Source: a virus. Taken from it: a stretch of 64,000 nt of DNA. The stretch is taken from positions 9,836 to 73,835 of the IMG/VR virus record IMGVR_UViG_3300037420_001954; one strand, written 5' to 3'. Below are positions 1 through 64,000 of this stretch, piece after piece. A program made the translations under genes and the position numbers. The notes beneath the pieces were generated by a model, which was given only the letters and a program-made list of their open reading frames with translations, did no database searches and was not told the DNA's origin. Position 1 is the stretch's first letter. Each line of letters starts with the position of its first letter.

Positions 1-1145
1 GCTGCGCCCGTGCCGGTCTCGTCCGTGAGCGCCGCCGCCAGGTTGGTGCTCGAGAACGCGCCGAGGAGCGTGGACACGCCGGTCGCGAGGCCGGTCAACG
101 ACGACAAGCCGATATTCGAGAACGTGTTCGAGGCGCCAGACAGAGTTTTGTTCGTGAGCGTCTGCGTATGCGCTTCAAAAACGAACGTGTCGTTTCCCGC
201 AAGGAGTGGGAGTGTGACGTCGCGATCCGCCGCGATATCGGACGGCACAAACCGATAGGCCTGGCCTCCGGCCGCGTCCGCCACCTTCGGCGTTACCAAA
301 GTCGGCGTGTTCGCGAATACCGCCGCGCCCGTGCCCGTCTCGTCGGTCATGGCCGCGCGGAGGTTCGCGCTCGACGGCGTTCCGAGGAAGGTCGCCACAT
401 TCGTGTCGATGCCGGAGATCGAGGCGAGCGCGATCGAACCGACGAGCACCGCTGTCGAGATCGTGCCCGTGAGCATGCTCGTCGGAATCGTTCCGGTGAG
501 CGCGGACGTGGGGACGTTCGAAAGTGTGTTCGAGCCGCCGTCGATCGTCTTACCCGAGAGCGTCTGCGTGTCCGTGGTGCCGACGAAGGCGCCAGCCGGC
601 GCGCCCACGACCGCCGCCTTCGCGACGGTGTTGGTCGCGTCGAGCGTCTTGTTCGTGAGCGACTGCGCGCCCGTGAGCGTGACGTACGCGCTGAGGTCGA
701 GCGTGGACCACCTAGCGACGCCGTCAGCGGCCACGTACGTAGGAATCTGCCCGTCGGTCGGTACCCCGAGCAGGAGCACAGTCGACGATACGGGGCTCGC
801 CGGCAGGACCGCACCCGAGCCGCCGAGGTCCGGCGTGATCGTGACGAAGTCGTAGTCCGCATTGGGCACGGTCCGCGGCGAGCCATCGGGATACGTGATT
901 TCCCACTCGACCTGGTACACGCCCGTCGTGTTCGTCTCGCCCGAGCCCCACGCGTACTCGACGATGCCCTTTGTCGCATCGACGATCGTGGCCTGGTTCT
1001 GGATCGTCGGCGAGCTCGCGCCCACGGCCGTCATCACGAACCAGACCGCGCAACCGGTCAGATCGATCGCCGACGTCGATGCACTCGACGAAGTCAGCGT
1101 GCGCCGGAATGCCGGCAAAAGATCATGCTGCTTGATAGTGAACAT
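1..1145 (-). CDS. Tail fibre/baseplate protein with BppU-like N-terminal domain (partial, runs off the left edge)
   Basis: Not in the ORF track. ATG at 1145 gives MFTIKQHDLLPAFRRTL...IDLTGCAVWFVM...IVDATKGIVEYAWGSGETNTTGVYQVEWEITYPDGSPRTVP, a BppU-like pattern, followed by two TDETGTGA fibre-type repeats. No stop in the stretches I translated. Confidence 0.75.
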   Translation of the reverse strand, partial: MFTIKQHDLLPAFRRTLTSSSASTSAIDLTGCAVWFVMTAVGASSPTIQNQATIVDATKGIVEYAWGSGETNTTGVYQVEWEITYPDGSPRTVPNADYDFVTITPDLGGSGAVLPASPVSSTVLLLGVPTDGQIPTYVAADGVARWSTLDLSAYVTLTGAQSLTNKTLDATNTVAKAAVVGAPAGAFVGTTDTQTLSGKTIDGGSNTLSNVPTSALTGTIPTSMLTGTISTAVLVGSIALASISGIDTNVATFLGTPSSANLRAAMTDETGTGAAVFANTPTLVTPKVADAAGGQAYRFVPSDIAADRDVTLPLLAGNDTFVFEAHTQTLTNKTLSGASNTFSNIGLSSLTGLATGVSTLLGAFSSTNLAAALTDETGTGA

Positions 1146-1184
1146 AAGCCGCCGGAGCCGCGCTATGAGCGGCCGGTAAGTGGG

Positions 1185-1901
1185 TTAGGCCGCGGCGGCG
1201 ACCTGCAAGAGGTCTTCGAGCGAGCCGTTGAAAAGGCAGAAGTCCGCGTCCGCGCCGTTGGGCATGCGGAGGCCGCCGTCGCCGTCGAATTGCCAGAACA
1301 GCCAGTCAGTCCACGGCGAGGGCACGAGCGGGTTTTGCGAGGGCAGCGGCCACTTGCCTTGGGTGTTGTACGAGGCCATCCAGAGCGGGTAATCACCCGC
1401 CCACGCGCCGCCATCGTCACCGCCCTTCGACACTTCGGCCCACCACCACGGATACGTGTAAAGTACCGGTTTCACACCGGTGAGCTCGTAGACCTTGGCC
1501 GCGCAGCGCCGGCACCAGTCGTTGATGAATCGCGCGTCGACACCCCAGTGCGCCCACTCGTTCGGCGGAGGCCACTCGAGGTCGAGGAAGATTGGCCGCT
1601 TCGAGAACTCGGGGTAGCGGCAAACGCGCTCGACAAAGAGCGCGGCCTGGTCCTCGGGCGAGCGGTACTTGTGAACCCCGTCGTCGGGCAGTGGAAACGC
1701 GAAGCAGTACGCGAAGGCCGAGATGCCCGCCGCGAGCGCCGCCTTGGCATTGCGCTCGAACGCTGGGTCGAACCCTTCATTACCCTCTTGGGCTTTGAGG
1801 ATCACGAACTTGATGTCGTAGCCCGAGGTCGTGAGTCGGTTGAAGTCTAGGGGGCCTTGGACGCTGGACGCGTCCATGCCCCGGATTCGCTCGCCGCTCA
1901 T
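1185..1901 (-). CDS. Endolysin, glycoside hydrolase family 25 (muramidase)
   Basis: Start re-called at ATG 1901. GMDAS, FVILKAQEG, PIFLDLEW (DxE), PVLYT, LWMASY, WLFWQF and DADFCLF are GH25 motifs. Confidence 0.9.
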   Translation of the reverse strand: MSGERIRGMDASSVQGPLDFNRLTTSGYDIKFVILKAQEGNEGFDPAFERNAKAALAAGISAFAYCFAFPLPDDGVHKYRSPEDQAALFVERVCRYPEFSKRPIFLDLEWPPPNEWAHWGVDARFINDWCRRCAAKVYELTGVKPVLYTYPWWWAEVSKGGDDGGAWAGDYPLWMASYNTQGKWPLPSQNPLVPSPWTDWLFWQFDGDGGLRMPNGADADFCLFNGSLEDLLQVAAAA

Positions 1902-1903
1902 AT

Positions 1904-2155
1904 TCAGAACAACGAGCCTTGCCCGTCGCCGGCCGGACCGAACTTGGCCAAATCGCCCGCAGCCTTCGCGAGCTTCACGCGGCGGATCGCGGCATCGGTG
2001 AGGTACGGTTGAAGCTGGTCGGCGGGCACGAAAACCAGCGCCGCGTCGAGCGCGTGTCCAACCGCCTCGATTGGTTGCTTGTTGAGCGCGGCCTGGACCG
2101 CCATCGCGGCCGAAGCCGCCGCTTGAATGATTTGTGCGGTATCGGGCGTATTCAT
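1904..2155 (-). CDS. Hypothetical protein in lysis cassette
   Basis: 83 aa, Ala-rich, tightly coupled to its neighbours. Confidence 0.6.
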   Translation of the reverse strand: MNTPDTAQIIQAAASAAMAVQAALNKQPIEAVGHALDAALVFVPADQLQPYLTDAAIRRVKLAKAAGDLAKFGPAGDGQGSLF

Positions 2156-2445
2156 TTAGTCCCCGCGTCCACGTGCCAGCGCGCATCGACTAGCGCTTCG
2201 CACGCCTTCGACTCCGCGAGCGTTTTCGACTTCGCCGTACACGCGAGCGTGTCGGCCTCGTACGTGGCCTCGGCTTTGATTTCCTGCCGGTGCTGATACG
2301 CACTCGGGTCGGTAATCGGGTCGGGATCGTGGCATCCGCTCAACGCGGCCGACGCGCCCGCAGCCAACACCCAAGACATCACGACGATCGCAATTGCAAT
2401 GAGGAAGCGGCGAACGTCCTGGAACAGCATTCCGGCAGTGCTCAC
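2152..2445 (-). CDS. Predicted lipoprotein, possibly spanin-like
   Basis: Hydrophobic N-terminus, lipobox-like LSGC, located in the lysis cassette. Confidence 0.55.
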   Translation of the reverse strand: MSTAGMLFQDVRRFLIAIAIVVMSWVLAAGASAALSGCHDPDPITDPSAYQHRQEIKAEATYEADTLACTAKSKTLAESKACEALVDARWHVDAGTK

Positions 2446-2678
2446 TGATCGTTTCCTTTCGGAGGCGCCGGCACGACAGTCGGCGCGAGCTGGCTCGGCG
2501 CGGGGTCATCCTTCACCGGCGCCGGGGATTGGAAGTTGATAAAGAGGGAGCCGAGGATCGTGCTCACGATGCCCGTGATGGTGCCCGCTGCCGGCGCGAC
2601 GAACGCGTACGAGAGCAGGATTGCCGCGAGCAAAACCGCGAGCATGGCCACCTGCGGCCACGTCGGAGAAAACTTCAT
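2442..2678 (-). CDS. Putative holin (two TM segments)
   Basis: 78 aa with two hydrophobic helices, upstream of the endolysin. Confidence 0.55.
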   Translation of the reverse strand: MKFSPTWPQVAMLAVLLAAILLSYAFVAPAAGTITGIVSTILGSLFINFQSPAPVKDDPAPSQLAPTVVPAPPKGNDQ

Positions 2679-2715
2679 TGGTAATTACCCGCCGCGCGGA
2701 CGCGGCCGTAGTGGG

Positions 2716-3276
2716 TTATCGAATTAGGGCGTGATCGGACGGCAGCGCGGGGTGGCCCATCACGGACGCGCACGCGCCGACGCGCTGGCACTCGGCCGTG
2801 TCGTCGACGGTCCAATGCGAGTCGTCACGAGTGAACGGTCGCATGATCGAGAGCGGGTCCGAGTTGTCCTTCAGGTGATCGAGTCCGATCGCGTGGAGCG
2901 TCTCGTGCTCGCTGACAACGATAGTTCGCGTCGACGGCATGCCACGCCGAATACGAATCATGTAAGGGCCGATCGGGCAGGTGATGCTTTGGACCGCGCG
3001 CTCGCGGCACGTGACACCGTCGACGTAGCCTCGCTCTTCGTGCCAGATCGCATTCGTGAACTGAACGGCCCAAAGCTCGTCCGAGTATTCGTCGTCCGCG
3101 GCTTCGTACATGCGCTCGTCAGGGAGCACTTGCTTGTTGACGAAGTCGACGGCGTCCCGAAACTCCGCGCGCTCCGTGGGAGTCACGTCAGAGGCGAAAC
3201 GAAAGGTGCGTGCCGGTGCAGCGCACCCGGTCACGAGAGCGATAAGGAAGATAAGATAAGCTAGGAGCGAGCGCAT
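2716..3276 (-). CDS. Lipoprotein zinc metalloprotease (metzincin/matrixin-like)
   Basis: Signal peptide with lipobox VTGC; HETLHAIGLDH = HExxHxxGxxH; SIMRP Met-turn. Confidence 0.8.
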   Translation of the reverse strand: MRSLLAYLIFLIALVTGCAAPARTFRFASDVTPTERAEFRDAVDFVNKQVLPDERMYEAADDEYSDELWAVQFTNAIWHEERGYVDGVTCRERAVQSITCPIGPYMIRIRRGMPSTRTIVVSEHETLHAIGLDHLKDNSDPLSIMRPFTRDDSHWTVDDTAECQRVGACASVMGHPALPSDHALIR

Positions 3277-3313
3277 GCGCCGCCACCTTTCGTCGATTGC
3301 TAGTTGAATAAGC

Positions 3314-4333
3314 TCACCACCAAGTGATGAGCGCGAACGCGGGACCGCCCTTGCCGCCGTTCCCGGAAGGGCCAGCTACTCCGGTCGGGCCGCCGCTGAC
3401 GACAACAGAGCCGCCGCCGCCACCGCCACCGCCGCCGCAGCCTGGGCCAGCTGAACCTCCGATGCCACCAGTTCCACCTGTCGCATTGCCCGTACCAGAA
3501 GCAACGGAAAGGCCGCTGCCCCCGCCAGCGCCCGCACCGCCAAGAGTGAGGGGTACAGACTTTGGAAGCCAGAGACCGCTTGTGCCTGCTCCCCCTGCGC
3601 CGCCGGTCAAGGGCGCAACCGAGGTGAGTGTTCCAGGACCGCCGGCCCCCCCAGCAAGAACGGTATTTAGCAAAGCACTCGTGCTGGTAACCGAGCCGCC
3701 TGCGACGCCAGACGCGTTGCTATTGGCCGTTCCGCCGCTCCCTCCCCCGGCGCCGCCGCAGATAAACACGCCGGACGAGACGAAGGTGATGCTGCCGCCC
3801 GCGCCCGCGCTGCCTCCAGCCGCGCCCGCGGCACCTGCGAGGAACGTAGCCGTTCCAAACGTAGAATATGCCTGACCACTGGTAGAGCCCGCGGACCCGG
3901 CAGCGCCAGCAGTCGTAGTACCGTTGCCCGCACCGCCACCGCCGCCCGCGGCTGCGAGGATCAAGTTGATCACGCTGGTGCTAGGCGAATCCGCAATATA
4001 CGAGGTCGTGCCTGAAGCACCGTTCCCGGCGACACCGCCCGCACCGCCGTCGGGCAAGTTGAAGTAGAGAATCGGAGGCAAGCAGTCGGCAGGGATCCAG
4101 ATGGTGGAGATCGCGCCCGAGCCCCCGCCGGCCCCTCCCTTGCCTCCAGCGCTCGAAGCGGCGCCAACAACGCCGGCAGCGCCCGAGCCGCCACCGCCGC
4201 CAGGGCCGACCAAAACGATCTGAATCACATTCGCCGACGCCGGCTTGACCCACGGAACCCAAATGGTCGGGCCAAGAATTCGTTGCGTGCGACCTGCCCT
4301 AGTGGGCACGCCGAGCAAACTATCGAGAGGCAT
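3314..4333 (-). CDS. Glycine-rich virion (tail fibre-associated) protein
   Basis: 339 aa with extensive GGGGG/GAGG tracts and an aromatic C-terminus (ITWW), in the tail module. Confidence 0.75.
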   Translation of the reverse strand: MPLDSLLGVPTRAGRTQRILGPTIWVPWVKPASANVIQIVLVGPGGGGGSGAAGVVGAASSAGGKGGAGGGSGAISTIWIPADCLPPILYFNLPDGGAGGVAGNGASGTTSYIADSPSTSVINLILAAAGGGGGAGNGTTTAGAAGSAGSTSGQAYSTFGTATFLAGAAGAAGGSAGAGGSITFVSSGVFICGGAGGGSGGTANSNASGVAGGSVTSTSALLNTVLAGGAGGPGTLTSVAPLTGGAGGAGTSGLWLPKSVPLTLGGAGAGGGSGLSVASGTGNATGGTGGIGGSAGPGCGGGGGGGGGSVVVSGGPTGVAGPSGNGGKGGPAFALITWW

Positions 4334-4779
4334 CAGTAGTCTCCGGCGATCACGTTCGCGCGCCAGGCAGTGTTCGCAGCTGGCGCCGCGTGATTCGTGA
4401 CGAGGATCGTGTAGCCAGCAGGGATGCGGAACCCGACCGGGATTGAATAAGGAGAGTTGGCGGCCGACGCGCTATCAGCGGTCACGCTAGGCAGTGCAAC
4501 TTCGCCGATGAGGTACGTGTTCGAGCTGGTCGTAGCGCCCGACGTAACCGAGGAGAGGTACGCACGCCCGACCGTAGCCGTAGTGCTCGTGCCGGCAGTG
4601 GTTGCCGTCGGCCAGAAGTCGACGCGATCAACGTGCGAGCCGTTGGCGCCAGCCGTGAGCGCTTTGAAGATATCCGTCGCGACCGTGCCACCGCCTTGGT
4701 TGGAGGTGTTCGCGGCCGTGATGAGGATAGAGCCAATGTTCGCGGCGCTAGTGAAGTTCGGATCGATATTCGAAGCCAT
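4333..4779 (-). CDS. Hypothetical tail/virion protein
   Basis: 148 aa, Thr/Ala/Ser-rich, start overlaps upstream context in the tail operon. Confidence 0.65.
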   Translation of the reverse strand: MASNIDPNFTSAANIGSILITAANTSNQGGGTVATDIFKALTAGANGSHVDRVDFWPTATTAGTSTTATVGRAYLSSVTSGATTSSNTYLIGEVALPSVTADSASAANSPYSIPVGFRIPAGYTILVTNHAAPAANTAWRANVIAGDY

Positions 4780-4841
4780 GAAGAGTCCTTGGCGCTCGAG
4801 CGTGGTCGAGGGCTAGTAGGGTTTTGCGGCAAGCCGGCCCT

Positions 4842-5366
4842 TCAGGGCGTAATCGGCATTCGGCAGAGGGCGACCATCTTGCCCTTGCTCGAGGAAGTGT
4901 CTCGCGCCGCCGCGTAGCGGTGCAGAATCCAGGCAGTGCCGGTGTACTTGAACTCAGCCCAAAGAATCTGGCCCTGCGTATTCAGCACGCCCAGCAGCGC
5001 AATCGTCACGGCAGAATTGTCCTTCACCGTGATATCGAAGAGCGCGCTGGAGATGATTGTGATCTTGTCTCCGGTGACCGCGCCCGTGTTCGAGAGCGTG
5101 TACACACGAGCCGAGGTCAGCGCCGTGGGCACAATCTCGTAGATGCTCGACCCGATCGTGAACGTCGTGTCCGCATCAGGGCCAGTCGTGTTCGTGTAAA
5201 CGAGACGCCCGCCGCTCGTCGCCGTAACAACGGAGCCGAGCGTGTCGGTTTGGCCGGATCGCTTATCGAGCGCACCCTCGATGTTGTGATCGATCGCGTT
5301 GATCTGCGTGGACGTCAGCTTGTCAAGGGGTACCCAGTCCGTAGCCTTGGTTCGTTGAAGAGTCAT
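4842..5366 (-). CDS. Hypothetical tail protein
   Basis: 174 aa, beta-rich composition, in the baseplate/fibre operon. Confidence 0.65.
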   Translation of the reverse strand: MTLQRTKATDWVPLDKLTSTQINAIDHNIEGALDKRSGQTDTLGSVVTATSGGRLVYTNTTGPDADTTFTIGSSIYEIVPTALTSARVYTLSNTGAVTGDKITIISSALFDITVKDNSAVTIALLGVLNTQGQILWAEFKYTGTAWILHRYAAARDTSSSKGKMVALCRMPITP

Positions 5367-5378
5367 TATCCCGCCGAA

Positions 5379-6125
5379 TCAGACGTCGAATATTTCGCCG
5401 TCGAGGTTGTGGGGTTGGTCGAGGAAGAATCCGGCGCCGCTCGGACCTTCAGGGGAGAGGTCGACGTAATTCGGGCCGTTGTTCGAGTACCAGTCGATCG
5501 TCGCCCAACAAGGCAGTACGGGATCGAGGGTCGTGTAGATTTTGCCGACCGCTTCGTAGAAGTCCTGGAGGGACCAGCCGGTCGGGAAAGTGAGTCGGAT
5601 AAGGACTCGCGAGACCGACGACGTGAACGGGTACCCCGCGAGGACGGTGCCGTCGGGGTATGTGCCGTCGGGTACGTGCACTTCATTGCGCGTAATCGCG
5701 TACGAGTAGCCAATCGAGTCGACGGCCACGAAGGCGTCGGGGATTTCCCTCGTCAGGAGCTCGGCGACGTAGGCCTTTGTTACGGCGCGTCCAAAGCGCT
5801 TGAAAAGCTTCGCTACGCGCGCTCGTCGTGCCGAGTCGGTGTCATCGACGGACGGCGTTAGCGCGAGGAATTTCTCCCACCGCGCCAACGTGACCATGTC
5901 ACATCGCAGCGGATCCCAGCAATACCCCAGGCGCTCGTTCGTCGCCCATGTGGCTGCGAGCAAGCGCGCAGTCGCAAGGGTCTCGATACCAACCGACTTC
6001 GTGAGGTCCTTCGCGTCGACGGCCGTGCCGCGATCCGCTGCAAGTCCGTTGAAGATTACTTCGACGTTAGGTCGCCCGCCCCCGAGACGAAGCGGGAATG
6101 GCGTGAAGCCACCGAATGCGGGCAT
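5379..6125 (-). CDS. Baseplate wedge protein (Mu gp48/DUF2313-like)
   Basis: LARWEKFLAL...DTDSARRARV motif; lies just downstream of baseplate J. Confidence 0.6.
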   Translation of the reverse strand: MPAFGGFTPFPLRLGGGRPNVEVIFNGLAADRGTAVDAKDLTKSVGIETLATARLLAATWATNERLGYCWDPLRCDMVTLARWEKFLALTPSVDDTDSARRARVAKLFKRFGRAVTKAYVAELLTREIPDAFVAVDSIGYSYAITRNEVHVPDGTYPDGTVLAGYPFTSSVSRVLIRLTFPTGWSLQDFYEAVGKIYTTLDPVLPCWATIDWYSNNGPNYVDLSPEGPSGAGFFLDQPHNLDGEIFDV

Positions 6126-6128
6126 GGC

Positions 6129-6617
6129 TTACACCCAAGCGACGGTGACGTTCGCGCCCGTTGGGTCCGCTGCCGCGCCGGCCGAATTCCAGACGTAGAC
6201 GCGAATCTTGTTCGCGGCGGTCACTTCGGCCGACGAGTGGTAGAGCGTCGAGCCCGTGATGTTGGGCCGAAGCGCGCGACGGATGTTGATCGTGTGCGGA
6301 TTGTCGAGGTCGTCCGAAACGGTGGTCGGCCACGTGACGTCGTAAACGCCCGCGGAAACCCTTGACGGCGTGGGCTTGTAGATATTGTTGTTGCCCCAGG
6401 CCGCGTCGTGAACGTTCGACGCCGGTTCGCTCGGAGTCGAGCCGGAGCCGCCGACGAACGTGTACCATGCACGAATCGCTCCGTGCGTCAGGCCGCCGAC
6501 TTCCGAGACGAGCTCGTTGTAGTCGGTCGCGTCCACGTCCGTCGAAGCGTCGGCAACGTCCTGGTAGTTTTGCTTGGCGCCGCCGAAGCTGTCGATATCA
6601 GAGGGCGTGAGCTTCAT
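6129..6617 (-). CDS. Hypothetical baseplate-region protein
   Basis: 162 aa, abuts baseplate J. Confidence 0.6.
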   Translation of the reverse strand: MKLTPSDIDSFGGAKQNYQDVADASTDVDATDYNELVSEVGGLTHGAIRAWYTFVGGSGSTPSEPASNVHDAAWGNNNIYKPTPSRVSAGVYDVTWPTTVSDDLDNPHTINIRRALRPNITGSTLYHSSAEVTAANKIRVYVWNSAGAAADPTGANVTVAWV

Positions 6618-8132
6618 TTAGACAGTCCGGTAAAAAGCGAGGTGTCGCGGCACGAAGATGTTGGGCGGGTCGGTGACCGTCGCCGGCACTTGCGGATTCA
6701 CGATCGAGTTCGCGCCGGTGATCGTGGTCGTCCCGTCCGTGCGATGGAGGAACGCGGCCGAGGAGACTTCCGATTGCGCGTCCGTGATTGCCTTGGGCAG
6801 ATGCCCGCCGAGCGAGTACGGCCACGAGGCGCCCGGGCGCGGGTGACGATGCGCGCGAATGAGGAGCGAGGCGTTGGTGGTTTTCTCGCCTGGGCCCATC
6901 AACTTGAACGAGCCCAAAACCGCGTCGATGTATGCCTGAGCGTTCTGGCACGCAGGCCAGATGTACGAGCCGGTCGAGATACCGACGAAGGCCGTGTCGA
7001 GCGTGATCAGGTAGGCGCCGGAGCTGCCCGACACCGCGACGACCTTTCCCGTGTAGAGCGTCCACGTCGTCGGCGAGAGCCACGAGATGCGCGTGACGAA
7101 CGGCGTCGGGGCCGTGGTCGCGTCGACGGTGAATTGCGTAGTGCTCGTGACGCCCGTGACGGTGCAGCGGAACGTTGTCACGCCATCCGGCGCCGGCCAG
7201 GGTGTACCATCGAGCCATCCACCACCGGGGCCGGGGGGACTCGCCGTGGGGGCTTCGGGGAGCGTGAGACCGAACGCGACGTCAGCGTTGACGTCGTTCA
7301 CGGTCGTGATGACCGAGTAGACGTTCGCCGGCAGGGCCGCCTGGATGTACGGCGTGACTACACTCGTGAGAATCGTCGAGTCGAGCTCGCGCGTCTTGTT
7401 CGTGTCCGTCGGCGGGCACGGGGTCGCCACGTGCACCGTGCCGGCCTCTTGGATGGCCGAGAAGACGAAAGCCTTGTGTACGGCAGGCGAAGAGGCTTCC
7501 GCGATCTCGCAAACGTGCTCGGGGTTGCCCGTCGAAGGTGGGGACTGGAGCAGCGCCTGGAGCCGAGCTCGAAGCGTCTCGATGTCCTCTTCGTCCACGC
7601 CATCGACGAGACCGCCGACGCCGACCGTGACCTTTTCGTCCGCGAACGGCGGGGTCACGACCCAGCGGAGGATGTCGCCCTCGTCGTGGTTCGTTTGCGC
7701 GCCCTTGTCGACGGCCTCGACTTGAATCGTATCGCCGTCCGAGTACGTGCCCGTGGGCGAGGTCACCTTGAACGTGAGGCCCGCGCCATCAATGAGCTTG
7801 TCGCCGAGCGTGATCGTCGTGTCCGCGCTCGTGACGAAGACGACGGGTCCGACGGAAGGGCCCGCTGCCTGGAGCTCTTGGCCGAAGTTGGCCGCGATCC
7901 GTTTCAGGTCGTCGCCCTCGGCGGAGTCGGGCATAATCTGGTCGGCCTTGATGACCGCGTTCGCCTCGGCCACGACGAGCTGGTTCGCGAACGCCTGGCC
8001 TTGGATGTACCAATCGGATCCCGGCGTCACGTTCGCATCGATGTTGATCTCGGCGTGTCCGAGACGAATCGTGCGAAGGAAGCCGTCACGAATCGTGTCC
8101 GTGTCTCGCGCGTTGAATTGAAGAGTCGCCAC
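6618..8132 (-). CDS. Baseplate J/gp47-family protein
   Basis: PDSAEGDDLKRIA, IQVEAVDKGAQTN, GGLVDGVDEEDIETLRARL, AFVF..GTVHV motifs. Confidence 0.9.
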   Translation of the reverse strand: MATLQFNARDTDTIRDGFLRTIRLGHAEINIDANVTPGSDWYIQGQAFANQLVVAEANAVIKADQIMPDSAEGDDLKRIAANFGQELQAAGPSVGPVVFVTSADTTITLGDKLIDGAGLTFKVTSPTGTYSDGDTIQVEAVDKGAQTNHDEGDILRWVVTPPFADEKVTVGVGGLVDGVDEEDIETLRARLQALLQSPPSTGNPEHVCEIAEASSPAVHKAFVFSAIQEAGTVHVATPCPPTDTNKTRELDSTILTSVVTPYIQAALPANVYSVITTVNDVNADVAFGLTLPEAPTASPPGPGGGWLDGTPWPAPDGVTTFRCTVTGVTSTTQFTVDATTAPTPFVTRISWLSPTTWTLYTGKVVAVSGSSGAYLITLDTAFVGISTGSYIWPACQNAQAYIDAVLGSFKLMGPGEKTTNASLLIRAHRHPRPGASWPYSLGGHLPKAITDAQSEVSSAAFLHRTDGTTTITGANSIVNPQVPATVTDPPNIFVPRHLAFYRTV

Positions 8133-8611
8133 TAGCCACCCACGGAAGTTTCTTGGTCGGCGAATGGCGAATTCAGGGGGACCGTCAGGTCACGCCACCG
8201 AAGTCGCGCGATAGCGCCACCGGGCCGGTTCGGGATCTTGTCGACTACGACATCGAGGACCGCGACAAGGCCAAGGTCGATAAGGTGCTGGACGGCGCCA
8301 ACGAGAGTGTCAGCAACCCGTCGAGCGAAGTTGGATGAGATACGCTGAATCAGCTTCAGTTCTTGCCCGAGCTCGCGAACCGCGCTCGAGCCCTTTTCGG
8401 TCGAAACTGCGATAAGCACGAGCTGCTGGACGTCGCCCATTCCGAGCACACGCCCGTTGGCATCGAGGAGATAGTCCTTCGTCACGGGGTGGATGAATCG
8501 AGACCCCGACGACGCGCCCGTATACGGGTTTCTGAGAAAGCCGCCGCCGCTCGAGGGAGCAGCCGACGAGGTGCCCGAGCCATAAGGCGGCCCGTAGCCA
8601 GTAATCGGCAT
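8132..8611 (-). CDS. Baseplate wedge protein (gp46/W-like)
   Basis: Position upstream of J; VADTLVGAVQHLIDLGL...VVV pattern. Confidence 0.55.
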   Translation of the reverse strand: MPITGYGPPYGSGTSSAAPSSGGGFLRNPYTGASSGSRFIHPVTKDYLLDANGRVLGMGDVQQLVLIAVSTEKGSSAVRELGQELKLIQRISSNFARRVADTLVGAVQHLIDLGLVAVLDVVVDKIPNRPGGAIARLRWRDLTVPLNSPFADQETSVGG

Positions 8612-8614
8612 TCG

Positions 8615-8944
8615 TTACTCCAACGGGCAAGGAAGTGCAGGAAGCGAAATCGGGATCGAGATCGAAGGAATGCTCGGCAGCCCAGGGATCTCAGGCAGCC
8701 CGGGCAGAGAAACCGACGGAACTGGAAATCCGATATCGGGAATTGGAATGTTGATGGGTATCGAGATCGAAGGGATGCTAGGCAACCCCGGGATGTCTGG
8801 CAGCCCGGGCAAGGACACCGACGGAACCGGAAACCCGATATCGGGCAGCGACAGGTTGATCGGTATCGAGATCGACGGGATGCTTGGCAGTCCAGGGATC
8901 TCGGGCAGCCCGGGCAGCGAGAGCGAAGGCAGGCCACAAGACAC
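8615..8944 (-). CDS. Pro/Ile/Ser-rich tandem-repeat protein
   Basis: About 2.6 copies of a 35-aa unit (SLPGLPEIPGLPSIPSISIPIN...DIGFPVPSV), with Cys near both ends. Confidence 0.7.
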   Translation of the reverse strand: MSCGLPSLSLPGLPEIPGLPSIPSISIPINLSLPDIGFPVPSVSLPGLPDIPGLPSIPSISIPINIPIPDIGFPVPSVSLPGLPEIPGLPSIPSISIPISLPALPCPLE

Positions 8945-8977
8945 GGCGTGCCCCTTTCGGCGCCGCGAGGGCGCTGG

Positions 8978-9562
8978 TTAGGAGAGAGCGCCAGTTCCGG
9001 AAACGGCGCCGCCCGCGGCCGGGTTGGTCATCGTCGGCGTGATGAGCGCGAAAGACTCGAGATGGTCTTGGAGCGCGTCACCAAATGCCGTCCAGTATTG
9101 GATGCCCGGGGCGTCCGTGATGCTGAGCGCCGTGTAGAACGTGAACGGCTGCGCGAGCGTCACACCACCGGTGCCCGAAACTGGGCCGGTCGGCGGCGGT
9201 GCGGGGCCCGCGTACGCGATCAGGCTCGAGGCATTGATGTGCCCGTAGTTCGATAGCGTATCGGCGATGTGCTGCGTGACGAGCGACATCTTGCTGATAC
9301 CGACGGGGTCGGTCATGCCGATGGCTGAAGCGATTGCGGTCGTGAGCGTGCTCGTAGAGCCGCACGTGAATCCGCCCTCGCCAATAATCGAAGTTCCTAC
9401 TGCGATAAGAGGAACGTTCTTTGTCGGGTCCGCTTGGACGTTCGAGGAGATCCACGCGATGATCGGGGCGGGCATCGCGAGGAACAACGCGGCGCCAACG
9501 GGATCGGTGACTGAGAGATCCGCGACGAGCGCGGCCCCCAGCAAGGCCGGATTCATAGGCAT
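8978..9562 (-). CDS. Hypothetical baseplate-region protein
   Basis: 194 aa, co-oriented with the operon. Confidence 0.6.
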   Translation of the reverse strand: MPMNPALLGAALVADLSVTDPVGAALFLAMPAPIIAWISSNVQADPTKNVPLIAVGTSIIGEGGFTCGSTSTLTTAIASAIGMTDPVGISKMSLVTQHIADTLSNYGHINASSLIAYAGPAPPPTGPVSGTGGVTLAQPFTFYTALSITDAPGIQYWTAFGDALQDHLESFALITPTMTNPAAGGAVSGTGALS

Positions 9563-9568
9563 GGCGAA

Positions 9569-10273
9569 TCACGCGAGCGCGCAAAGGACCTTGGACGAGG
9601 CCACCGCGACGAGGCCGGCAGGGCCCACGCACACGGCGTTCACGACGGGCGCTGCAATCGAGCCGAGGAGAACGGTCGAGCCGTCGACCTGAGCCTGGCC
9701 GGTGCCCACGAGCGAGCACTTGCCCGATTTATCGAGTGTGAGGCAGGAACCGGAGCCGCCGGCAAACGCCTTGAAGCCGTCGCCGTCGATAATGAAGCCG
9801 TACCCCTTGGAGTTTACGCAGCGAATCGTGTCGTTCTCTGCGTCCATTTGGAACAACATCCCATCGCCGTCTTCGGCATTGCCGGCGCGCGTGTAGATGT
9901 TGACGGAGCCATTCTTCTTGATGAGGACACGGCCTTGGGACTTGCCGTCCTCGCCACCCCCGAACATGCAGGTTTCGCCGTCCGCTAGCGCGCCGTAAAT
10001 GGCATTCGTTCGGTTGTCTTGCGACGCGAACGCGATCTCATAACGACCAATGCGAAGGACGAGCGCGCCCGCCGCCTCTTCCTTGTCCTTATTCGGTTTA
10101 GCCGGGCGGGACGCGAAACCGACCTGTTGCCACCACTCGACCTTGTCGGAATCCGTCTGCCCTTCGCCCGTAACGCTTCCGATCTTCGTTAGGATCTTCT
10201 TCGTCTTGTCCACGAGCTCGGTGCCGAGAACATGGACAATTTGGAACGAGTCAGGCAGGAAGGTGGCGGACAT
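9569..10273 (-). CDS. Baseplate spike (gpV/Mu gp45-like)
   Basis: EWWQQVGFASRP, GALADGETCMF and beta-helix-like repeats; follows the hub gene. Confidence 0.7.
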   Translation of the reverse strand: MSATFLPDSFQIVHVLGTELVDKTKKILTKIGSVTGEGQTDSDKVEWWQQVGFASRPAKPNKDKEEAAGALVLRIGRYEIAFASQDNRTNAIYGALADGETCMFGGGEDGKSQGRVLIKKNGSVNIYTRAGNAEDGDGMLFQMDAENDTIRCVNSKGYGFIIDGDGFKAFAGGSGSCLTLDKSGKCSLVGTGQAQVDGSTVLLGSIAAPVVNAVCVGPAGLVAVASSKVLCALA

Positions 10274-11613
10274 TAGATGGTGGGCTTCTTGCCCGTCTCG
10301 GGATCAGAGAAGACGAGCGTGCCTAGCCGAATGAGCTCGAGGCTCGTCGTGGTGCCGCCGCTGCGCGACTTGTTGAACGTGCGAGAGAGGATGTAGAGAA
10401 TCTCGTGAAGGCCGGAGACCTCGTCCTCGACCTCGACGGTCATGTCCGGAGTCCAGACTAGGAATTGCCCGTCCTTGGAGAACTGGCCGTGTCCTTCGAC
10501 GGTGAAGTTGGCAGTCAGCGACTTTCGCTGAAGCAGTGCCATTTCGCGTCGAACGAAATTCTCGAGGTGTTCTTGCGTCGCCGATTCGTCGTCGTGCAGG
10601 TAGAGGATCCGGTGCCTCGGAACCACCATGACGTTCTCGAACGGGAAGTCCTGTAGCTTGAGGACTGTCGCGCCAGCGTCGATGTACTTTTGATACGGCG
10701 GCTTGTTGTTCTTGATGAGCTCGCTGTCCTCAACACGAACGGCAGCGTTCAAGAAAATCGTCTTCACTCGGCCGGGCCCAAACTCACCGCCGCGAGAATA
10801 GGAGTCCGCGATGATGGCAGTCGGTTGCTCGGCGACAGACGCCGTCACCGTACCATCGAGCACGTTCGTTTGAGGCTTTCCGTCAAGCCCGTTCGACTTA
10901 TTTCGATAGAGCTTGAACGGGGCGTCCTTGTTGAACGTGTTCGGTGGCGAGACGATGATCTCGCTCCCGTCAGAAGACGTCCAAAGCCAGAGCCCGAAGC
11001 GCTGCGTGATGCGCGCTGCGAATTCAAACGCGGACTCGCGAGGGTACGGACGCGTCTGGTGGACCTTGTATTCTTTCAGTGCACGACGAGAGAATCCCTT
11101 ACCGTCCGACGTATTTCGTTTTGCCCGAAACGCGTTCGAGCGCACATCGAGGTCAGCGTCGTTCGAGATGACGAATTGTTCCGGCTTTTCCCAACCGAAT
11201 GGGGCGAAAATGGTTTTCAGAGCCTCAGCGAGCGTCTGGCCTTCTTTCAAAGCCATCGTCGGATCAGCGCAGGTGTCGCAAGCCTGAGCGAACGAATCTC
11301 GTCCTTCGATCCGCCATACCGAACCAGAATCCCTAGAGGCCGACGCTGCTACGGAATCGATGTAGCCCGTAGACTGCACGTTTCCGTTCAACAGAAGCTG
11401 GACACGGGCTCCGGCTTTCAACCCATCACGCTGCTCATCTGACAGCCGTTCATCGCCAATCGAGAACGAGAATCCGTCGGTCGGCGTGAGGAAGTGGGAA
11501 TTGAAGCTGTACTCGGTGAAGTTCGTAATCGTGAGGGGGCCGTTCGCTGCGTCCGGAAGTAGAAGCTGGATCTCTTCTTGTTCCGGCGCACTCGGCGAGT
11601 ACGTCGTAGGCAC
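10273..11613 (-). CDS. Baseplate hub/tail protein (Mu gp44/P-like)
   Basis: FTEYSFNSHFLTPTDGFSF, GYID.V, IEGRD, PRESAFEFAARITQRFG, WTPDMTVEVEDEVSG. Confidence 0.85.
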   Translation of the reverse strand: MPTTYSPSAPEQEEIQLLLPDAANGPLTITNFTEYSFNSHFLTPTDGFSFSIGDERLSDEQRDGLKAGARVQLLLNGNVQSTGYIDSVAASASRDSGSVWRIEGRDSFAQACDTCADPTMALKEGQTLAEALKTIFAPFGWEKPEQFVISNDADLDVRSNAFRAKRNTSDGKGFSRRALKEYKVHQTRPYPRESAFEFAARITQRFGLWLWTSSDGSEIIVSPPNTFNKDAPFKLYRNKSNGLDGKPQTNVLDGTVTASVAEQPTAIIADSYSRGGEFGPGRVKTIFLNAAVRVEDSELIKNNKPPYQKYIDAGATVLKLQDFPFENVMVVPRHRILYLHDDESATQEHLENFVRREMALLQRKSLTANFTVEGHGQFSKDGQFLVWTPDMTVEVEDEVSGLHEILYILSRTFNKSRSGGTTTSLELIRLGTLVFSDPETGKKPTI

Positions 11614-11619
11614 TTTGCT

Positions 11620-12690
11620 TTACTCGTAGAAACGAACAGTCGCGCCGGCCGCGACTTCAGGCTTTGCAATGAGCCCTGGATTGAGCTCGCGGAGCTGATT
11701 GGCGCTGTTCTTGTGGCCCTGCATTGCGAGCAAGATAGCTATTTCGGCCAGCGTGCTTCGCGTCTTGGTCTGGAAGCGCTGCACGCGACGTCCAGGCGCA
11801 ACAATGGGCGTGATGACCTGTTGACCGCCAGCAAAACTGGTTTTGGTCTCGCCGTGGAGCATCCCTTGAACAGCCCAAGCGAGCTTCTCGGCTTGCTCAC
11901 GCGCCGGGTACACCAACACGCTGCGAGCGCGCTGGAGCGAAGACTGCAAGTTCTTTACGTGGAAGGCCAGTTGGGCGGGCTTCGCTTTGAGGAGCGAGAC
12001 CGTTGACGTCACGCTATCTACGGCGCCGGTGACCTTGTCAACGAGTCCTTCGAAGCTCGTGTCCATGAACGGTGCGTCCGGCACGAGAGCCAGCAAGTCC
12101 GTCTTGGAAGCATCGAGGTCCGTCGCGGCAACCTTCGCCGCTTTGATCGGAGACGTCTGTTGGAACGGGTCCTCGACGTTGAGGTCCGCGTCGATGGTCT
12201 CGACCCAACGGGCAGTTGCGATAACGCCGTCACGCGTCTCACCGTCGTGCGTGAACTCGAACGACTCCGGCTTGCAGACGATGCCTCCGTATTCGGGGTG
12301 CTGGAAGACGCCAGACGTGTTGTCACGGAAGGCCTCGACGAGCTCGCGAAGGACGTCCGGATAAAGGGTACCGCCACCGCCGCCCGCCGATTCACCGCCC
12401 CAGACCTCGTTTTTGCCGGGCACGATGCCGTTGACGAGCGGGATCGTGGCCTCGAGCGTGAGCGGGGCACGCCCCGTCGCTTCGACACGGGCAGCGTCGA
12501 CGCCCCAGTATTTGTGCTGGACGAGGTCTTGCGTGAGCCCAAATCGGACGGACGAGACCGGGAAGACGATCCCGCGCCATGCGCACGGAAGAAGATCGTC
12601 GAAGAGCTCGCCTTGCGGCGGCGCGGCCGTGCCCGTCGGCCTCTTGAAGGTCGGGTGCGGAGGCGGGGGTGCTCCGATACGAAAAGCCAT
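11620..12690 (-). CDS. Mu gp43-like DNA circularization/tail protein
   Basis: AWRGIVFPV...QHKYWGVDAARVEATGRAP, FQHPEYG; LysM-like C-terminus LRELNPGL. Confidence 0.85.
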   Translation of the reverse strand: MAFRIGAPPPPHPTFKRPTGTAAPPQGELFDDLLPCAWRGIVFPVSSVRFGLTQDLVQHKYWGVDAARVEATGRAPLTLEATIPLVNGIVPGKNEVWGGESAGGGGGTLYPDVLRELVEAFRDNTSGVFQHPEYGGIVCKPESFEFTHDGETRDGVIATARWVETIDADLNVEDPFQQTSPIKAAKVAATDLDASKTDLLALVPDAPFMDTSFEGLVDKVTGAVDSVTSTVSLLKAKPAQLAFHVKNLQSSLQRARSVLVYPAREQAEKLAWAVQGMLHGETKTSFAGGQQVITPIVAPGRRVQRFQTKTRSTLAEIAILLAMQGHKNSANQLRELNPGLIAKPEVAAGATVRFYE

Positions 12691-12727
12691 GGCGAACCCC
12701 GAAGGGAGTGGTTACGTTCGGGGCTCG

Positions 12728-12922
12728 ATGACGAGCCCGATGATGACTACTTGTGCGGCGTGTCAGTCGCCGATGAGCACACAGGCAAACGTGTGCCCGC
12801 GATGCGGCCATCCGAACGCTCAAGCGCTGAACGCGAGCAAGAACACGAAGATCAAGATGATCGGTCTCGTGTTCTTGCTCTTGTTCGTCGCCTTGAACGT
12901 CTACAGGTGCTCTAGTTTCTAG
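12728..12922 (+). CDS. Zinc-ribbon membrane protein, antisense to the tail operon
   Basis: CAAC...CPRCG followed by one TM helix; fills the gap between tape measure and gp43-like genes. Confidence 0.65.
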   Translation: MTSPMMTTCAACQSPMSTQANVCPRCGHPNAQALNASKNTKIKMIGLVFLLLFVALNVYRCSSF

Positions 12923-15792
12923 GATCCAGGACGTCGGCCTATCGGCGCACCGCTTCGGCCAGGGCCTCCGGGAGAAGCCCCCGAGCCGTTCGTCGCCGAC
13001 GTATTCGCGTTCATCGCGTGGGTGTTGGCTTCGAGTTTTTGCCCGTGACGATCGAGCGCGTCCACCATGGCAGAGATGTCGATAGGAATGTCTCCCATCG
13101 GTCCGGCCGAGGTGTCTTCGTGCTTCGGAGTGGATCCAAACTTCTTGACGCCCGGGTCCTCCAGCAATGAGTCGGCACGGAGAGTTTCGTTTCTTTGCTC
13201 TCTGTTATGCTTCCCTGGCTTACCGTACTCGTCTTGGAGAACGGCAAAGGGGTTGATAGCCAACATCGCAATATTGCCAGCACGACTAGCGATATCTGCG
13301 TAAGACGAAGCCTTTCGGCCGCCCGTAGCTTTCGCCCGCGCGTCGTCGATCGCCTTCTGCGCGGCCTCGACTTTCGCGGGGTCTCCGGAGTCCAAGTCCC
13401 GACCCAAGGCGGCCCCGGCTTCTTTTCCTGAGCCGATGGCGCCGAAGACGTCGTCGCCGAGACGAGCCGCGAGCGTTCCGGTAGTGAGAACGCCAGCCAT
13501 GAGCGCGCCACCGGCAAGTGCTCCGTTAGGACCACCGCCTCCGGCACCCGGAACTGGCACTCCCCCGTTTGCTCCGCCGCCTCCCACACCTGGGATGGGT
13601 GGCATGCCACCGCCACCGGAGAGCATGCTCTTGATGAGCTCCCCGATCTTTGCTGTAGCGAGCTGGGCAATGATCTCCTTCGTGACGGCGGCGCCCAGTC
13701 CGAGGAAGGCCGCCTCGAACGGGTTCTTTGACGCCCAAGCCGCAAGCTCGCCCAACGAGGTAAGGACCTTCGTTATTACGGGCGTGACCTGCCGCAACAC
13801 CGGGATGAACTCCTTCATCACGGGCACGAGCTGCTCACCGACCTGCGCCTTGAGCTCTCGTACGGCCGTCTCGAACTGCTCGGCGGACGACTTCATGATC
13901 GCGCTTACGTTCGCCTGGAGTTCCTCCATGCTCATCGCAGCGTTAGTCATCTCGCCCATCTGCTTGAGGATGGCTTCTTTACCGGCGAGGTTCGCTTCCT
14001 TCTTGGATTTGCCTTCGTTCAAAGCCTCATCGCGCGCCTTGTTGAACTCCGGCGCGAGCGCCTGAAACATCTTGAACGAACGCTGGCCGAAGCCAAGGCC
14101 GCCCTGCTTCTCAGAGCGTTTGATGACACTGAGATCGCCTCCCGTCTCCTGCATAATGCGGGCAAGAAGCTCTTCAGGCGCGAGCTGCACCTGGCCGTTC
14201 TTGATAAAGTCCTGACCGATTAGGTTGCCGATCGCGTCCGCGTGCGTGATCGTATCCGTCGCGATATTGGAAATGACCGTTGCGGCTTCGCGTGGATCAC
14301 GACCAGCTGTTGCCATCGCGACCTGGCCGAGACCAAGTAGCTTGCCTTGGTTGATCGCCTGATTGCCTGCATAGGAGCTAGCAGAACGGGTGAAGTTACC
14401 TGCAACCTTTGCAAGGTCCGAGAATTCAACGCTGCCGGCTTGCCCCTGACGAATCGTATTCAGGGTGAGCTGCTTCATCTCGTCGACGCCGAGGTTCTTG
14501 TTCTGAACCTTCAGAATGCCGGCCGTCTTCGCAACATCCTGAACGGAAGCGCCAGTGGCCTTGGATACGTCGGCAAAGAACGACTGGAGCTCGAGGCCGC
14601 CCTTATAGTCGCCGGATTTTTCGCCGTAGGCTGCGGCTCCGCCGAGCAACGCGGTCTGATCCGTGTTCGTGCGAATCGACTCTTTCCGAACTTGACCAAG
14701 GATCTCGTCCTTGTCCATTCGAGTCTCGCCAGGACGATTCCTGAAAGCGGCGTTCGAAAACCGAATCGCGCTGCGCTCAAGATCGAGACGGTCGTGGAGG
14801 GCAGAGTTGACGTCGAAGCCGCCGCCTAGGTCGGTCGTCGTGGCGAAGATGTGTTGGGCCGCGCGAGAGGCGGTATTCGAAACCGTTCGCACGGCGTTAC
14901 CGCCAGTCTGAAAGACATTCTGAGCAAACTTCTCGCGGCGCTCTTCAGCCTCTTTCGCTGTCCTCTTATCTTCGCGCGCTCGTTCCTTTGCCTCTCGCTT
15001 CTGCTGTCGAGTGCGCTCCCTAAGCTCTTGGTCTTCTTGCTTCGTAATCTGTCGCTGGATGTAGAAGTGGTCGGCTTGCTCTTCAGCGAGCTGCTTCTTC
15101 CGCACTGCCCGTCGCGCGCGGTTTTCGTCGGAAAGGTCCCGAACCTTCTCAACCGCCGCCATCTGCTCCAGAGCAGACTTGTTCTTAGCGCCGCTGAGAA
15201 TCGAAAGACGCGCCTGCGGGCTCAGGTGAGGGGCCGCAGAAGTCTCACCGCGCTGAATTTCGAGCCTGACGCGATGTTGCTCGCGAGCTATCGCACGCGC
15301 GGCAGCGGTCTCTCGAGCCACCACCCTCTTGGCCTCGGCTTCTCCCTTAGTGCGCGCTTTTGCAGCCTCGCGGTCGGCAAACTTGTATGCCTCAATCTTT
15401 GCGTTCGCAACCTGCTTGGCTCGAGCGACTTCCGATGCAGCGAGCTTCTTTGCCTCGGACTCTCCAAGCGCACGAGCTTTCGCTGCCTCGCGATCTGCAA
15501 CCTTATAAGCCTCGATCTTCGCTTTCGCTCGTGCTCGGACGCCGTCGGCGACAGCCTTAGTGCCCTGACGCTCGGCAGCCTCAAGGAGCTTGGTCTGCTC
15601 CATGATGGCACGCATGTCCGCCTGACGCTGACGCTCGTTCAGCCCCGCCACGGTCGTTGCACGCGTTTTCGCGGCAGCGACGGACTTCTTCTCGGTCTTG
15701 TTGACGATGTCCTCAATGGACTTCATCGCCTTCAAAACGTGGTCGAGATCCTTGGTCAGGAATTCGACAATGACAGGATTAGGCTGAGACAT
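12919..15792 (-). CDS. Tape measure protein
   Basis: 957 aa, helical and Ala/Lys/Glu-rich, internal AKIEAYKxADREAAKAR repeat, follows the chaperone. Confidence 0.9.
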   Translation of the reverse strand: MSQPNPVIVEFLTKDLDHVLKAMKSIEDIVNKTEKKSVAAAKTRATTVAGLNERQRQADMRAIMEQTKLLEAAERQGTKAVADGVRARAKAKIEAYKVADREAAKARALGESEAKKLAASEVARAKQVANAKIEAYKFADREAAKARTKGEAEAKRVVARETAAARAIAREQHRVRLEIQRGETSAAPHLSPQARLSILSGAKNKSALEQMAAVEKVRDLSDENRARRAVRKKQLAEEQADHFYIQRQITKQEDQELRERTRQQKREAKERAREDKRTAKEAEERREKFAQNVFQTGGNAVRTVSNTASRAAQHIFATTTDLGGGFDVNSALHDRLDLERSAIRFSNAAFRNRPGETRMDKDEILGQVRKESIRTNTDQTALLGGAAAYGEKSGDYKGGLELQSFFADVSKATGASVQDVAKTAGILKVQNKNLGVDEMKQLTLNTIRQGQAGSVEFSDLAKVAGNFTRSASSYAGNQAINQGKLLGLGQVAMATAGRDPREAATVISNIATDTITHADAIGNLIGQDFIKNGQVQLAPEELLARIMQETGGDLSVIKRSEKQGGLGFGQRSFKMFQALAPEFNKARDEALNEGKSKKEANLAGKEAILKQMGEMTNAAMSMEELQANVSAIMKSSAEQFETAVRELKAQVGEQLVPVMKEFIPVLRQVTPVITKVLTSLGELAAWASKNPFEAAFLGLGAAVTKEIIAQLATAKIGELIKSMLSGGGGMPPIPGVGGGGANGGVPVPGAGGGGPNGALAGGALMAGVLTTGTLAARLGDDVFGAIGSGKEAGAALGRDLDSGDPAKVEAAQKAIDDARAKATGGRKASSYADIASRAGNIAMLAINPFAVLQDEYGKPGKHNREQRNETLRADSLLEDPGVKKFGSTPKHEDTSAGPMGDIPIDISAMVDALDRHGQKLEANTHAMNANTSATNGSGASPGGPGRSGAPIGRRPGS

Positions 15793-15967
15793 GCGTTAGA
15801 CCGTCACGAGCCGCGGCAGCCGCGGCGGCTAGCTCGCGTCGGCACTCGGCAACGAATCGCCAGGCGGCTCGGACGCAGAGACGCTGACCGTCGGTGATGG
15901 CCTCAACTGGAAAGCCATATACATCAGCAGCAGTTGCTGCTGTTCCGAGGTCAGCAAATTCAAAGGG
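15779..15967 (-). other. -1 programmed frameshift extension (gpGT-like) of tail assembly chaperone
   Basis: In-frame heptamer C CCT TTG at 15967-15961. The -1 frame is open to TAA at 15781-15779 and reads EFADLGTAATAADVYGFPVEAITDGQRLCVRAAW... Confidence 0.75.
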
Positions 15968-16446
15968 AACCCCGAGCCGCCCTCCACGAGGCGATCGATC
16001 CAGGCTTCACACTCCTCTTCGGTCATCTGGTTGGTCATCGGACCAAGCTCGAGCTGCACCGTGAGGTAGTGGTCGAAGAGCTTTGCAGCTTCCTCCGTCG
16101 TAAGATTTTCCTGCATCCAGGACGGACTCGGGAAGGACGGATACTTCGGATCTTCGAACGATCGGCACGCGCGCCAGAGAATCTCGATGCAAAGGGCGTC
16201 GGTATAGAGACGCTCGTAGCCAATATCCCCCTTCTTCCCTTCCTTCATGTGCTTGCGCGCGACTCTCTCTGCCTCGGTCGACGCGGCCATCTGGTCGCGC
16301 TGAGTCAGAATCTGGATGCGAAGCTCGCCCGGCGACTTGCCGTCGTCATCGTAACGAGGAAACTCCACCACCTTGTTCGGCCGCGTGGCCGAGGAAAGCG
16401 CGAGATAGAGTTGCGAGGCGGGGATATCAGTAGGCGGTCCGGCCAT
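15829..16446 (-). CDS. Tail assembly chaperone (gpG-like)
   Basis: Between tube and tape measure genes; start re-called at ATG 16446. Confidence 0.75.
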   Translation of the reverse strand: MAGPPTDIPASQLYLALSSATRPNKVVEFPRYDDDGKSPGELRIQILTQRDQMAASTEAERVARKHMKEGKKGDIGYERLYTDALCIEILWRACRSFEDPKYPSFPSPSWMQENLTTEEAAKLFDHYLTVQLELGPMTNQMTEEECEAWIDRLVEGGSGFPLNLLTSEQQQLLLMYMAFQLRPSPTVSVSASEPPGDSLPSADAS

Positions 16447-16458
16447 TAGAGTCATCGG

Positions 16459-16878
16459 TTATTCGAAAACCTCGAGCTGGCAGGTCGCCTTGAACGAGAG
16501 TTTTGTGTTGTCGTTAGTTGCGTGCGAGTACGTGACGTCGGTGATGAAGCCCTTGCAGATGGTCTGTCGTGCACCGAGCACCGAGCCGATCTCAATCACG
16601 TCACCTGACTTCACGAAGAAGTCGACATTGAATTCGAGATCCTTCAAGGGCACAGCGTTGTCAACCGTGAGCTCGATCAGCCCCGCCCCTTTCGATAAGC
16701 CGGCGAAGCCCTTGTGCAAAGTCGTAATCGTCTTAGCGTTGGACTTCTTTTCCAGCGTCACAGACGTCTCCTGCGTGAGCAACTGCCCGTTCAGGAAAAC
16801 GAAGACGTTCGTGTAGAGCTGAAGATCGCGACCCGAAGGAGTCAGGCCGTTTTTGATCTCGGTAAGTGAGATTCCCAT
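16459..16878 (-). CDS. Tail tube protein, paralogue 2
   Basis: Aligns by eye along its length with 16899-17273 (LQLYTNVFVFLNGQLLTQETSVT vs MQLYSNAFVYIDGRLLTQESSVT). Confidence 0.7.
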   Translation of the reverse strand: MGISLTEIKNGLTPSGRDLQLYTNVFVFLNGQLLTQETSVTLEKKSNAKTITTLHKGFAGLSKGAGLIELTVDNAVPLKDLEFNVDFFVKSGDVIEIGSVLGARQTICKGFITDVTYSHATNDNTKLSFKATCQLEVFE

Positions 16879-16898
16879 TTACGGCCTAACCTGCTTCC

Positions 16899-17273
16899 TC
16901 ACTCGAAGTCGGAGAGCCGACCAGTGAACTTGAGCGCGATCTTGGACGAATCGTTGACGGAGTGGCTGAGGTCCGACTCCATGACGAAGCACTTGAAGAT
17001 CGCCTCTCGCGAGGCCGCTTGAATCTTGACCTCGACGACCGTGCCCGTGCGCATATACGCGCCTGGATTGAAATCGAAGTCAGCCGAAGGCACTGCCTCG
17101 TCGACGCTGATTTCGACCGTAGACGCGCCCTGAGATGCGCCTGCAAGGCCTTCGACCGTGGTAAAGACGGGGTTCAATCCCGACTTCATGTTCACGGTGA
17201 CCGAGGACTCCTGCGTGAGGAGACGGCCATCGATGTACACGAAGGCGTTCGAGTAAAGCTGCATATTGGCCAT
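16899..17273 (-). CDS. Tail tube protein, paralogue 1
   Basis: 124 aa, immediately downstream of the sheath gene, beta-rich. Confidence 0.75.
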   Translation of the reverse strand: MANMQLYSNAFVYIDGRLLTQESSVTVNMKSGLNPVFTTVEGLAGASQGASTVEISVDEAVPSADFDFNPGAYMRTGTVVEVKIQAASREAIFKCFVMESDLSHSVNDSSKIALKFTGRLSDFE

Positions 17274-17386
17274 GAACGGCCCTCCACCGCGAACGCGGCG
17301 TTACAAGGTAAGAAGCTGAAAAACGGCGACGGGGCGCGCATGCACGCTCAGGGGCCACCCGTCACGGCCCTAGTTGGTTATCGACT

Positions 17387-18907
17387 CTAGGCGACCTGAT
17401 CGACAGCGATGCCGATCTGCTCGAGGTTGTCGATCGTCTGGAGGGGAATGCGTGCCGTCATGCGCGTGGTCGGATTCGTCTCGCGCTGCACGATGGTGCC
17501 GTCCTTGATTTGATCGACGTTCTGGAGCAGATCGTTGTCCGCCAGATCGTTGATCACGCCGAAGACGCAGCCCTTGAAGTTTTTGGGCGTGACGACCTCG
17601 GGGCCCGGCTGCTTCGCACCCTTCGGCGGATCGTCGGCAATGCGCTTGCCGCCGTACTGGAGTGCGGCCTTCGTCTGGAGCTTGTCCGAGAAGAAGTCAC
17701 AGATCGTCACCTTGTGCGCCGCACGGATGCGGTAGTCGGGCGTCGAACCAGACAGCGAGCGGGTCGTGATGCGGTTGACGAGGTACGTCTGACCGTTGCT
17801 CGCGACCGCGATCGGGCTGATGCCGTTGTTGAGCGCCGACTTGATCGAGGCACGGGTGGGCGCCGCCGAGTCCACGCGTGAGCGCGGGACCTTCCAGAAG
17901 GCCGACGTCACCGCGTCCGAGCCGAAGCCGCAGAAGTTCGTACGGGGGTTGTCCTCGTTCGACTCGAACAGCGAGTAGATAGCCGCGGCATTGGCCGCGA
18001 GCTCGGCGGGCGTCCAGGGCGACTTCTCGCTCCAGATGAGCTCTGCGCGGGCAGCGTTGATGCCGGTCGCGAGCGTGATCGCGTTCGCGAGCGTGTCGAC
18101 CGAGCCGGTGAACGCGCGCTGACGGATGCCCGTCGTCGGCGCAGCCTGCGTGTTGACCTGGCTGACGAGCGCGCCGAACTGCGTCGCGTCCTCGGCCTCG
18201 GAGACGAGGTAGTAGTAGCGCTTGGGCAGAATCGTCGCGAGCGCGGTCGTGTTCGAATCGGCGGTCGCACCCGACGTAAGGAAGCCGTCGGTCGTCGCGG
18301 TCGTGGTCGTCGCAATTCCGGATGTGATCGCCGCCTGGAACCGGATCCAGTTGCCGCGCAGGCCCGCGACCTTGGCCGTGAGCGTAACGACACCTGCCAC
18401 GTTGCCGGCCGTGACCGGCCAATGGGTCTTGGCGTTGATGTTTGCAACCATCGCGGTCGCAATCGCGGTTGGGTTGTCGCCGGTCGCGATCGACGTGTCT
18501 ACGAATTCGTCACCGACCCAGATACGGTGAACACCGCTGCCGGTCGCGTTCGTCGCAATCGTCACCGTTCCGGTCGCCGCCGTGCCCGCGGAGGCGGTCA
18601 CGAAGAGGACGTAGACGGCCGTGTCCTTGTTGACCGCCGTGATTCGACGGAACATCCGGTGCGCCGGGGAACCCGGGCCACCGAGCGTGATCATGTCAGC
18701 TTCGGTCTGGAGCGGCACCTGCGTGTCGGGGCCGTAGATGACCGTGTCCGGCGTAGCCGAACCTGCGCTCGACTTGTTCGCGAGGACGAGGATAGGGCGC
18801 TGAACGCCGCTGCCGGCCGCGAGACCCTGAGCGAAATTGGTTTCAATGTAAACGCCGGGAACAGGATCGTTCGACGCGAACCCGGTAAGGACGATAGAAG
18901 CGCCCAT
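17387..18907 (-). CDS. Tail sheath protein
   Basis: 506 aa; VPGVYIETNF, VTLTAKVAGLRGNWI, LNNGISPI, YLVNRITT motifs typical of Mu gpL-like sheaths. Confidence 0.92.
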   Translation of the reverse strand: MGASIVLTGFASNDPVPGVYIETNFAQGLAAGSGVQRPILVLANKSSAGSATPDTVIYGPDTQVPLQTEADMITLGGPGSPAHRMFRRITAVNKDTAVYVLFVTASAGTAATGTVTIATNATGSGVHRIWVGDEFVDTSIATGDNPTAIATAMVANINAKTHWPVTAGNVAGVVTLTAKVAGLRGNWIRFQAAITSGIATTTTATTDGFLTSGATADSNTTALATILPKRYYYLVSEAEDATQFGALVSQVNTQAAPTTGIRQRAFTGSVDTLANAITLATGINAARAELIWSEKSPWTPAELAANAAAIYSLFESNEDNPRTNFCGFGSDAVTSAFWKVPRSRVDSAAPTRASIKSALNNGISPIAVASNGQTYLVNRITTRSLSGSTPDYRIRAAHKVTICDFFSDKLQTKAALQYGGKRIADDPPKGAKQPGPEVVTPKNFKGCVFGVINDLADNDLLQNVDQIKDGTIVQRETNPTTRMTARIPLQTIDNLEQIGIAVDQVA

Positions 18908-18947
18908 AAGTAAGCTCCGTTTTCAGCCGCCGACTCTGGGCGGATAA

Positions 18948-18978
18948 GCAAAGTAAGAAGGCCGCCCGAAGAGGCGGC
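18948..18978 (-). terminator. Putative intrinsic terminator upstream of sheath gene
   Basis: On the minus strand: GCCGCC-tcttcg-GGCGGC followed by CTTCTTACTTT. Confidence 0.45.
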
Positions 18979-18998
18979 GGTGAGTGCGAGTCAGCAGC

Positions 18999-19331
18999 TC
19001 ACGTAGAGGTCTTAGCGTCGTGCCACTCGGGCGCGGGCTCTCCGAACGATGGGTCGAATTCGACTCCGCACGCCTTCGCGGTTTCCGCATCAGCCGCGTA
19101 CAAATCGCCGTCCTTGCACGCCTTCACGTACTCGGCGCGAAAAGGCACAACGGCAACTTCGTCGGTCGGCACGAATGCCCACTGTCCGATGTCTTCCTGG
19201 TCCTTCGGGTTTGCTGGAGGTGCAAGTTGGACATACTTGCGACCGAGGAAGGACTTGATACCGGCTTCGAGGCGCTCGAAATTCTGGACGAGCGAGGTCC
19301 CCCGCGCCTTGAAACGCAGCGTGTTGGGCAT
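18999..19331 (-). CDS. Hypothetical protein
   Basis: 110 aa, plausible composition, upstream purine-rich leader. Confidence 0.65.
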   Translation of the reverse strand: MPNTLRFKARGTSLVQNFERLEAGIKSFLGRKYVQLAPPANPKDQEDIGQWAFVPTDEVAVVPFRAEYVKACKDGDLYAADAETAKACGVEFDPSFGEPAPEWHDAKTST

Positions 19332-19348
19332 TGAAAGAAAGGCTCCGA

Positions 19349-20098
19349 TTATTGAGTGGTGTCGACGTCAATTTGGACAACGTCAGACACGGTCGTATCA
19401 GTGAAGGGGTCCGCAACATCGATATTGACGTCGGCCGCTTCCATGATTTCGAATTCGTTTACGACAAGATCGCTCTCTTCGGTAATCTCTAGTTTGAGGA
19501 CCACCGAAGGAAAAAAGAGTTTCTCAGTCGGGGCATATCCGCCGTACTCAACGGACTTCACCTCGATCTTCGTAATGCCGGTGAGCCCCCAAACAGGATA
19601 CCCGCGCACCGCGCCCGTAGGCGTGTACGACGGTTCCATGCCGAGTTCCGTGCGATTGTCGAGCAGCATCGCGACCGCCCGTAGAATGGGCAATAGGCGC
19701 TCGGCCTCACCTGGGCCGAGTGGAGGCAACACGTAAGCAACCTCGACCTCGCCAATCGAATTCTTGTGCTGCCCAATGTTTTCGAACTTCGACTCCTTGC
19801 GGTATGCACAAAGAAGAGGGAATCTAAAATGTGTATCGACGAGAAAGTCTTCTGGATTCACCGGCGCTGTGTCGGCTACGGCGCTCGTGATGACATCATC
19901 TGCGCCAACCGAAGCGACTTCAGACAACAGCCTTGAGCCGATGTGGTGTTTGATACACGCCGCGTAAAACTCAAGGAGATAGAAGAGCGCCGGATCCGCG
20001 TCCTGAAGTAGGGTCGCGCCAGCACCCCCGATGCCGCTGCCTTGAGCGGGAAGCGGGAATTCTACAGCGCCATATTTCGCGCCTTGATAGTCGGTCAT
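19349..20098 (-). CDS. Putative tail completion/neck protein
   Basis: 249 aa, between the HK97 gp10-like gene and the sheath. Confidence 0.55.
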   Translation of the reverse strand: MTDYQGAKYGAVEFPLPAQGSGIGGAGATLLQDADPALFYLLEFYAACIKHHIGSRLLSEVASVGADDVITSAVADTAPVNPEDFLVDTHFRFPLLCAYRKESKFENIGQHKNSIGEVEVAYVLPPLGPGEAERLLPILRAVAMLLDNRTELGMEPSYTPTGAVRGYPVWGLTGITKIEVKSVEYGGYAPTEKLFFPSVVLKLEITEESDLVVNEFEIMEAADVNIDVADPFTDTTVSDVVQIDVDTTQ

Positions 20099-20104
20099 AC
20101 GTTG

Positions 20105-20545
20105 TCACGTGAACATGTTGCTCACGGCCTCTTGGCACATCACGATGAACGCCGGCTCTGCGAACTTGCCCGCCTCGTCCATGAATGGGCGTGGCTGGGT
20201 CGTGCGGACCTTCTTTGCGAAAATCGTCCGATTGCCTACTTTGAAAATGAGGAAGGGAGAGCGCTTTGGGTAGATGTATCTTGCGTTGCCACGGAACCCG
20301 TTACCTCGCTCGACCCACTCTGCATGTCGCGACGTCGCAACCGCTTGAGCGTGTGAGTTATTGATGTACTTCGGCTTGATGCTGCGCCGAAGATCGCCAG
20401 TGTTGTCTTTGAACAACGTCGTCTTGCGTGCATGATCCGCCGCGAGCTTCGCGGCACGCCGAACAGCGGCGTAGACGGCCTTCGAAAGCTTCTTGCGCGC
20501 CTCTCTCATAGACTTGAGAAAAGCGTCGGCGTTGATGCGAATCAC
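20105..20545 (-). CDS. HK97 gp10-like neck protein
   Basis: Start re-called at GTG 20545. DNTGDLRRSI, HAEWVERG and TQPRPFM motifs. Confidence 0.8.
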   Translation of the reverse strand: MIRINADAFLKSMREARKKLSKAVYAAVRRAAKLAADHARKTTLFKDNTGDLRRSIKPKYINNSHAQAVATSRHAEWVERGNGFRGNARYIYPKRSPFLIFKVGNRTIFAKKVRTTQPRPFMDEAGKFAEPAFIVMCQEAVSNMFT

Positions 20546-21015
20546 GTCGTCACACCGGCTCGACGTCCAATCGCTCGGACACGAACCATGAGTCTCAGCG
20601 ATCGATCGACATGGTCGGCGACCCGCTCGCAAAGGAGGCCGTCGTCGGGCATGCCAGCGCCTTTGATGACGAAGTGCACCTCTGTCGACTCCACGCCGGT
20701 TCGCGGCGGATTGATGAGGTCTTCGGAGACGCCACCACCTGCATACTCTGGAGTAAGCGGCCCGATGTCGTACTCAGCGTCGACTAGCTCTTTGGTGCCA
20801 GCCGCCACGTCCTTGCGATGTACTTCGCGAACCTTAGGGTCCTGGCCATTGCCTACGAGCAGCCGAGTATCCGTAACGGTTTTGGACCCTCGCCCAGGAC
20901 GATCTCCTGTCCAGCCCGAGACTCGGACCCAGACCTGATACGGTCTAAATCCGAGCTCGCCGGGCAGGCCACGTAGTTCGTCGATGAGCGGGAGCAGATC
21001 GTCCCGCAGCGCCAT
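20542..21015 (-). CDS. Putative head-closure/neck protein
   Basis: Start re-called at ATG 21015 (TAATG overlap); MALRDDLLPLIDELRG... Confidence 0.6.
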   Translation of the reverse strand: MALRDDLLPLIDELRGLPGELGFRPYQVWVRVSGWTGDRPGRGSKTVTDTRLLVGNGQDPKVREVHRKDVAAGTKELVDAEYDIGPLTPEYAGGGVSEDLINPPRTGVESTEVHFVIKGAGMPDDGLLCERVADHVDRSLRLMVRVRAIGRRAGVTT

Positions 21016-21638
21016 TAGTACACCGAGATGGAGGACCCGCCGCCGGAGCTCTCTCCGTTCAAGCGAGTAACCCCGAGTGCTGACGCCAGCTCGTCGCGCC
21101 AGTGCTCGAGGAGGGACATCACCTGAGTGAGCGCGTCGATACCCTGCGAGGCCAGCGTCGCTCCGCCGCCGAAGAATTCGATGTCTTCGGCCTTCTTGAT
21201 GCCGACACGCGAGCGGATCGATGCAATCGTCGTTTTGACGTCCGCGATCTTCTGCAAGATGTCGCGGACGATCGTGACGCCGGATTCGACAGCAACGGGG
21301 TATGTGCCCGAGTGCTCTTTCGAGAGTAGGCACGTGATGTCGTTTCCAGACTTGCTTTGGACCGTTGCTCGCTCTTGGCGAGTGTCGATATCGACGATGA
21401 CCGTATCGCCGGCAGCCACGCCGGATGCGTCGCCCAGAGTGAGCGTGCGCGGCGTGGGCGTAGTCGATGCTGCAACGGGCGTGGCGCAGGTGGTGGAGTC
21501 TGCCTCGTCGATGTAGGGCTGAATTACCTGTTCGAACATAAACAGGTAGCCGCCGACGTACTGCTGCGAGGCCGTCGCGAGTACATTGAATCCGAGTTCG
21601 CTTTTGATGCGAGTGACCTCGGAATTAGTGAGGCCCAT
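21015..21638 (-). CDS. Putative head-tail adaptor
   Basis: MGLTNSEVTRIKSELGF N-terminus; position after the capsid genes. Confidence 0.6.
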   Translation of the reverse strand: MGLTNSEVTRIKSELGFNVLATASQQYVGGYLFMFEQVIQPYIDEADSTTCATPVAASTTPTPRTLTLGDASGVAAGDTVIVDIDTRQERATVQSKSGNDITCLLSKEHSGTYPVAVESGVTIVRDILQKIADVKTTIASIRSRVGIKKAEDIEFFGGGATLASQGIDALTQVMSLLEHWRDELASALGVTRLNGESSGGGSSISVY

Positions 21639-21653
21639 CGGACTTCAGCTCAC

Positions 21654-22076
21654 TCAGTACGTGTTACGGAAGCAGTACGAAAGCTTGGTGTACGTGTCCG
21701 CCGTAGCGCCGGTCGTGCCGCCAGTGACGAGCACGTAGCGAGCCTTTCGCCAACCGTAAACCGCTTCCGGCGCGGGAATGGCGCGCGTAACGGCCGAGTC
21801 CGCACCAGCGGTGCCCGTAGCGAGCACGACCGCGGCGGCGTTCTGAGGGCCGTTCGTCATCTGGACCCAGGTAGTGCCGTCGTTCGAGCACTCCCAGCGA
21901 CCAGACCACGTGAAGGTGCTGGTCTCAGCGAGAACGGTCACGAGCGCGGAAAGGCCGTAGACCTTCTGCTGCTGGCCGTTGTTGATGTCGAGCGTGTTGC
22001 CGTTGATGGCGCTGCCCGTGGCAAGGCCGTTTGCGTTACCCGCAGCGAGCGGAGAGAAATCGTAGCGAAGAGACAT
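21654..22076 (-). CDS. Hypothetical virion protein
   Basis: Start re-called at ATG 22076; 140 aa, Gly/Ala/Thr-rich. Confidence 0.6.
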   Translation of the reverse strand: MSLRYDFSPLAAGNANGLATGSAINGNTLDINNGQQQKVYGLSALVTVLAETSTFTWSGRWECSNDGTTWVQMTNGPQNAAAVVLATGTAGADSAVTRAIPAPEAVYGWRKARYVLVTGGTTGATADTYTKLSYCFRNTY

Positions 22077-22195
22077 TTTGAAGCTCAGACCTTTTCTTGG
22101 GACTTCCAAGTTCGTTATTCGCTACTCGCTAAACGAATTAGCGAATAACGAAGACAAGGACGAGGGCGCGGCAAACGCCGTGCCCTCTAATGAAC

Positions 22196-23278
22196 TCAGG
22201 CCGAGGACCGGACCGAGTAGACCATTCGCTGATCGGCAACACCGAACGCGAGGTCGGCAAGCCAGATCGCCATCGCGGTCTCGCCGTAGTTGTTCTGGTT
22301 CGAGAGGCGCACCGACGGCGGCCGGCCCGAGCCAAGCATGTACGCACCGGGGCCGAAGGCCTGGCCGTAGTGGATCGGGACGCTCGAGGAGTTGTTCGTC
22401 ACCGTGAGCGAAACGCTCTCGAAAACGTGGAAGCCCGCGATCTCCGCGATGTACGTGCTCGAGTACAGGATGTTGAACTCGGGGTGGTACTTCGAGTTCG
22501 CCTGGTAAAGCGGATCGAGCTTGAGCTGCATCACCTGCGTCGGCGTGAGCACGCAAACGCGCTTGCCGTCCGCAAACTTCGGGATGCTCGCTTCGTTCAT
22601 CGTCTTCTCGAGACGAAGCATCTGTTCGACCGTGGCCGGGAACATGCCCGTCGACGTGGCGTCGTTCACGGCGGTCATGCTGTCGGGATAGATCGCCGTA
22701 CCGACCGAGCCGAGGCCCACGCCGACGTTGTCGAGCCACTTGTGGAAGTCGTAGGTAAGCTGCGCGCCGCCCTGCGAGTTGAGGTCGAACGCGCCCATGT
22801 TCGCGTCAAACGCCTCGATGCCGATCGGGTTGATCGCACCGCCAGAGCGCGGACCGCCGTAACGCTTGAGCGTCAGGTGGGTCTGCTCGCCACCGAACGA
22901 GGTCGGCGTGGTCCCAATGACCTGGCGCGGAGTCAGCTCACGACTATCGAGCGTATAGCTGTCCGAAGAGATCCACGCGGGGCGGTTGATCTTGACCGTG
23001 TCGCCAGACTTCTTCGAGAAGTCGACACCGAGCGCGAAGATCCCGCCAGGGAGATCGGTCGCGAGCTTGAGCATATCCTTGTCGTAGTTGGGATATGCAG
23101 CGCCGGTCTTCGGGATCTCGAAACCAGGCAAACCGAAGTTGGCCGGGATCGGAAGAGACGTCGCAAGCGCATTCAGCATCAGCCTCGTAAAGAGGAATTG
23201 CTGCTGCGGCTGACGCAGGAGCGTCGCGGACTGGAAAGGGGAATAATTCTCGGGGACGTTGTTCTGACCGGTGGTCAT
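22196..23278 (-). CDS. Major capsid protein
   Basis: 360 aa after the scaffold; GDTVKINRP and IAEIAGFHVFES resemble HK97-fold coat motifs. Confidence 0.8.
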   Translation of the reverse strand: MTTGQNNVPENYSPFQSATLLRQPQQQFLFTRLMLNALATSLPIPANFGLPGFEIPKTGAAYPNYDKDMLKLATDLPGGIFALGVDFSKKSGDTVKINRPAWISSDSYTLDSRELTPRQVIGTTPTSFGGEQTHLTLKRYGGPRSGGAINPIGIEAFDANMGAFDLNSQGGAQLTYDFHKWLDNVGVGLGSVGTAIYPDSMTAVNDATSTGMFPATVEQMLRLEKTMNEASIPKFADGKRVCVLTPTQVMQLKLDPLYQANSKYHPEFNILYSSTYIAEIAGFHVFESVSLTVTNNSSSVPIHYGQAFGPGAYMLGSGRPPSVRLSNQNNYGETAMAIWLADLAFGVADQRMVYSVRSSA

Positions 23279-23337
23279 AAGCGAATACCTACGAGCGGCC
23301 AGAAGACCGCAAAGGAGCCGGCACTAAACCGACTAGT

Positions 23338-24000
23338 TCAAGCGCGCTTGATAAGGCCTTGGCGCTCCGCGTACTGCGTTGCCGCGTACGGGTTCACCTT
23401 CATCATCTCGACGAAAATGGCCTGCGGGTCCGGTGCGCTCCCGGTATTCCCTTGTTCTCTTGGTGCGCCCTGCGCGGGCAACGTGTTTTGGACCGCGGGC
23501 GCGGCCGGGGTCGTCGGCGTCACGATGGCGGCCGGCACGAGCTTCTTGACGGTATTGGCCGCCTTGATTTGCTTGGCCGGGTCGTCTCCTGCGAGATCGA
23601 GGACGGCATTGCGCTGTTCCTCAGTCAGGCCTTCGAGCGTCGCCTTCGCGACTTCCGCCATCGTGCTGAACAACTCAGCATTCTTCGCCTGCGCGGCCTC
23701 GAGCGCGGACTTCGCACTTGCGGCCTTTTCTGCATCCGTCTTCTGGGCTTCCGCCGCGGCCTTGGCCGTTTCGATTGCCTGTTTGACGGCTTCCAGCGAA
23801 TCCACACCAAGGTCCTTCATCCAAGCAGTGCGCTCTCGCTCGAGGCGCGCGTTGAATGCCGACTTCGGCATCGAAATGCTGTCGTCGTCTCCCGCCTTGC
23901 TCTTGTTCGGAGCGGGCACGGGCTGGTTGGTGGACGGATCGATGGTGATGGTGGACTCGGACACGACAGTGCCCGCGCCACCGTTTTCGGCAGTGCTCAT
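23338..24000 (-). CDS. Capsid scaffolding protein
   Basis: AFNARLERER...LGVDSLEAVK coiled-coil pattern; precedes the capsid gene. Confidence 0.8.
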   Translation of the reverse strand: MSTAENGGAGTVVSESTITIDPSTNQPVPAPNKSKAGDDDSISMPKSAFNARLERERTAWMKDLGVDSLEAVKQAIETAKAAAEAQKTDAEKAASAKSALEAAQAKNAELFSTMAEVAKATLEGLTEEQRNAVLDLAGDDPAKQIKAANTVKKLVPAAIVTPTTPAAPAVQNTLPAQGAPREQGNTGSAPDPQAIFVEMMKVNPYAATQYAERQGLIKRA

Positions 24001-24106
24001 GTATTGGTCTTTCCTCGCCCGTTACCGTCGGCGTCACGTAAGTTGGAAGGACCGCGAGCGCGGCCTTTCGGTCTGGTCTCTAGTTTGGAAACTAGATGCC
24101 AGTCAG

Positions 24107-24179
24107 TTGCGTGAGGCCAGAATCGAACTGGCTGTCTCTTGGTTATGAGCCAAGCGGGTTTCCGGTACCCTACTCCGCA
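24107..24179 (-). tRNA. tRNA-Met(CAT), initiator-like, acceptor stem with one bulged base
   Basis: Anticodon arm CTTGG-CTCATAA-CCAAG; T arm GCCAG-TTCGATT-CTGGC; acceptor TGCGGAG/CTC(A)CGCA; no encoded CCA. Confidence 0.65.
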
Positions 24180-24212
24180 ATAGGCCCGTGATTAGAGTCG
24201 CGGCCGACTTTG

Positions 24213-24285
24213 CTGCCCAACCAGGGTTCGAACCTGGATAATCCTGATTAACAGTCAGGCGCTCTACCGATTGAGCTATCGAGCA
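24213..24285 (-). tRNA. tRNA-Asn(GTT)
   Basis: Full cloverleaf: GCTC/GAGC D arm, CCTGA-CTGTTAA-TCAGG, CCAGG-TTCGAAC-CCTGG, G73. Confidence 0.9.
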
Positions 24286-24360
24286 ATACGTACGCGTGCC
24301 GCCGGTCGTCATCCGTGCACTTTCACGCGTAAGGGCCGGGCCAACAGGCCCGGCGCTAAT

Positions 24361-24732
24361 TCAGCTTTCGTCGACCGTGACCATGAAGCGAACGCCCTTC
24401 GACGCCGTCGCGCTCGTGAGCTCGGTGCCATCCGCGCCCGAGAGGTTGAACGTCAGGTCGTCCGTCGAAACCGTGCACGCGCCGGTGTAAACGGCCTGCT
24501 TGTTCGTGTCGAAGCCCGGGCCGACACAGATCGCGCCGCGAAGCGTGTGCGTCTTGCCGTTGCGGTTCTTCGCCTTGATCGCCGCGCCGACGCCCGCGAG
24601 GGTCGCCGAGTCGCTCGCGCCGGTGTACGCGCCGAAGTCCGCGCAAACCTCGTAGGTCTTGCGCGGCGCGCTGCCGAGGCCCGCCGAATATTGAACGTTG
24701 ACGCCCGTGATCGTGCCAGAGATAGTTGCCAT
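24361..24732 (-). CDS. Hypothetical head-region protein
   Basis: 123 aa, Ala/Thr/Gly-rich. Confidence 0.65.
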   Translation of the reverse strand: MATISGTITGVNVQYSAGLGSAPRKTYEVCADFGAYTGASDSATLAGVGAAIKAKNRNGKTHTLRGAICVGPGFDTNKQAVYTGACTVSTDDLTFNLSGADGTELTSATASKGVRFMVTVDES

Positions 24733-24817
24733 TAAATGAAGCCTGTCCCGGCACGCAGCCGGCGTAAGTTATTGAGGTCGCGCCGGCTCCGCCGGCTCTG
24801 GGGGTGGGTTACGTGGG

Positions 24818-25120
24818 TTACGAATCGAGCGCGTCAGCCGCGGCAAGTAGTCGTTCGAGCTTGTCGTGCTCGACCTGCAACTTGCTCATCTCTTCGAGCT
24901 CGAGTTTCAATTCGGCGAGTCGTTCACGTGCGCGCACGAGAATGTCGTCGACCGATAGTTTTTGCGCCGGCTGCTTGGTTTTGGCCAGCTTGGCCGCGGG
25001 CACGGCGGCTGGGGGCTCGTCCGCAATGGATTGCGGCGTGACCGCCCCGGTCATGAACGTGAGCTCGTTCTCGCCGCCGCCAGGGTCGAACTGAAACGGG
25101 CCGGTCGGCGGTATCGTCAC
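24818..25120 (-). CDS. Hypothetical coiled-coil protein
   Basis: 100 aa, coupled to the upstream gene. Confidence 0.6.
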   Translation of the reverse strand: MTIPPTGPFQFDPGGGENELTFMTGAVTPQSIADEPPAAVPAAKLAKTKQPAQKLSVDDILVRARERLAELKLELEEMSKLQVEHDKLERLLAAADALDS

Positions 25121-25302
25121 TTACGACCCTTCGACTTCGGGGCCTGGGACGCCGCGGGCGCGGCCGGCGCGGGCGTGGGCTCGTGCGCCGACCACGAGGC
25201 CTCGCCATCATTCGGGCACGTCTCCGTGGCCTCGGGCGCGACGCCACCGCAAAGATCACACGACTTGTAGTTGGTCGGTTCGTTGGTTTCGGATTCGTTC
25301 AT
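25117..25302 (-). CDS. Small CxxC-containing protein
   Basis: CDLCGG...CPNDG, 61 aa, directly after the portal. Confidence 0.6.
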   Translation of the reverse strand: MNESETNEPTNYKSCDLCGGVAPEATETCPNDGEASWSAHEPTPAPAAPAASQAPKSKGRK

Positions 25303-25307
25303 GTGCT

Positions 25308-26948
25308 TTACGCCGCGAGCGCGGGTTTCGGTGGGGGTTTAGCGGCGGCCGTGGCCTTTGCCTCGGCTTCGATCTTGGCCAAATCCTTGGCGTCGTTCTC
25401 TTTGGTCTCGGCCTCGAGTTCCGCCATGTACGAATCGACGTCCTTGATGCCGAGAATGCCCTTCAGCTTCTCGATAGCCGCCTTCTTCGTGAGCAGCACA
25501 CCGACCGCGGGCAACGTGGCCTGCATGAGGGCGAGCTCCTCGTCGCCAGACATCTTGAAGTACTCGCCCCACGACGCATGAAGCGGCGGGGAGATCCAAG
25601 ACCAGGTCGATTTGCTCGCCCGCGCCTTCACGACGTCGAGGCCTTCTATATCGAGATTTGCCTTGATAGCGATTCGAAGCAACATCCCGATCGCAGGGAT
25701 GAGGTAGTGGTCGGAGAAATCGTCGCGATACGAGTTCACGCGCGCGAGCTGCGGCCGAACGAGGTCGTTCAAGGCCTTGCCGCTGAGTCGGGACTCGTTG
25801 GGGAGGCTCGACGCGTCGATGAAGACGACGCCGAGAGCCTCGGCGAGCTTGCCCTTCATGTCGCGGGCGCGGTCTTCGATGACCTTCAGCGCATCTCCAG
25901 GGAGCGAGAGGTAGTCGACCTTGACCTTCGACGCGTCTTGCACGTCGTACTGCCAAGTAACGCCAGGGCTCTTCTTGCGTGCGGGGTCGGACGAGCCGTA
26001 GCTCGCGCCCACGAACAAGCCGCCGCCCGCGGCCTCGTACTGGTCGAGAAGACCTGGGAAGAAGCCCTTGCGGCCCTTGCCGCCAGCTGGGTCGTAACCC
26101 TTCTTGACGCCGATCTCGATGATCTGCGGGTCGCCGCAGTACATCGCGGCGCGATAGCCCTGGCTCAGAAGGAAGTCGTGCGCGCGGATCTCGTCGAGCT
26201 GATGCTCGTGGAGCGCGTGACCGTCATAGTCGTTGACGATCGAGCACGAGCGCATGTGCGCGTACCAGATGACCGGACAGAATCCGAACGCGTGCGTCGT
26301 CTCGAGGTCGACTACCCAGTTGATGGGCTTGTCTGCGTCGTGCTCTTCGACCTGCGCGGGGTGGTAGATCGTGTCGAAGGTCTCGTCGATCGTGCGACGA
26401 TAGAGCTTGCAGACGACCTTCTTATTGCCGTCGCCATCGCTGATGATGTCGAGGTACGGGTACTTGATCTCGAGGAACTTGATCGACCCGTCGAGATTGA
26501 ACGTCGGCGTGCACCAGCGTGCATAGACCGACTGGATCGTGAGGCGACCGTTTTGCAGGCCGTAGATCGAGCACGCGGACTTGGCGGCCTGCGCCGAGGT
26601 AAAGACCTCGCGAGCCACGGGCTTGAGCCTTGCGTTGTCGATGACGCGCGCAACGGCTTTTTCGAAGTTGTCGGCCTCTTCGCCGTCGGCACCAGCGACC
26701 GTGAACGACGGGAATCGACCTTCGCCTAGGAGCAAGTCCGCGTTCGAGTCGATTGCCATCTTCGCGATGGGGTAAACCACGCACGGCGCGCGCTCCCAGA
26801 GCGGCTTCTTGTCAGAGAAGAAGTTGTCGAGGTGGTCGTACTGCGTCCCGGCTACGAACTGCTCCAACATCTGAAGCGCTTCGGCACGAGGCGTGAGATG
26901 CGCCTTGAGCGCCTTGAGCGCTTCTGGGTAGTTGGGGAGGTCCTTCAT
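25308..26948 (-). CDS. Portal protein
   Basis: Start re-called at ATG 26948 (546 aa); follows TerL; HAFGFCPVIWY and LSGKAL motifs of SPP1-like portals. Confidence 0.85.
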   Translation of the reverse strand: MKDLPNYPEALKALKAHLTPRAEALQMLEQFVAGTQYDHLDNFFSDKKPLWERAPCVVYPIAKMAIDSNADLLLGEGRFPSFTVAGADGEEADNFEKAVARVIDNARLKPVAREVFTSAQAAKSACSIYGLQNGRLTIQSVYARWCTPTFNLDGSIKFLEIKYPYLDIISDGDGNKKVVCKLYRRTIDETFDTIYHPAQVEEHDADKPINWVVDLETTHAFGFCPVIWYAHMRSCSIVNDYDGHALHEHQLDEIRAHDFLLSQGYRAAMYCGDPQIIEIGVKKGYDPAGGKGRKGFFPGLLDQYEAAGGGLFVGASYGSSDPARKKSPGVTWQYDVQDASKVKVDYLSLPGDALKVIEDRARDMKGKLAEALGVVFIDASSLPNESRLSGKALNDLVRPQLARVNSYRDDFSDHYLIPAIGMLLRIAIKANLDIEGLDVVKARASKSTWSWISPPLHASWGEYFKMSGDEELALMQATLPAVGVLLTKKAAIEKLKGILGIKDVDSYMAELEAETKENDAKDLAKIEAEAKATAAAKPPPKPALAA

Positions 26949-27154
26949 CGGGGTCGGATCGCGGGCACGGCCTTGGGCCGGTCGAAGAGCTCCACATCGC
27001 GACGTCGGCGCCGACGTCCGCGTTGGCCGATTTCGAATCGGGCAACAGGCCAAGTGGGTGACCTCGCGGGCTATCCCTCAAACCGTCAGTAATAGCCGGT
27101 CGAATAGGTGCTCACCGCGGGCGGCCGGCATGTAGCGCGGGCCGCGTCGTTTCG

Positions 27155-29005
27155 TTACGCCGCTCGGGCGTAATAGTTGTCGTGTTCGTTGTCGTGGAGT
27201 TCCACGCGTTCAGCGGCCGTCAGTGTTGGCGACATATCGAGATATCCGCCAAGGTCGGCGCGCATGGCAATCAGCAGCGCGAGTGCGTGGTCTCCGTGAC
27301 CTACGCCGCCAGCGACTTGATACGTGATGCCGCCATTCGGAGTGAGCTTCGACGTGAATCGGAGCAACTCCGTGCGCAAACGTTCGGCCTCGTTTGGCGA
27401 GCCGTCTTTGTTCTTGGGCATCGCCGGTAGTTCGATGCGGCCCTCGACGAAGAGCGTTCGCAGGTGATCGACCGAAGGTGTTTTCGAGTTCGAGCCCGCC
27501 GAGCCGCCCCATTTGTGCGGGATGGGTCGTAGGCCAATCTCTTGAAGCAGCGTCGAGAGTGAAAACTCTTCGTAGCCGTCCCAGTGAAAATCCTCTGCCT
27601 GATAGCGTCGCGCGAGTGCGCTTACTCCACGAACAAGATCGAGCCCTCGAACGCCGTCTTTAGACGACCAGGACTTGATCTCGAATACCTTGAAGTAGGG
27701 TTTGTTTGCTGGGGGCTTATCCTTTTTAGGGATCGGCGCGCCGTTCTCGTCTTCAAGCACGCGAACCCAGCCACCGCCATTGCGCGCAGGGATGATGTAG
27801 CCTGCCTTGTACGAGGAGTCGGGGCCAACGGCCTCGGTCTCGTAGAGGTCCTCTACGTGGACAACTTTCGAGGGGATGACCCACGCGCCCACCATGCACG
27901 CCCAAAAGTCACGGCGTAGTGCAGAGGGGTCTGCAAAGATCGCGGGTCTACCGACGACACAATCGTTGAAATCGCCTGAACGAGCAAAGGCAGCATCGAT
28001 GTCACTTGGAGAGAAAACAACTTCTGCGCCATCGACGAATTGCGCGAGGTAGTCGGTCTGGTACGTGCGATAAGCGGTCCGTCTCGTGTACTCTACGAGT
28101 TTCGACGTCCACTGAATGCCAGGCAGGTCTAGAAACGACTCCGCGCTAGTGCGCAGAACCAGGAGGTCTACGCTCCCCGATTCCGGTTCGATCGATGGTT
28201 TGCCGAAATACTTCTCTACGAGGTCGAAGGCGTGCCCAGTCGGCTGCCACGGCGAGCCCGTGTAGATGCCCACGGCTTTTGGCACCACGCGTGCGACAAC
28301 TGCGTCGCGGAAGTGCTCGACGTTCTTGACGGCACCGCCTTCACCGCTGGCCATGCGCGGGTACTCGTCGACGACGAACCCTGCACAATATACCGAGATG
28401 GCACTGCCGCCGCCCTTATCGAGTGGGATGCACTTGACCTCGATAATGCGGCCGTCGTGCGGTCTGCGGATCTTGAGACCTCGCGAGAACGCGGTATCTA
28501 CCGTGATATCCTCAGGCGGATCGACGAGAAATGGTCGGAGGAGAGGCTTCGTCGTCAGCGGCGTGACGAGGTGCTTGAGGACGGCCTTGCAACCCTCCAT
28601 CTTCAACGCAACGATGAAGATGTTGACGATATCGGAGTCCCTCGTGTGAGAGATGTCCGCCGTCTGGGACATGAAAAACAGCGAGCACGCGCCCCAAAGG
28701 GACTTGCCGATGCGGGTGGCGCTGACGTCGAGAAGCTCTCGCGGGGGCGATGTAAGATCGGGCGCGGGGATGCCGCCGCACATCTTCACCACGTCGGGGT
28801 GGTTCTTGAGATCGCCAACGGGCCGACCCTCAAGGATTCGGCACTTCGCGCGCTGAACCGGCGTGGCCTTGGTCACGCCCCAGAACGCCTCGTTCGTGAA
28901 GAGCGTCTCGAGCGTTAGCGGGAACTTCGTACCCTCGACGCGCGGGTCGGGCTTATTCGGTTTAGGCGCCGGTCGCTGGCTTTTGGCAATTACGGTCGAC
29001 GGCAC
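27155..29005 (-). CDS. terL: Terminase large subunit
   Basis: ATRIGKS (Walker A variant), FVVDE (Walker B), TGSPW, YLAQF, C-terminal GHGDHALAL nuclease motif. Confidence 0.88.
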   Translation of the reverse strand: MPSTVIAKSQRPAPKPNKPDPRVEGTKFPLTLETLFTNEAFWGVTKATPVQRAKCRILEGRPVGDLKNHPDVVKMCGGIPAPDLTSPPRELLDVSATRIGKSLWGACSLFFMSQTADISHTRDSDIVNIFIVALKMEGCKAVLKHLVTPLTTKPLLRPFLVDPPEDITVDTAFSRGLKIRRPHDGRIIEVKCIPLDKGGGSAISVYCAGFVVDEYPRMASGEGGAVKNVEHFRDAVVARVVPKAVGIYTGSPWQPTGHAFDLVEKYFGKPSIEPESGSVDLLVLRTSAESFLDLPGIQWTSKLVEYTRRTAYRTYQTDYLAQFVDGAEVVFSPSDIDAAFARSGDFNDCVVGRPAIFADPSALRRDFWACMVGAWVIPSKVVHVEDLYETEAVGPDSSYKAGYIIPARNGGGWVRVLEDENGAPIPKKDKPPANKPYFKVFEIKSWSSKDGVRGLDLVRGVSALARRYQAEDFHWDGYEEFSLSTLLQEIGLRPIPHKWGGSAGSNSKTPSVDHLRTLFVEGRIELPAMPKNKDGSPNEAERLRTELLRFTSKLTPNGGITYQVAGGVGHGDHALALLIAMRADLGGYLDMSPTLTAAERVELHDNEHDNYYARAA

Positions 29006-29039
29006 TGGCTAATTTGCTAAGTGACGCCCCGATTGTCGA

Positions 29040-29699
29040 CTAGTCTTCGGCGACGGGCTCGGCTACGACGTCAATGATTTGCTGCTGGGCGATCTTCGCG
29101 ATGATGGCGTAGGGGTCGACCGGCGGGGCGTTCGTTTGCGCACCAAGTTTGTTCGCGAGCTCGTACGCGGTCAGGCAGGCTTGCCGAAAGCGATCATCGA
29201 ACTTCGAGGCCGTGATGCCGTATTCGATCTTTTTCTTGATGTCGGTCGCTTCCGCCGCCTGGGCATGGAAGAACCGACTGAGCGAGAGCAGGTGCGCGGC
29301 CGAGCCGAGGATTGCGGAGGGCACGGGACCCATCACGCCACCGCACGCGGCTGCGAACTCGTCGCGACCGAACTTCAGCCACTCGTCGCAGGCCTTCCAG
29401 TACGCGTGGTACTCGTGGTCGTCGGCGAGCTTGACCATGCCGACGCCCGCGAGCGCCGCGCGCTTGGCCGCTTTCGCCAGGCCGCCTTTCGCGCCGAGCG
29501 CCTTGGCCGTGGCCTTGTCCGCGACGGTGCCGTCGGGGCGTCTTGCAAGCGGTGCCGGCAGGGCCGCCGGGTTGACCGGTAGGGCGTCAGGCTGCTCGTC
29601 AGGCGGCAGGGTCTCGACGCAGAGCAAGTTGTTCGACCTTGCGCCGTGCGAGGTTCGGAGTCCCATGGGTCTGTGCGTGTGGGTCAAAAAGCCCGTCAA
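29040..29699 (-). CDS. Candidate terminase small subunit
   Basis: Positional call only (directly upstream of terL); helical; start uncertain. Confidence 0.45.
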   Translation of the reverse strand: MTGFLTHTHRPMGLRTSHGARSNNLLCVETLPPDEQPDALPVNPAALPAPLARRPDGTVADKATAKALGAKGGLAKAAKRAALAGVGMVKLADDHEYHAYWKACDEWLKFGRDEFAAACGGVMGPVPSAILGSAAHLLSLSRFFHAQAAEATDIKKKIEYGITASKFDDRFRQACLTAYELANKLGAQTNAPPVDPYAIIAKIAQQQIIDVVAEPVAED

Positions 29700-30336
29700 A
29701 ACGCGTACTTGGCGATTGCTGGGCCGTGGCGGGGTCTAGGAACGCTTTTTGCTTCCGACCCATATCGGTGGGTGGTTTTTGACCGAAAACCGTTTTACGG
29801 GCCGGTTCTGTTCGATTGCGAGGGGGTCTTGAGGGCGACCGCCAGGTCGTAGCCGGCCTGGAAGGTCTCGGCCACGACCGGCTCGTCGAGCCACCAGGCC
29901 ATGATCACGTACTTTTCGTCGATAATTTCGACGTCCATGTCCAAGGAATGCAGCAATTCGGCTCGTTTTCGTGAGATCGAGGCGATTCGGCGCGGTTTTT
30001 CGCGGCTTTTACGAGTTCGGAGCAGGGACGACGCCGGTTTTCGTAAGTACCGCGCAGTTGGCGACCCCGTGGGGACGTCGTCGGAAACCTTGGCTCCTAC
30101 CGGTATCTAAGCCGAGGCAGCAAGAATCGTAAAACGTGAGCGATTACGAGCAGTTAGAGGCGCGCCGGACGGAGATATGTGCGAAAAACACGGGGTTTTT
30201 GGGTCGGTCGGCGGCGCGGGCGGTCGGCGAAAGGTGAGACCTTGTATTACATAGTACAGCCATGTAAGTATTTGTATTGAATCTAGTATCGTTCGATCCT
30301 AGTCACGATCACAAGGCACTCGGCTCTGTCACTCCA

Positions 30337-30368
30337 CACCCCCTAGGTACTCTGTACCTAAGGGGGTG
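30337..30368. repeat. Inverted repeat CACCCCCTAGGTAC-tct-GTACCTAAGGGGGTG
   Basis: 14-bp arms with one bulge and a 3-nt loop, read directly. Confidence 0.85.
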
Positions 30369-30725
30369 GTCATGAGAGTGTGACCCGGGAACGGGAACGA
30401 AGGCGCGTCAAATGCAGTTTTGGCGGCGTTTTTTGGTGTTGTATAATACAAGCACACACGTACCCATGTAGACTGCAACCGGGAACGAAAAATCGCGGCC
30501 GATTCGTAGATCGACGCACTGCGGCTACGAGACGATCTGGCTGTGTTTGTATCGTTCCCGTATCGGGAACGCGGGTACGATACCGTTTTACGAGAGATCG
30601 ACAGGTCACGATTTCCACGAACAGGCCCAAATTTCAAAATTCCTGGGCTCGCACGGGCGTTCCCGCACCGTACCATAGGTTTTCGGCCTCCGTTCTGATC
30701 GGCGCCGACGGCCCCCAGAACGCCA

Positions 30726-30781
30726 AACTATCCCGACTGTAATTATCGAGGGCCACGCCAATAATTACAGTCGGGATAGTT
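30726..30781. repeat. Perfect 21-bp inverted repeat with 14-nt spacer
   Basis: AACTATCCCGACTGTAATTAT (30726-30746) and ATAATTACAGTCGGGATAGTT (30761-30781). Confidence 0.95.
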
Positions 30782-30801
30782 ACGTGTAGGCGTACGTAGG
30801 T

Positions 30802-31635
30802 CTAGGTAGACGCTGGCGGGAGGTTCGAGGGCGTCCTGCGCACGACACCTTGCGGCAGCTCTCCGCGTTTAGCTTGACCCGTCGCCAAATCGAATTTGCC
30901 CGCCTCGATGGCGTGGAGGATGCGCTGGACCGAATCGAGGTTCCATTTGCTCGACCCGCGCGGCGTAAGCAGACCCGAGGCGTTCAAGCGCTCCACCGTG
31001 CGGCGCTGCGAGAGCTTGTCCTTGAAAATGGCCTCGTGCACGGCCAAGACGACCTCTGGCGCCACGATGTCCTCGACGCGGCGCTGGCCGAGGTACTTGA
31101 CCGGCTCGCGACCTGCCGCGCGCTCGGCGGTGATGCGCCTTTTCACGTGGCTCAGGGCGTCTTTCGTGCGCTCACAGGTCATCTCGCGGTTGAACTCGTT
31201 GATCGCCGCGAGCATGGTGCGCATCAGCCTGCCCGACGGCGTGGAGACGTCGAAGGACTCCTTCACGGTCGAGAGCAAAAGCCCGCCGCGGTTAGGGTCG
31301 ACGAGCTCGAGGAGATCGGTCACTGAGCGCGACACGCGCGAAAAGTCGTAGGTGATGACCACGACCTCGTAGCCCTGCACCTCGAGTTCGGCCCGACGGT
31401 CGAGCAGGGCGGCCATCTGAGGGCGCGCGGCCGGCGGCAACGACCCCGACAGCCCCTCGTCGCGGAAAACGCGGTCTACGGCCAATCCTGTGCGCTCGGC
31501 GAGGAACCGGCACTGGGCCTCCTGCGAGTCGAGCGAGACGCCTTCCTCTGCCTGCTGGCCGGTCGATACGCGGGTGTACACCAAGGCCACGCGCGGGCGG
31601 TTGGCAGGGGGCGGGACTGGGGTTTTACGAGCCAT
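30802..31635 (-). CDS. Serine recombinase (resolvase-type catalytic domain plus short C-terminal DNA-binding domain)
   Basis: YTRVSTGQQ (catalytic Ser), DEGLSG, ARPQM, FSRVSRS, TPSGRLM; start re-called at ATG 31635. Confidence 0.92.
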   Translation of the reverse strand: MARKTPVPPPANRPRVALVYTRVSTGQQAEEGVSLDSQEAQCRFLAERTGLAVDRVFRDEGLSGSLPPAARPQMAALLDRRAELEVQGYEVVVITYDFSRVSRSVTDLLELVDPNRGGLLLSTVKESFDVSTPSGRLMRTMLAAINEFNREMTCERTKDALSHVKRRITAERAAGREPVKYLGQRRVEDIVAPEVVLAVHEAIFKDKLSQRRTVERLNASGLLTPRGSSKWNLDSVQRILHAIEAGKFDLATGQAKRGELPQGVVRRTPSNLPPAST

Positions 31636-31797
31636 CTGGAGGCACAATGGCATCTGCCGGTCGACAGGTCAAGGCCTCGACCTGAAGCCAGGTCAGTTAC
31701 AGCGTGCCTGTACTCGGATCTTTTTAGCCTCTGGGGCAATTTTCGGGGGGCCTCTCTCCACCCCGCGCGCGCGACCCCCCGCACCGGCCTCGAGCTC

Positions 31798-32038
31798 GGC
31801 ACGGACCGTGCAATGAGACGGAATCACGACGCGATGGCACGGACAATGATCGTGCCAACGGCCGAGCGACCGGCCTAACGAACGTCTGACAGGTCAGCCC
31901 TATCTACATCCCGCGCGAGCGTCGCCTCGATGGCACGGACAATGATCGTGCCAAACTCGCACGCGATACTCTCAGGCGTCTCCTGGCGGCGCGCTTATCT
32001 ACTCTTCGCGCGTGCGCTCACTAGGCACGGTACGTGCA
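31798..32038. repeat. Four GCACG...CGTGC dyads, including a perfect 27-bp direct repeat
   Basis: GGCACGGACCGTGCA 31798-31812; CGATGGCACGGACAATGATCGTGCCAA at 31832-31858 and 31928-31954; GGCACGGTACGTGCA 32024-32038. Confidence 0.85.
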
Positions 32039-32102
32039 TGACCTCGAGCTAGCGCGCTAAGTCTATGATATCATTCACTAGACAGTGTCAAGTCGTCCGG
32101 GC

Positions 32103-32221
32103 GTGTCAAAACGGACACAATGCGTGTCAAAAACAGACACAACAGATAACCATAGGTAATCACAAGTCAAAGATCGCGTAGTCGAGCTACTATCCCGATT
32201 GTGCCGTGTCTAGTTTGACAC
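32103..32221. promoter_or_regulatory. Three operator-like dyads GTGTC-N6/7-GACAC
   Basis: At 32103-32118, 32124-32140 and 32206-32221, in an AT-richer divergent intergenic region. Confidence 0.7.
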
Positions 32222-32228
32222 GCATGGC

Positions 32229-32475
32229 GACCGGCCGACCTGGCGAAGCCAGCGAAACTACGTGACCGGCCGACCTGGCATCGACCGTGCTTAGGCCCTA
32301 GTCCACGATGCCCACCGCGAACCTCTACACGGCTACCCCGGCCCTCTCTGACGTCCGCACGGCCGCGGCGAACCGCGTGCTCGCGGCGATCGAAGCGCTC
32401 CGCGCCTCGAAAAAGACCGCGTCGAAGTGAAAAGCGACCGGCCTAGTCGATTCTGACTTGACCGGCCGACCTGGC
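32229..32475. repeat. Three identical 16-mers GACCGGCCGACCTGGC
   Basis: At 32229-32244, 32264-32279 and 32460-32475. Confidence 0.85.
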
Positions 32476-32514
32476 GGAACCAAGATACCCGAACCGAACG
32501 AACGGAGCACGAAC

Positions 32515-32730
32515 ATGAATCTCGACCTCGACAGCCTCTCTGCAGAGATCACCACGCACTTTGTGTGGGCCGCCCCGGCTAACACGATCCAGAAAGTCAC
32601 CTACGAAGCGTACTCGAATCTCCTCGGTATGCGTGCCATCGAGCACACCGACTATCCCGAGCTGGCGAGCGAGGACGTCGCGCTCAAAGCCGCGCTCCTG
32701 GAAGCGGACCCGAGCGCGACCGAGTGGTGA
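32515..32730 (+). CDS. Hypothetical early protein
   Basis: GGAG upstream of ATG 32515; 71 aa. Confidence 0.65.
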   Translation: MNLDLDSLSAEITTHFVWAAPANTIQKVTYEAYSNLLGMRAIEHTDYPELASEDVALKAALLEADPSATEW

Positions 32731-32999
32731 CCCGCCGAGACCAGGACGAAACGCGCGAAAGCGCGTCCGCACGTAAGGCGTGCGCTGACGAGTCCAAGCG
32801 AACGAGGCGAAAGATGAACACGATCCGAGTGGTTACGAACCCGAGCCGTCACTCGTGCAAGCACACGAGTGACGGCGCTCTCAAGTCTGCCCTGCAACAC
32901 AATGACCCGAACAGCTATGCCTGGTCGTGTGTGCAAACTACCCGCGAGGGCGGTACGCCTCGCTTCGCTCAATATATGGGTATCGGAGGCTTCGCGTGA
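32724..32999 (+). CDS. Hypothetical early protein
   Basis: 91 aa, overlaps both neighbours. Confidence 0.45.
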   Translation: MVTRRDQDETRESASARKACADESKRTRRKMNTIRVVTNPSRHSCKHTSDGALKSALQHNDPNSYAWSCVQTTREGGTPRFAQYMGIGGFA

Positions 33000-33319
33000 A
33001 GTCGTCCACGGTGCATATCCTGGCCTCGGCCGCGGCCATTATCGGGGCGTTGCTCACGATGGCATCGGACGCCGACGCGAAACCGAAACACGACGGCCGA
33101 CTGGTCGAGAAAGACTGGCCCATCGTGTACCGCACCGACGTGGCCCGCGCGGACGGCGCGAAGGGTACTTGCCCCGTGCGTATCAGCACCGACGGGAAGG
33201 AATGGCCTAGGCCCCAAACTAATTACGTGTGGGTTGGCCTAGATGCGAATTGCGAGGCCTCGGGTTTGGCAGTGCACGAGAACGTGACGCGGAATAACGC
33301 GGACCCGAACCAGCGCTAG
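32996..33319 (+). CDS. Putative secreted/periplasmic protein
   Basis: GTG start; signal peptide ending ADA-KPK. Confidence 0.6.
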   Translation: MKSSTVHILASAAAIIGALLTMASDADAKPKHDGRLVEKDWPIVYRTDVARADGAKGTCPVRISTDGKEWPRPQTNYVWVGLDANCEASGLAVHENVTRNNADPNQR

Positions 33320-33374
33320 TTAGTTAGCGGCCCTTGGCCGCTAGCGAGCCACCGCGCCTTCACTAATAACTATA

Positions 33375-33430
33375 TATAGCCCGTAACGGCCGCGCCTCGA
33401 GAGGGGTTTGCGGCCTGGGGCACTGTAACC
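33375..33430 (+). promoter_or_regulatory. Start-associated hairpin H1 ending CTGTAACC-ATG
   Basis: TATAG/CTGTA, CCC/GGG and GGCCGC/GCGGCC pairings; apical CCTC-GAGA-GGGG. Confidence 0.65.
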
Positions 33431-34036
33431 ATGCCCACTACCAACGATACCCGTGCGTCCCTTGCCCTCATACTCGCCGCGGCGACTGACCTCGATTCGG
33501 TGGACTTCTTTCTGTCGGATTCGGATCGGCCGCTAACGCTAATCAACGAGGCGGGATCGTTGTCCGATACTTCGGCCTTTTTCCTCGCCGGTTTCGAGTT
33601 TGGCCCATCGTGGATTATCCACGTGGACGCGTACCGAGGCGCTGGTTTTGAGCCTGCGTATGAGGCTTGGGTGGATGCGTTGCCCGAGATCGATGCGGAG
33701 GACTTGCCCGAGGCGTATACCGATCCGCGCGACGAGGAAAACCGCACTTTCGATGATATCGCCCGCGAGCGAATGCACACCGCAAAGCCTTGCCCGCAAT
33801 ACCATGAACGGGAGGCTTGGGAATCGTACCAGGCAGAGCGAAAGGCGCTAGCGAAACGCTTGCTCGAGGAGTGCGTGGAAGCCGCGCGAGCGAATTGTGA
33901 GGACTGGCCTGAAGTGGCCGAGGGCTATCGCGAGGACAGCAACGGCCGGGTGAAAGACCTTGGCCACTACGAAAACTTCTATGAGGCCGACTTGGCCGAG
34001 ATCGAAGTGCGCCCGAAAGCCAAAAAGGAGGGATGA
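33431..34036 (+). CDS. Acidic hypothetical early protein
   Basis: 201 aa, Asp/Glu-rich. Confidence 0.8.
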   Translation: MPTTNDTRASLALILAAATDLDSVDFFLSDSDRPLTLINEAGSLSDTSAFFLAGFEFGPSWIIHVDAYRGAGFEPAYEAWVDALPEIDAEDLPEAYTDPRDEENRTFDDIARERMHTAKPCPQYHEREAWESYQAERKALAKRLLEECVEAARANCEDWPEVAEGYREDSNGRVKDLGHYENFYEADLAEIEVRPKAKKEG

Positions 34037-34063
34037 ACAACGACTAGCCACTAAACCAAAAAC

Positions 34064-34122
34064 GGTTACACCCAGCGCGCCTTGGCCTTTATCGGTCGAT
34101 GCGCGCTTAGGGTGCTGTAACC
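34064..34122 (+). promoter_or_regulatory. Start-associated hairpin H2 ending CTGTAACC-ATG
   Basis: GGTTAC/GTAACC, ACCC/GGGT and AGCGCGC/GCGCGCT pairings. Confidence 0.7.
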
Positions 34123-34851
34123 ATGGACATCAAGTGCGTAGTGTGTGGGGAGCCTTGGGATGCGTACGGCGTGAATCACGGCGATATGCTGCCTTGGGAG
34201 GCCAAGTTATTCAAAGCTGGTGCGGGTTGTCCGTCGTGTGAAGGCGTACCCAATGGGTATGAGCCGGCGACGATGGATGACATCGAGAACGGAGACGAGG
34301 ACCCGATCGAGCGCATCCACGCTCGCCTTGATCATGAATCTGGCAACGCGCCTAAGTGGAAGCGTCCCGAGGACCCGGTCTTGTGGGAGTGCGCCGGATG
34401 CGGCGTGCAAGCTATCAAAGACATCGATACTGGAGACTTGGCTTACCGAGTCCCGTACAAGTCGAAGGCACGTAGCTGGTACAGCAGCCATCCGTTTTCG
34501 TGCAACGAGCCGGATGAGGAGCCGGCGCACGTTTTCGACGATGAAACGGCCGTGTGCGAGTTTTGCCTCTCGCACTGCGATCATTGCGGCGAAGCCATGT
34601 GCACGTACGTGGAAGGCTTGGACGGGTTCTACCTGCAGAACCATGACGTGACGTTGTGCGGTGAAGATTGCCTGTGCGCATGGGAGGATGAAGAAGCCCA
34701 AGAGCTTTGGCGTACAGGTTTCACCGACGCGGAGCGACTAGAAGCCATTCGCGATGGCCTATACGACGTCGAATACTACGATTGGAAAGACCTCTTGGCC
34801 CAAGTGCGCGGGCGTTACTTCCGCGGCTGTGCAAGTGAGCTAATCGGCTAA
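34123..34851 (+). CDS. Acidic, Cys-rich (multiple CxxC) early protein
   Basis: CVVCGEPWD, CPSC, CAGC, CEFCLSHCDHC; 242 aa. Confidence 0.8.
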   Translation: MDIKCVVCGEPWDAYGVNHGDMLPWEAKLFKAGAGCPSCEGVPNGYEPATMDDIENGDEDPIERIHARLDHESGNAPKWKRPEDPVLWECAGCGVQAIKDIDTGDLAYRVPYKSKARSWYSSHPFSCNEPDEEPAHVFDDETAVCEFCLSHCDHCGEAMCTYVEGLDGFYLQNHDVTLCGEDCLCAWEDEEAQELWRTGFTDAERLEAIRDGLYDVEYYDWKDLLAQVRGRYFRGCASELIG

Positions 34852-34873
34852 AGGCAAAGGCGGCAAACTACAA

Positions 34874-34934
34874 TTACAGCCCCACAAGAGCTCGGTTTGG
34901 CCATGCGTCGAACCGGGCTAGGGGCGCTGTAACC
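34874..34934 (+). promoter_or_regulatory. Start-associated hairpin H3 ending CTGTAACC-ATG
   Basis: TTACAGC/GCTGTAA, CCC/GGG and GCTCGGTT/AACCGGGC pairings. Confidence 0.7.
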
Positions 34935-35378
34935 ATGCAAAAACTGACCAACCGAGAAGTGCCTTGTGACTGGCGCGTTATCCGAGTGAATTGGACTCGT
35001 GAATGCGGCGAGGCGTTTACTAAGGAGCGCCAGATCAAAGAGTTAGGTATCTACTACCTAGTGGACGTGAACCTTCATGTTCATATCTGCTCTTTTACGC
35101 CGGTCTATGAAGCTTGGCCTATGTGCGCCTACGTCGTTTTCGAAAGCGACGACGCCGCAGACAGAGACGAGGGGGAAACGGAATTGGAATTGCTCAATTC
35201 AGAGGAGGCCTGCTCGTACTTTGGTACGGAGATCGGCCTCGCGCCTGGCTCTAGCAGGCCCTTGTCCGATTACATGCTTGCGGATGAGCAAGAGCCTGAG
35301 GAGTCAGACGAGGACTACCGACGCCGCGTGGCGGATCAGGCTCGCGAATACTTTGCAGGCAACCCCTGCGAATTCTAG
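34935..35378 (+). CDS. Acidic hypothetical early protein
   Basis: 147 aa with an E/D-rich C-terminal half. Confidence 0.8.
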   Translation: MQKLTNREVPCDWRVIRVNWTRECGEAFTKERQIKELGIYYLVDVNLHVHICSFTPVYEAWPMCAYVVFESDDAADRDEGETELELLNSEEACSYFGTEIGLAPGSSRPLSDYMLADEQEPEESDEDYRRRVADQAREYFAGNPCEF

Positions 35379-35385
35379 GAGCGAC

Positions 35386-35565
35386 GTGAAAACCACCTAC
35401 CGATCATTTGGCCGCGGGGTCGCGGTCCGTTGGGATAACGCCAAACAGCAATACGAGGTCTTGGTCCGCGGCTCGAAGGTGTACCGGACCGCGGAGAAGC
35501 GTAACGCATACGACTATGCCGAATCGCTGCTAGGCGGGTCTCACGATAACGATGGAGGCGAGTAA
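35386..35565 (+). CDS. Hypothetical early protein
   Basis: GTG start after AGGAG; 59 aa. Confidence 0.55.
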   Translation: MKTTYRSFGRGVAVRWDNAKQQYEVLVRGSKVYRTAEKRNAYDYAESLLGGSHDNDGGE

Positions 35566-35759
35566 TGGTCGAGGTCTTTCAGCACCCACAAGACTACCAA
35601 CTAGAGCCCTACGAGGACGGCACGCCCCGCGAACCGGGTTGGTATTACTGGTACTTGGAGCCAGGGTGTTTGCCGGATACCGAACCGCTCGGCCCTTTCG
35701 ATTCGGAGGAAGAGGCCTTGGCTAATGCAGAAGCTGAAGCGGACGATCACTACCCGTAG
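35565..35759 (+). CDS. Acidic hypothetical protein
   Basis: 64 aa; GWYYW...PLGPFDSEEEA. Confidence 0.7.
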   Translation: MVEVFQHPQDYQLEPYEDGTPREPGWYYWYLEPGCLPDTEPLGPFDSEEEALANAEAEADDHYP

Positions 35760-35816
35760 TGGCCAATTAGCCCGCGTGTGCCCTAACCGGCGCCGCGGGC
35801 TTGGCCGGCTGTAACC
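35757..35816 (+). promoter_or_regulatory. Start-associated hairpin H4 ending CTGTAACC-ATG
   Basis: GGCCAA/TTGGCC and AGCCCGCG/CGCGGGCT pairings. Confidence 0.7.
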
Positions 35817-36395
35817 ATGACCATTTTACGCCAAGGGTTTGGGGGATACGTTTCCGCGGGCGACTGCCTTAGCGCCGAGCACGAGGGTTTCACGATCGTC
35901 GCCACGCTGCACGCCGACGATGACCAAGACCCGCCGTGGGAGCGCGAGGACGGCCACGGGCCCGTGTACACGACGAAGCACCCTAAAGCGGGCTGGCGTC
36001 GGCTGACCTACGAGGCCGATCCCACCTACTACTACGATTACGAAGGCGCCTTGGCCTTGGCCATGCGCGACCATTGGGGGCCGCGAGGCGGGGATAGGCC
36101 GGGGCTCTCCCGTGAGGACAACGCCAAGCTGGCGGTAGAAGAGGATTACGAGGCCTTGCGCGCGTGGTGCGAGGACGAATGGCGCTACTACGGCGTGGCC
36201 GTGACCGTGTCCAAGGCCGGCGTCCAATTGACGGGCGAATACGATCACGCGGTTTGGGGGATCGAGGGCAATTACCCCGGCGGCGATAACTCTTACTTCC
36301 CGGAAGTAGCGAATCAGCTCGCCGAAGAGGCTTTGGACGCGGCGAAAGAGACCCTGAAAACGTTGTGCGAGTGCGAAGGAGTCGACCATGTCTGA
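35817..36395 (+). CDS. Acidic phage early protein
   Basis: 192 aa; PPWEREDGHGPV...LRAWCEDEWRYYGV...VWGIE. Confidence 0.8.
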   Translation: MTILRQGFGGYVSAGDCLSAEHEGFTIVATLHADDDQDPPWEREDGHGPVYTTKHPKAGWRRLTYEADPTYYYDYEGALALAMRDHWGPRGGDRPGLSREDNAKLAVEEDYEALRAWCEDEWRYYGVAVTVSKAGVQLTGEYDHAVWGIEGNYPGGDNSYFPEVANQLAEEALDAAKETLKTLCECEGVDHV

Positions 36396-36888
36396 TAGGA
36401 AACTTGCGAGCTACTTCACGACGGTCGAGCGCGTCACGCCGAATACCAGGCTGCAGGTCTGGTGCTTGACCGACGCCGCGCCGCAATGGCTCCGTGATGC
36501 CGTGTACGCGGCCCACTACGACGGTAAGGACCTCCCGAACGACTGGATCTACTCCGAGGTCCGCGACGTGTGCCTTGCCATCGACGATGAGCAATTCGAC
36601 GCCAATGAGGACTACCGCCAAGACCACGGCCAGATTCACGAGTACGCGGACGCGGCCGTCGATATCTACACGCGCGGCTTGTACCAGTGGCAAGCGGACA
36701 TGTGCCAAACGGACACCTACGCGTACGCCGAGGAGCGCTTGGCCGATATGGGCAGTGACGACGCGAAGGGTGAGAAGCGCGTGGCCATGCTCCAATACTG
36801 CGCGATCGAGTACATCGCGGAAACCGTCGTGAACGCTTGGGCGGAATCGCTCGACGCGGACGACGACCAAGAAGAAAACGACGAGTGA
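36388..36888 (+). CDS. Ocr-like DNA-mimic anti-restriction protein
   Basis: HGQIHEYADAAVDIYTRGLY resembles T7 gp0.3 [20 protein letters not shown] (compared from memory); highly acidic with an acidic tail. Confidence 0.65.
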   Translation: MSDRKLASYFTTVERVTPNTRLQVWCLTDAAPQWLRDAVYAAHYDGKDLPNDWIYSEVRDVCLAIDDEQFDANEDYRQDHGQIHEYADAAVDIYTRGLYQWQADMCQTDTYAYAEERLADMGSDDAKGEKRVAMLQYCAIEYIAETVVNAWAESLDADDDQEENDE

Positions 36889-36965
36889 CCCGCACGGCCG
36901 ACTCGAGGCCGCTCGGCCCCTTACCAAACGCGCGGGTGACGCCCGCCCCCACTAAAAACCCCATA

Positions 36966-37024
36966 GCCCGCTTGGCAGTCGCCCGCCCCAAGGCGCGCGG
37001 TCGGTTCGATTCCGACGACGGGCC
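36966..37024 (+). ncRNA. D-armless tRNA-like element
   Basis: T arm GTCGG-TTCGATT-CCGAC; acceptor GCCCGcT/GaCGGGC; no D stem and no clear anticodon loop. Confidence 0.35.
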
Positions 37025-37059
37025 CTACGTCCAGCGAATTACCCCACTAACGAGTACCC

Positions 37060-37293
37060 ATGCGCATCGACCCCAAAGACGTACAGGACGCACGCCTCGA
37101 CGCACACGCGATCAAGGTCTTGGCCGAGCTGCTGATTCAGCGCATCCAGGAAGATGGGAGCGTGCTCGGCGCCGAGGGGTTTTGGCTCGATCTGAACGCG
37201 ATCGAGGCGATGGTGCGGTCGTTGCGCAATTACCCCGTAATCGAAACCAACGAGCCGAGCGACGTGCCGGCCCCTGCTACCGACGAGGACTAG
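37060..37293 (+). CDS. Hypothetical protein
   Basis: 77 aa, co-oriented in the early operon. Confidence 0.65.
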   Translation: MRIDPKDVQDARLDAHAIKVLAELLIQRIQEDGSVLGAEGFWLDLNAIEAMVRSLRNYPVIETNEPSDVPAPATDED

Positions 37294-37297
37294 GCGA

Positions 37298-37537
37298 ATG
37301 AAACTCGTAGACGAAGCACTGTGCGTGGAAGTGCATATCGGTAGCGTCGAAGACTTGGCCAAAGCGGTCGAGCGCTTGCGCGAGCACGCCATCTTCAATT
37401 CGCCTAGTGACGAGGTCGACTCCGAGCCTTTTGCGGAGCAATTCTTTCTTGCCGCCGTGGCCTTGCTCGATCAGGCGCACCGAAACCTGATGTTGGCCGA
37501 GCTGCATCTGCGACGCGCGCGGAGGCCTGTGCCGTGA
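37298..37537 (+). CDS. Hypothetical protein
   Basis: 79 aa. Confidence 0.65.
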   Translation: MKLVDEALCVEVHIGSVEDLAKAVERLREHAIFNSPSDEVDSEPFAEQFFLAAVALLDQAHRNLMLAELHLRRARRPVP

Positions 37538-37779
37538 GAACGAAACGGAAGCAAAAACGAAAGGCGCGTTTACCCGCTCGCCCTAAGCCCGCTACGCGAG
37601 CCACGAGGCCAGACCCGTTTGGACGCTCGATGCCTGATCTAGTGGAGGGAGAGGAGCGCGATCAGCTTTGGTTTGAGGACATGTGCCCTTGTTGCCTCGA
37701 TCGTCTTTACGAGATTGAGGAAAGCAAACGCGCGAAAGCCTACGTGGATTTGTATCCACATTTGAACGGAGTGCTCTAA
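37534..37779 (+). CDS. Hypothetical protein
   Basis: 81 aa, GTGA coupling. Confidence 0.55.
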   Translation: MRTKRKQKRKARLPARPKPATRATRPDPFGRSMPDLVEGEERDQLWFEDMCPCCLDRLYEIEESKRAKAYVDLYPHLNGVL

Positions 37780-38045
37780 TGACCGACGTAACCGCAAAAG
37801 ACTACCGCATCGTCCTTATCGCCTTGGCCGTGCGCGGCCCGATGGACGAGGCCTTGGGCCAGTTGGACGCCATCCTCGACGCGGGCGCGATCCAAGACGA
37901 CCTGGACAACTACGCAGGCTGCGAGGTCTTGGCCTCGGGCGTGGGCGTCTACTCGAGCGAAGATGGCACGGGCGACTTGGTCACCGAGGTCGCGCAAGCG
38001 GCGGATGACTGGGCCGGTGACGAGCTGGCGAAGGTGGGCGAATGA
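37779..38045 (+). CDS. Hypothetical acidic protein
   Basis: 88 aa, TAATG coupling. Confidence 0.65.
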   Translation: MTDVTAKDYRIVLIALAVRGPMDEALGQLDAILDAGAIQDDLDNYAGCEVLASGVGVYSSEDGTGDLVTEVAQAADDWAGDELAKVGE

Positions 38046-38233
38046 AAACGTGGGAAGAAACGGTGGCGGCGATGCCGCTCGACGAGGCCAAGATCCAGAC
38101 CGCAATCGCCGCCTACAAGGCCATGTGCGGGAGTCTCGACAATGACGTCCATATCGCTTGGACAGATGCCGCCGAGGCTTTGAACGAGCGCGAGAAGATC
38201 GAGCTGAATGCGCGTTTGGTGGCTTTGCCGTGA
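38042..38233 (+). CDS. Hypothetical protein
   Basis: 63 aa, ATGA coupling. Confidence 0.65.
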   Translation: MKTWEETVAAMPLDEAKIQTAIAAYKAMCGSLDNDVHIAWTDAAEALNEREKIELNARLVALP

Positions 38234-38973
38234 GCGCTCCGGTCGAACAACTCATCCGAAACTTCGGCCGTAGGCCCCGTGCACTGGACTTGTTCTGTTG
38301 CGCGGGTGGGGCGTCGCGGGGCTTGGCCGACGCCGGCTTCGAGGTGCACGGTATCGATATCGAGGACCAGCCCGAGTACCCCTACCCGACGCGTTTCACG
38401 CGGGGTTCGGCCTTGGCCGTCGACGTCGAGTACTTGCAGACGTTCGATCTGATCTGGGCATCGCCCCCTTGCCAGAAATTCACCGCGTACAAGCGACGGC
38501 CGGGCCATGTGCTCCCCAGGCTCAATTTCATTCCAGCCACACGAGAGCTCCTCAAAAAGGCAGGCGCGCCTTACATCATCGAGAACGTGACCGGCGCACG
38601 AGCCGAGCTATCGCCCGACGCGGTGACGCTTTGCGGGAGTATGTTTGGCCTCGACGTACGACGCCACCGGTTGTTCGAGTGCTCTTGGCCGATCCACAAG
38701 TCCGAGCGCCCCAAGTGCCGGCACGCGCTCCAAAAGCCGGGCCGATTTCCAGGCGCCACGAACCGCGCGCCGAACAGCCGTGCCACGGTCGAGGTGGGCG
38801 TTTGGCGGATCCCGCTCGACGTCCAGCGGAAGGCCATGGGTATCGATTGGATGAGCCTGGAGAAGCTTTCGCAGGCGATCCCTCCCGCGTACTCGGAGTG
38901 GCTCGGCAAGAGCGCCTTGGCCTATATCCAGCGAACAAGTACCGAGCAACAGGTTGCTGGCCGAGTCACATAA
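38230..38973 (+). CDS. Short DNA (cytosine-5)-methyltransferase
   Basis: LDLFCCAGG (motif I), ASPPCQ (catalytic PC), IIENV (motif VI), RRHRLF; start GTG 38230. Confidence 0.88.
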   Translation: MSAPVEQLIRNFGRRPRALDLFCCAGGASRGLADAGFEVHGIDIEDQPEYPYPTRFTRGSALAVDVEYLQTFDLIWASPPCQKFTAYKRRPGHVLPRLNFIPATRELLKKAGAPYIIENVTGARAELSPDAVTLCGSMFGLDVRRHRLFECSWPIHKSERPKCRHALQKPGRFPGATNRAPNSRATVEVGVWRIPLDVQRKAMGIDWMSLEKLSQAIPPAYSEWLGKSALAYIQRTSTEQQVAGRVT

Positions 38974-39006
38974 ACGCACCGAAGCGGAGTAAGGGAGAAC
39001 GATAAC

Positions 39007-39324
39007 ATGGGTTTTTGTAGCGGCGACAATGACGAGGACGACAAGGTTTGGCACGCGGCCTGGGATCACGCGCCCGCCGAGCTGACCGATAGCGGCAAGG
39101 ACTTGTTCGCGGACGGCGCGAAGTGGGGCGCCGAGTATGCGCTCAAGGCCGTGCTGGGGCTGTTCTCCAAGCACGGCCAGGCGGAGAGCATCTTCCTCAC
39201 GCCCCAGCCGGAGCACTACGTCTACACGTTCACGATCCTGGACGCGTTGGCGGAACAAGGTATCGCCACGAAGGACGAGCTAGGGGCTTGGTTCAACGCG
39301 GCGCAAGAGGCAAACGGGCGATGA
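39007..39324 (+). CDS. Hypothetical protein
   Basis: 105 aa, GGAGA upstream. Confidence 0.65.
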   Translation: MGFCSGDNDEDDKVWHAAWDHAPAELTDSGKDLFADGAKWGAEYALKAVLGLFSKHGQAESIFLTPQPEHYVYTFTILDALAEQGIATKDELGAWFNAAQEANGR

Positions 39325-39512
39325 GCAACAACGTAAAGATTTCAGTGAACGCGACTCCGCACAGAGACACGGCCAACAGCTACCCGATACCGGTGACGTT
39401 CGAAGCGTCGCCAGATGGCGAGTGGGTGGTCTTGGACGTGCGCGAGCCGGAACGAACCTTGACGTTCACCCGCGCCGCTTGGGACCGCATCGTAGCGGCA
39501 TTGAAGCTATGA
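39321..39512 (+). CDS. Hypothetical protein
   Basis: ATGA coupling; 63 aa. Confidence 0.6.
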   Translation: MSNNVKISVNATPHRDTANSYPIPVTFEASPDGEWVVLDVREPERTLTFTRAAWDRIVAALKL

Positions 39513-39817
39513 GCTACCTAGTCAGCGAGCGAGGGCACCCACTCTTGCTCCAACGCCTACCGCGCTCAGGTGAGCGACCCGTCGTCACGGTCGAGTGCTA
39601 CGAGAAGTGGTACCACCTCTACCTCGTCTACAAGATCCACGACGAACTTGCCGTCGAAGCAACGCCGTTCCCCGAGCACGACACCCTTACTCCGTACATC
39701 GACCACGTGCCTAACCCGGCGGTCGTGAAGGCGTGGGCTGAGTCCAAGGGGTACTACCTCGACGAGCTGGCCTACCAGATGATGATCGGGCGCTGGGAAT
39801 TGGCTAGGGAGGAATGA
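39509..39817 (+). CDS. Hypothetical protein
   Basis: ATGA coupling; 102 aa. Confidence 0.6.
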   Translation: MSYLVSERGHPLLLQRLPRSGERPVVTVECYEKWYHLYLVYKIHDELAVEATPFPEHDTLTPYIDHVPNPAVVKAWAESKGYYLDELAYQMMIGRWELAREE

Positions 39818-40218
39818 CGGAAGACACGCCCGAGTGGCTTGAGTTGATCGAACTCGCCCGGCAGGCTTCGGTACGACCGGTTTACGAGCCGGCCTTGGAC
39901 GTGCTCACGGATCGGCTGCTCGAGTTGGGCCTCATCAAGCCGCTCTTCCACAGCCCCAAAAACAAGAAACGCGTCCAGCGACAACTACGTCGGGACGCGC
40001 TCAAGTGGGCCGATGCGGTTCACCCGCCTCGGCTTCAGTGGGGGATCTACGTCAATGGCGTGCTGTTGGAGTTGGGCTACGACACTGAGACCGCGGTGTT
40101 GGGCTACTACACTGAGACCGCCGCGTTGAGCCCTGGCCGACTCCGTGTGTCGCAAATAGACGAGCCGTCGCGCACTCGAGCCTATCGGGGTGAAAGGTCA
40201 ACTCTTCGATGGCCGTGA
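39814..40218 (+). CDS. Hypothetical protein
   Basis: 134 aa; GGAGG RBS; last gene of the + block. Confidence 0.55.
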   Translation: MTEDTPEWLELIELARQASVRPVYEPALDVLTDRLLELGLIKPLFHSPKNKKRVQRQLRRDALKWADAVHPPRLQWGIYVNGVLLELGYDTETAVLGYYTETAALSPGRLRVSQIDEPSRTRAYRGERSTLRWP

Positions 40219-40341
40219 CCTTGAAGCCTGCCTGGGCGTAGCGCCTGGCGTCGCGCTCGTCGAGTAGCAGCCGCACGCCCAGGCTGGAGCAAGGCAGACC
40301 GTAAACCAGCCACTTGGGCGTGTTCTCGGGCGTGGCGTCGT

Positions 40342-40638
40342 TCAAGGCTCGAACTCGACTCGGATCTTGGTGCCGTAGGGGTTGTCTTGGAGGTGCTTAG
40401 ACAACCGAAGGGCCATCTCCCCATACGCTCGAAACGTGAAAACGCCCTCCCAAGGAGTCATAGCCAAAACTTGCCCGCTCCAATCACGCATCAAGGGCTC
40501 GCGGTCGATTCGCCAATCGGTGAATTGGGCCACGGCCTCGACCGCAATCGGCTCGGGCTTGGGTGGCGACCACAGGCCCAGGGACTTGGCCCTAGTCTCG
40601 TCGCGCCAACGGTCTTCGGGTGCTTGGTACGTCATCAC
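40342..40638 (-). CDS. Hypothetical protein
   Basis: 98 aa, coupled minus-strand block. Confidence 0.6.
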   Translation of the reverse strand: MMTYQAPEDRWRDETRAKSLGLWSPPKPEPIAVEAVAQFTDWRIDREPLMRDWSGQVLAMTPWEGVFTFRAYGEMALRLSKHLQDNPYGTKIRVEFEP

Positions 40639-40892
40639 GCCGCCTCCGACTGACCAATCAGGTGGTCGTAACGACGCCGAAGGTCGTCTACTGGCATCGT
40701 GTTGGCGACTACGCGCGTTTCGATGAAGTGGTGCTTACACAGGTACTCCGCTGCGAATCGCTCCGCGTCCCGAAGGACGTCAAAGTGTCCTCGCTCGATT
40801 GCATGCCACGGCCCAGGCGGGTGGTACATACCCTCGCCGACTGTGCGGTACTCGGCGGTGAATAGCATTGTTCGTGTTTCCGTCCACATCAC
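40635..40892 (-). CDS. Hypothetical protein
   Basis: 85 aa, coupled. Confidence 0.6.
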   Translation of the reverse strand: MMWTETRTMLFTAEYRTVGEGMYHPPGPWHAIERGHFDVLRDAERFAAEYLCKHHFIETRVVANTMPVDDLRRRYDHLIGQSEAA

Positions 40893-41086
40893 GCCGCCTT
40901 GCCTGGGGCAAAAACGATCTCGGTGATGATTCGACCGAGCCCAAGGTCTTCGAACTCGTTATTCACGCTGGTCACGATCGTCCTCCCGTCCGGCAAACTC
41001 TGAGTCATCGAGCGGATACCGGGCTTAGGCATAGGCTCGCGGTCGTCCCACCCGTGGATGTCAAGCATTTGTAGGAGGCACATCAC
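40889..41086 (-). CDS. Hypothetical protein
   Basis: 65 aa, coupled. Confidence 0.55.
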   Translation of the reverse strand: MMCLLQMLDIHGWDDREPMPKPGIRSMTQSLPDGRTIVTSVNNEFEDLGLGRIITEIVFAPGKAA

Positions 41087-41670
41087 GCCGCCTCCAGTTG
41101 CCCGCTCGTGCCCGCATCCCGCGTCGACGCCCGTGCGAGCTTGTCCAGATGCGCCCGTGCGCGGTCGAAGGCCGATTTGACCTTCACGTCTAGCGTCGCC
41201 TTCTTTTCGTGAGTCGCCACAAGAGCGCTCGGGTTCAAGAGCTCGGCCCAGGCCTGGTTACGGAGTTCCCACTCGCCGTGTTTGGCGACCGTCCGACGGC
41301 AAATCGCCACCAAGCGGTCGATGCCCCCTTGGGCCTCGTTCAACGACGCCTCAGAAAGCGACCGGCGAACTCGACGACGGGACTTGGCCTCTTTCTGCGC
41401 GGCCTTGGCTTTCGCTTGGGCTTTGGCGAGAGGCTTGAGGGGGCCAAACGGCCTCGGCTTTAGCTCGAGGGGCTCGACACGCTCGGCGCCCGTGCCGTAG
41501 CACTCGGCCAGCCACTCCGACTGCTGATCGATTTGCGGGTTCGACTCGTTGACTCGCTTGAGGTGGCGGCGCTCGATCTCGAGTTCGATCATCGGCCCGC
41601 ACTCGGGGCACTCGCGCCAGCCGCAGCCGTAGTTGTAAACGGGAGTCCAGGGGATATACGTAATGGCCAT
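41083..41670 (-). CDS. Hypothetical protein with CxxC
   Basis: Start re-called at ATG 41670; ECPECG; basic central region. Confidence 0.6.
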   Translation of the reverse strand: MAITYIPWTPVYNYGCGWRECPECGPMIELEIERRHLKRVNESNPQIDQQSEWLAECYGTGAERVEPLELKPRPFGPLKPLAKAQAKAKAAQKEAKSRRRVRRSLSEASLNEAQGGIDRLVAICRRTVAKHGEWELRNQAWAELLNPSALVATHEKKATLDVKVKSAFDRARAHLDKLARASTRDAGTSGQLEAA

Positions 41671-41676
41671 TATCTT

Positions 41677-41905
41677 TTCAGCAGTGACAGTCGCCGCGCG
41701 CGGGGTTGTGAAATACGCAGCCCGGCGAGCACGCGTGGTATTCGTCACCGAGCGTGATGCGTTCGAGGAACGCGGCCATGAGGCTTTCGATGGTGAACGG
41801 CAACGTCGGCAGTTTGAGTTCCGGATTGAAGTCGTCCGGCGTTTCGATGCTGATGGGCGGCAAGGTAGGAAGTTCCATTCAGCAGCGACAGTCGCCGCGC
41901 GCGGG
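41677..41905. repeat. 28-bp direct repeat (1 mismatch) at two successive gene junctions
   Basis: TTCAGCAGYGACAGTCGCCGCGCGCGGG at 41677-41704 and 41878-41905. Confidence 0.85.
41678..41878 (-). CDS. Hypothetical protein
   Basis: 66 aa; ends PARGDCHC. Confidence 0.5.
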   Translation of the reverse strand: MELPTLPPISIETPDDFNPELKLPTLPFTIESLMAAFLERITLGDEYHACSPGCVFHNPARGDCHC

Positions 41906-42220
41906 TAGCTGAATGATCGCGCTGAAATCGGTGTGCGGATACGCGGCCCGGAGCACGTCACATAAGCGATTCGTGATTCCAACCAGCGTCGGGTCGTTGG
42001 CTTGGCGCGTTATGGGTGCGTGTTGGTATTCGGCGTAGATAAGCCGCATCGCCGCCAGCGCAAACTCGTTATTCACCCGTAGCCAGTCGCGGTCCGCCGC
42101 TCGGCGCGGGTGCACGTTGAGCGTGTGTCGCGTGTGATCGAACGAGACGTCGAAGATGACCCGCGGCTTCTCCCCGTAGGTAGTGAATACCGGCATCACG
42201 TAATGCACGTCACCCATCAA
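41879..42220 (-). CDS. Hypothetical protein
   Basis: 113 aa; ends PARGDCRC. Confidence 0.6.
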   Translation of the reverse strand: MMGDVHYVMPVFTTYGEKPRVIFDVSFDHTRHTLNVHPRRAADRDWLRVNNEFALAAMRLIYAEYQHAPITRQANDPTLVGITNRLCDVLRAAYPHTDFSAIIQLPARGDCRC

Positions 42221-42546
42221 GCCGCCAGCTCCACGACGATCGCGTCGCCAGGGAAGTTATCCCGCAAGCGGTCTCTAAAATACGACGCCACGGACTCGGC
42301 CGTGTGCTCGTGGTCGGCGAGTTCGCGCTCCCAGGTCTCGAGGGCACGACCTCGGTAAATCGGCCGATCGTTGATATAGGCCTCGAGCAGGTCGACGATA
42401 AAGCCAAGCGCGTGCTGGCGGCCGGGTTTCGATCGGGCCCAGACCTGCGTGTCGTGGTCGGCGTTGAGGTCGAGCCTCGGCGGGGCGCTAACGGGCATAT
42501 CGTGCGGTCGATATTCGACGGTGAATTTACGCTCGGTGCTGGTCAT
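42217..42546 (-). CDS. Hypothetical protein
   Basis: 109 aa, coupled. Confidence 0.65.
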   Translation of the reverse strand: MTSTERKFTVEYRPHDMPVSAPPRLDLNADHDTQVWARSKPGRQHALGFIVDLLEAYINDRPIYRGRALETWERELADHEHTAESVASYFRDRLRDNFPGDAIVVELAA

Positions 42547-42552
42547 AGAACC

Positions 42553-42840
42553 TCAGGCTGGGCACGTGTCGGGCTGCCCGTCGTAGTCGCCCATGCACAA
42601 GCACGGGCCTTTATGTGTCGGCGGCAAGTAGCAAGTCGAGCCGCAGTCCATCGGCTTCTCGCAAACAGGCGTCGTGTGCCGGAAAGGGGCCTTGAGGCGC
42701 GCCTTCAGGTAATCAAAGAACTGCCCACGAGCCTGGATGACCTCGCCGGCAGACATGCCATAGAACGCACCCAGGTCAGGGAACGGGTCCCAAGGGTCGG
42801 TCACGTGCGGGTGCTGGGCGGGCATCAAGTGCCCCCACAA
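42553..42840 (-). CDS. Hypothetical Cys-rich protein
   Basis: 95 aa with C-terminal Cys/His cluster; start uncertain. Confidence 0.5.
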   Translation of the reverse strand: MWGHLMPAQHPHVTDPWDPFPDLGAFYGMSAGEVIQARGQFFDYLKARLKAPFRHTTPVCEKPMDCGSTCYLPPTHKGPCLCMGDYDGQPDTCPA

Positions 42841-43373
42841 CGCGTGCGGCCAAGCGCGAATAGGCCAATGCCGATCGCGTCCATCATGTTGTGTCGCTTC
42901 GATGGCGCCATGCCCGCGGCGACCTCGGCCACGAGTGCGCGCTCGTTCGGCCCTAGGTGCCCCCAGATGCGCTGGTGGTGGACGTTCTTAACGACCGAGC
43001 CCTTCCACTCCCAAGGCTCGTAGTACGTGACCTTCGCGGCCGGGGTGTTCGGGTCCGCGGGGTATCGGTACGGGCCGACGGCCTCACCCGCACGGATCGC
43101 CAGGGTGATGATGTCGCTCGTCGGGACCTTCGAGTGCGGGTAGATTTTCGGGCGCTCGCCGAAGACCTCGACGATGTGCTCGTCGCCGGCCGGAACGGGG
43201 GCTGGGAGCGGGGCACGCTTCGACCGCACGCCGCACGCCACGAGGGCGCCGTGGCCTCGCTTGGGGGCGCTGGGGGCCGCTGCTAGGCCCTTCGGTACGA
43301 CGAAGGCCTCGGCCTCGGGGTCGAATAGTGCCCAGCCCGTATCGGCGCCTGGGTCGAGTCCAAGAATCCTCAC
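42825..43373 (-). CDS. RuvC-like Holliday junction resolvase
   Basis: ILGLDPGADTGW, VFGERP and HNMMDAIGIG acidic catalytic motifs; GTG 43373. Confidence 0.82.
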   Translation of the reverse strand: MRILGLDPGADTGWALFDPEAEAFVVPKGLAAAPSAPKRGHGALVACGVRSKRAPLPAPVPAGDEHIVEVFGERPKIYPHSKVPTSDIITLAIRAGEAVGPYRYPADPNTPAAKVTYYEPWEWKGSVVKNVHHQRIWGHLGPNERALVAEVAAGMAPSKRHNMMDAIGIGLFALGRTRCGGT

Positions 43374-43508
43374 CCACAATATATCCGCCGCGGCCAGGCT
43401 CAGTGCTTTGTGGCCGAGCACGGCGGCCGTCTGGCGTCAAGGCCTAGTGCGCCAACCTCCTATGACGCACCGACTAGTGTCACTCAACGAATGCCACTAG
43501 CTACACGT

Positions 43509-43698
43509 ACGCGGGCGCCCCCTATAAGGGGGCCCGCGTGTACTAGTCTCGGGTACGAAAAGTCACTGTAATTGTGTAACTGCCCGTAATGATTCAGATA
43601 TACCCGTTCCCGTACCCGTACCCGAGGTCGGGTACGGCGGGTACGATCGGGTACGATCCCTATTTTGCTATGGTACGGTGCGGGTACGAACGGGTACG
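43509..43698. other. Putative phage replication origin (hairpin plus iterons)
   Basis: Six CGGGTACG copies (43550, 43629, 43638, 43648, 43681, 43691), two inverted copies (43611, 43617), a CCCCCT-ATA-AGGGGG hairpin and an AT-richer spacer; lies at the 3' end of the primase-helicase gene. Confidence 0.65.
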
Positions 43699-43737
43699 GC
43701 CTATGTCCATGGGGTTTCATGCAATTGACGCGTGGTG

Positions 43738-45972
43738 TCAATTGGCCCTCGGAAGGTAGCCGCCAGGCGCTGTAGGGCCGGACGAAATGCGGGGCACGAT
43801 CACACCTTCACGGACCATCTGCTCGACCCACTGGGTCGTCACGGACGCGGCGGCGGCGAGCTGTGCCGGAGACTTCCAACGGTCGAAACGGGTCACCTGC
43901 TCAAGCACGCGGGCGTTCCGGCGCTCTGGCGACTCCAGCACGTAGCCGACGTCCTTGATCTTGACGACCTGGCCAGCCTCTTTCAAAGCGTCGAGTTCTG
44001 CGCAGACCGTAGCCCGACGGCCGCCCGTGCGCGCGAGCACCTTATCCTTGGTCAAGATCGGCCCGTCCTGAAGCGCCGCCAAGATACGCCGACGCACCTC
44101 GGCCTCGTGCAAGTCTTCGCCGCCTGCGCCCGCGGCCCCGCCGTCGTTGGCTGACCCCGATTCGCCACGAGCGAACTCGGCCTCGACGATTTCCGCCAGC
44201 TTCGCTACGTCGTCGAACCGGACCTCAGCCGCAAACGGCAGTGGCAGCACCATGTCGCCTGGCTTGTGGCACTTCACTTCGACGCGCTTGAGCTGAGGCG
44301 AGGCCTCGTCTTTATCCACCTGGCGCACCGCATACGCGAAGTCGCACTGGTCGATGATGGCCTGGGCGCCGCGAGGGGTCGGCCAGCCGTCGCCGTCCGT
44401 GGACTTCTTCGTGTGGTGGATAAACACCACGGTCGGGTTCACCCTGCCGTTCGACACGCGAAGGCACGTCTCCGTGAACGCGGACGCGTGCTCGAGGGGC
44501 CGGATCGCTTCCGAGTTGTCGTTCTCGTTCGCGCCAGGGTTCGCCATACGCAGCGAGTCCACGACCACGAAGTCCACGTCGTCTTCGGCGAGCTTCGCCC
44601 AGAACTCGGCCTCGTTGGGCTTCTCACACCGGGGGAACGCCACCGCGCCTAGATTCCGGAGCGAGCCAGCGCGGAGCATATAAAGCCGGCGACGCAAGTT
44701 CGTCGAGCCAGTCTCGTAGTCGACGATCGCGACCTTGAGCCGTCTTCCTTCGGCGTCCACTTTGACGCGCCGCCCGAGCCAGTGCTCACCCCGCGCGACG
44801 GCAATCGCCAACGAGAACATAAGCCACGTCTTGAGCGAATCGGCCTCGCCGTAGAACATCCCGACGGCGCCGACAGGCACGAGACCATCGACCACGAACT
44901 CGACGGGCGGCGGCTCGCTATCCCAACCGCCGAACTGGAGGCCGATACCGCCCGCGGCACCTAGCGCCGCGCCGGCTGGGAGTGCCGCCTCGATGGCCTC
45001 GAGATCGAGCTCGTGAGGGTCCTGCGCAGGGCCGGTGCCGAGCAACTCGGCCAAGCGGGCACCAGCGGGTCGTGCGGGGTTCGGTGGCGGCTCGATGCGC
45101 GGTCGGATGGACGTGGTCTTCGCGCTGGTGGCCTTATGCACGACGCGCTCGAAAAGGGCCTCGCCCCACGGCGGTTGGCACCTCGGGTCGAAGTGCTCTT
45201 CGACGAGTTCGAGTACGTCGTCGACGGGGAGCGCCAAGTCGTACGCGCCGCGCTGGACCGCCTTGAACAAGGCCTCGTCGCCTCCGTGATAAGCGATGGA
45301 AGGCTCGGCCTCGTTGGCGAGGTAGTCGGCGTATAGTTCGCGACGGTACTCGAGTTCGTCGGGGTCGGTGACGTCGCCGTCGTAGCGCTGGGTCGTGTCC
45401 GGCCGTTCGGAGGCTCGCGCCTCGAACCAAGTGACCAGCCACCTCGGCATCGGCGCGGGCGGGGTGTCCTCATCGCTCAAGAGCACGTAGCGCGCGTCGG
45501 GCGACGACTTGTGTGGCGACCCCTCGACGACGGCCAAGCCGTTGTGCCCGCGGATGTCGATGTGTGGGCCTAGTTTCGATCGTGAGTTACGGACGTCGAG
45601 GCCGGGCTCGCACTGGAAGTAGAGCTGGTATCGGTCCGTGCCGCCACCTGTGCCCACCATGCGGGTGTCCAGCTCGGGCTCGCCGCTCGCCGCGTGCATC
45701 GCATCCCACGCTTCGACCGCTTCGGTCCCGTCCAGGTCCACGACGATGACGTCGGAGCCGAGCGGGTGTGGGCCCGTTTTGATGGCGACACCTGCACCGG
45801 GTACGGGCTCGGGTACCTCGTCGCCGTACTTTAGATCGCGAAACTCCGGCACCGCGGCGTGTTTCCCGATCCGGACGCAGTCGACGCCGCGAGGGCAGCC
45901 GCAGCGGGGCGTGTTCGTCAGCGGGTCGAAGTGGATCGGGTAGAGAGGGACGGGTACCGGACGAGAGATCAC
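43738..45972 (-). CDS. Bifunctional primase-polymerase (Prim-Pol) fused to AAA_25/RepA-type helicase
   Basis: CGC...C...GKH, VIVVDLDG, QLYF, IDIRG; GEADSLKT (Walker A), VVVDSLR (Walker B), FIHHTKK, RGAQA; start re-called at GTG 45972. Confidence 0.9.
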   Translation of the reverse strand: MISRPVPVPLYPIHFDPLTNTPRCGCPRGVDCVRIGKHAAVPEFRDLKYGDEVPEPVPGAGVAIKTGPHPLGSDVIVVDLDGTEAVEAWDAMHAASGEPELDTRMVGTGGGTDRYQLYFQCEPGLDVRNSRSKLGPHIDIRGHNGLAVVEGSPHKSSPDARYVLLSDEDTPPAPMPRWLVTWFEARASERPDTTQRYDGDVTDPDELEYRRELYADYLANEAEPSIAYHGGDEALFKAVQRGAYDLALPVDDVLELVEEHFDPRCQPPWGEALFERVVHKATSAKTTSIRPRIEPPPNPARPAGARLAELLGTGPAQDPHELDLEAIEAALPAGAALGAAGGIGLQFGGWDSEPPPVEFVVDGLVPVGAVGMFYGEADSLKTWLMFSLAIAVARGEHWLGRRVKVDAEGRRLKVAIVDYETGSTNLRRRLYMLRAGSLRNLGAVAFPRCEKPNEAEFWAKLAEDDVDFVVVDSLRMANPGANENDNSEAIRPLEHASAFTETCLRVSNGRVNPTVVFIHHTKKSTDGDGWPTPRGAQAIIDQCDFAYAVRQVDKDEASPQLKRVEVKCHKPGDMVLPLPFAAEVRFDDVAKLAEIVEAEFARGESGSANDGGAAGAGGEDLHEAEVRRRILAALQDGPILTKDKVLARTGGRRATVCAELDALKEAGQVVKIKDVGYVLESPERRNARVLEQVTRFDRWKSPAQLAAAASVTTQWVEQMVREGVIVPRISSGPTAPGGYLPRAN

Positions 45973-46047
45973 GTTCGTATATCCGCCGTATCGAGAACGA
46001 GTGCCAGGCGCCAAGCACGACTCGAAGACACGGCGGATATACGAGAC
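45973..46047. promoter_or_regulatory. Divergent pair of GCA-N16-CGGATATAC promoter-like motifs
   Basis: One copy on each strand, each ending 4-5 nt before a start codon (45972 and 46048). Confidence 0.7.
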
Positions 46048-46317
46048 ATGAACGATTCGATCTTCTCCACGGTCTCGACCAACACCAACACGACCAAGCG
46101 CACCAGCAAGCCGCGCGCCCCGAAGACGCTCTTCGCGCTCGTCGATGAGTACGGTATCTGCGATACCGCCCCGAAGAAGGCGGACCTGGTTCGGTACGCG
46201 GGTGACGGCGACAAGATCGTCAAGTACACGCTCGCGCCCGTCGTCGCGAAGGCCAAGAAGGCGTCGGCGAAGACCGCGCGCAAGTCCACGCGTAAGGGTA
46301 CGAAGCAGGGCCAGTGA
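46048..46317 (+). CDS. Small basic (Lys-rich) protein
   Basis: 89 aa; AKAKKASAKTARK histone-like tail. Confidence 0.7.
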   Translation: MNDSIFSTVSTNTNTTKRTSKPRAPKTLFALVDEYGICDTAPKKADLVRYAGDGDKIVKYTLAPVVAKAKKASAKTARKSTRKGTKQGQ

Positions 46318-47897
46318 CCGCACGCGCCCCGGTCGAGGCGCCCTACCCCGTCATCAGCGCATCACAGATCACGACGTTCGATGTTGAGTCGAGCGGATGC
46401 CCAGCCAAGTGGGGGCTAAAGTCCCTACTGAAGCTAGAGACGGAACAAGGCGCCGCGGCGGCCCTCGGTGACGATATCGACACTGGACAGCTCCAGCCGT
46501 ATCTCACCGAGGGCCGCCCGATCGACTTCACTCGCAAGTCGGGCAACATCGCGCAAGCCGCGCTCAAGCACCTACCGCCCGCAGGCTCTATGGTCGCGGG
46601 GGAGAACTGTCAGCGGCACTTCGTCATGCCCACGCACTCGGCGCCGCCCGAGTGGCTCGGCATCAAGGACACGCCGCACTTCGGGTATCAGGGCTATCTA
46701 GACCTGCACCACCGCTCGTCGAGCGTGCTCCCGCTGGTCCCCGTCGAGTGGGGTGACGAGCGCTTCGTCCTCGTAGGCGACTTCAAGTCTACGGGTGCGT
46801 GGGCATGGAAGAAGACCGCCGACGACCTCAAGACCGATGTGCAGTCGACGCTCTACGCGAAGTGGGCATCGACGCACTACCGCACAGACACGGTCGATCT
46901 CGCGTGGATCTATGTCCGCACGAAGGAAGCCCCTAAGTGCGAGGTCACGTATCTGCGCACGACGAGCGATACGTTCGACGCGCGGTTCGAGCAGATCGAA
47001 CGCATCGCGAATGACATGTTCGTGTTGCGGTGGGCTGCGCCGAAACGCGTGAAGGTCGCCGGTATCGACGACCTGACGGAAGACCAGCTCAAGAAAGCAG
47101 ACCCGAGCGCGTTCGCCATCCGCAATCGGAACCTGGCGCGCATTCGTGCGAACCCAGAGCTGCACGCGTACGTGAACTCGCTGCCGAAGATGCTCACCAC
47201 GTGCGGCGCGTACGGGAACTGCCCGTTTTCTGACTCGGAAATCTGCCACCTGAACGTGAAGCAGGTGACTGAGCGAATGAAGATTCAAGCCATGGGCCGA
47301 GACGTCCACAAAGACGTCGAGTTCATGGCCAAGCAAATTGACGCCAACAAGCGCGCCCTGGCCGCGCGCATCGAAGAGATCAAGGACAACAGCATGGGTA
47401 TTCGAGATCGACTCGCCGCGAAGAAGGCGGCTGCTGAAGGCACCGCGCCGACCCCGGCCCCCGCGCCGATCAACCCGCCCGAGAGCGCGCTCCCGCCGAA
47501 GGAAGAAGCCCCGATCCCCGACCCGCCCGCGACGGTCGAAGCGGCCCCCAAGGCCAAGGTCGGACGTCCCAAGAAGGCCGCCGCGAACAAGGCCGCGCCG
47601 ACCGAGCAAGCCACCGAGTCGTCTACCACGACGGCCGAGGACACGTACGCCGCGCCGTCGGGCTCGCCCGCGACGAAGCTCTACGAGGGCCGCGCGGTCC
47701 GTGTCACGTACCCCTCCATGAAGTTCTCCGAGAACTTCAACACGTGGGGCACGCCGGAGCTGATGATCGAGTCGGCCGTGGCCGAAGGCGAGACGCCGGG
47801 CCAGGCGATCAAGCGCATCCACCTCGAGCTCAAGGCGTTGATCAACGACCTCGTGCCTGAGCACAAGGCCACGTTCGATCGACAGAAGGCGGCGTGA
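46314..47897 (+). CDS. PD-(D/E)XK (RecB/Cas4-like) nuclease with long C-terminal extension
   Basis: ISASQI...CPAKW, GYLDL, GDFKS, QSTLY, C-terminal CGAYGNCPF..C; then a Pro/Ala linker and an extra domain. Confidence 0.85.
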   Translation: MTARAPVEAPYPVISASQITTFDVESSGCPAKWGLKSLLKLETEQGAAAALGDDIDTGQLQPYLTEGRPIDFTRKSGNIAQAALKHLPPAGSMVAGENCQRHFVMPTHSAPPEWLGIKDTPHFGYQGYLDLHHRSSSVLPLVPVEWGDERFVLVGDFKSTGAWAWKKTADDLKTDVQSTLYAKWASTHYRTDTVDLAWIYVRTKEAPKCEVTYLRTTSDTFDARFEQIERIANDMFVLRWAAPKRVKVAGIDDLTEDQLKKADPSAFAIRNRNLARIRANPELHAYVNSLPKMLTTCGAYGNCPFSDSEICHLNVKQVTERMKIQAMGRDVHKDVEFMAKQIDANKRALAARIEEIKDNSMGIRDRLAAKKAAAEGTAPTPAPAPINPPESALPPKEEAPIPDPPATVEAAPKAKVGRPKKAAANKAAPTEQATESSTTTAEDTYAAPSGSPATKLYEGRAVRVTYPSMKFSENFNTWGTPELMIESAVAEGETPGQAIKRIHLELKALINDLVPEHKATFDRQKAA

Positions 47898-48151
47898 TGG
47901 CGAAAGCAACCAGGCACAAGCCCCAGCCGACACCGCCGCCCGTCGAGATCATGCTCGTGATGAACGAACTCGAAGCAACCGCGCTTCGCGTCCTGCTTGG
48001 CGGTCAGCGCTGCGGTCAAGATTCGGAAATCGGAAGAGCGTTGGGCAACGTGTGGGAGGAACTGAAGAAGGTGACTGTCACCGACAAGTATTCGAACCAC
48101 GTGTTCGATTTCGATTTCGGATTCAAGGTGAAGGACGGGGCGACGATCTGA
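47897..48151 (+). CDS. Tandem paralogue family member 1
   Basis: MAKAT...PPP.EIMLVMNELEATALRVLLGG. Confidence 0.75.
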   Translation: MAKATRHKPQPTPPPVEIMLVMNELEATALRVLLGGQRCGQDSEIGRALGNVWEELKKVTVTDKYSNHVFDFDFGFKVKDGATI

Positions 48152-48399
48152 TGGCGACCTGCACGGTCAAACGCAAAACCCCGCCGCCCGCGCCGCCACC
48201 CGAGATCGAGTCGGTGACGCTGGTGCTCTCTAAGAACGAGGCGCTTGCGCTGCAAGCGGTCCTCTACAACGTCGGCGGCGCGGCTCCGATGCGGAACTAC
48301 GTTGAAGGGATTAGCAATCTGCTCGTAGAAGTAGGCGTCGAGTACGTGAAAGGAAAACTAACCGGCGCGCTCTACTTCAAGGAGGGAGCGACACTCTAA
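48151..48399 (+). CDS. Tandem paralogue family member 2
   Basis: ...PPPEIESVTLVLSKNEALALQAVL. Confidence 0.75.
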   Translation: MATCTVKRKTPPPAPPPEIESVTLVLSKNEALALQAVLYNVGGAAPMRNYVEGISNLLVEVGVEYVKGKLTGALYFKEGATL

Positions 48400-48695
48400 T
48401 GGCTAAAGCGACCACCAAGACCCAGACCAAAACCAAGACGAAGCTCAAGATCATGCTCTCTGACAAAGAGGCGTGCGCGCTCAAGTTGCTGCTCGAAGGG
48501 GTGATCAAAGATTACGACGACGAGACTGGCGAGGCTGAATTGTCTCCGCTGCACGATGCCCTTGACAAGATTCACTTTGCGCTGATCGAGGCCAAAGTTC
48601 GCGTGGACGAGTGCTTCGATGACGGGTTCCGGTGGGACGAAACCGGACTGCTCGTCGCCAAAGCCGGCGCGACGGCGACGAGGTCCGCGTCGTGA
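48399..48695 (+). CDS. Tandem paralogue family member 3
   Basis: MAKAT...KIMLSDKEACALKLLLEG. Confidence 0.75.
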   Translation: MAKATTKTQTKTKTKLKIMLSDKEACALKLLLEGVIKDYDDETGEAELSPLHDALDKIHFALIEAKVRVDECFDDGFRWDETGLLVAKAGATATRSAS

Positions 48696-48922
48696 AGGCC
48701 ACCGTCAGCCACCCGCCGCCCGTCGTGCAGCCGCCCGCGGTCGTGACGCTCGAGATGAGCGAGCAAGAGGCCAAGCTGCTTCAGGAGCTCGTCAGCGTCT
48801 ACGTCTCATGGACGGAAAGCGCGGCCGGGAAAATGGCCCAAAACCTCTCCAACGCCCTAGAGGACGCCGGGTTCGAGCCGTTCGAGCACCATCACTCGTT
48901 TCATCTGGATCGGGCGAAGTGA
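48692..48922 (+). CDS. Tandem paralogue family member 4
   Basis: MKAT...PPAVVTLEMSEQEAKLLQELV. Confidence 0.75.
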   Translation: MKATVSHPPPVVQPPAVVTLEMSEQEAKLLQELVSVYVSWTESAAGKMAQNLSNALEDAGFEPFEHHHSFHLDRAK

Positions 48923-49188
48923 AGGCCTTCGTCGATTACGTGACCGGTGGATGGGGCGGATGGTCCGAGCCGGTCACGCTCGAGTGCTCGACCGAAGAAG
49001 CCATCGTGCTCAAGGCGCTGCTCGGCGGCGTGGTCGTTGATGCCGACGTGCCCAATCGATGGTCCCAGACCGTAGTGACGGCGCGCCAAACTATCGGCGA
49101 CGCGCTCAACCGACTCGGCGTCGAGCACGACGACCTTCGATTCGAAACTTTCTTCCGCATCAACGACGGGTCGCTCGCGGCCCTTTAG
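48919..49188 (+). CDS. Tandem paralogue family member 5
   Basis: MKA...EPVTLECSTEEAIVLKALLGG...IGDALNRLGV. Confidence 0.75.
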   Translation: MKAFVDYVTGGWGGWSEPVTLECSTEEAIVLKALLGGVVVDADVPNRWSQTVVTARQTIGDALNRLGVEHDDLRFETFFRINDGSLAAL

Positions 49189-49197
49189 GCCCGACCC

Positions 49198-49314
49198 ATG
49201 TTCGATCTCGAAAAAGAGTTCAAGTTCCTAGTTCTGGTGTGCATGTTCGCGTTCGTGGTGTGGGTGATGACCACGCCGCGCCCGCCCGGCCCTACCGTTT
49301 TGGTGGTCTCGTGA
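49198..49314 (+). CDS. Small membrane protein
   Basis: 38 aa with one TM helix. Confidence 0.45.
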   Translation: MFDLEKEFKFLVLVCMFAFVVWVMTTPRPPGPTVLVVS

Positions 49315-49550
49315 CGCACTCTGAAGAAGTACTCACGCGGCTCCACGAACAAGTAGCCGAGATGTGTCGCTACTTGGAAGTGCCGGAGGACGAGATGCAC
49401 GACACCTGGGCGCTACGCGACGCCATTGTAGCCCTGAAGCGCTCGGCTCGCCTGGCCGAGGTGGAACTGGATTTCGAATACGGCTGCGCAAGCGTTGCGG
49501 ATCTAGACGCAGCCAAAAGGCCAGACACGTTCAAGTGGGAGTCGTTCTAA
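49311..49550 (+). CDS. Hypothetical protein
   Basis: GTGA coupling; 79 aa. Confidence 0.55.
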   Translation: MTHSEEVLTRLHEQVAEMCRYLEVPEDEMHDTWALRDAIVALKRSARLAEVELDFEYGCASVADLDAAKRPDTFKWESF

Positions 49551-49759
49551 TGGCAGTATCTCACGAACGCATTCGAGAACTAGTGCTCGGCGGCACGCCT
49601 TCGGACGAAGAGATCATCGACATGGCGCACGAGCTTCGGGAACTCCGGCGTGTTTATCGGGCCGCCCGTAAACACTACGACCAAGGCTATGAGTGCAGCG
49701 AACATCTATCGGCAATTATAGAGATGGTCGAAGACTTCACCCTGCCGGTGGCGACGTGA
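49550..49759 (+). CDS. Hypothetical protein
   Basis: TAATG coupling; 69 aa. Confidence 0.6.
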   Translation: MAVSHERIRELVLGGTPSDEEIIDMAHELRELRRVYRAARKHYDQGYECSEHLSAIIEMVEDFTLPVAT

Positions 49760-51138
49760 CGGCCACGTGGGGCGAGCACGAGATCGTCCGCGGCGACGTG
49801 CTCGAGGTACTCCGCACGTTGCCGGACGACTCGTTCGATGCGGTGCTTTCTGATCCCCCCTACGGCCTGAAGTTCATGGCCAAGGCATGGGACTACGACG
49901 TGCCGAGTGTCGAGGTCTGGCGAGAGTGCCTTCGCGTGCTCAAGCCCGGCGGCCTCCTGCTCTCTTTCGGAGGCTCGCGCACGTATCACCGCATCGCTAC
50001 CGCGATCGAGGACGCTGGATTCGAACTACGCGATCAGCTTTTGTGGCTTTACGCAAAAGGTTTTCCAAAAAGTTTCAACATCTCCAAGGCGCTCGACAAG
50101 TCTGCCGGTGCCGAGCGCAAGGTCATCGGCAAGCGCAAGCTCACGGGCAATGCGGCCGTCTCGACCAAAGACAAGGGCGGCACCTACGGTGTTCAAGTCG
50201 GCTCGGCTCCAGCCAAGGAAGTCGACGTCACGGCCCCGGCCACGCCAGAAGCTATTCAGTGGCACGGGTATGGGACGGCCCTCAAGCCCGCGTTCGAGCC
50301 GATCTGTCTCGCTCGCAAACCGCTCGAGGGAACCATCATCGAGAACGTGCGCAAGTGGGGCACTGGCGGCCTCGCGATCGGTGCGTGCCGCATCGGCGAC
50401 GAAGGCGGTACCAAGAAGCGGCCAGCGAAAGAAGGTACGACCGATAGCAAATGCGCGTACTCGGACGGCCTTAACGGCGGCGGTCCGGAACCCATCGACG
50501 AAGGCCGATGGCCAGCGAACGTGCTCTTCGACGAGGGCGCGGCCGAGTATCTCGACGAGGTCGTAGGCAACCGACCGTCACGCAAGTCGGTCACTCGCAA
50601 CGGCGGCGGCAACGCAGGCGGCGCGGTGTTCGATAAGCGTGTCCCGGGCCAAGCCAAGCCAGACTCGGGGCGCAACGAAAACGGCGGCCCGTCGCGGTTC
50701 TTTTTCTGCGCCAAGGTCTCGACCAAAGAGAGGGAGTTCGGGTGTGAAGAGCTGGTTCAAAAGAGCGCTGGGGAGGCTACGGGCGGTCGCCGTGAAGGTT
50801 CTGATGGCCTCAATTCTCCTAGGGCAGGAGCCGGCCGGACGTCGGGAGCCCGAAACCATCACCCAACACTCAAGCCAATCGCTCTGAACGAGTACCTGGC
50901 GAAACTCATCAAACCACCCACGGCCGACGCCACGTTGCTAGTGCCTTATTCGGGCGCGGGTAGCGAGATGATCGGGGCGCTACGTGCGGGCTGGCCCAAT
51001 GTCCTCGGCATCGAGCGAGACCTCGACGACGAAGGCCAGGTCGCAGGCTACATCGAAATCGCCGAGGCGCGCATCGCGGCCTGGATGTGGGACGCGTACG
51101 TGTGCGCGGCCGAAGCGAAAGTGAAAGAGGCAGCGTGA
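49756..51138 (+). CDS. DNA amino-methyltransferase (N6-A/N4-C, beta-class order)
   Basis: GDVLEVL, SDPPY, RVLKPGG, HPTLKP, VPYSGAGS. Confidence 0.92.
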   Translation: MTATWGEHEIVRGDVLEVLRTLPDDSFDAVLSDPPYGLKFMAKAWDYDVPSVEVWRECLRVLKPGGLLLSFGGSRTYHRIATAIEDAGFELRDQLLWLYAKGFPKSFNISKALDKSAGAERKVIGKRKLTGNAAVSTKDKGGTYGVQVGSAPAKEVDVTAPATPEAIQWHGYGTALKPAFEPICLARKPLEGTIIENVRKWGTGGLAIGACRIGDEGGTKKRPAKEGTTDSKCAYSDGLNGGGPEPIDEGRWPANVLFDEGAAEYLDEVVGNRPSRKSVTRNGGGNAGGAVFDKRVPGQAKPDSGRNENGGPSRFFFCAKVSTKEREFGCEELVQKSAGEATGGRREGSDGLNSPRAGAGRTSGARNHHPTLKPIALNEYLAKLIKPPTADATLLVPYSGAGSEMIGALRAGWPNVLGIERDLDDEGQVAGYIEIAEARIAAWMWDAYVCAAEAKVKEAA

Positions 51139-51374
51139 GTCGAATCTACTGTGTTTTCAAGGAAGGCATCTACAACCAAGGTTTCTACGGCACGTTCGAC
51201 ACGCAAGAGAAGGCAATCGAACAGGCCGACAAAATCGCCGCGGAGGATCGAGACGACTACCACAGATATGAGGTCGTCTCTTTCGGGCTGAACGACCCCG
51301 ACAGCTTTGGTGACTGGCACTACGAGGTCAGGCGATCTGAGGCGCTGTCCAAGATTGAAAGAGGCGGCGCGTGA
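51135..51374 (+). CDS. Hypothetical protein
   Basis: GTGA coupling; 79 aa. Confidence 0.6.
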   Translation: MSRIYCVFKEGIYNQGFYGTFDTQEKAIEQADKIAAEDRDDYHRYEVVSFGLNDPDSFGDWHYEVRRSEALSKIERGGA

Positions 51375-51547
51375 AAGAGCACGAAGACCAACTCACCGTG
51401 GGCATGCTCATCGACATGCTCAAGCAGTACCCCGAAGAAGCGGTCGTGTTTTTCTCGGACAGCCTCATGCAATGTGACACGCCTGTGTGCTCGGTGTACG
51501 CCGGGTTCGAGAACGAGGTCGTTATCTCGAACGAGGCGACCAATTAG
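51371..51547 (+). CDS. Hypothetical protein
   Basis: LTVGMLIDMLKQYPEEAVV; 58 aa. Confidence 0.6.
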   Translation: MKEHEDQLTVGMLIDMLKQYPEEAVVFFSDSLMQCDTPVCSVYAGFENEVVISNEATN

Positions 51548-51549
51548 TG

Positions 51550-51885
51550 CCACAAAGACTCTTGGTCAGCGGTGCGTTCGTGGCTAGCCCACGATCGAGG
51601 ACCATCGAAACGGGAATAGAGCATCTGCAAACCCGTTAGCGCGACGAGCCCGCGTAGATGACCCAACGTCAGGGGACTAGGCTCGCGACGAGACAGCCGG
51701 AGAGACGGCGCTAATCCAACAAGACTTTCACCGCCGGCCCGTCAGGGCTCAGGGACTCGTGCCCGGTGCGGTGTGACAGCCGGAAAGACGGCGCGCTTCC
51801 ACGCGGAGCCACCTGGGGCATTGACCTGGGCCGAAAGGAGCGTTTACGGGGATGAGCTGAGATGGAAGGACCCGCCCAGTTTCGC
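51550..51885 (+). ncRNA. Candidate structured non-coding RNA upstream of tRNA cluster
   Basis: No convincing ORF; duplicated GACAGCCGGA(G/A)AGACGGCGC hairpin (51692-51711 and 51775-51794); nested stems CGAGCC/GGCTCG and CACCGC/GCGGTG. Confidence 0.5.
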
Positions 51886-51887
51886 GA

Positions 51888-51967
51888 AGGGGGCAGTCCG
51901 CGAGCCGAAAGGCCGTACAGCGCCGGGTTGAAAGCCGGAGTACGTGGTTCGATTCCACGGTCCCCGA
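51888..51967 (+). tRNA. Atypical tRNA-Phe(GAA)-like gene
   Basis: GGGGGC/GTCCCC acceptor, CGTGG-TTCGATT-CCACG T arm, TT-GAA-AG loop; irregular anticodon stem and enlarged D region. Confidence 0.45.
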
Positions 51968-52000
51968 CAAACGATAGTACGAGCGCTCGTACTTCGTCAG

Positions 52001-52065
52001 TCCTAGGTCTTCTAAAGGCAGGATGCCGCGATTCGGCGACGTCGGTTCGAATCCGGCCCTAGGCA
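52001..52065 (+). tRNA. tRNA-like gene with 5-nt anticodon loop (no canonical anticodon)
   Basis: CCTAGG/CCTAGG acceptor, TTCT/AGGA D arm, GCCG-CGATT-CGGC, GTCGG-TTCGAAT-CCGGC. Confidence 0.55.
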
Positions 52066-52069
52066 ATTA

Positions 52070-52154
52070 GCCAGTCTGACGGAATAGCAGACGTAGCGGC
52101 CTTAGAAGCCGCCGGCCGATTGTGGTCGTGCAGGTGCAAGTCCTGCGACTGGCA
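52070..52154 (+). tRNA. tRNA-Leu(TAG)
   Basis: GCCAGTC/GACTGGC acceptor, GCGGC-CTTAGAA-GCCGC, long variable arm, GCAGG-TGCAAGT-CCTGC, A73. Confidence 0.92.
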
Positions 52155-52234
52155 CGAGGGTGTTGTCCAAGGTTCGAGTCCTTGGCGTCGGGCCGAAAGT
52201 CCGGCGTGGCGGAAGGGGATACGCGCACCCGTTA
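52155..52234 (+). ncRNA. Circularly permuted tRNA-like RNA (3' half precedes 5' half)
   Basis: GGGTG-TTGTC-CAAGG TTCGAGT CCTTG-GCGTCGGGC-CGAAA-GTCCGGCGT-GGCG GAAGGGGATA CGC-G-CACCC. Confidence 0.7.
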
Positions 52235-52328
52235 GGGCGAGAGCTTGAAGGAAGCGACCCGATTCCAAGTCGGGAGAGCGTGGAAGAAAAGCCCACGTGA
52301 CGAGGACGTTCGATTCGTCCCTGGCCCG
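52235..52328 (+). tRNA. tRNA-Trp(CCA)-like gene with long variable arm
   Basis: GGGCGAG/CTGGCCC (one mismatch), GCTT/AAGC D stem, CCCGA-TTCCAAG-TCGGG, CGTGG/CCACG variable arm, GGACG-TTCGATT-CGTCC. Confidence 0.65.
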
Positions 52329-52331
52329 CGA

Positions 52332-52649
52332 ATGTTTGGACCGACCCCGTTTAGTCCCCTGAACACGCCCAATTCGTACGCCGGCTCGCTCGGCGCGCGC
52401 TCGACCAAAAAGGACCCCGAGGACGATATCGAGCACCCCGAACCGCCGCCGATCTGGAAGCAGGTCGCGACCATCGTGGCGCTTCATGGACTTATCGCGA
52501 CGGTCGAGACGCTTGGTCGTCGACTGATTCATCGGCTCTTTGACGGGCCCGAGGGGCCGAAGGCCGAGGGGTCGCAGCCCATGATCATGATGCTCGCGCC
52601 GGACGAAGAGCACAAAGACGAGAAAGAGGACAAGGAAGAAAGCGAATGA
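52332..52649 (+). CDS. Hypothetical protein
   Basis: ATG just after the tRNA; 105 aa with an acidic tail. Confidence 0.55.
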   Translation: MFGPTPFSPLNTPNSYAGSLGARSTKKDPEDDIEHPEPPPIWKQVATIVALHGLIATVETLGRRLIHRLFDGPEGPKAEGSQPMIMMLAPDEEHKDEKEDKEESE

Positions 52650-52840
52650 GCGACATGAAAATGGAAGAGATCACTGAAGTGACTATGACCTTGGTATTCG
52701 ACGTGAACCACAACACGTCAATTCGCGAACTCCAGGAGATCATGGAGACGTTCAAGAAAGCGGATCTCGACGTCGACTGCCAGTTCCGTACTGATGCGTG
52801 CTCTATCGAAGTATCTTCCGTACCGACTGAGGTGTGCTAG
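52646..52840 (+). CDS. Hypothetical acidic protein
   Basis: 64 aa, coupled. Confidence 0.6.
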   Translation: MSDMKMEEITEVTMTLVFDVNHNTSIRELQEIMETFKKADLDVDCQFRTDACSIEVSSVPTEVC

Positions 52841-54081
52841 TGACCGAGTTCCACGTCGAGGCCGTTCGCATCGGTGCAGTCTACAAGCACCCGAACGCCG
52901 ACTCGCTCTCCATCACGAACGTCTACGCGTCGCCGGACGGCTCGGGCGGGTATCCGGTCATCTTCAAGACCGGCGACTATGCGGAGGGGTCACTCGCGGT
53001 TTATGTGCCGGTCGATGCCGTCGTCCCCGAGACGCCCGAGTGGTCGTTCCTTTGGGGCAACGAGCAGAACCCGCCGCCACGTAAGCGCCGCATCAAGGCC
53101 AAGAAGCTTCGTGGCGTGTTCTCGATGGGCGTCCTGACCGCCGCGCCTGCCGGCGTGACCGAAGGCCAAGACGTCGCCGAGCTGCTCGGTATTACGCGCT
53201 ACGAGGACGAGGCCGAAGTCGCCGAGCGCAGCGCGGTGATCAAGCGCGGACGACAGCCGAAGCTCGGTTGGTGGGGCCGTCTCAAGCGGTCGGTGCTCAA
53301 TCTGCTCGGTCTTTACCGCGAGCCTGGCACGCCCCAGCACGGCCTCCCCGCGCCCAAGCTGAAGCACCTCCCAGGCTACTACGACATCGAGCCGTTCCGA
53401 AAGTACGCGGGCTCGTGGTTCGAGGACGGCGAAGAGATCGTCATCACGGAAAAGATCCACGGTCAGAACGCGTCGTTCGTGGTCGATTACGACGGCAAGT
53501 TCCACCTCAAGTCGCGTACCCGCTGGCGTGAGTTCACGCCTGACGAGCCGTCGAACGCGTGGGCGCGCGTCGCGGCGAACTACGGCCTGCCTACGAAGCT
53601 AGCGCCGTGGCCTGGGTACATCCTTTACGGCGAGGCGTACGGCAACTTCTCCGACTGCCCATACGGCGCCACGAACGAGGCCCCAGGCTTCGTCGCCTTC
53701 GACGTGTTCGACTCGAACAAGGGCCGTTGGCTGAGCTGGGACGAGTTCGTCGAGTTCTGCCGGATCACGCGCATCGACCACGTGCCGGTGCTCGCGAAGA
53801 CGACGTGGCTCGAGGCCGACGGGGCCGCGACCTACGCGCCGCTTGCGGAAGGCAAGACCACGCTCAACGACGCGGGCCACGTCCGCGAAGGATTCGTGAT
53901 CAAGCCGCGCTCGGGCCGATGCCTGCGATCGGGGCAACGCATCGTGCTCAAGATGCACGGCGAGGGATTCCTCACTCGAGACGAATCCAAGACCAAGGCG
54001 CCGAAGCCCCAAAAGGCGAAGGCGCCGCGGGTCGCGCCGCTGCCCGACCCGAACACGACCGAGTTCGCACTGGCGGCGTGA
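52834..54081 (+). CDS. ATP-dependent RNA ligase (Rnl2/DRB0094-like, N-terminal OB-fold)
   Basis: HPNADSL N-terminus; ITEKIHGQN (motif I), LYGEAYG, FVAFDV, REGFVIK, LKMHGEGFL. Confidence 0.92.
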   Translation: MLVTEFHVEAVRIGAVYKHPNADSLSITNVYASPDGSGGYPVIFKTGDYAEGSLAVYVPVDAVVPETPEWSFLWGNEQNPPPRKRRIKAKKLRGVFSMGVLTAAPAGVTEGQDVAELLGITRYEDEAEVAERSAVIKRGRQPKLGWWGRLKRSVLNLLGLYREPGTPQHGLPAPKLKHLPGYYDIEPFRKYAGSWFEDGEEIVITEKIHGQNASFVVDYDGKFHLKSRTRWREFTPDEPSNAWARVAANYGLPTKLAPWPGYILYGEAYGNFSDCPYGATNEAPGFVAFDVFDSNKGRWLSWDEFVEFCRITRIDHVPVLAKTTWLEADGAATYAPLAEGKTTLNDAGHVREGFVIKPRSGRCLRSGQRIVLKMHGEGFLTRDESKTKAPKPQKAKAPRVAPLPDPNTTEFALAA

Positions 54082-54350
54082 TGGGCCCGTACCGCGAACA
54101 AGCCAAACGAGACGAGTACAAGGACGAGGACGAGCAAGTGAAAAAGGAAATTCGTTGCCCTGCGTGGGTGTCAGGGTTTTTGGCGGTTGCGGTGGGTCTT
54201 CCTCTGATCGGGCTCGGCATCGATCTGCAAAACAAGGTCTCGTCGTACGGGCACACGCTGTGGGCAGGGATCGTTGCGGCTGCCCTGATCAGCCTCACGA
54301 TGCTGATTCGCTCGATGGATCGCTGGGCTCGCGGAGACGTGGGCTTCTGA
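54081..54350 (+). CDS. Two-TM membrane protein
   Basis: 89 aa with two hydrophobic helices. Confidence 0.65.
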   Translation: MGPYREQAKRDEYKDEDEQVKKEIRCPAWVSGFLAVAVGLPLIGLGIDLQNKVSSYGHTLWAGIVAAALISLTMLIRSMDRWARGDVGF

Positions 54351-54652
54351 TGTCGAAGTACATCCACGCACCAGGCACGTTGAAAGAGACGTGCCGGTGC
54401 GGTCACCACAAGTCCACGCACCATCTCGAGACCGGCGCGTGCCTCGGCGTGCACTGCGACGATTGTTTCGAGTACGACGACGCGTCCAAGCCGAAGCTAC
54501 CGCCCGCGCCGCCGTCGACCGACCCGATCCCGGCCGTGTTGCCGGACCTCGATGACGACGTGTCCGTGGCCCCGGTCGCGCCGTACTACTACCCCTGGGC
54601 CTATCCGCCCGCGCCCACGTACCCGCCGTACTCACCTACAGGTACGCCGTAA
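54350..54652 (+). CDS. Cys/His-rich, Pro-rich small protein
   Basis: CRCGHHKSTH...C...HCDDC; 100 aa. Confidence 0.65.
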   Translation: MSKYIHAPGTLKETCRCGHHKSTHHLETGACLGVHCDDCFEYDDASKPKLPPAPPSTDPIPAVLPDLDDDVSVAPVAPYYYPWAYPPAPTYPPYSPTGTP

Positions 54653-56577
54653 TGGCCACGCCGTCCTTTCTCAGGGGCGGCAAGGTCACCAAGTCCGACG
54701 ACCTCGATCGCATCCTCGCGCTTCCGAAAAGGGACGTGTCCGTGGAGGCGACCGAAGCCCTCGCGGCTGAGATGACCGAGCTGCTACGTACGCCGCCAGG
54801 CACCTGTCGCGGTTGCAAGGCGTGCAAGGGCACGGGCGAGATGCACCTGCGTCCGCTTCAAGCCCTCGCGCTGCTCGAGGCTGGCGACCTCGGCGGTGGG
54901 TTCTTCCCGCTCAGAGTCGGATACGGCAAGTCGATCATCGCGCTCATCTCCTCTTACGTGCTCGACGCCAAACGCCCGTTGCTGCTCAACCCTGCTGGCC
55001 TCATCACGAAGACCGAAAAGGAACGCAGCGAGACGTATGGGCCGCACTTCATCGTTCCGAAACACGTGCGCGTGTTCTCGTACGAGAAACTAGGCAGAGC
55101 TGACTACGCGAACGAGCTCGAAGACTACCCGCCCGACCTTATAGTCGCCGACGAGGCGCACAAGCTCAAAAACCCCGACGCGGCCGTGACGAAGCGTCTG
55201 CTTCGGTACATGGAGAACCACCCCGAGACCATGTTCATCGCCCTTAGCGGCACGATCATGGACCACTCGCTCCTCGAGTTCGCGCACATTCTCCGGTGGT
55301 GTCTCAAGGGCCGCGCGCCGGTGCCGCTCAGCGACCACGAGTTGGCAGAGTGGGCCAGCGCCCTCGACGTGAAGGCGCCGCGCGGTAACGAGTACGCGCG
55401 CTACGACGTGGGCGCGCTTACGCGCTTGGCCGACGGCGTGCCCGGTATCGCCGCGAACGACGACACGACCCGAGCGCGCCTCGGGTTTCGCCATCGACTC
55501 ATCTCTACGCCAGGCATCGTGGCCACGGCCGCGGACAAGGACGACGTGAAAGCGTCGATTCGAATCCGAGGCATCGTTTACGCGCCGACGTCCGAGTCGA
55601 AGGACCCGGGCCAGGAGGACTTCCAGCGCCTTCGAGGCGAGATGAAGCTCACCGACGACTGGGAGCTCACGACGCCGATGGAGGTGTGGGCACACGCTAG
55701 GCAGGTGGCCCTCGACTTGACCTATATCTGGTCGCCGCGCCCGCCGGACGCGTGGATCGATACTCGTAAGGCGTGGACCAAGTTCATTCGCGACGCGCTC
55801 AAGGAATCGACACGTAACGGAGGCGAGCTCGACTCACCGCTGCAAGTTCGACAAGCGGTCGAGTCGGGCCACTTGCCCGGCGGCCAGAAACTACTCGAGG
55901 CGTGGCTCGCTGAACGTGACCGGCTCATGCCCGATACCGGCAAGCCGTTTACTCCCAACGTGGTCCCGGTGTGGCACGGGGACCTAGCGCTCAAGGCGTG
56001 CGCCAAGTGGGCACGTACGTCGGGCCCGGGGATTATCTGGACCGAGCACACGCTTTTCGCGCGGCGACTGGCCGAGAAGACCGGTCTCAAATACTACGGC
56101 CAAGGCGGATACTCCGACGACGGCGAGTTCATCGACGACGCCGACCCCAAGAGGTCCGTCATCGCATCCGCCGACGCGAACAAAGAAGGGCGCAACCTTC
56201 AGCACAACTGGTCGAAGAACTTGATCACGTGCCTCGAAGAGCGCCCCGGCAAGTTCGAGCAGATGATCGGCCGCACGCATCGCAGCGGCCAGCAAGCCGA
56301 CGAGGTCACGGTCGACGTGCTCATCGGGTGCATGGAGCACTTGAACGCATGGCGACGCTTGGTCCCAGCCGCGCAAGCGGTCAAGGACACGACGGGTGCC
56401 GAGCAGAAGGTGTTGCTCGCGTATCCCGACGCCGAGTGGCCGAGTGAATCAGAGATAGCGACGTGGACGGGGGCCCGCTGGGTGCCACCGGACGACGATA
56501 ACGAGCCGTTCGACGTGCTCGCCGCGCATGAAGAGGACCTAGCTAAGGCCGAAGGCCAGTGGATGGAGGCAGCGTGA
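54652..56577 (+). CDS. Superfamily 2 (SNF2-like) helicase
   Basis: LRPLQ, VGYGKS, VADEAH, ALSGT, QMIGRTHRSGQ. Confidence 0.92.
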   Translation: MATPSFLRGGKVTKSDDLDRILALPKRDVSVEATEALAAEMTELLRTPPGTCRGCKACKGTGEMHLRPLQALALLEAGDLGGGFFPLRVGYGKSIIALISSYVLDAKRPLLLNPAGLITKTEKERSETYGPHFIVPKHVRVFSYEKLGRADYANELEDYPPDLIVADEAHKLKNPDAAVTKRLLRYMENHPETMFIALSGTIMDHSLLEFAHILRWCLKGRAPVPLSDHELAEWASALDVKAPRGNEYARYDVGALTRLADGVPGIAANDDTTRARLGFRHRLISTPGIVATAADKDDVKASIRIRGIVYAPTSESKDPGQEDFQRLRGEMKLTDDWELTTPMEVWAHARQVALDLTYIWSPRPPDAWIDTRKAWTKFIRDALKESTRNGGELDSPLQVRQAVESGHLPGGQKLLEAWLAERDRLMPDTGKPFTPNVVPVWHGDLALKACAKWARTSGPGIIWTEHTLFARRLAEKTGLKYYGQGGYSDDGEFIDDADPKRSVIASADANKEGRNLQHNWSKNLITCLEERPGKFEQMIGRTHRSGQQADEVTVDVLIGCMEHLNAWRRLVPAAQAVKDTTGAEQKVLLAYPDAEWPSESEIATWTGARWVPPDDDNEPFDVLAAHEEDLAKAEGQWMEAA

Positions 56578-56858
56578 ACAACGACCAAGCGTACGAGCGT
56601 GAGATGGAAGAGCAGATTCAGGAGAACCTCAAGAAGTGGGCAGAACAACTCCGGCTCAGTGAAGAGACGATGGCCAAACAAGCCAAGCGCGACGAGACGC
56701 AAGAACGCATCGCCGACGCGCTCGAGGAGATCGCCGCGGTGCTGCACGACATCGCGTGCACGTACGAGGGGCGCGGCACGTGGGATAGCCCGCTCTTCGC
56801 TGAGATCAAAGAGATCAATGGGCTCGTCGGTGTGACCAAACACGAGGAGCGGTCGTGA
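56574..56858 (+). CDS. Hypothetical coiled-coil protein
   Basis: GTGA coupling; 94 aa. Confidence 0.6.
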   Translation: MNNDQAYEREMEEQIQENLKKWAEQLRLSEETMAKQAKRDETQERIADALEEIAAVLHDIACTYEGRGTWDSPLFAEIKEINGLVGVTKHEERS

Positions 56859-57112
56859 TGGGCGTCCCGACGCCGGCAGAGATCCAGCGCTTCGTCGACG
56901 AAGCGGCCAATGATGGTCGGGACGAAGCCGACGACGCCGTAGCCAAGGCCGCGCAGGACTCCGCGATCAAGTGCAAGGCCGCGCACGACGCGATCATGGA
57001 TCGAGTGGCCGCGCTCGCACCGAACGCCGCGAGTGGGTTCGAGTTGAAGGCGGTGGCAGAGGCGTTCGAGCACGCGCTCACGGTTTTCAAGCCGAAGGTC
57101 GTGTGGGAGTGA
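56858..57112 (+). CDS. Hypothetical protein
   Basis: 84 aa, Ala-rich. Confidence 0.6.
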   Translation: MGVPTPAEIQRFVDEAANDGRDEADDAVAKAAQDSAIKCKAAHDAIMDRVAALAPNAASGFELKAVAEAFEHALTVFKPKVVWE

Positions 57113-57501
57113 ACGCCGAGCATCCGATCGGCACGAGTAGCAGCCTGAGAATCTACGGCGAAGGCGACCGGTCCTTCTTCGCTGACGACGTCTCGGTCGG
57201 ATACGTACACAAGGGGGATGTCCGAATTGCCGGGCAGGTCGCAGGGGACGTTGTCAGGATTGCGCGGGCAATCGCGAACGCACGCTCGGACGGGTGGCGA
57301 GCGCATGCAGCTCGCCCAAGCGAAGCGGCGTGCGTTCACCCAATCCTGAACGATGCAGATGCAACGTGCGGCGCGCTTCTCGCTGCCGTTACCGCGCGCA
57401 AAGTCGAGTGCGAGCGGGAGCGCAATCACGATGGCCATCACGAGTCGGGCGGATATCGCTGGCCGCAGAGCGCGCTCTCAAAGCAAGAGCAGCGCGCCAC
57501 C

Positions 57502-57999
57502 ATGACCGAGCCGGACACGAACGATGCACCGTCCGACGAGAAACAACCAGCGATCATCCGGCACGACGGCGAGCGGATCCATTTCCTCAAGACGTGGCCT
57601 TTCCCGTTCGAGGACATGAAGGCGGGCAGGAAGCCGTTCGAATACCGGCGTTGGGACCGAGACTTTCGCGTCAACGACATCCTTGTCCTCGAAAAGTGGA
57701 GTGCGGATGGTGAGAAACGGCTCGATGGAACCGAGCACCGGCGCGTGACCTATCTCCTCCCCGGTGGCTCGTTCGGCGTCCCGAACGGCTATTGCGTGAT
57801 GGGCCTCGTCCGAGTCGACGATCCGCGGGTGGACAATCCCAACGTCGAAGACGACGAATACGTGGAGCGGTGCCTGGCGGCCTGGCTGGGACGCCGATAC
57901 CAGGGACCGAACGAGCTTCGTCTGCTTCTGCGCCAGGTCCACGACGATGGGAAGTTTAGCGCCGCGCGCACGGACTATCCAAAGGCCGGTGGCAAGTGA
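57502..57999 (+). CDS. DUF3850/ASCH-like domain protein
   Basis: IHFLKTWPFPFEDMKAGRKPFEYRRWDRDFRVNDILVLEKW. The frame is also open upstream, so the start is uncertain. Confidence 0.75.
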   Translation: MTEPDTNDAPSDEKQPAIIRHDGERIHFLKTWPFPFEDMKAGRKPFEYRRWDRDFRVNDILVLEKWSADGEKRLDGTEHRRVTYLLPGGSFGVPNGYCVMGLVRVDDPRVDNPNVEDDEYVERCLAAWLGRRYQGPNELRLLLRQVHDDGKFSAARTDYPKAGGK

Positions 58000-58373
58000 G
58001 CGACTACACACCGAGAGGGGACGGAAAGGCGGGCGGTTGGGTCCGCGTTGGCCGCTACGATCCGCCCGCTCGCCGTCGCGCACTCTGGGCTCGCATGACC
58101 GAGCACGAGGGGCCGTGCGGCGATTGGGAGCGGCCTGGCATCGAGGCCGTCGAGCTTTGCGCTGGACGTGAAGGGGATGACGCCTTTGTTCGCGTGACAC
58201 CAGAGAATCCGATATTCGAAGACCTGCTCGATTGCATCAACCGCGCGATTGGTGCAGCGGTCCTGGCCGACGAGCACGAAGAGGGCGAGGATCGAGACCG
58301 TTACTGCGACGCGTGCAATGACAACAAGGTGAATGGCGCGTGCACTGCAAGAGTATTGCCCACTAACACTTGA
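57996..58373 (+). CDS. Hypothetical protein
   Basis: GTGA coupling; 125 aa. Confidence 0.55.
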   Translation: MSDYTPRGDGKAGGWVRVGRYDPPARRRALWARMTEHEGPCGDWERPGIEAVELCAGREGDDAFVRVTPENPIFEDLLDCINRAIGAAVLADEHEEGEDRDRYCDACNDNKVNGACTARVLPTNT

Positions 58374-58431
58374 CTTATCGCACTAGAAACGAAAACCAAG
58401 TACGAAAGTACGGATATACGGAGATAGATAG

Positions 58432-58989
58432 TTGAATATTCGAGATCAGTTCAAAGGAATGAAGACGGTGAAGCTCAATGGCAAGGGCGTCTACTTGCCG
58501 GGGAACTTCAAGGGCCGCGTGAAGTTCAAGCCGGTGCAGTACAAGGAAGAGGGCTTCAAGGGCCGCTCGGTCATCTGGGAGTTCGAGCTCCTCGAGTCGA
58601 ACCTCGGTGCCGAGCACCCCGTTGGCTGCACGCGTTCGCAGGTCGTGAACCTCGACAAGTCGCCGTACGCGCACGCGGACAACACGCAGATCACGATGGC
58701 TCTGATGGGCATCGATCCGAAGACTGCGCCGTCGTCCGTGGCCAACCCTGCGCTCTATGAAGAGGTGACCGACACGTTCTGTGAGATGCTCGAGGCCGCT
58801 CGAAACTCGGCCGCGGGCGTGGAGTCGCTCACCGACGGGCTAGAGGCCATCCTCGAGACGCAGACGTACTTCACCAAGCCGACGCCGCAGGCACCGAATG
58901 GCGAGGCACGCGCACGTTACGTGTGGCACCCCACGCCCGAGGCCAAGGCCGAGCGCGACGCCGAAGTGGCGGGCAAGCAGGCCGCGTGA
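58432..58989 (+). CDS. Putative ssDNA-binding/replication accessory protein
   Basis: 185 aa, beta-rich N-terminal half, directly upstream of polA; function is a positional inference. Confidence 0.5.
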   Translation: MNIRDQFKGMKTVKLNGKGVYLPGNFKGRVKFKPVQYKEEGFKGRSVIWEFELLESNLGAEHPVGCTRSQVVNLDKSPYAHADNTQITMALMGIDPKTAPSSVANPALYEEVTDTFCEMLEAARNSAAGVESLTDGLEAILETQTYFTKPTPQAPNGEARARYVWHPTPEAKAERDAEVAGKQAA

Positions 58990-59000
58990 CCTAGGGCCGA

Positions 59001-59031
59001 ACCCCACCCGGCCGCTAACGCCGGGTGGGGT
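59001..59031 (+). terminator. Strong hairpin after the putative SSB gene
   Basis: ACCCCACCCGGC-cgctaac-GCCGGGTGGGGT, 12-bp stem, no U tract. Confidence 0.55.
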
Positions 59032-59805
59032 CGGGCGGCCTTGCAAAGTGCATCCAATTCCGTGTTGCATTTCTGCAAGTTGCGAAAAGCCTCTGGCGCC
59101 TGCTCACGCGTTCAGTCATCGTGACCGCCCCACATGACGCTGAGCCCTAGACAGCATGACGCACCGCGATACGAACTACTTGGAGGTCAAAGTATCACGA
59201 CCGTCACAAGTACAGGAGACCGCTGTATTTTTTGTCGTGGCTCCTCCGTTTCCTGTTGCGGTGCCTGGGGCGCTGTGAGACATAGGGACATCGTTCCACA
59301 CTCGCCGGCAAGCACCGCGGCACAGGATCGAGTCTCCGGATATCCCCGGTGTACAAAAGCGGAAGAGGACCCCGTTAGCAGCGAGGCCCTCTTCCTAGGA
59401 CATGAACCCCTTCTTCCCAGAGGTCCAAGCCATGATTGTCACACTAGACGAATACCGCCCGTGGGCGAGTGCCAGTCGAGATACGACTGGTACTTACACT
59501 GTCCAGGTCTTGGCGAAGATTTCGTAAAAGGGAATAAAATCCGGCGTGTAGACCGCACGTCGGTCAGGGAGGTCGTCTCGTGAATCGAGCCTGACCTACA
59601 CGTATCACTCAGCTCATGCGAACGCAACTGTGCGTGTTCATTGAGCGACGTGACGTGTCTCTGACCGACGTGCGGCACGGACGCGCCGTTTAGCCCGATT
59701 TACCCGACCGCCCTCGATGGCTGGTTGGGTGAAGGCGGGCCGGGAGGCGCGCGCGTGGATACGTCTAATTCGTGTAAATCGCATCAACCCCAATCGCACG
59801 AGGCC

Positions 59806-62160
59806 GTGCCCGTTACGGGTTGGGACACCGAGACCGATCGCTTCCGGCCCGGGCGCATGGCGCCGCCGTTGGTCGTCGTCACGTGGCATCACTCGACCGA
59901 AGCTAAGCCCGACATCGTCCATCACTCGGACCCGGCGTGCTTCCGCATGCTGCGCGAGTGGCACGAGGACGCGGCGGCAGGTAAGCGCACCCTGGTCGGG
60001 CAAAACATCGCGTTCGACGCGTGCGTGATCATCGAGCGCTACCCCGACCTGCGTGAGTGCGTCTTCGCGGCCTACGACGCGAACGGCGTCACCGACACGA
60101 TGATCCGGCAGTGGCTCATCGACAACGCGCAAGGCGGCTACCGCGGCTACATGGACGAGCGCGGTAAGTATCACCCGCGCAACTACGCGCTCGAGGACCT
60201 GTGCAAGCGACACCTCAACGTGCGTTTGCAGAAGGACGCATGGCGCACGAGCTACGGCCTCTTCCACGACTACGCGCTCGAGAAGTGGCCCGAACGCGCG
60301 GTAGAGGTCCAGCAGATGGCCGCCGTCGAGCGCGCCACCCTCGCCGAGAAGTACACGGCGCATATCTCCGTCCGTCCGGTAAAGAACCAAGACAAAGAGA
60401 CGATCAAGCGCTTGAAGGAGCGACTCGAGGCGCTCGACGAGATGCTGGCCGGTGTGCCCGAGCGCGCGACGCAGTATCCGCTCGACGACGCCACCGGCAC
60501 GCTGCGCGTGTTCGAGGCCCAGCAACCGTTCGACGTGTTGCTCAAGAATCAGTTCGCTCAGGCCCAGGCGTACTTCGCACTCAACCTCGGCTCGGTCTGG
60601 GGGCTGCGCACCGACGGCCCTGGCGTCGCGTTGCTCGAGTCGGCGATCCGCGACGACATCGAGGACATCCGCGAAGGCCTCGTCGAAGTCGGCCTCGTGC
60701 GCGAGAACGGCGTCAAGGACAAGAAGGCCGCCATCGAGCGCATGATCAAGACGTGCCGCGAGAACGGCTTGCAAGTCATCCGCACGGACGCGCACTTCGG
60801 TACCGACAAGAAGCCCCCCTGCCCGTCGCAGTGCTCGTGCGGGAAACCCGGATTCGGCAACGGCAAGTGCCGCGACATGGGCCGCAAGGCCGGGCACAAG
60901 GACATCTACGAGGACTACAACCACCCGCAGTTTTGCCGCGAGCACGTCGGCCTCGACAAGGACGCGTGTGAAGCGGTCGCCGAGTTCGATGACGTCTGGG
61001 AGGACTACTCGAACTACGTCACGTGGGGGAAAGTGCTCTCGAACGACGTGCAGATGTTGAAGGGGGCGACCGAGTACCCGGTCCACACGCGCTACGGCTT
61101 TGCCCAGACCGGCCGTACAACGAGCTCGCGTCCGCCGATACAGAACCAATCGAACCGAGAGGGCATTCGCGAGGCGTTCGTGGCTCGGCCCGGGTACGCG
61201 TTCATTCAGTGCGACTACCCGCAACTCGAGCTCTATACGCTCGCACAGTGTTGTGTGTCTTGGTTCGGGTACTCCAAGCTCGCCGAAGTTCTGCTCGCTG
61301 ACCAGGACCCGCACCTCATGGTGGCGGCGAAGATCCTGCGCATCGATTACTCGGTCGCGCACCAGGCGCTGTACGACTCAAGCCACCCGCTTCACGGCCA
61401 GGTGAAGAAGATTCGTAAGCAGGCGAAGCCGTTCAACTTCGGCAAGCCCGGCGGCATGGGCGTGAAGACACTGCTCAAGACCACGCGCAAGCAGATGGGC
61501 CGGAAGGCCTTCGCCAAGCTCGAACTAACCGAGGCCAAGGCCGTGACGCTGTCTCAGGACTGGGAGAGCACGTGGCCCGAGATGCGTCCATATTTCCGAC
61601 GCATCGAGGAGATGATCAACGACTCGCCGACGGGCCGCGTCACGGTAGAGACCCTCTTCACTGGCCGTATTCGTGGCAACTCGACGTACTGCGCCGCGCT
61701 CAACAACGGCTTCCAAGCTTTGGGGTCGGACTGCGCCAAATCCGGTGTCTGGGAGATCGCCAAGGCCTGCTACGTGCCGCGAAAAGACGGCACGTACTCG
61801 CCGCTCTACAACACGCGCGTCCCGATTTTCGTACACGACGAGAACATTGGCGAGTCGCCGTATGAGCCCGATGAGTTCGGTATCGACGAGCGCACGCACG
61901 CCGCCGCTTACGAGATCGGCTACCTGATGGTCGATGGCGCGAACAAGCACCTGCCCGATGTGCCGATCGCGCGCTCTCGCATGAAGCCGCAGATCATGCT
62001 GCGTTGGTACAAAGCAACCGAGCCGGTGTTCGCGACGCGCCCGAGTGAAGGCCCCAGCGCTAAGAAGTGGCTGGTCCCGTCGAAGGTCGTGAAGCAGCCC
62101 GACGGCGAGTACAAGTCGTCCTACGACGATAGCCGCGTGGTCTTGGCGGCCGCCGCGTAA
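59806..62160 (+). CDS. polA: Family A DNA polymerase with 3'-5' exonuclease
   Basis: WDTET, GQNIAFD, YPLDDA; GRTTSSRPPIQN, CDYPQLE, AKPFNFG, VHDE; start re-called at GTG 59806. Confidence 0.95.
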   Translation: MPVTGWDTETDRFRPGRMAPPLVVVTWHHSTEAKPDIVHHSDPACFRMLREWHEDAAAGKRTLVGQNIAFDACVIIERYPDLRECVFAAYDANGVTDTMIRQWLIDNAQGGYRGYMDERGKYHPRNYALEDLCKRHLNVRLQKDAWRTSYGLFHDYALEKWPERAVEVQQMAAVERATLAEKYTAHISVRPVKNQDKETIKRLKERLEALDEMLAGVPERATQYPLDDATGTLRVFEAQQPFDVLLKNQFAQAQAYFALNLGSVWGLRTDGPGVALLESAIRDDIEDIREGLVEVGLVRENGVKDKKAAIERMIKTCRENGLQVIRTDAHFGTDKKPPCPSQCSCGKPGFGNGKCRDMGRKAGHKDIYEDYNHPQFCREHVGLDKDACEAVAEFDDVWEDYSNYVTWGKVLSNDVQMLKGATEYPVHTRYGFAQTGRTTSSRPPIQNQSNREGIREAFVARPGYAFIQCDYPQLELYTLAQCCVSWFGYSKLAEVLLADQDPHLMVAAKILRIDYSVAHQALYDSSHPLHGQVKKIRKQAKPFNFGKPGGMGVKTLLKTTRKQMGRKAFAKLELTEAKAVTLSQDWESTWPEMRPYFRRIEEMINDSPTGRVTVETLFTGRIRGNSTYCAALNNGFQALGSDCAKSGVWEIAKACYVPRKDGTYSPLYNTRVPIFVHDENIGESPYEPDEFGIDERTHAAAYEIGYLMVDGANKHLPDVPIARSRMKPQIMLRWYKATEPVFATRPSEGPSAKKWLVPSKVVKQPDGEYKSSYDDSRVVLAAAA

Positions 62161-62311
62161 TCGTCCGAGCGCGCGATCAGAAACTCATCGCGCGGAGCAT
62201 CCCCCTAGCGGTCGAGCGCGACGTTCGATGACGCGGCGCATGAGCGATACGTGTACTTTGCATGTGTACAGAGACGCGAAACGAACAAAAAAGAATCTGT
62301 AATTAGGGCAA

Positions 62312-62344
62312 GCAGCGCCTGATCACGCGGCGGATATACGAACC
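62312..62344 (+). promoter_or_regulatory. GCA-N16-CGGATATAC motif upstream of sigma gene
   Basis: caaGCA-gcgcctgatcacgcgg-CGGATATAC-gaacc-ATG; same spacing as the two copies at 45973-46047. Confidence 0.7.
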
Positions 62345-63043
62345 ATGACGGCAAATGCGGAAACGATCAAAACGAGGAAGTCGGGTAAGGCGGACGTGTT
62401 GCCTCTTACTCGCGACGAACAAGCCAAGGTGAACGCCGCGTGCCTAAAGTACGCGCCCCTCGTGAAGTCGATTGCGACCGAGTACGTGCGGCCTGGGTCG
62501 AGCCTCGATCTCGAGGACCTGATGCAGCTCGGCTACGAGGCGCTGATCAAGGCCGTTCGAGATTGGCGAGAAGACGGCGGCGCCACGTTCGCCACTATCG
62601 CGAACGGCGATATCCGCAACGCGCTTTGCACCGCGGTCGGTGTGAAAAGGGAAAAGCGAGAGAGAGCGCACTTCGTCGCGCTTATGAATGCGGTCGACAT
62701 CGACGAGCGTCTCTCTAAAAAAGTCTTCAAGCGGGACTTCCTCCGCTCCGCTGAATCACTCGATGAGCCCTATGACGATGGTGAGACCTTGCGCGATCTC
62801 ATCGGCACACCTGCGACGCAGGAAGAAGACCTCGCAAACAAGGAATTGCACGAGAAGGTCATCCGCAAGCTGAGCGAGGATGACTTGAGACTGATCCGTC
62901 TCCACGACTCCGGCGCCACGGACGCGGACATGGCGGAGGCCTGCGGCATCGGTCGCTCGACAATGCAGGCGCGCAGAAGTCGAGCGACCAAACGCGCGTA
63001 CGATGTAGTTCAACAAATCGAGCCCCTGGCGCTGGTCGCGTGA
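62345..63043 (+). CDS. Phage sigma-70 family sigma factor
   Basis: Region 2: LVKSIATEY...DLEDLMQLGYEALIKAVRDW....ATFAT; region 4 HTH: TDADMAEACGIGRSTMQARRSRA. Confidence 0.88.
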   Translation: MTANAETIKTRKSGKADVLPLTRDEQAKVNAACLKYAPLVKSIATEYVRPGSSLDLEDLMQLGYEALIKAVRDWREDGGATFATIANGDIRNALCTAVGVKREKRERAHFVALMNAVDIDERLSKKVFKRDFLRSAESLDEPYDDGETLRDLIGTPATQEEDLANKELHEKVIRKLSEDDLRLIRLHDSGATDADMAEACGIGRSTMQARRSRATKRAYDVVQQIEPLALVA

Positions 63044-63378
63044 TCCTCAAGACGCCGACCGCCATCTACGGCGCCAACGACCACGACACGGCCCTGCTCG
63101 AATACGTGCTCACGTCGCTAGCTTGGCTGACGGGGCACGGGCGAGTCGACGTCTCTATCGATAACGAGTCGCACTTCTCCAAGGTCGCCGTCCCCACGCA
63201 CCAGGCCGTGTTCATCAACGGCCGACAGGTACTCGCGAAGTCAATCGCGTGGCACCCCGTCGATGAGGATTACCCGACCGACCCAGGCGACGGCCCACAC
63301 GACGATGGGCCCAAGCCCACGAACCCGCCGGCCGGCGCCGGCGCCATCGACCCCTACTACGAAGCGAAGGCCGCGTGA
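63040..63378 (+). CDS. Hypothetical protein
   Basis: 112 aa, coupled. Confidence 0.6.
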   Translation: MILKTPTAIYGANDHDTALLEYVLTSLAWLTGHGRVDVSIDNESHFSKVAVPTHQAVFINGRQVLAKSIAWHPVDEDYPTDPGDGPHDDGPKPTNPPAGAGAIDPYYEAKAA

Positions 63379-63548
63379 TGTACCCCGTAAACGAACTGCG
63401 TGAATTGCGGCGCCACGCCGACGAAGTGCCGGACACCGAGCTGGTGTTCACGGACCCGACCGAGGGCGCGGACATTACCGACTACGAGCTAGGTCGCGTG
63501 ACCGAAGGCCCGGTGAGCGTGCTCGGCACGAGTTTGGAGACCCGATGA
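63378..63548 (+). CDS. Hypothetical protein
   Basis: 56 aa, coupled at both ends. Confidence 0.5.
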   Translation: MYPVNELRELRRHADEVPDTELVFTDPTEGADITDYELGRVTEGPVSVLGTSLETR

Positions 63549-64000
63549 GCATCGAGCCCTTCATCGAGACGTACACGGGCAAGCGCTTCTACCCGCTCAA
63601 CGCGCGCAAAGAAGACATCTGCATCACGGACATCGCCCACGCACTTTCTAACCAGTGTCGATTCTCCGGGCACACGCGCCGGTTCTACTCCGTGGCCGAG
63701 CACTCCGTTCACGTCTCGCTCGTCGTCGCTGATCGCGGCGGCTCGTTCGAAGACCAGCTCTGGGGCCTTCTGCACGACGCATCCGAGGCCTACCTCGTCG
63801 ACCTGCCGACACCGCTGAAAAAGGACCCCGTCTTCGGGTTCGTGTATCGCGCCGCCGAGCGTGCACTCACCAAGGCGATTGCGGAGGCTTTCGACCTCGA
63901 AGGGCACGAGCCGCCGGGCATCGTGCACAACGCCGACCTGGCGATGCTTGCGACCGAGGCTCGTGACCTGATGCCGTGCAAGCCAGAGCACTGGGGCGAG
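63545..64000 (+). CDS. HD-domain phosphohydrolase (YfbR-like), partial
   Basis: IETYTGKRF...DIAHALSNQCRFSGH...YSVAEHS...LLHDASEAYLVD; runs off the right edge. Confidence 0.88.
   Translation, partial: MSIEPFIETYTGKRFYPLNARKEDICITDIAHALSNQCRFSGHTRRFYSVAEHSVHVSLVVADRGGSFEDQLWGLLHDASEAYLVDLPTPLKKDPVFGFVYRAAERALTKAIAEAFDLEGHEPPGIVHNADLAMLATEARDLMPCKPEHWGE

What the first reader, a model, noticed from the sequence alone, without database searches (positions are those of the whole stretch)
52155..52234. Circularly permuted tRNA between two tRNAs, near a phage RNA ligase
Seen: between tRNA-Leu (discriminator 52154) and the Trp-like tRNA (start 52235) lies an 80-nt segment with tRNA parts in permuted order. 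The order is anticodon-stem 3' strand GGGTG, variable loop TTGTC, T arm, an acceptor helix closed by a CGAAA loop, D arm, then anticodon-stem 5' strand CACCC. Joining the leftover flanks (GTTA 52231-52234 + CGA 52155-52157) gives exactly a 7-nt loop GT-TAC-GA with U33 and purine 37, i.e. anticodon UAC (Val). Known: RNase Z leaves a 5'-P on the downstream fragment and RNase P leaves a 3'-OH on the upstream fragment, which are the ends an Rnl2-type ligase joins; permuted tRNA genes maturing through a circle are known in red algae and archaea; bacterial YrlA Y RNAs also mimic tRNA with a loop-closed acceptor stem. Inference: either a phage tRNA whose anticodon is created by ligation (ligase gene about 600 nt downstream) or a tRNA-mimic/decoy. 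Caveats: G32 is unusual, Val identity base A73 is absent, the T/acceptor register has one extra pair, and no Ro60 gene is visible.
Basis: partly seen in the sequence, partly recalled or inferred. Interest (0 to 1): 0.9.

Follow-up and report, generated by a model that had tools for sequence, protein, structure and literature searches.

The report
Permuted tRNA-shaped RNA between phage tRNAs
An 80-base stretch wedged exactly between two tRNA genes of a phage folds into a complete tRNA whose parts are encoded in rotated order. It is conserved in one related phage, and is more likely a tRNA look-alike RNA than a working tRNA that an RNA ligase has to stitch together, although that exciting reading is not excluded.

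Summary
Window 52155-52234 encodes, in order, the anticodon-stem 3' strand, variable loop, T arm, loop-capped acceptor helix, D arm and anticodon-stem 5' strand. When the segment is circularised in silico, ARAGORN calls tRNA-Val(UAC).

One true homologue exists, L005:2850-2930. It is also wedged exactly between two tRNAs, but different ones, and keeps the same 3+4-nt overhangs. All 22 pairs are kept and 7 have compensatory changes. Seven other assemblies carry an identical copy.

The ligation model rests on thinner ground than it looks:
- The CGA and TTA overhangs are generic trailer and leader motifs of these tRNA arrays.
- The rebuilt loop has a purine at 32 and G37, both rare in phage tRNAs.
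- The ligase sits beside tRNA arrays in six relatives that lack the element.
- Loop-capped permuted tRNA-like modules of the YrlA kind are common in phages. This scan has met them in dozens of other genomes.

The element is not a YrlA member: it has no handle, no Ro60 gene and no RF02553 match.

My odds:
- tRNA mimic released by RNase Z and RNase P: about 0.5.
- Genuine ligase-matured permuted tRNA-Val: about 0.25.
- Ligase-sealed circle or similar: about 0.12.
- Relic: about 0.05.

A junction read joining 52234 to 52155 would decide between them.

The parts
52070..52154 (+). tRNA-Leu(UAG), canonical. Its discriminator A52154 sets the 5' end of the element if RNase Z cuts after it.
   Evidence: ARAGORN; Rfam RF00005 47.7 bits at 52070-52154
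52155..52157 (+). 5' overhang CGA. It would be C36 G37 A38 of a rebuilt anticodon loop. It is also the commonest trailer motif after tRNAs in these arrays.
52158..52162 (+). Anticodon-stem 3' strand GGGTG (positions 39-43). It pairs with 52226-52230.
   Evidence: L005 has GGGAG/CTCCC, a compensatory change.
52163..52185 (+). Variable loop TTGT, then the T arm CCAAGG-TTCGAGT-CCTTGG. The stem is 6 bp here and 5 bp in L005.
52186..52206 (+). Acceptor helix of 8 bp (CGTCGGGC/GTCCGGCG) closed by the pentaloop CGAAA (52194-52198).
   Evidence: Four of the 8 pairs changed on both sides relative to L005.
52207..52225 (+). U8 G9, the D arm (GCG-GAAGGGGATA-CGC, with G18 G19) and G26.
52226..52230 (+). 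Anticodon-stem 5' strand CACCC (positions 27-31).
52231..52234 (+). 3' overhang GTTA. It would be G32 U33 U34 A35. TTA is also the commonest leader motif before tRNAs in these arrays.
52235..52328 (+). Class-II tRNA-like RNA with a CCA anticodon. Its +1 base, G52235, sets the 3' end of the element if RNase P cuts there. It is followed by CGA and then the ATG of the next ORF.
   Evidence: MFE cloverleaf, z -2.6. Homologue at L105:2197-2291. Not called by ARAGORN or Rfam.
52332..52840 (+). Two small ORFs of 105 aa and 64 aa with no known family, lying between the array and the ligase. No + strand terminator-like site in between.
52834..54081 (+). ATP-dependent RNA ligase: N-terminal OB domain plus nucleotidyltransferase domain (DRB0094/Naegleria Rnl5-like).
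   Evidence: PF09414 3.6e-29 and PF21189 8.5e-10; TIGR02306 89 bits, below its cut-off; nearest solved structure is the N. gruberi RNA ligase

Best explanation
The segment is a tRNA-shaped non-coding RNA built like the tRNA-like module of bacterial and phage Y RNAs (YrlA). Its order is variable loop, T arm, loop-capped acceptor helix, D arm, closed by a 5-bp helix formed from its own two ends. It lacks the Ro60-binding handle.

It is transcribed as part of the tRNA operon. It would be freed by the enzymes that mature its neighbours: RNase Z after the tRNA-Leu discriminator (52154) and RNase P before G52235. This would yield an 80-nt RNA with a 5'-phosphate and a 3'-OH. That step is inferred from known enzyme chemistry.

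With a sealed acceptor end and no continuous anticodon loop, it would not decode. It would instead present a tRNA elbow and acceptor/T stack to tRNA-binding proteins, acting as a decoy or scaffold. Candidate partners are host tRNA-targeting defence nucleases or the co-transcribed ligase. This function is inferred and not shown. On this reading, the anticodon-like 3+4-nt overhangs are the ordinary trailer and leader spacers of this phage group's tRNA arrays.
For: 1. The structure is conserved as a shape. Between the window and L005, all 22 pairs are kept and 7 changed on both sides, against at most 1 in slid controls.
2. Features that matter to a decoding tRNA have drifted. These are the extra T-stem pair, the bulge or G.G mismatch in the L005 acceptor, U1.G72, C73 and the atypical D loop in L005.
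3. The CGA trailer and (T/C)TA leader recur at ordinary tRNA junctions of the clade. The window's own tRNA-Leu leader is AATTA. L105's Trp-like tRNA keeps ATTA with no permuted element upstream.
4. The rebuilt loop has a purine at 32 in both homologues and G37. These occur in 4.5% of all and in 3.6% of the NNC-anticodon tRNAs among 772 phage tRNAs.
5. The same architecture with a GAAA-type acceptor cap is common in other phages. L101, L150, L163, L172, L144, L151, L158 and L183 score 20-39 bits on model R2.
6. L101 is a YrlA-like RNA (RF02553, 22.6 bits) that sits flush between two tRNAs. So release of a mimic by neighbour-tRNA processing has a parallel.
7. The arrays of this clade carry other non-tRNA passenger RNAs: a head ncRNA and the X3 rod hairpin.
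8. Six relatives have the ligase beside a tRNA array but lack the element: L087, L089/L098, L090, L092 and L105.
Against: - The overhangs are exactly 3 and 4 nt in both lineages, although the flanking tRNAs differ (Leu and Trp-like against Tyr and Ser). Internal indels have occurred over the same divergence, and the overhang of another passenger RNA (X3) drifts by 1 nt between closer relatives.
- The joined loop has U33, a purine at 37 and the same UAC in both.
- No handle, no Ro60 gene and no partner protein have been identified, so the proposed decoy function has no direct support.
- The re-permuted RNA passes ARAGORN as well as the linear tRNAs of the same arrays.
Confidence: 0.5

Rival explanations
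1. A genuine circularly permuted tRNA-Val(UAC) gene.
1. RNase Z (after Leu A52154) and RNase P (before G52235) excise an 80-nt RNA. Its 5'-P (C36) and 3'-OH (A35) ends are held together by the 5-bp anticodon stem.
2. The co-transcribed Rnl5-type ligase seals 35|36 and so creates the anticodon.
3. RNase P, with RNase Z or exonucleases, opens the acceptor cap.
4. CCA is added, and the tRNA reads the rare GUA codon.
For: - The geometry is exact and is kept in two lineages with different neighbours. Loops are G/A-U-UAC-G-A, 7 nt with U33 and R37.
- Compensatory changes occur in the anticodon, acceptor and D stems.
- ARAGORN passes the re-permuted RNAs up to 112% and 103% of its thresholds. Linear tRNAs of these arrays pass at 103-118%.
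- The ligase lies in the same transcription direction with no terminator-like site between.
- No RtcB or AAA_33 kinase-type end-healing domain was found in the record, so the ligase needs ready 3'-OH/5'-P ends.
- The closest relative without a ligase (L097) also lacks the element.
- GTA (88 codons) is as rare as CTA (82), which the adjacent tRNA-Leu(UAG) serves.
- The cap reads like a normal inter-tRNA spacer: C73, then CGA, then AAG, then N1.
- 2 of 15 phage tRNA-Val(UAC) genes have G37.
Against: - The overhang sequences are generic spacer motifs.
- A purine at 32 together with G37 is jointly rare.
- The acceptor is weak or bulged in L005, and both copies have U1.G72 and C73.
- Rnl5-type enzymes are known as duplex-nick sealers (family knowledge), not anticodon-loop sealers.
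- Ligase and array sit together without the element in six relatives.
- There is only one independent homologue.
- No linear tRNA with this anticodon arm was found in IMG/VR or the GTDB genomes.
- Any capped tRNA-like module gives ARAGORN calls when circularised at suitable cut points: 425 of 2247 cuts of L101.
- No permuted tRNA is known in bacteria or their phages.
Confidence: 0.25
2. A ligase substrate that stays a mimic. The excised nicked tRNA-shaped RNA is sealed by the phage ligase into an 80-nt circle, or stays as a nicked tRNA analogue bound to the ligase. The acceptor cap is never opened. The stable, exonuclease-resistant tRNA-shaped circle acts as a decoy or as a regulator of the ligase.
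For: - The excised RNA would carry the 5'-P and 3'-OH ends an ATP-dependent ligase needs, juxtaposed by a 5-bp stem.
- The tight 8-bp helix, closing C-G pair and C-N-AAA pentaloop are conserved in both homologues. This suggests the cap is kept rather than discarded.
- The N-terminal OB domain of the ligase has a weak similarity to the tRNA_bind domain: E 0.042 here and 1.9e-5 in relative P0039, both below the Pfam cut-off.
Against: There is no direct evidence of any kind. Circular tRNA-shaped decoys are not known. The same objections to ligase specificity and ligase synteny apply as for the permuted-tRNA model.
Confidence: 0.12
3. A non-functional relic of a tandem tRNA duplication, in which the outer halves were deleted and the 3' half plus 5' half remain.
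For: Tandem duplication followed by loss is the accepted origin of permuted tRNA genes. The cap resembles an inter-tRNA spacer.
Against: - The element is conserved between phages whose ligase and helicase are only 56-60% identical, with 7 compensatory pair changes and no broken pair.
- The ends are exact in two different array contexts.
- The sequence is identical in seven independent assemblies.
Confidence: 0.05

Closest known systems
YrlA-type bacterial and phage Y RNAs (Rfam RF02553; Chen et al. 2014, PMC4201824)
   Same: - The tRNA-like module is encoded in the order variable region, T arm, loop-closed acceptor stem, D arm, with the RNA's own ends where the anticodon arm would be.
- Canonical T loop and G18 G19.
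- M. smegmatis YrlA, which has a 7-bp acceptor, is even cut by RNase P and receives CCA.
   Different: - No long terminal helix and no GNCGAAN0-1G Ro60-binding motif near the 5' end.
- No TROVE/Ro60 gene in the 81.9-kb record.
- No RF02553 hit at E<=10.
- The ends are set by flanking tRNAs and leave 3+4 unpaired bases that read as an anticodon loop.
Circularly permuted tRNA genes of Cyanidioschyzon merolae, green algae, Thermofilum pendens and the prasinovirus BpV1 (PMC3673656 for the virus)
   Same: - The 3' half is encoded upstream of the 5' half.
- A short intervening sequence joins the acceptor ends.
- The re-permuted sequence is a complete cloverleaf.
- The proposed route goes through a circular intermediate opened by RNase P and tRNase Z.
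   Different: - Those genes use a bulge-helix-bulge motif cut by the splicing endonuclease, and an RtcB-type ligase.
- Here there is no such motif and the setting is a bacteriophage.
- Excision would rely on neighbouring tRNA processing, and the junction would fall inside the anticodon (35|36).
- Function as a tRNA is unproven.
Phage T4 tRNA repair (Pnkp plus Rnl1) and DRB0094/Naegleria Rnl5-type RNA ligases
   Same: A phage ATP-dependent RNA ligase encoded beside tRNA genes. The chemistry joins 3'-OH to 5'-PO4. T4 Rnl1 seals a break in a tRNA anticodon loop.
   Different: - The ligase here is Rnl5-like (N-terminal OB domain), not Rnl1.
- No end-healing kinase/phosphatase was found.
- Its substrate is unknown, and the same ligase sits by tRNA arrays that lack the element.

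Membership tests
Circularly permuted tRNA gene (algal/archaeal type) | 3' half upstream of 5' half on one strand, with the acceptor ends joined by a short intervening sequence | tested here: met
   Sequence read. ARAGORN on the doubled segments of the window and L005 calls tRNA-Val(tac).
Circularly permuted tRNA gene (algal/archaeal type) | Bulge-helix-bulge motif formed by the transcript termini, for the splicing endonuclease | tested here: not met
   The stem is 5 bp, followed by unpaired CGA and GTTA that abut complete tRNAs. The next potential pair is A.G (A.A in L005).
Circularly permuted tRNA gene (algal/archaeal type) | The re-permuted sequence is a canonical tRNA with a normal anticodon loop | tested here: inconclusive
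   It passes ARAGORN at up to 112% and 103% of thresholds, like linear tRNAs, with a 7-nt loop, U33 and R37. But purine-32 (4.5%) and G37 (3.6% of NNC anticodons) are rare in 772 phage tRNAs, and both copies have U1.G72 and C73.
Circularly permuted tRNA gene (algal/archaeal type) | A circular intermediate and a mature, chargeable tRNA exist | not testable with these tools
   Needs RNA data.
YrlA / bacterial Y RNA (RF02553) | tRNA-like module in the order V, T, capped acceptor stem, D | tested here: met
YrlA / bacterial Y RNA (RF02553) | Terminal helix carrying the GNCGAAN0-1G Ro60-binding motif near the 5' end (PMC4201824) | tested here: not met
   No helix beyond 5 bp. GCCGAAAG occurs only in the acceptor cap of the window copy, and L005 has GCCTAAAG there. 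The control L101 has GCCGAAG at its 5' end.
YrlA / bacterial Y RNA (RF02553) | Ro60/Rsr (TROVE) gene within about 4 kb on the same strand | tested here: not met
   PF05731 is absent from the whole 81.9-kb record, which is 80% complete. The control genomes gave hits.
YrlA / bacterial Y RNA (RF02553) | Covariance-model score reaching the gathering score of 69 bits | tested here: not met
   No match at the element at E<=10. The L101 Y-like RNA reaches 22.6 bits.
DRB0094 / Rnl5-type RNA ligase (for gene 52834-54081) | N-terminal OB domain plus RNA-ligase nucleotidyltransferase domain with the motif I lysine | tested here: met
   PF21189 and PF09414. E206-K207-x-H209-G210 is invariant in 24 homologues. 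The nearest solved structure is the N. gruberi ligase.
DRB0094 / Rnl5-type RNA ligase (for gene 52834-54081) | NCBIfam TIGR02306 equivalog cut-off (151 bits) | tested here: not met
   89.4 bits: a divergent phage branch with an insert of about 70-100 aa between the domains.

The most novel reading that the evidence does not exclude
A bacteriophage encodes a circularly permuted tRNA-Val(UAC) whose anticodon does not exist in the DNA. RNase Z and RNase P, while maturing the two neighbouring tRNAs, release an RNA whose ends meet between positions 35 and 36. The phage's own ATP-dependent RNA ligase joins them, and the acceptor cap is then opened and CCA added. This would be the first permuted tRNA in the bacterial world, and a splicing-endonuclease-free route to one. 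It would also give stand-alone phage Rnl5-type ligases a physiological substrate.
Probability: 0.25. Interest if true: 0.92.

Novelty: new variant of a known kind. Interest (0 to 1): 0.58.

Why it matters
On the conservative reading, the tRNA-like module of Y RNAs can exist on its own. It needs no Ro60 and no handle, and can travel as a passenger in a phage tRNA operon, cut out by the host's tRNA-processing enzymes. That widens the family of phage tRNA mimics and hints at partners other than Ro60.

On the ligation reading, it would be a new way to make a tRNA and a concrete job for a widespread phage RNA ligase of unknown role.

The two readings make sharply different and cheap-to-test predictions. 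One junction-spanning read or one divergent RT-PCR would decide. The junction 18-mer, GCACCCGTTACGAGGGTG, is absent from the phage genome, so it can serve as a clean marker.

Tried and rejected
**Searches for more homologues**
- Exact and degenerate DNA patterns in IMG/VR gave 0 hits.
- The same in JGI metagenomes gave 4 hits, none permuted.
- The same in GTDB genomes gave 14 hits, all chance matches in coding DNA.
- 80 IMG/VR loci that encode the ligase, and 50 of their whole records, were scanned with covariance models. Only unrelated Y-like modules and tandem-tRNA junctions matched.
- Contigs of the closest ligase and helicase relatives and of the 105-aa ORF's relatives yielded only L005 and seven identical copies.

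**Readings rejected**
- Assembly artefact: identical sequence in seven independent assemblies.
- Junction of two tandem identical tRNAs: the neighbours are complete, different tRNAs.
- tmRNA or two-piece tmRNA: ARAGORN -m finds none.
- YrlA membership.

**Statistics I stopped relying on**
- The ARAGORN call on the doubled segment is not a strong statistic on its own. It is specific against random sequence. However, any capped tRNA-like module yields calls at many cut points.
- The GCCGAAAG cap matches the letters of the YrlA Ro60 motif. I judged this coincidental, because the position differs and L005 lacks it.

Full report
**What is there.** The window is part of an 81.9-kb IMG/VR phage contig with 62% G+C. 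Positions 51565-52331 form a non-coding array. It holds a roughly 300-nt structured head RNA, a Phe-like tRNA with an aberrant D region, a small cloverleaf, a canonical tRNA-Leu(UAG) at 52070-52154, the 80-nt element at 52155-52234, and a class-II tRNA-like RNA with a CCA anticodon at 52235-52328. Two small ORFs follow directly, then an RNA ligase gene (52834-54081) and a helicase gene. No terminator-like site lies on the + strand between them.

The element reads as follows:
- CGA
- GGGTG
- TTGT
- CCAAGG-TTCGAGT-CCTTGG
- CGTCGGGC-CGAAA-GTCCGGCG
- TG
- GCG-GAAGGGGATA-CGC
- G
- CACCC
- GTTA

When the segment is joined head to tail, ARAGORN calls a 74-nt tRNA-Val(tac) across the junction. The call is specific against background. 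Of 6392 doubled tiles of the window, one unrelated tile gave a junction-spanning call. None of 147 other tRNA-adjacent positions in 100 loci did. The minimum-energy fold reproduces the outer stem, T arm and capped acceptor. Seven independent assemblies carry the identical sequence, so it is not an assembly artefact.

**One true homologue.** Contig L005 has a ligase 56% identical and a helicase 60% identical to the window's. It carries an 81-nt element at 2850-2930. Rfam ends tRNA-Tyr at 2849 and ARAGORN starts tRNA-Ser(CGA) at 2931, so the element lies exactly between them. When doubled, it too is called tRNA-Val(tac). Its overhangs are CGA and ATTA.

On the model-based alignment, all 22 pairs are standard in both sequences. 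Seven pairs changed on both sides: one in the anticodon stem, four in the acceptor and two in the D stem. Slid controls give at most one such pair. One T-stem pair is deleted on both sides. The fold is therefore under selection, and the 3+4-nt overhangs survived a change of both neighbouring tRNAs.

One caveat applies. The Rfam tRNA-Sec model starts the L005 downstream tRNA at 2930, with an 8-bp acceptor. If that is right, the overhang would be one base shorter.

**What speaks for a ligase-made tRNA.**
- RNase Z leaves a 5'-phosphate on the trailer and RNase P leaves a 3'-OH on the leader (established enzymology). The excised RNA would therefore be a ready substrate for an ATP-dependent ligase.
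- The record has no RtcB and no AAA_33 kinase-type end-healing domain.
- The rebuilt loop has 7 nt with U33 and R37.
- The re-permuted RNAs pass ARAGORN at up to 112% and 103% of its thresholds. Linear tRNAs from the same arrays pass at 103-118%.
- GTA is as rare in the phage's genes (88 codons) as CTA (82), which the adjacent tRNA-Leu serves.
- The closest relative by helicase (L097, 85% identical) lacks both the ligase and the element.
- RNase P can open a loop-closed 7-bp acceptor, after which CCA is added. This was shown for M. smegmatis YrlA (PMC4201824).

**What speaks against it.**
1. The overhang letters are not special to the element. CGA directly follows the discriminator of many ordinary tRNAs in this clade: the window's Trp-like RNA, L097's last tRNA-like RNA, the L087 Ser and odd Leu-like tRNAs, and the L105 Tyr-like and Trp-like RNAs. 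(T/C)TA directly precedes many +1 bases: the window's Leu, L105's Leu, L087's Tyr and, tellingly, L105's Trp-like RNA, which has no permuted element upstream.
2. Both homologues have a purine at 32, and both have G37. Among 772 ARAGORN-called phage tRNAs in the fetched loci, purine-32 occurs in 4.5%, and G37 in 3.6% of those with NNC anticodons. However, 2 of 15 tRNA-Val(UAC) genes have G37.
3. The acceptor end is poor for a decoding tRNA. Both copies have U1.G72 and C73, and L005 has a bulge or a G.G mismatch. Meanwhile the 8-bp helix with its C-G-closed C-N-AAA pentaloop is conserved.
4. The ligase sits next to tRNA arrays in six relatives that lack the element (L087, L089/L098, L090, L092, L105). 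The synteny is therefore general and not tied to the element.
5. Loop-capped permuted tRNA-like modules are common in phages. Model R2 finds them at 20-39 bits in L101, L150, L163, L172, L144, L151, L158 and L183. L101 is a YrlA-like RNA (RF02553, 22.6 bits) with GCCGAAG near its 5' end and an 18-bp handle. It sits flush between tRNA-Cys and tRNA-Arg.
6. Circularising L101 at arbitrary cut points gives ARAGORN tRNA calls for 425 of 2247 cuts. The ARAGORN call is therefore no proof of a real tRNA.
7. No linear tRNA with this anticodon arm exists in IMG/VR or the GTDB representative genomes.
8. Earlier follow-ups in this scan reached the mimic verdict for similar 'permuted tRNAs' in dozens of other genomes. 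I treated this as a lead and not as evidence.

**Family membership.** The element is not a YrlA member. It has no terminal handle and no Ro60-motif at its 5' end. The record has no TROVE gene. There is no RF02553 hit at E<=10. It also lacks the bulge-helix-bulge motif of the algal and archaeal permuted tRNA genes. The only viral precedent I found for a permuted tRNA is a eukaryotic prasinovirus (PMC3673656). No bacteriophage case turned up.

**Weighing.**
- The exact geometry, kept in two lineages, favours the ligation model by perhaps two orders of magnitude.
- The atypical loop and acceptor features count against it by a similar factor.
- The prior then decides, and it favours the abundant mimic class over an unprecedented pathway.

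My resulting odds are: tRNA mimic released by neighbour processing about 0.5, real ligase-matured tRNA-Val about 0.25, sealed circle or ligase-bound analogue about 0.12, and relic about 0.05. The rest is unassigned.

**Shown and inferred.**
- Shown: the anatomy, the conservation with covariation, the exact abutment in two contexts, the family of the ligase, and the absence of Ro60, RtcB and YrlA matches.
- Inferred: cleavage by RNase Z and RNase P at 52154|52155 and 52234|52235, co-transcription with the ligase, and any function.

Noticed in passing
window 51565-51712 (continuing to about 51880); L105:1390-1550; L099:243-392: A conserved structured RNA heads the tRNA array in three phage lineages, running from GGTCAGCGG to GACAGCCGGAGAGACGGC. 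No Rfam family matches it.
   Followed up: partly
window 52235-52328; L105:2197-2291: A class-II (long variable arm) tRNA-like RNA with a CCA (Trp) anticodon, conserved in L105, where position 33 is A. ARAGORN and Rfam do not call it. Its identity could be Ser- or Leu-like, which would mean recoding of UGG. L087:907-985 is the converse: a class-I body with a CAA (Leu) anticodon.
   Followed up: partly
window 52328-52334; L097:238-243; L105:2291-2297: The first ORF after the array starts 3 nt after the discriminator of the last tRNA-like RNA (N|CGA|ATG), and this is conserved in three lineages. RNase Z cleavage would leave a nearly leaderless mRNA for the ligase operon.
   Followed up: no
window 51889-51966; L097:1-53: A Phe-like tRNA (GAA). 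Its D arm is replaced by a GAAA-capped hairpin, and its anticodon loop appears to have 8 nt. It is conserved almost identically in L097.
   Followed up: no
L105:2096-2196; L097:56-155; L087:~986-1095: X3, a conserved rod-like hairpin RNA of about 90 nt. It is closed by CATGTGA/TCACGTG, sits between a tRNA and the Trp-like tRNA, and starts with the CGA trailer. No Rfam match; fold z -2.7 and -1.9.
   Followed up: partly
L101:1473-1603 (- strand), jumbo phage IMGVR_UViG_3300033233_000001: A YrlA-like RNA (RF02553, 22.6 bits) with GCCGAAG near its 5' end, an 18-bp handle and a GAAA-capped tRNA-like module. It sits flush between tRNA-Cys and tRNA-Arg in a 16-tRNA array.
   Followed up: partly
L150:812-1264; L172 (- strand) around 10466-10620: Tandem sets of two or three capped, permuted tRNA-like modules in other phages. 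Some lie next to real tRNAs, with overhangs that do not sum to 7.
   Followed up: partly
L096:218-340 (also L094:562-690 - strand, and L095 around 1540-1666): A tRNA gene in normal order (acceptor GCCGCTG...CGGCGGC-ACCA) interrupted by about 55 nt in the anticodon region, inside a large phage tRNA array. ARAGORN does not call it.
   Followed up: no
L005:2930-3015: The tRNA with a CGA anticodon downstream of the L005 element scores above the gathering score on the Rfam tRNA-Sec model (50 against 47 bits). The reason is a possible 8-bp acceptor and a long variable arm.
   Followed up: no
L099:1313-3985: The helicase orthologue in one relative is 890 aa and carries a Hint/intein-type insert (faint PF07591 hit).
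   Followed up: no
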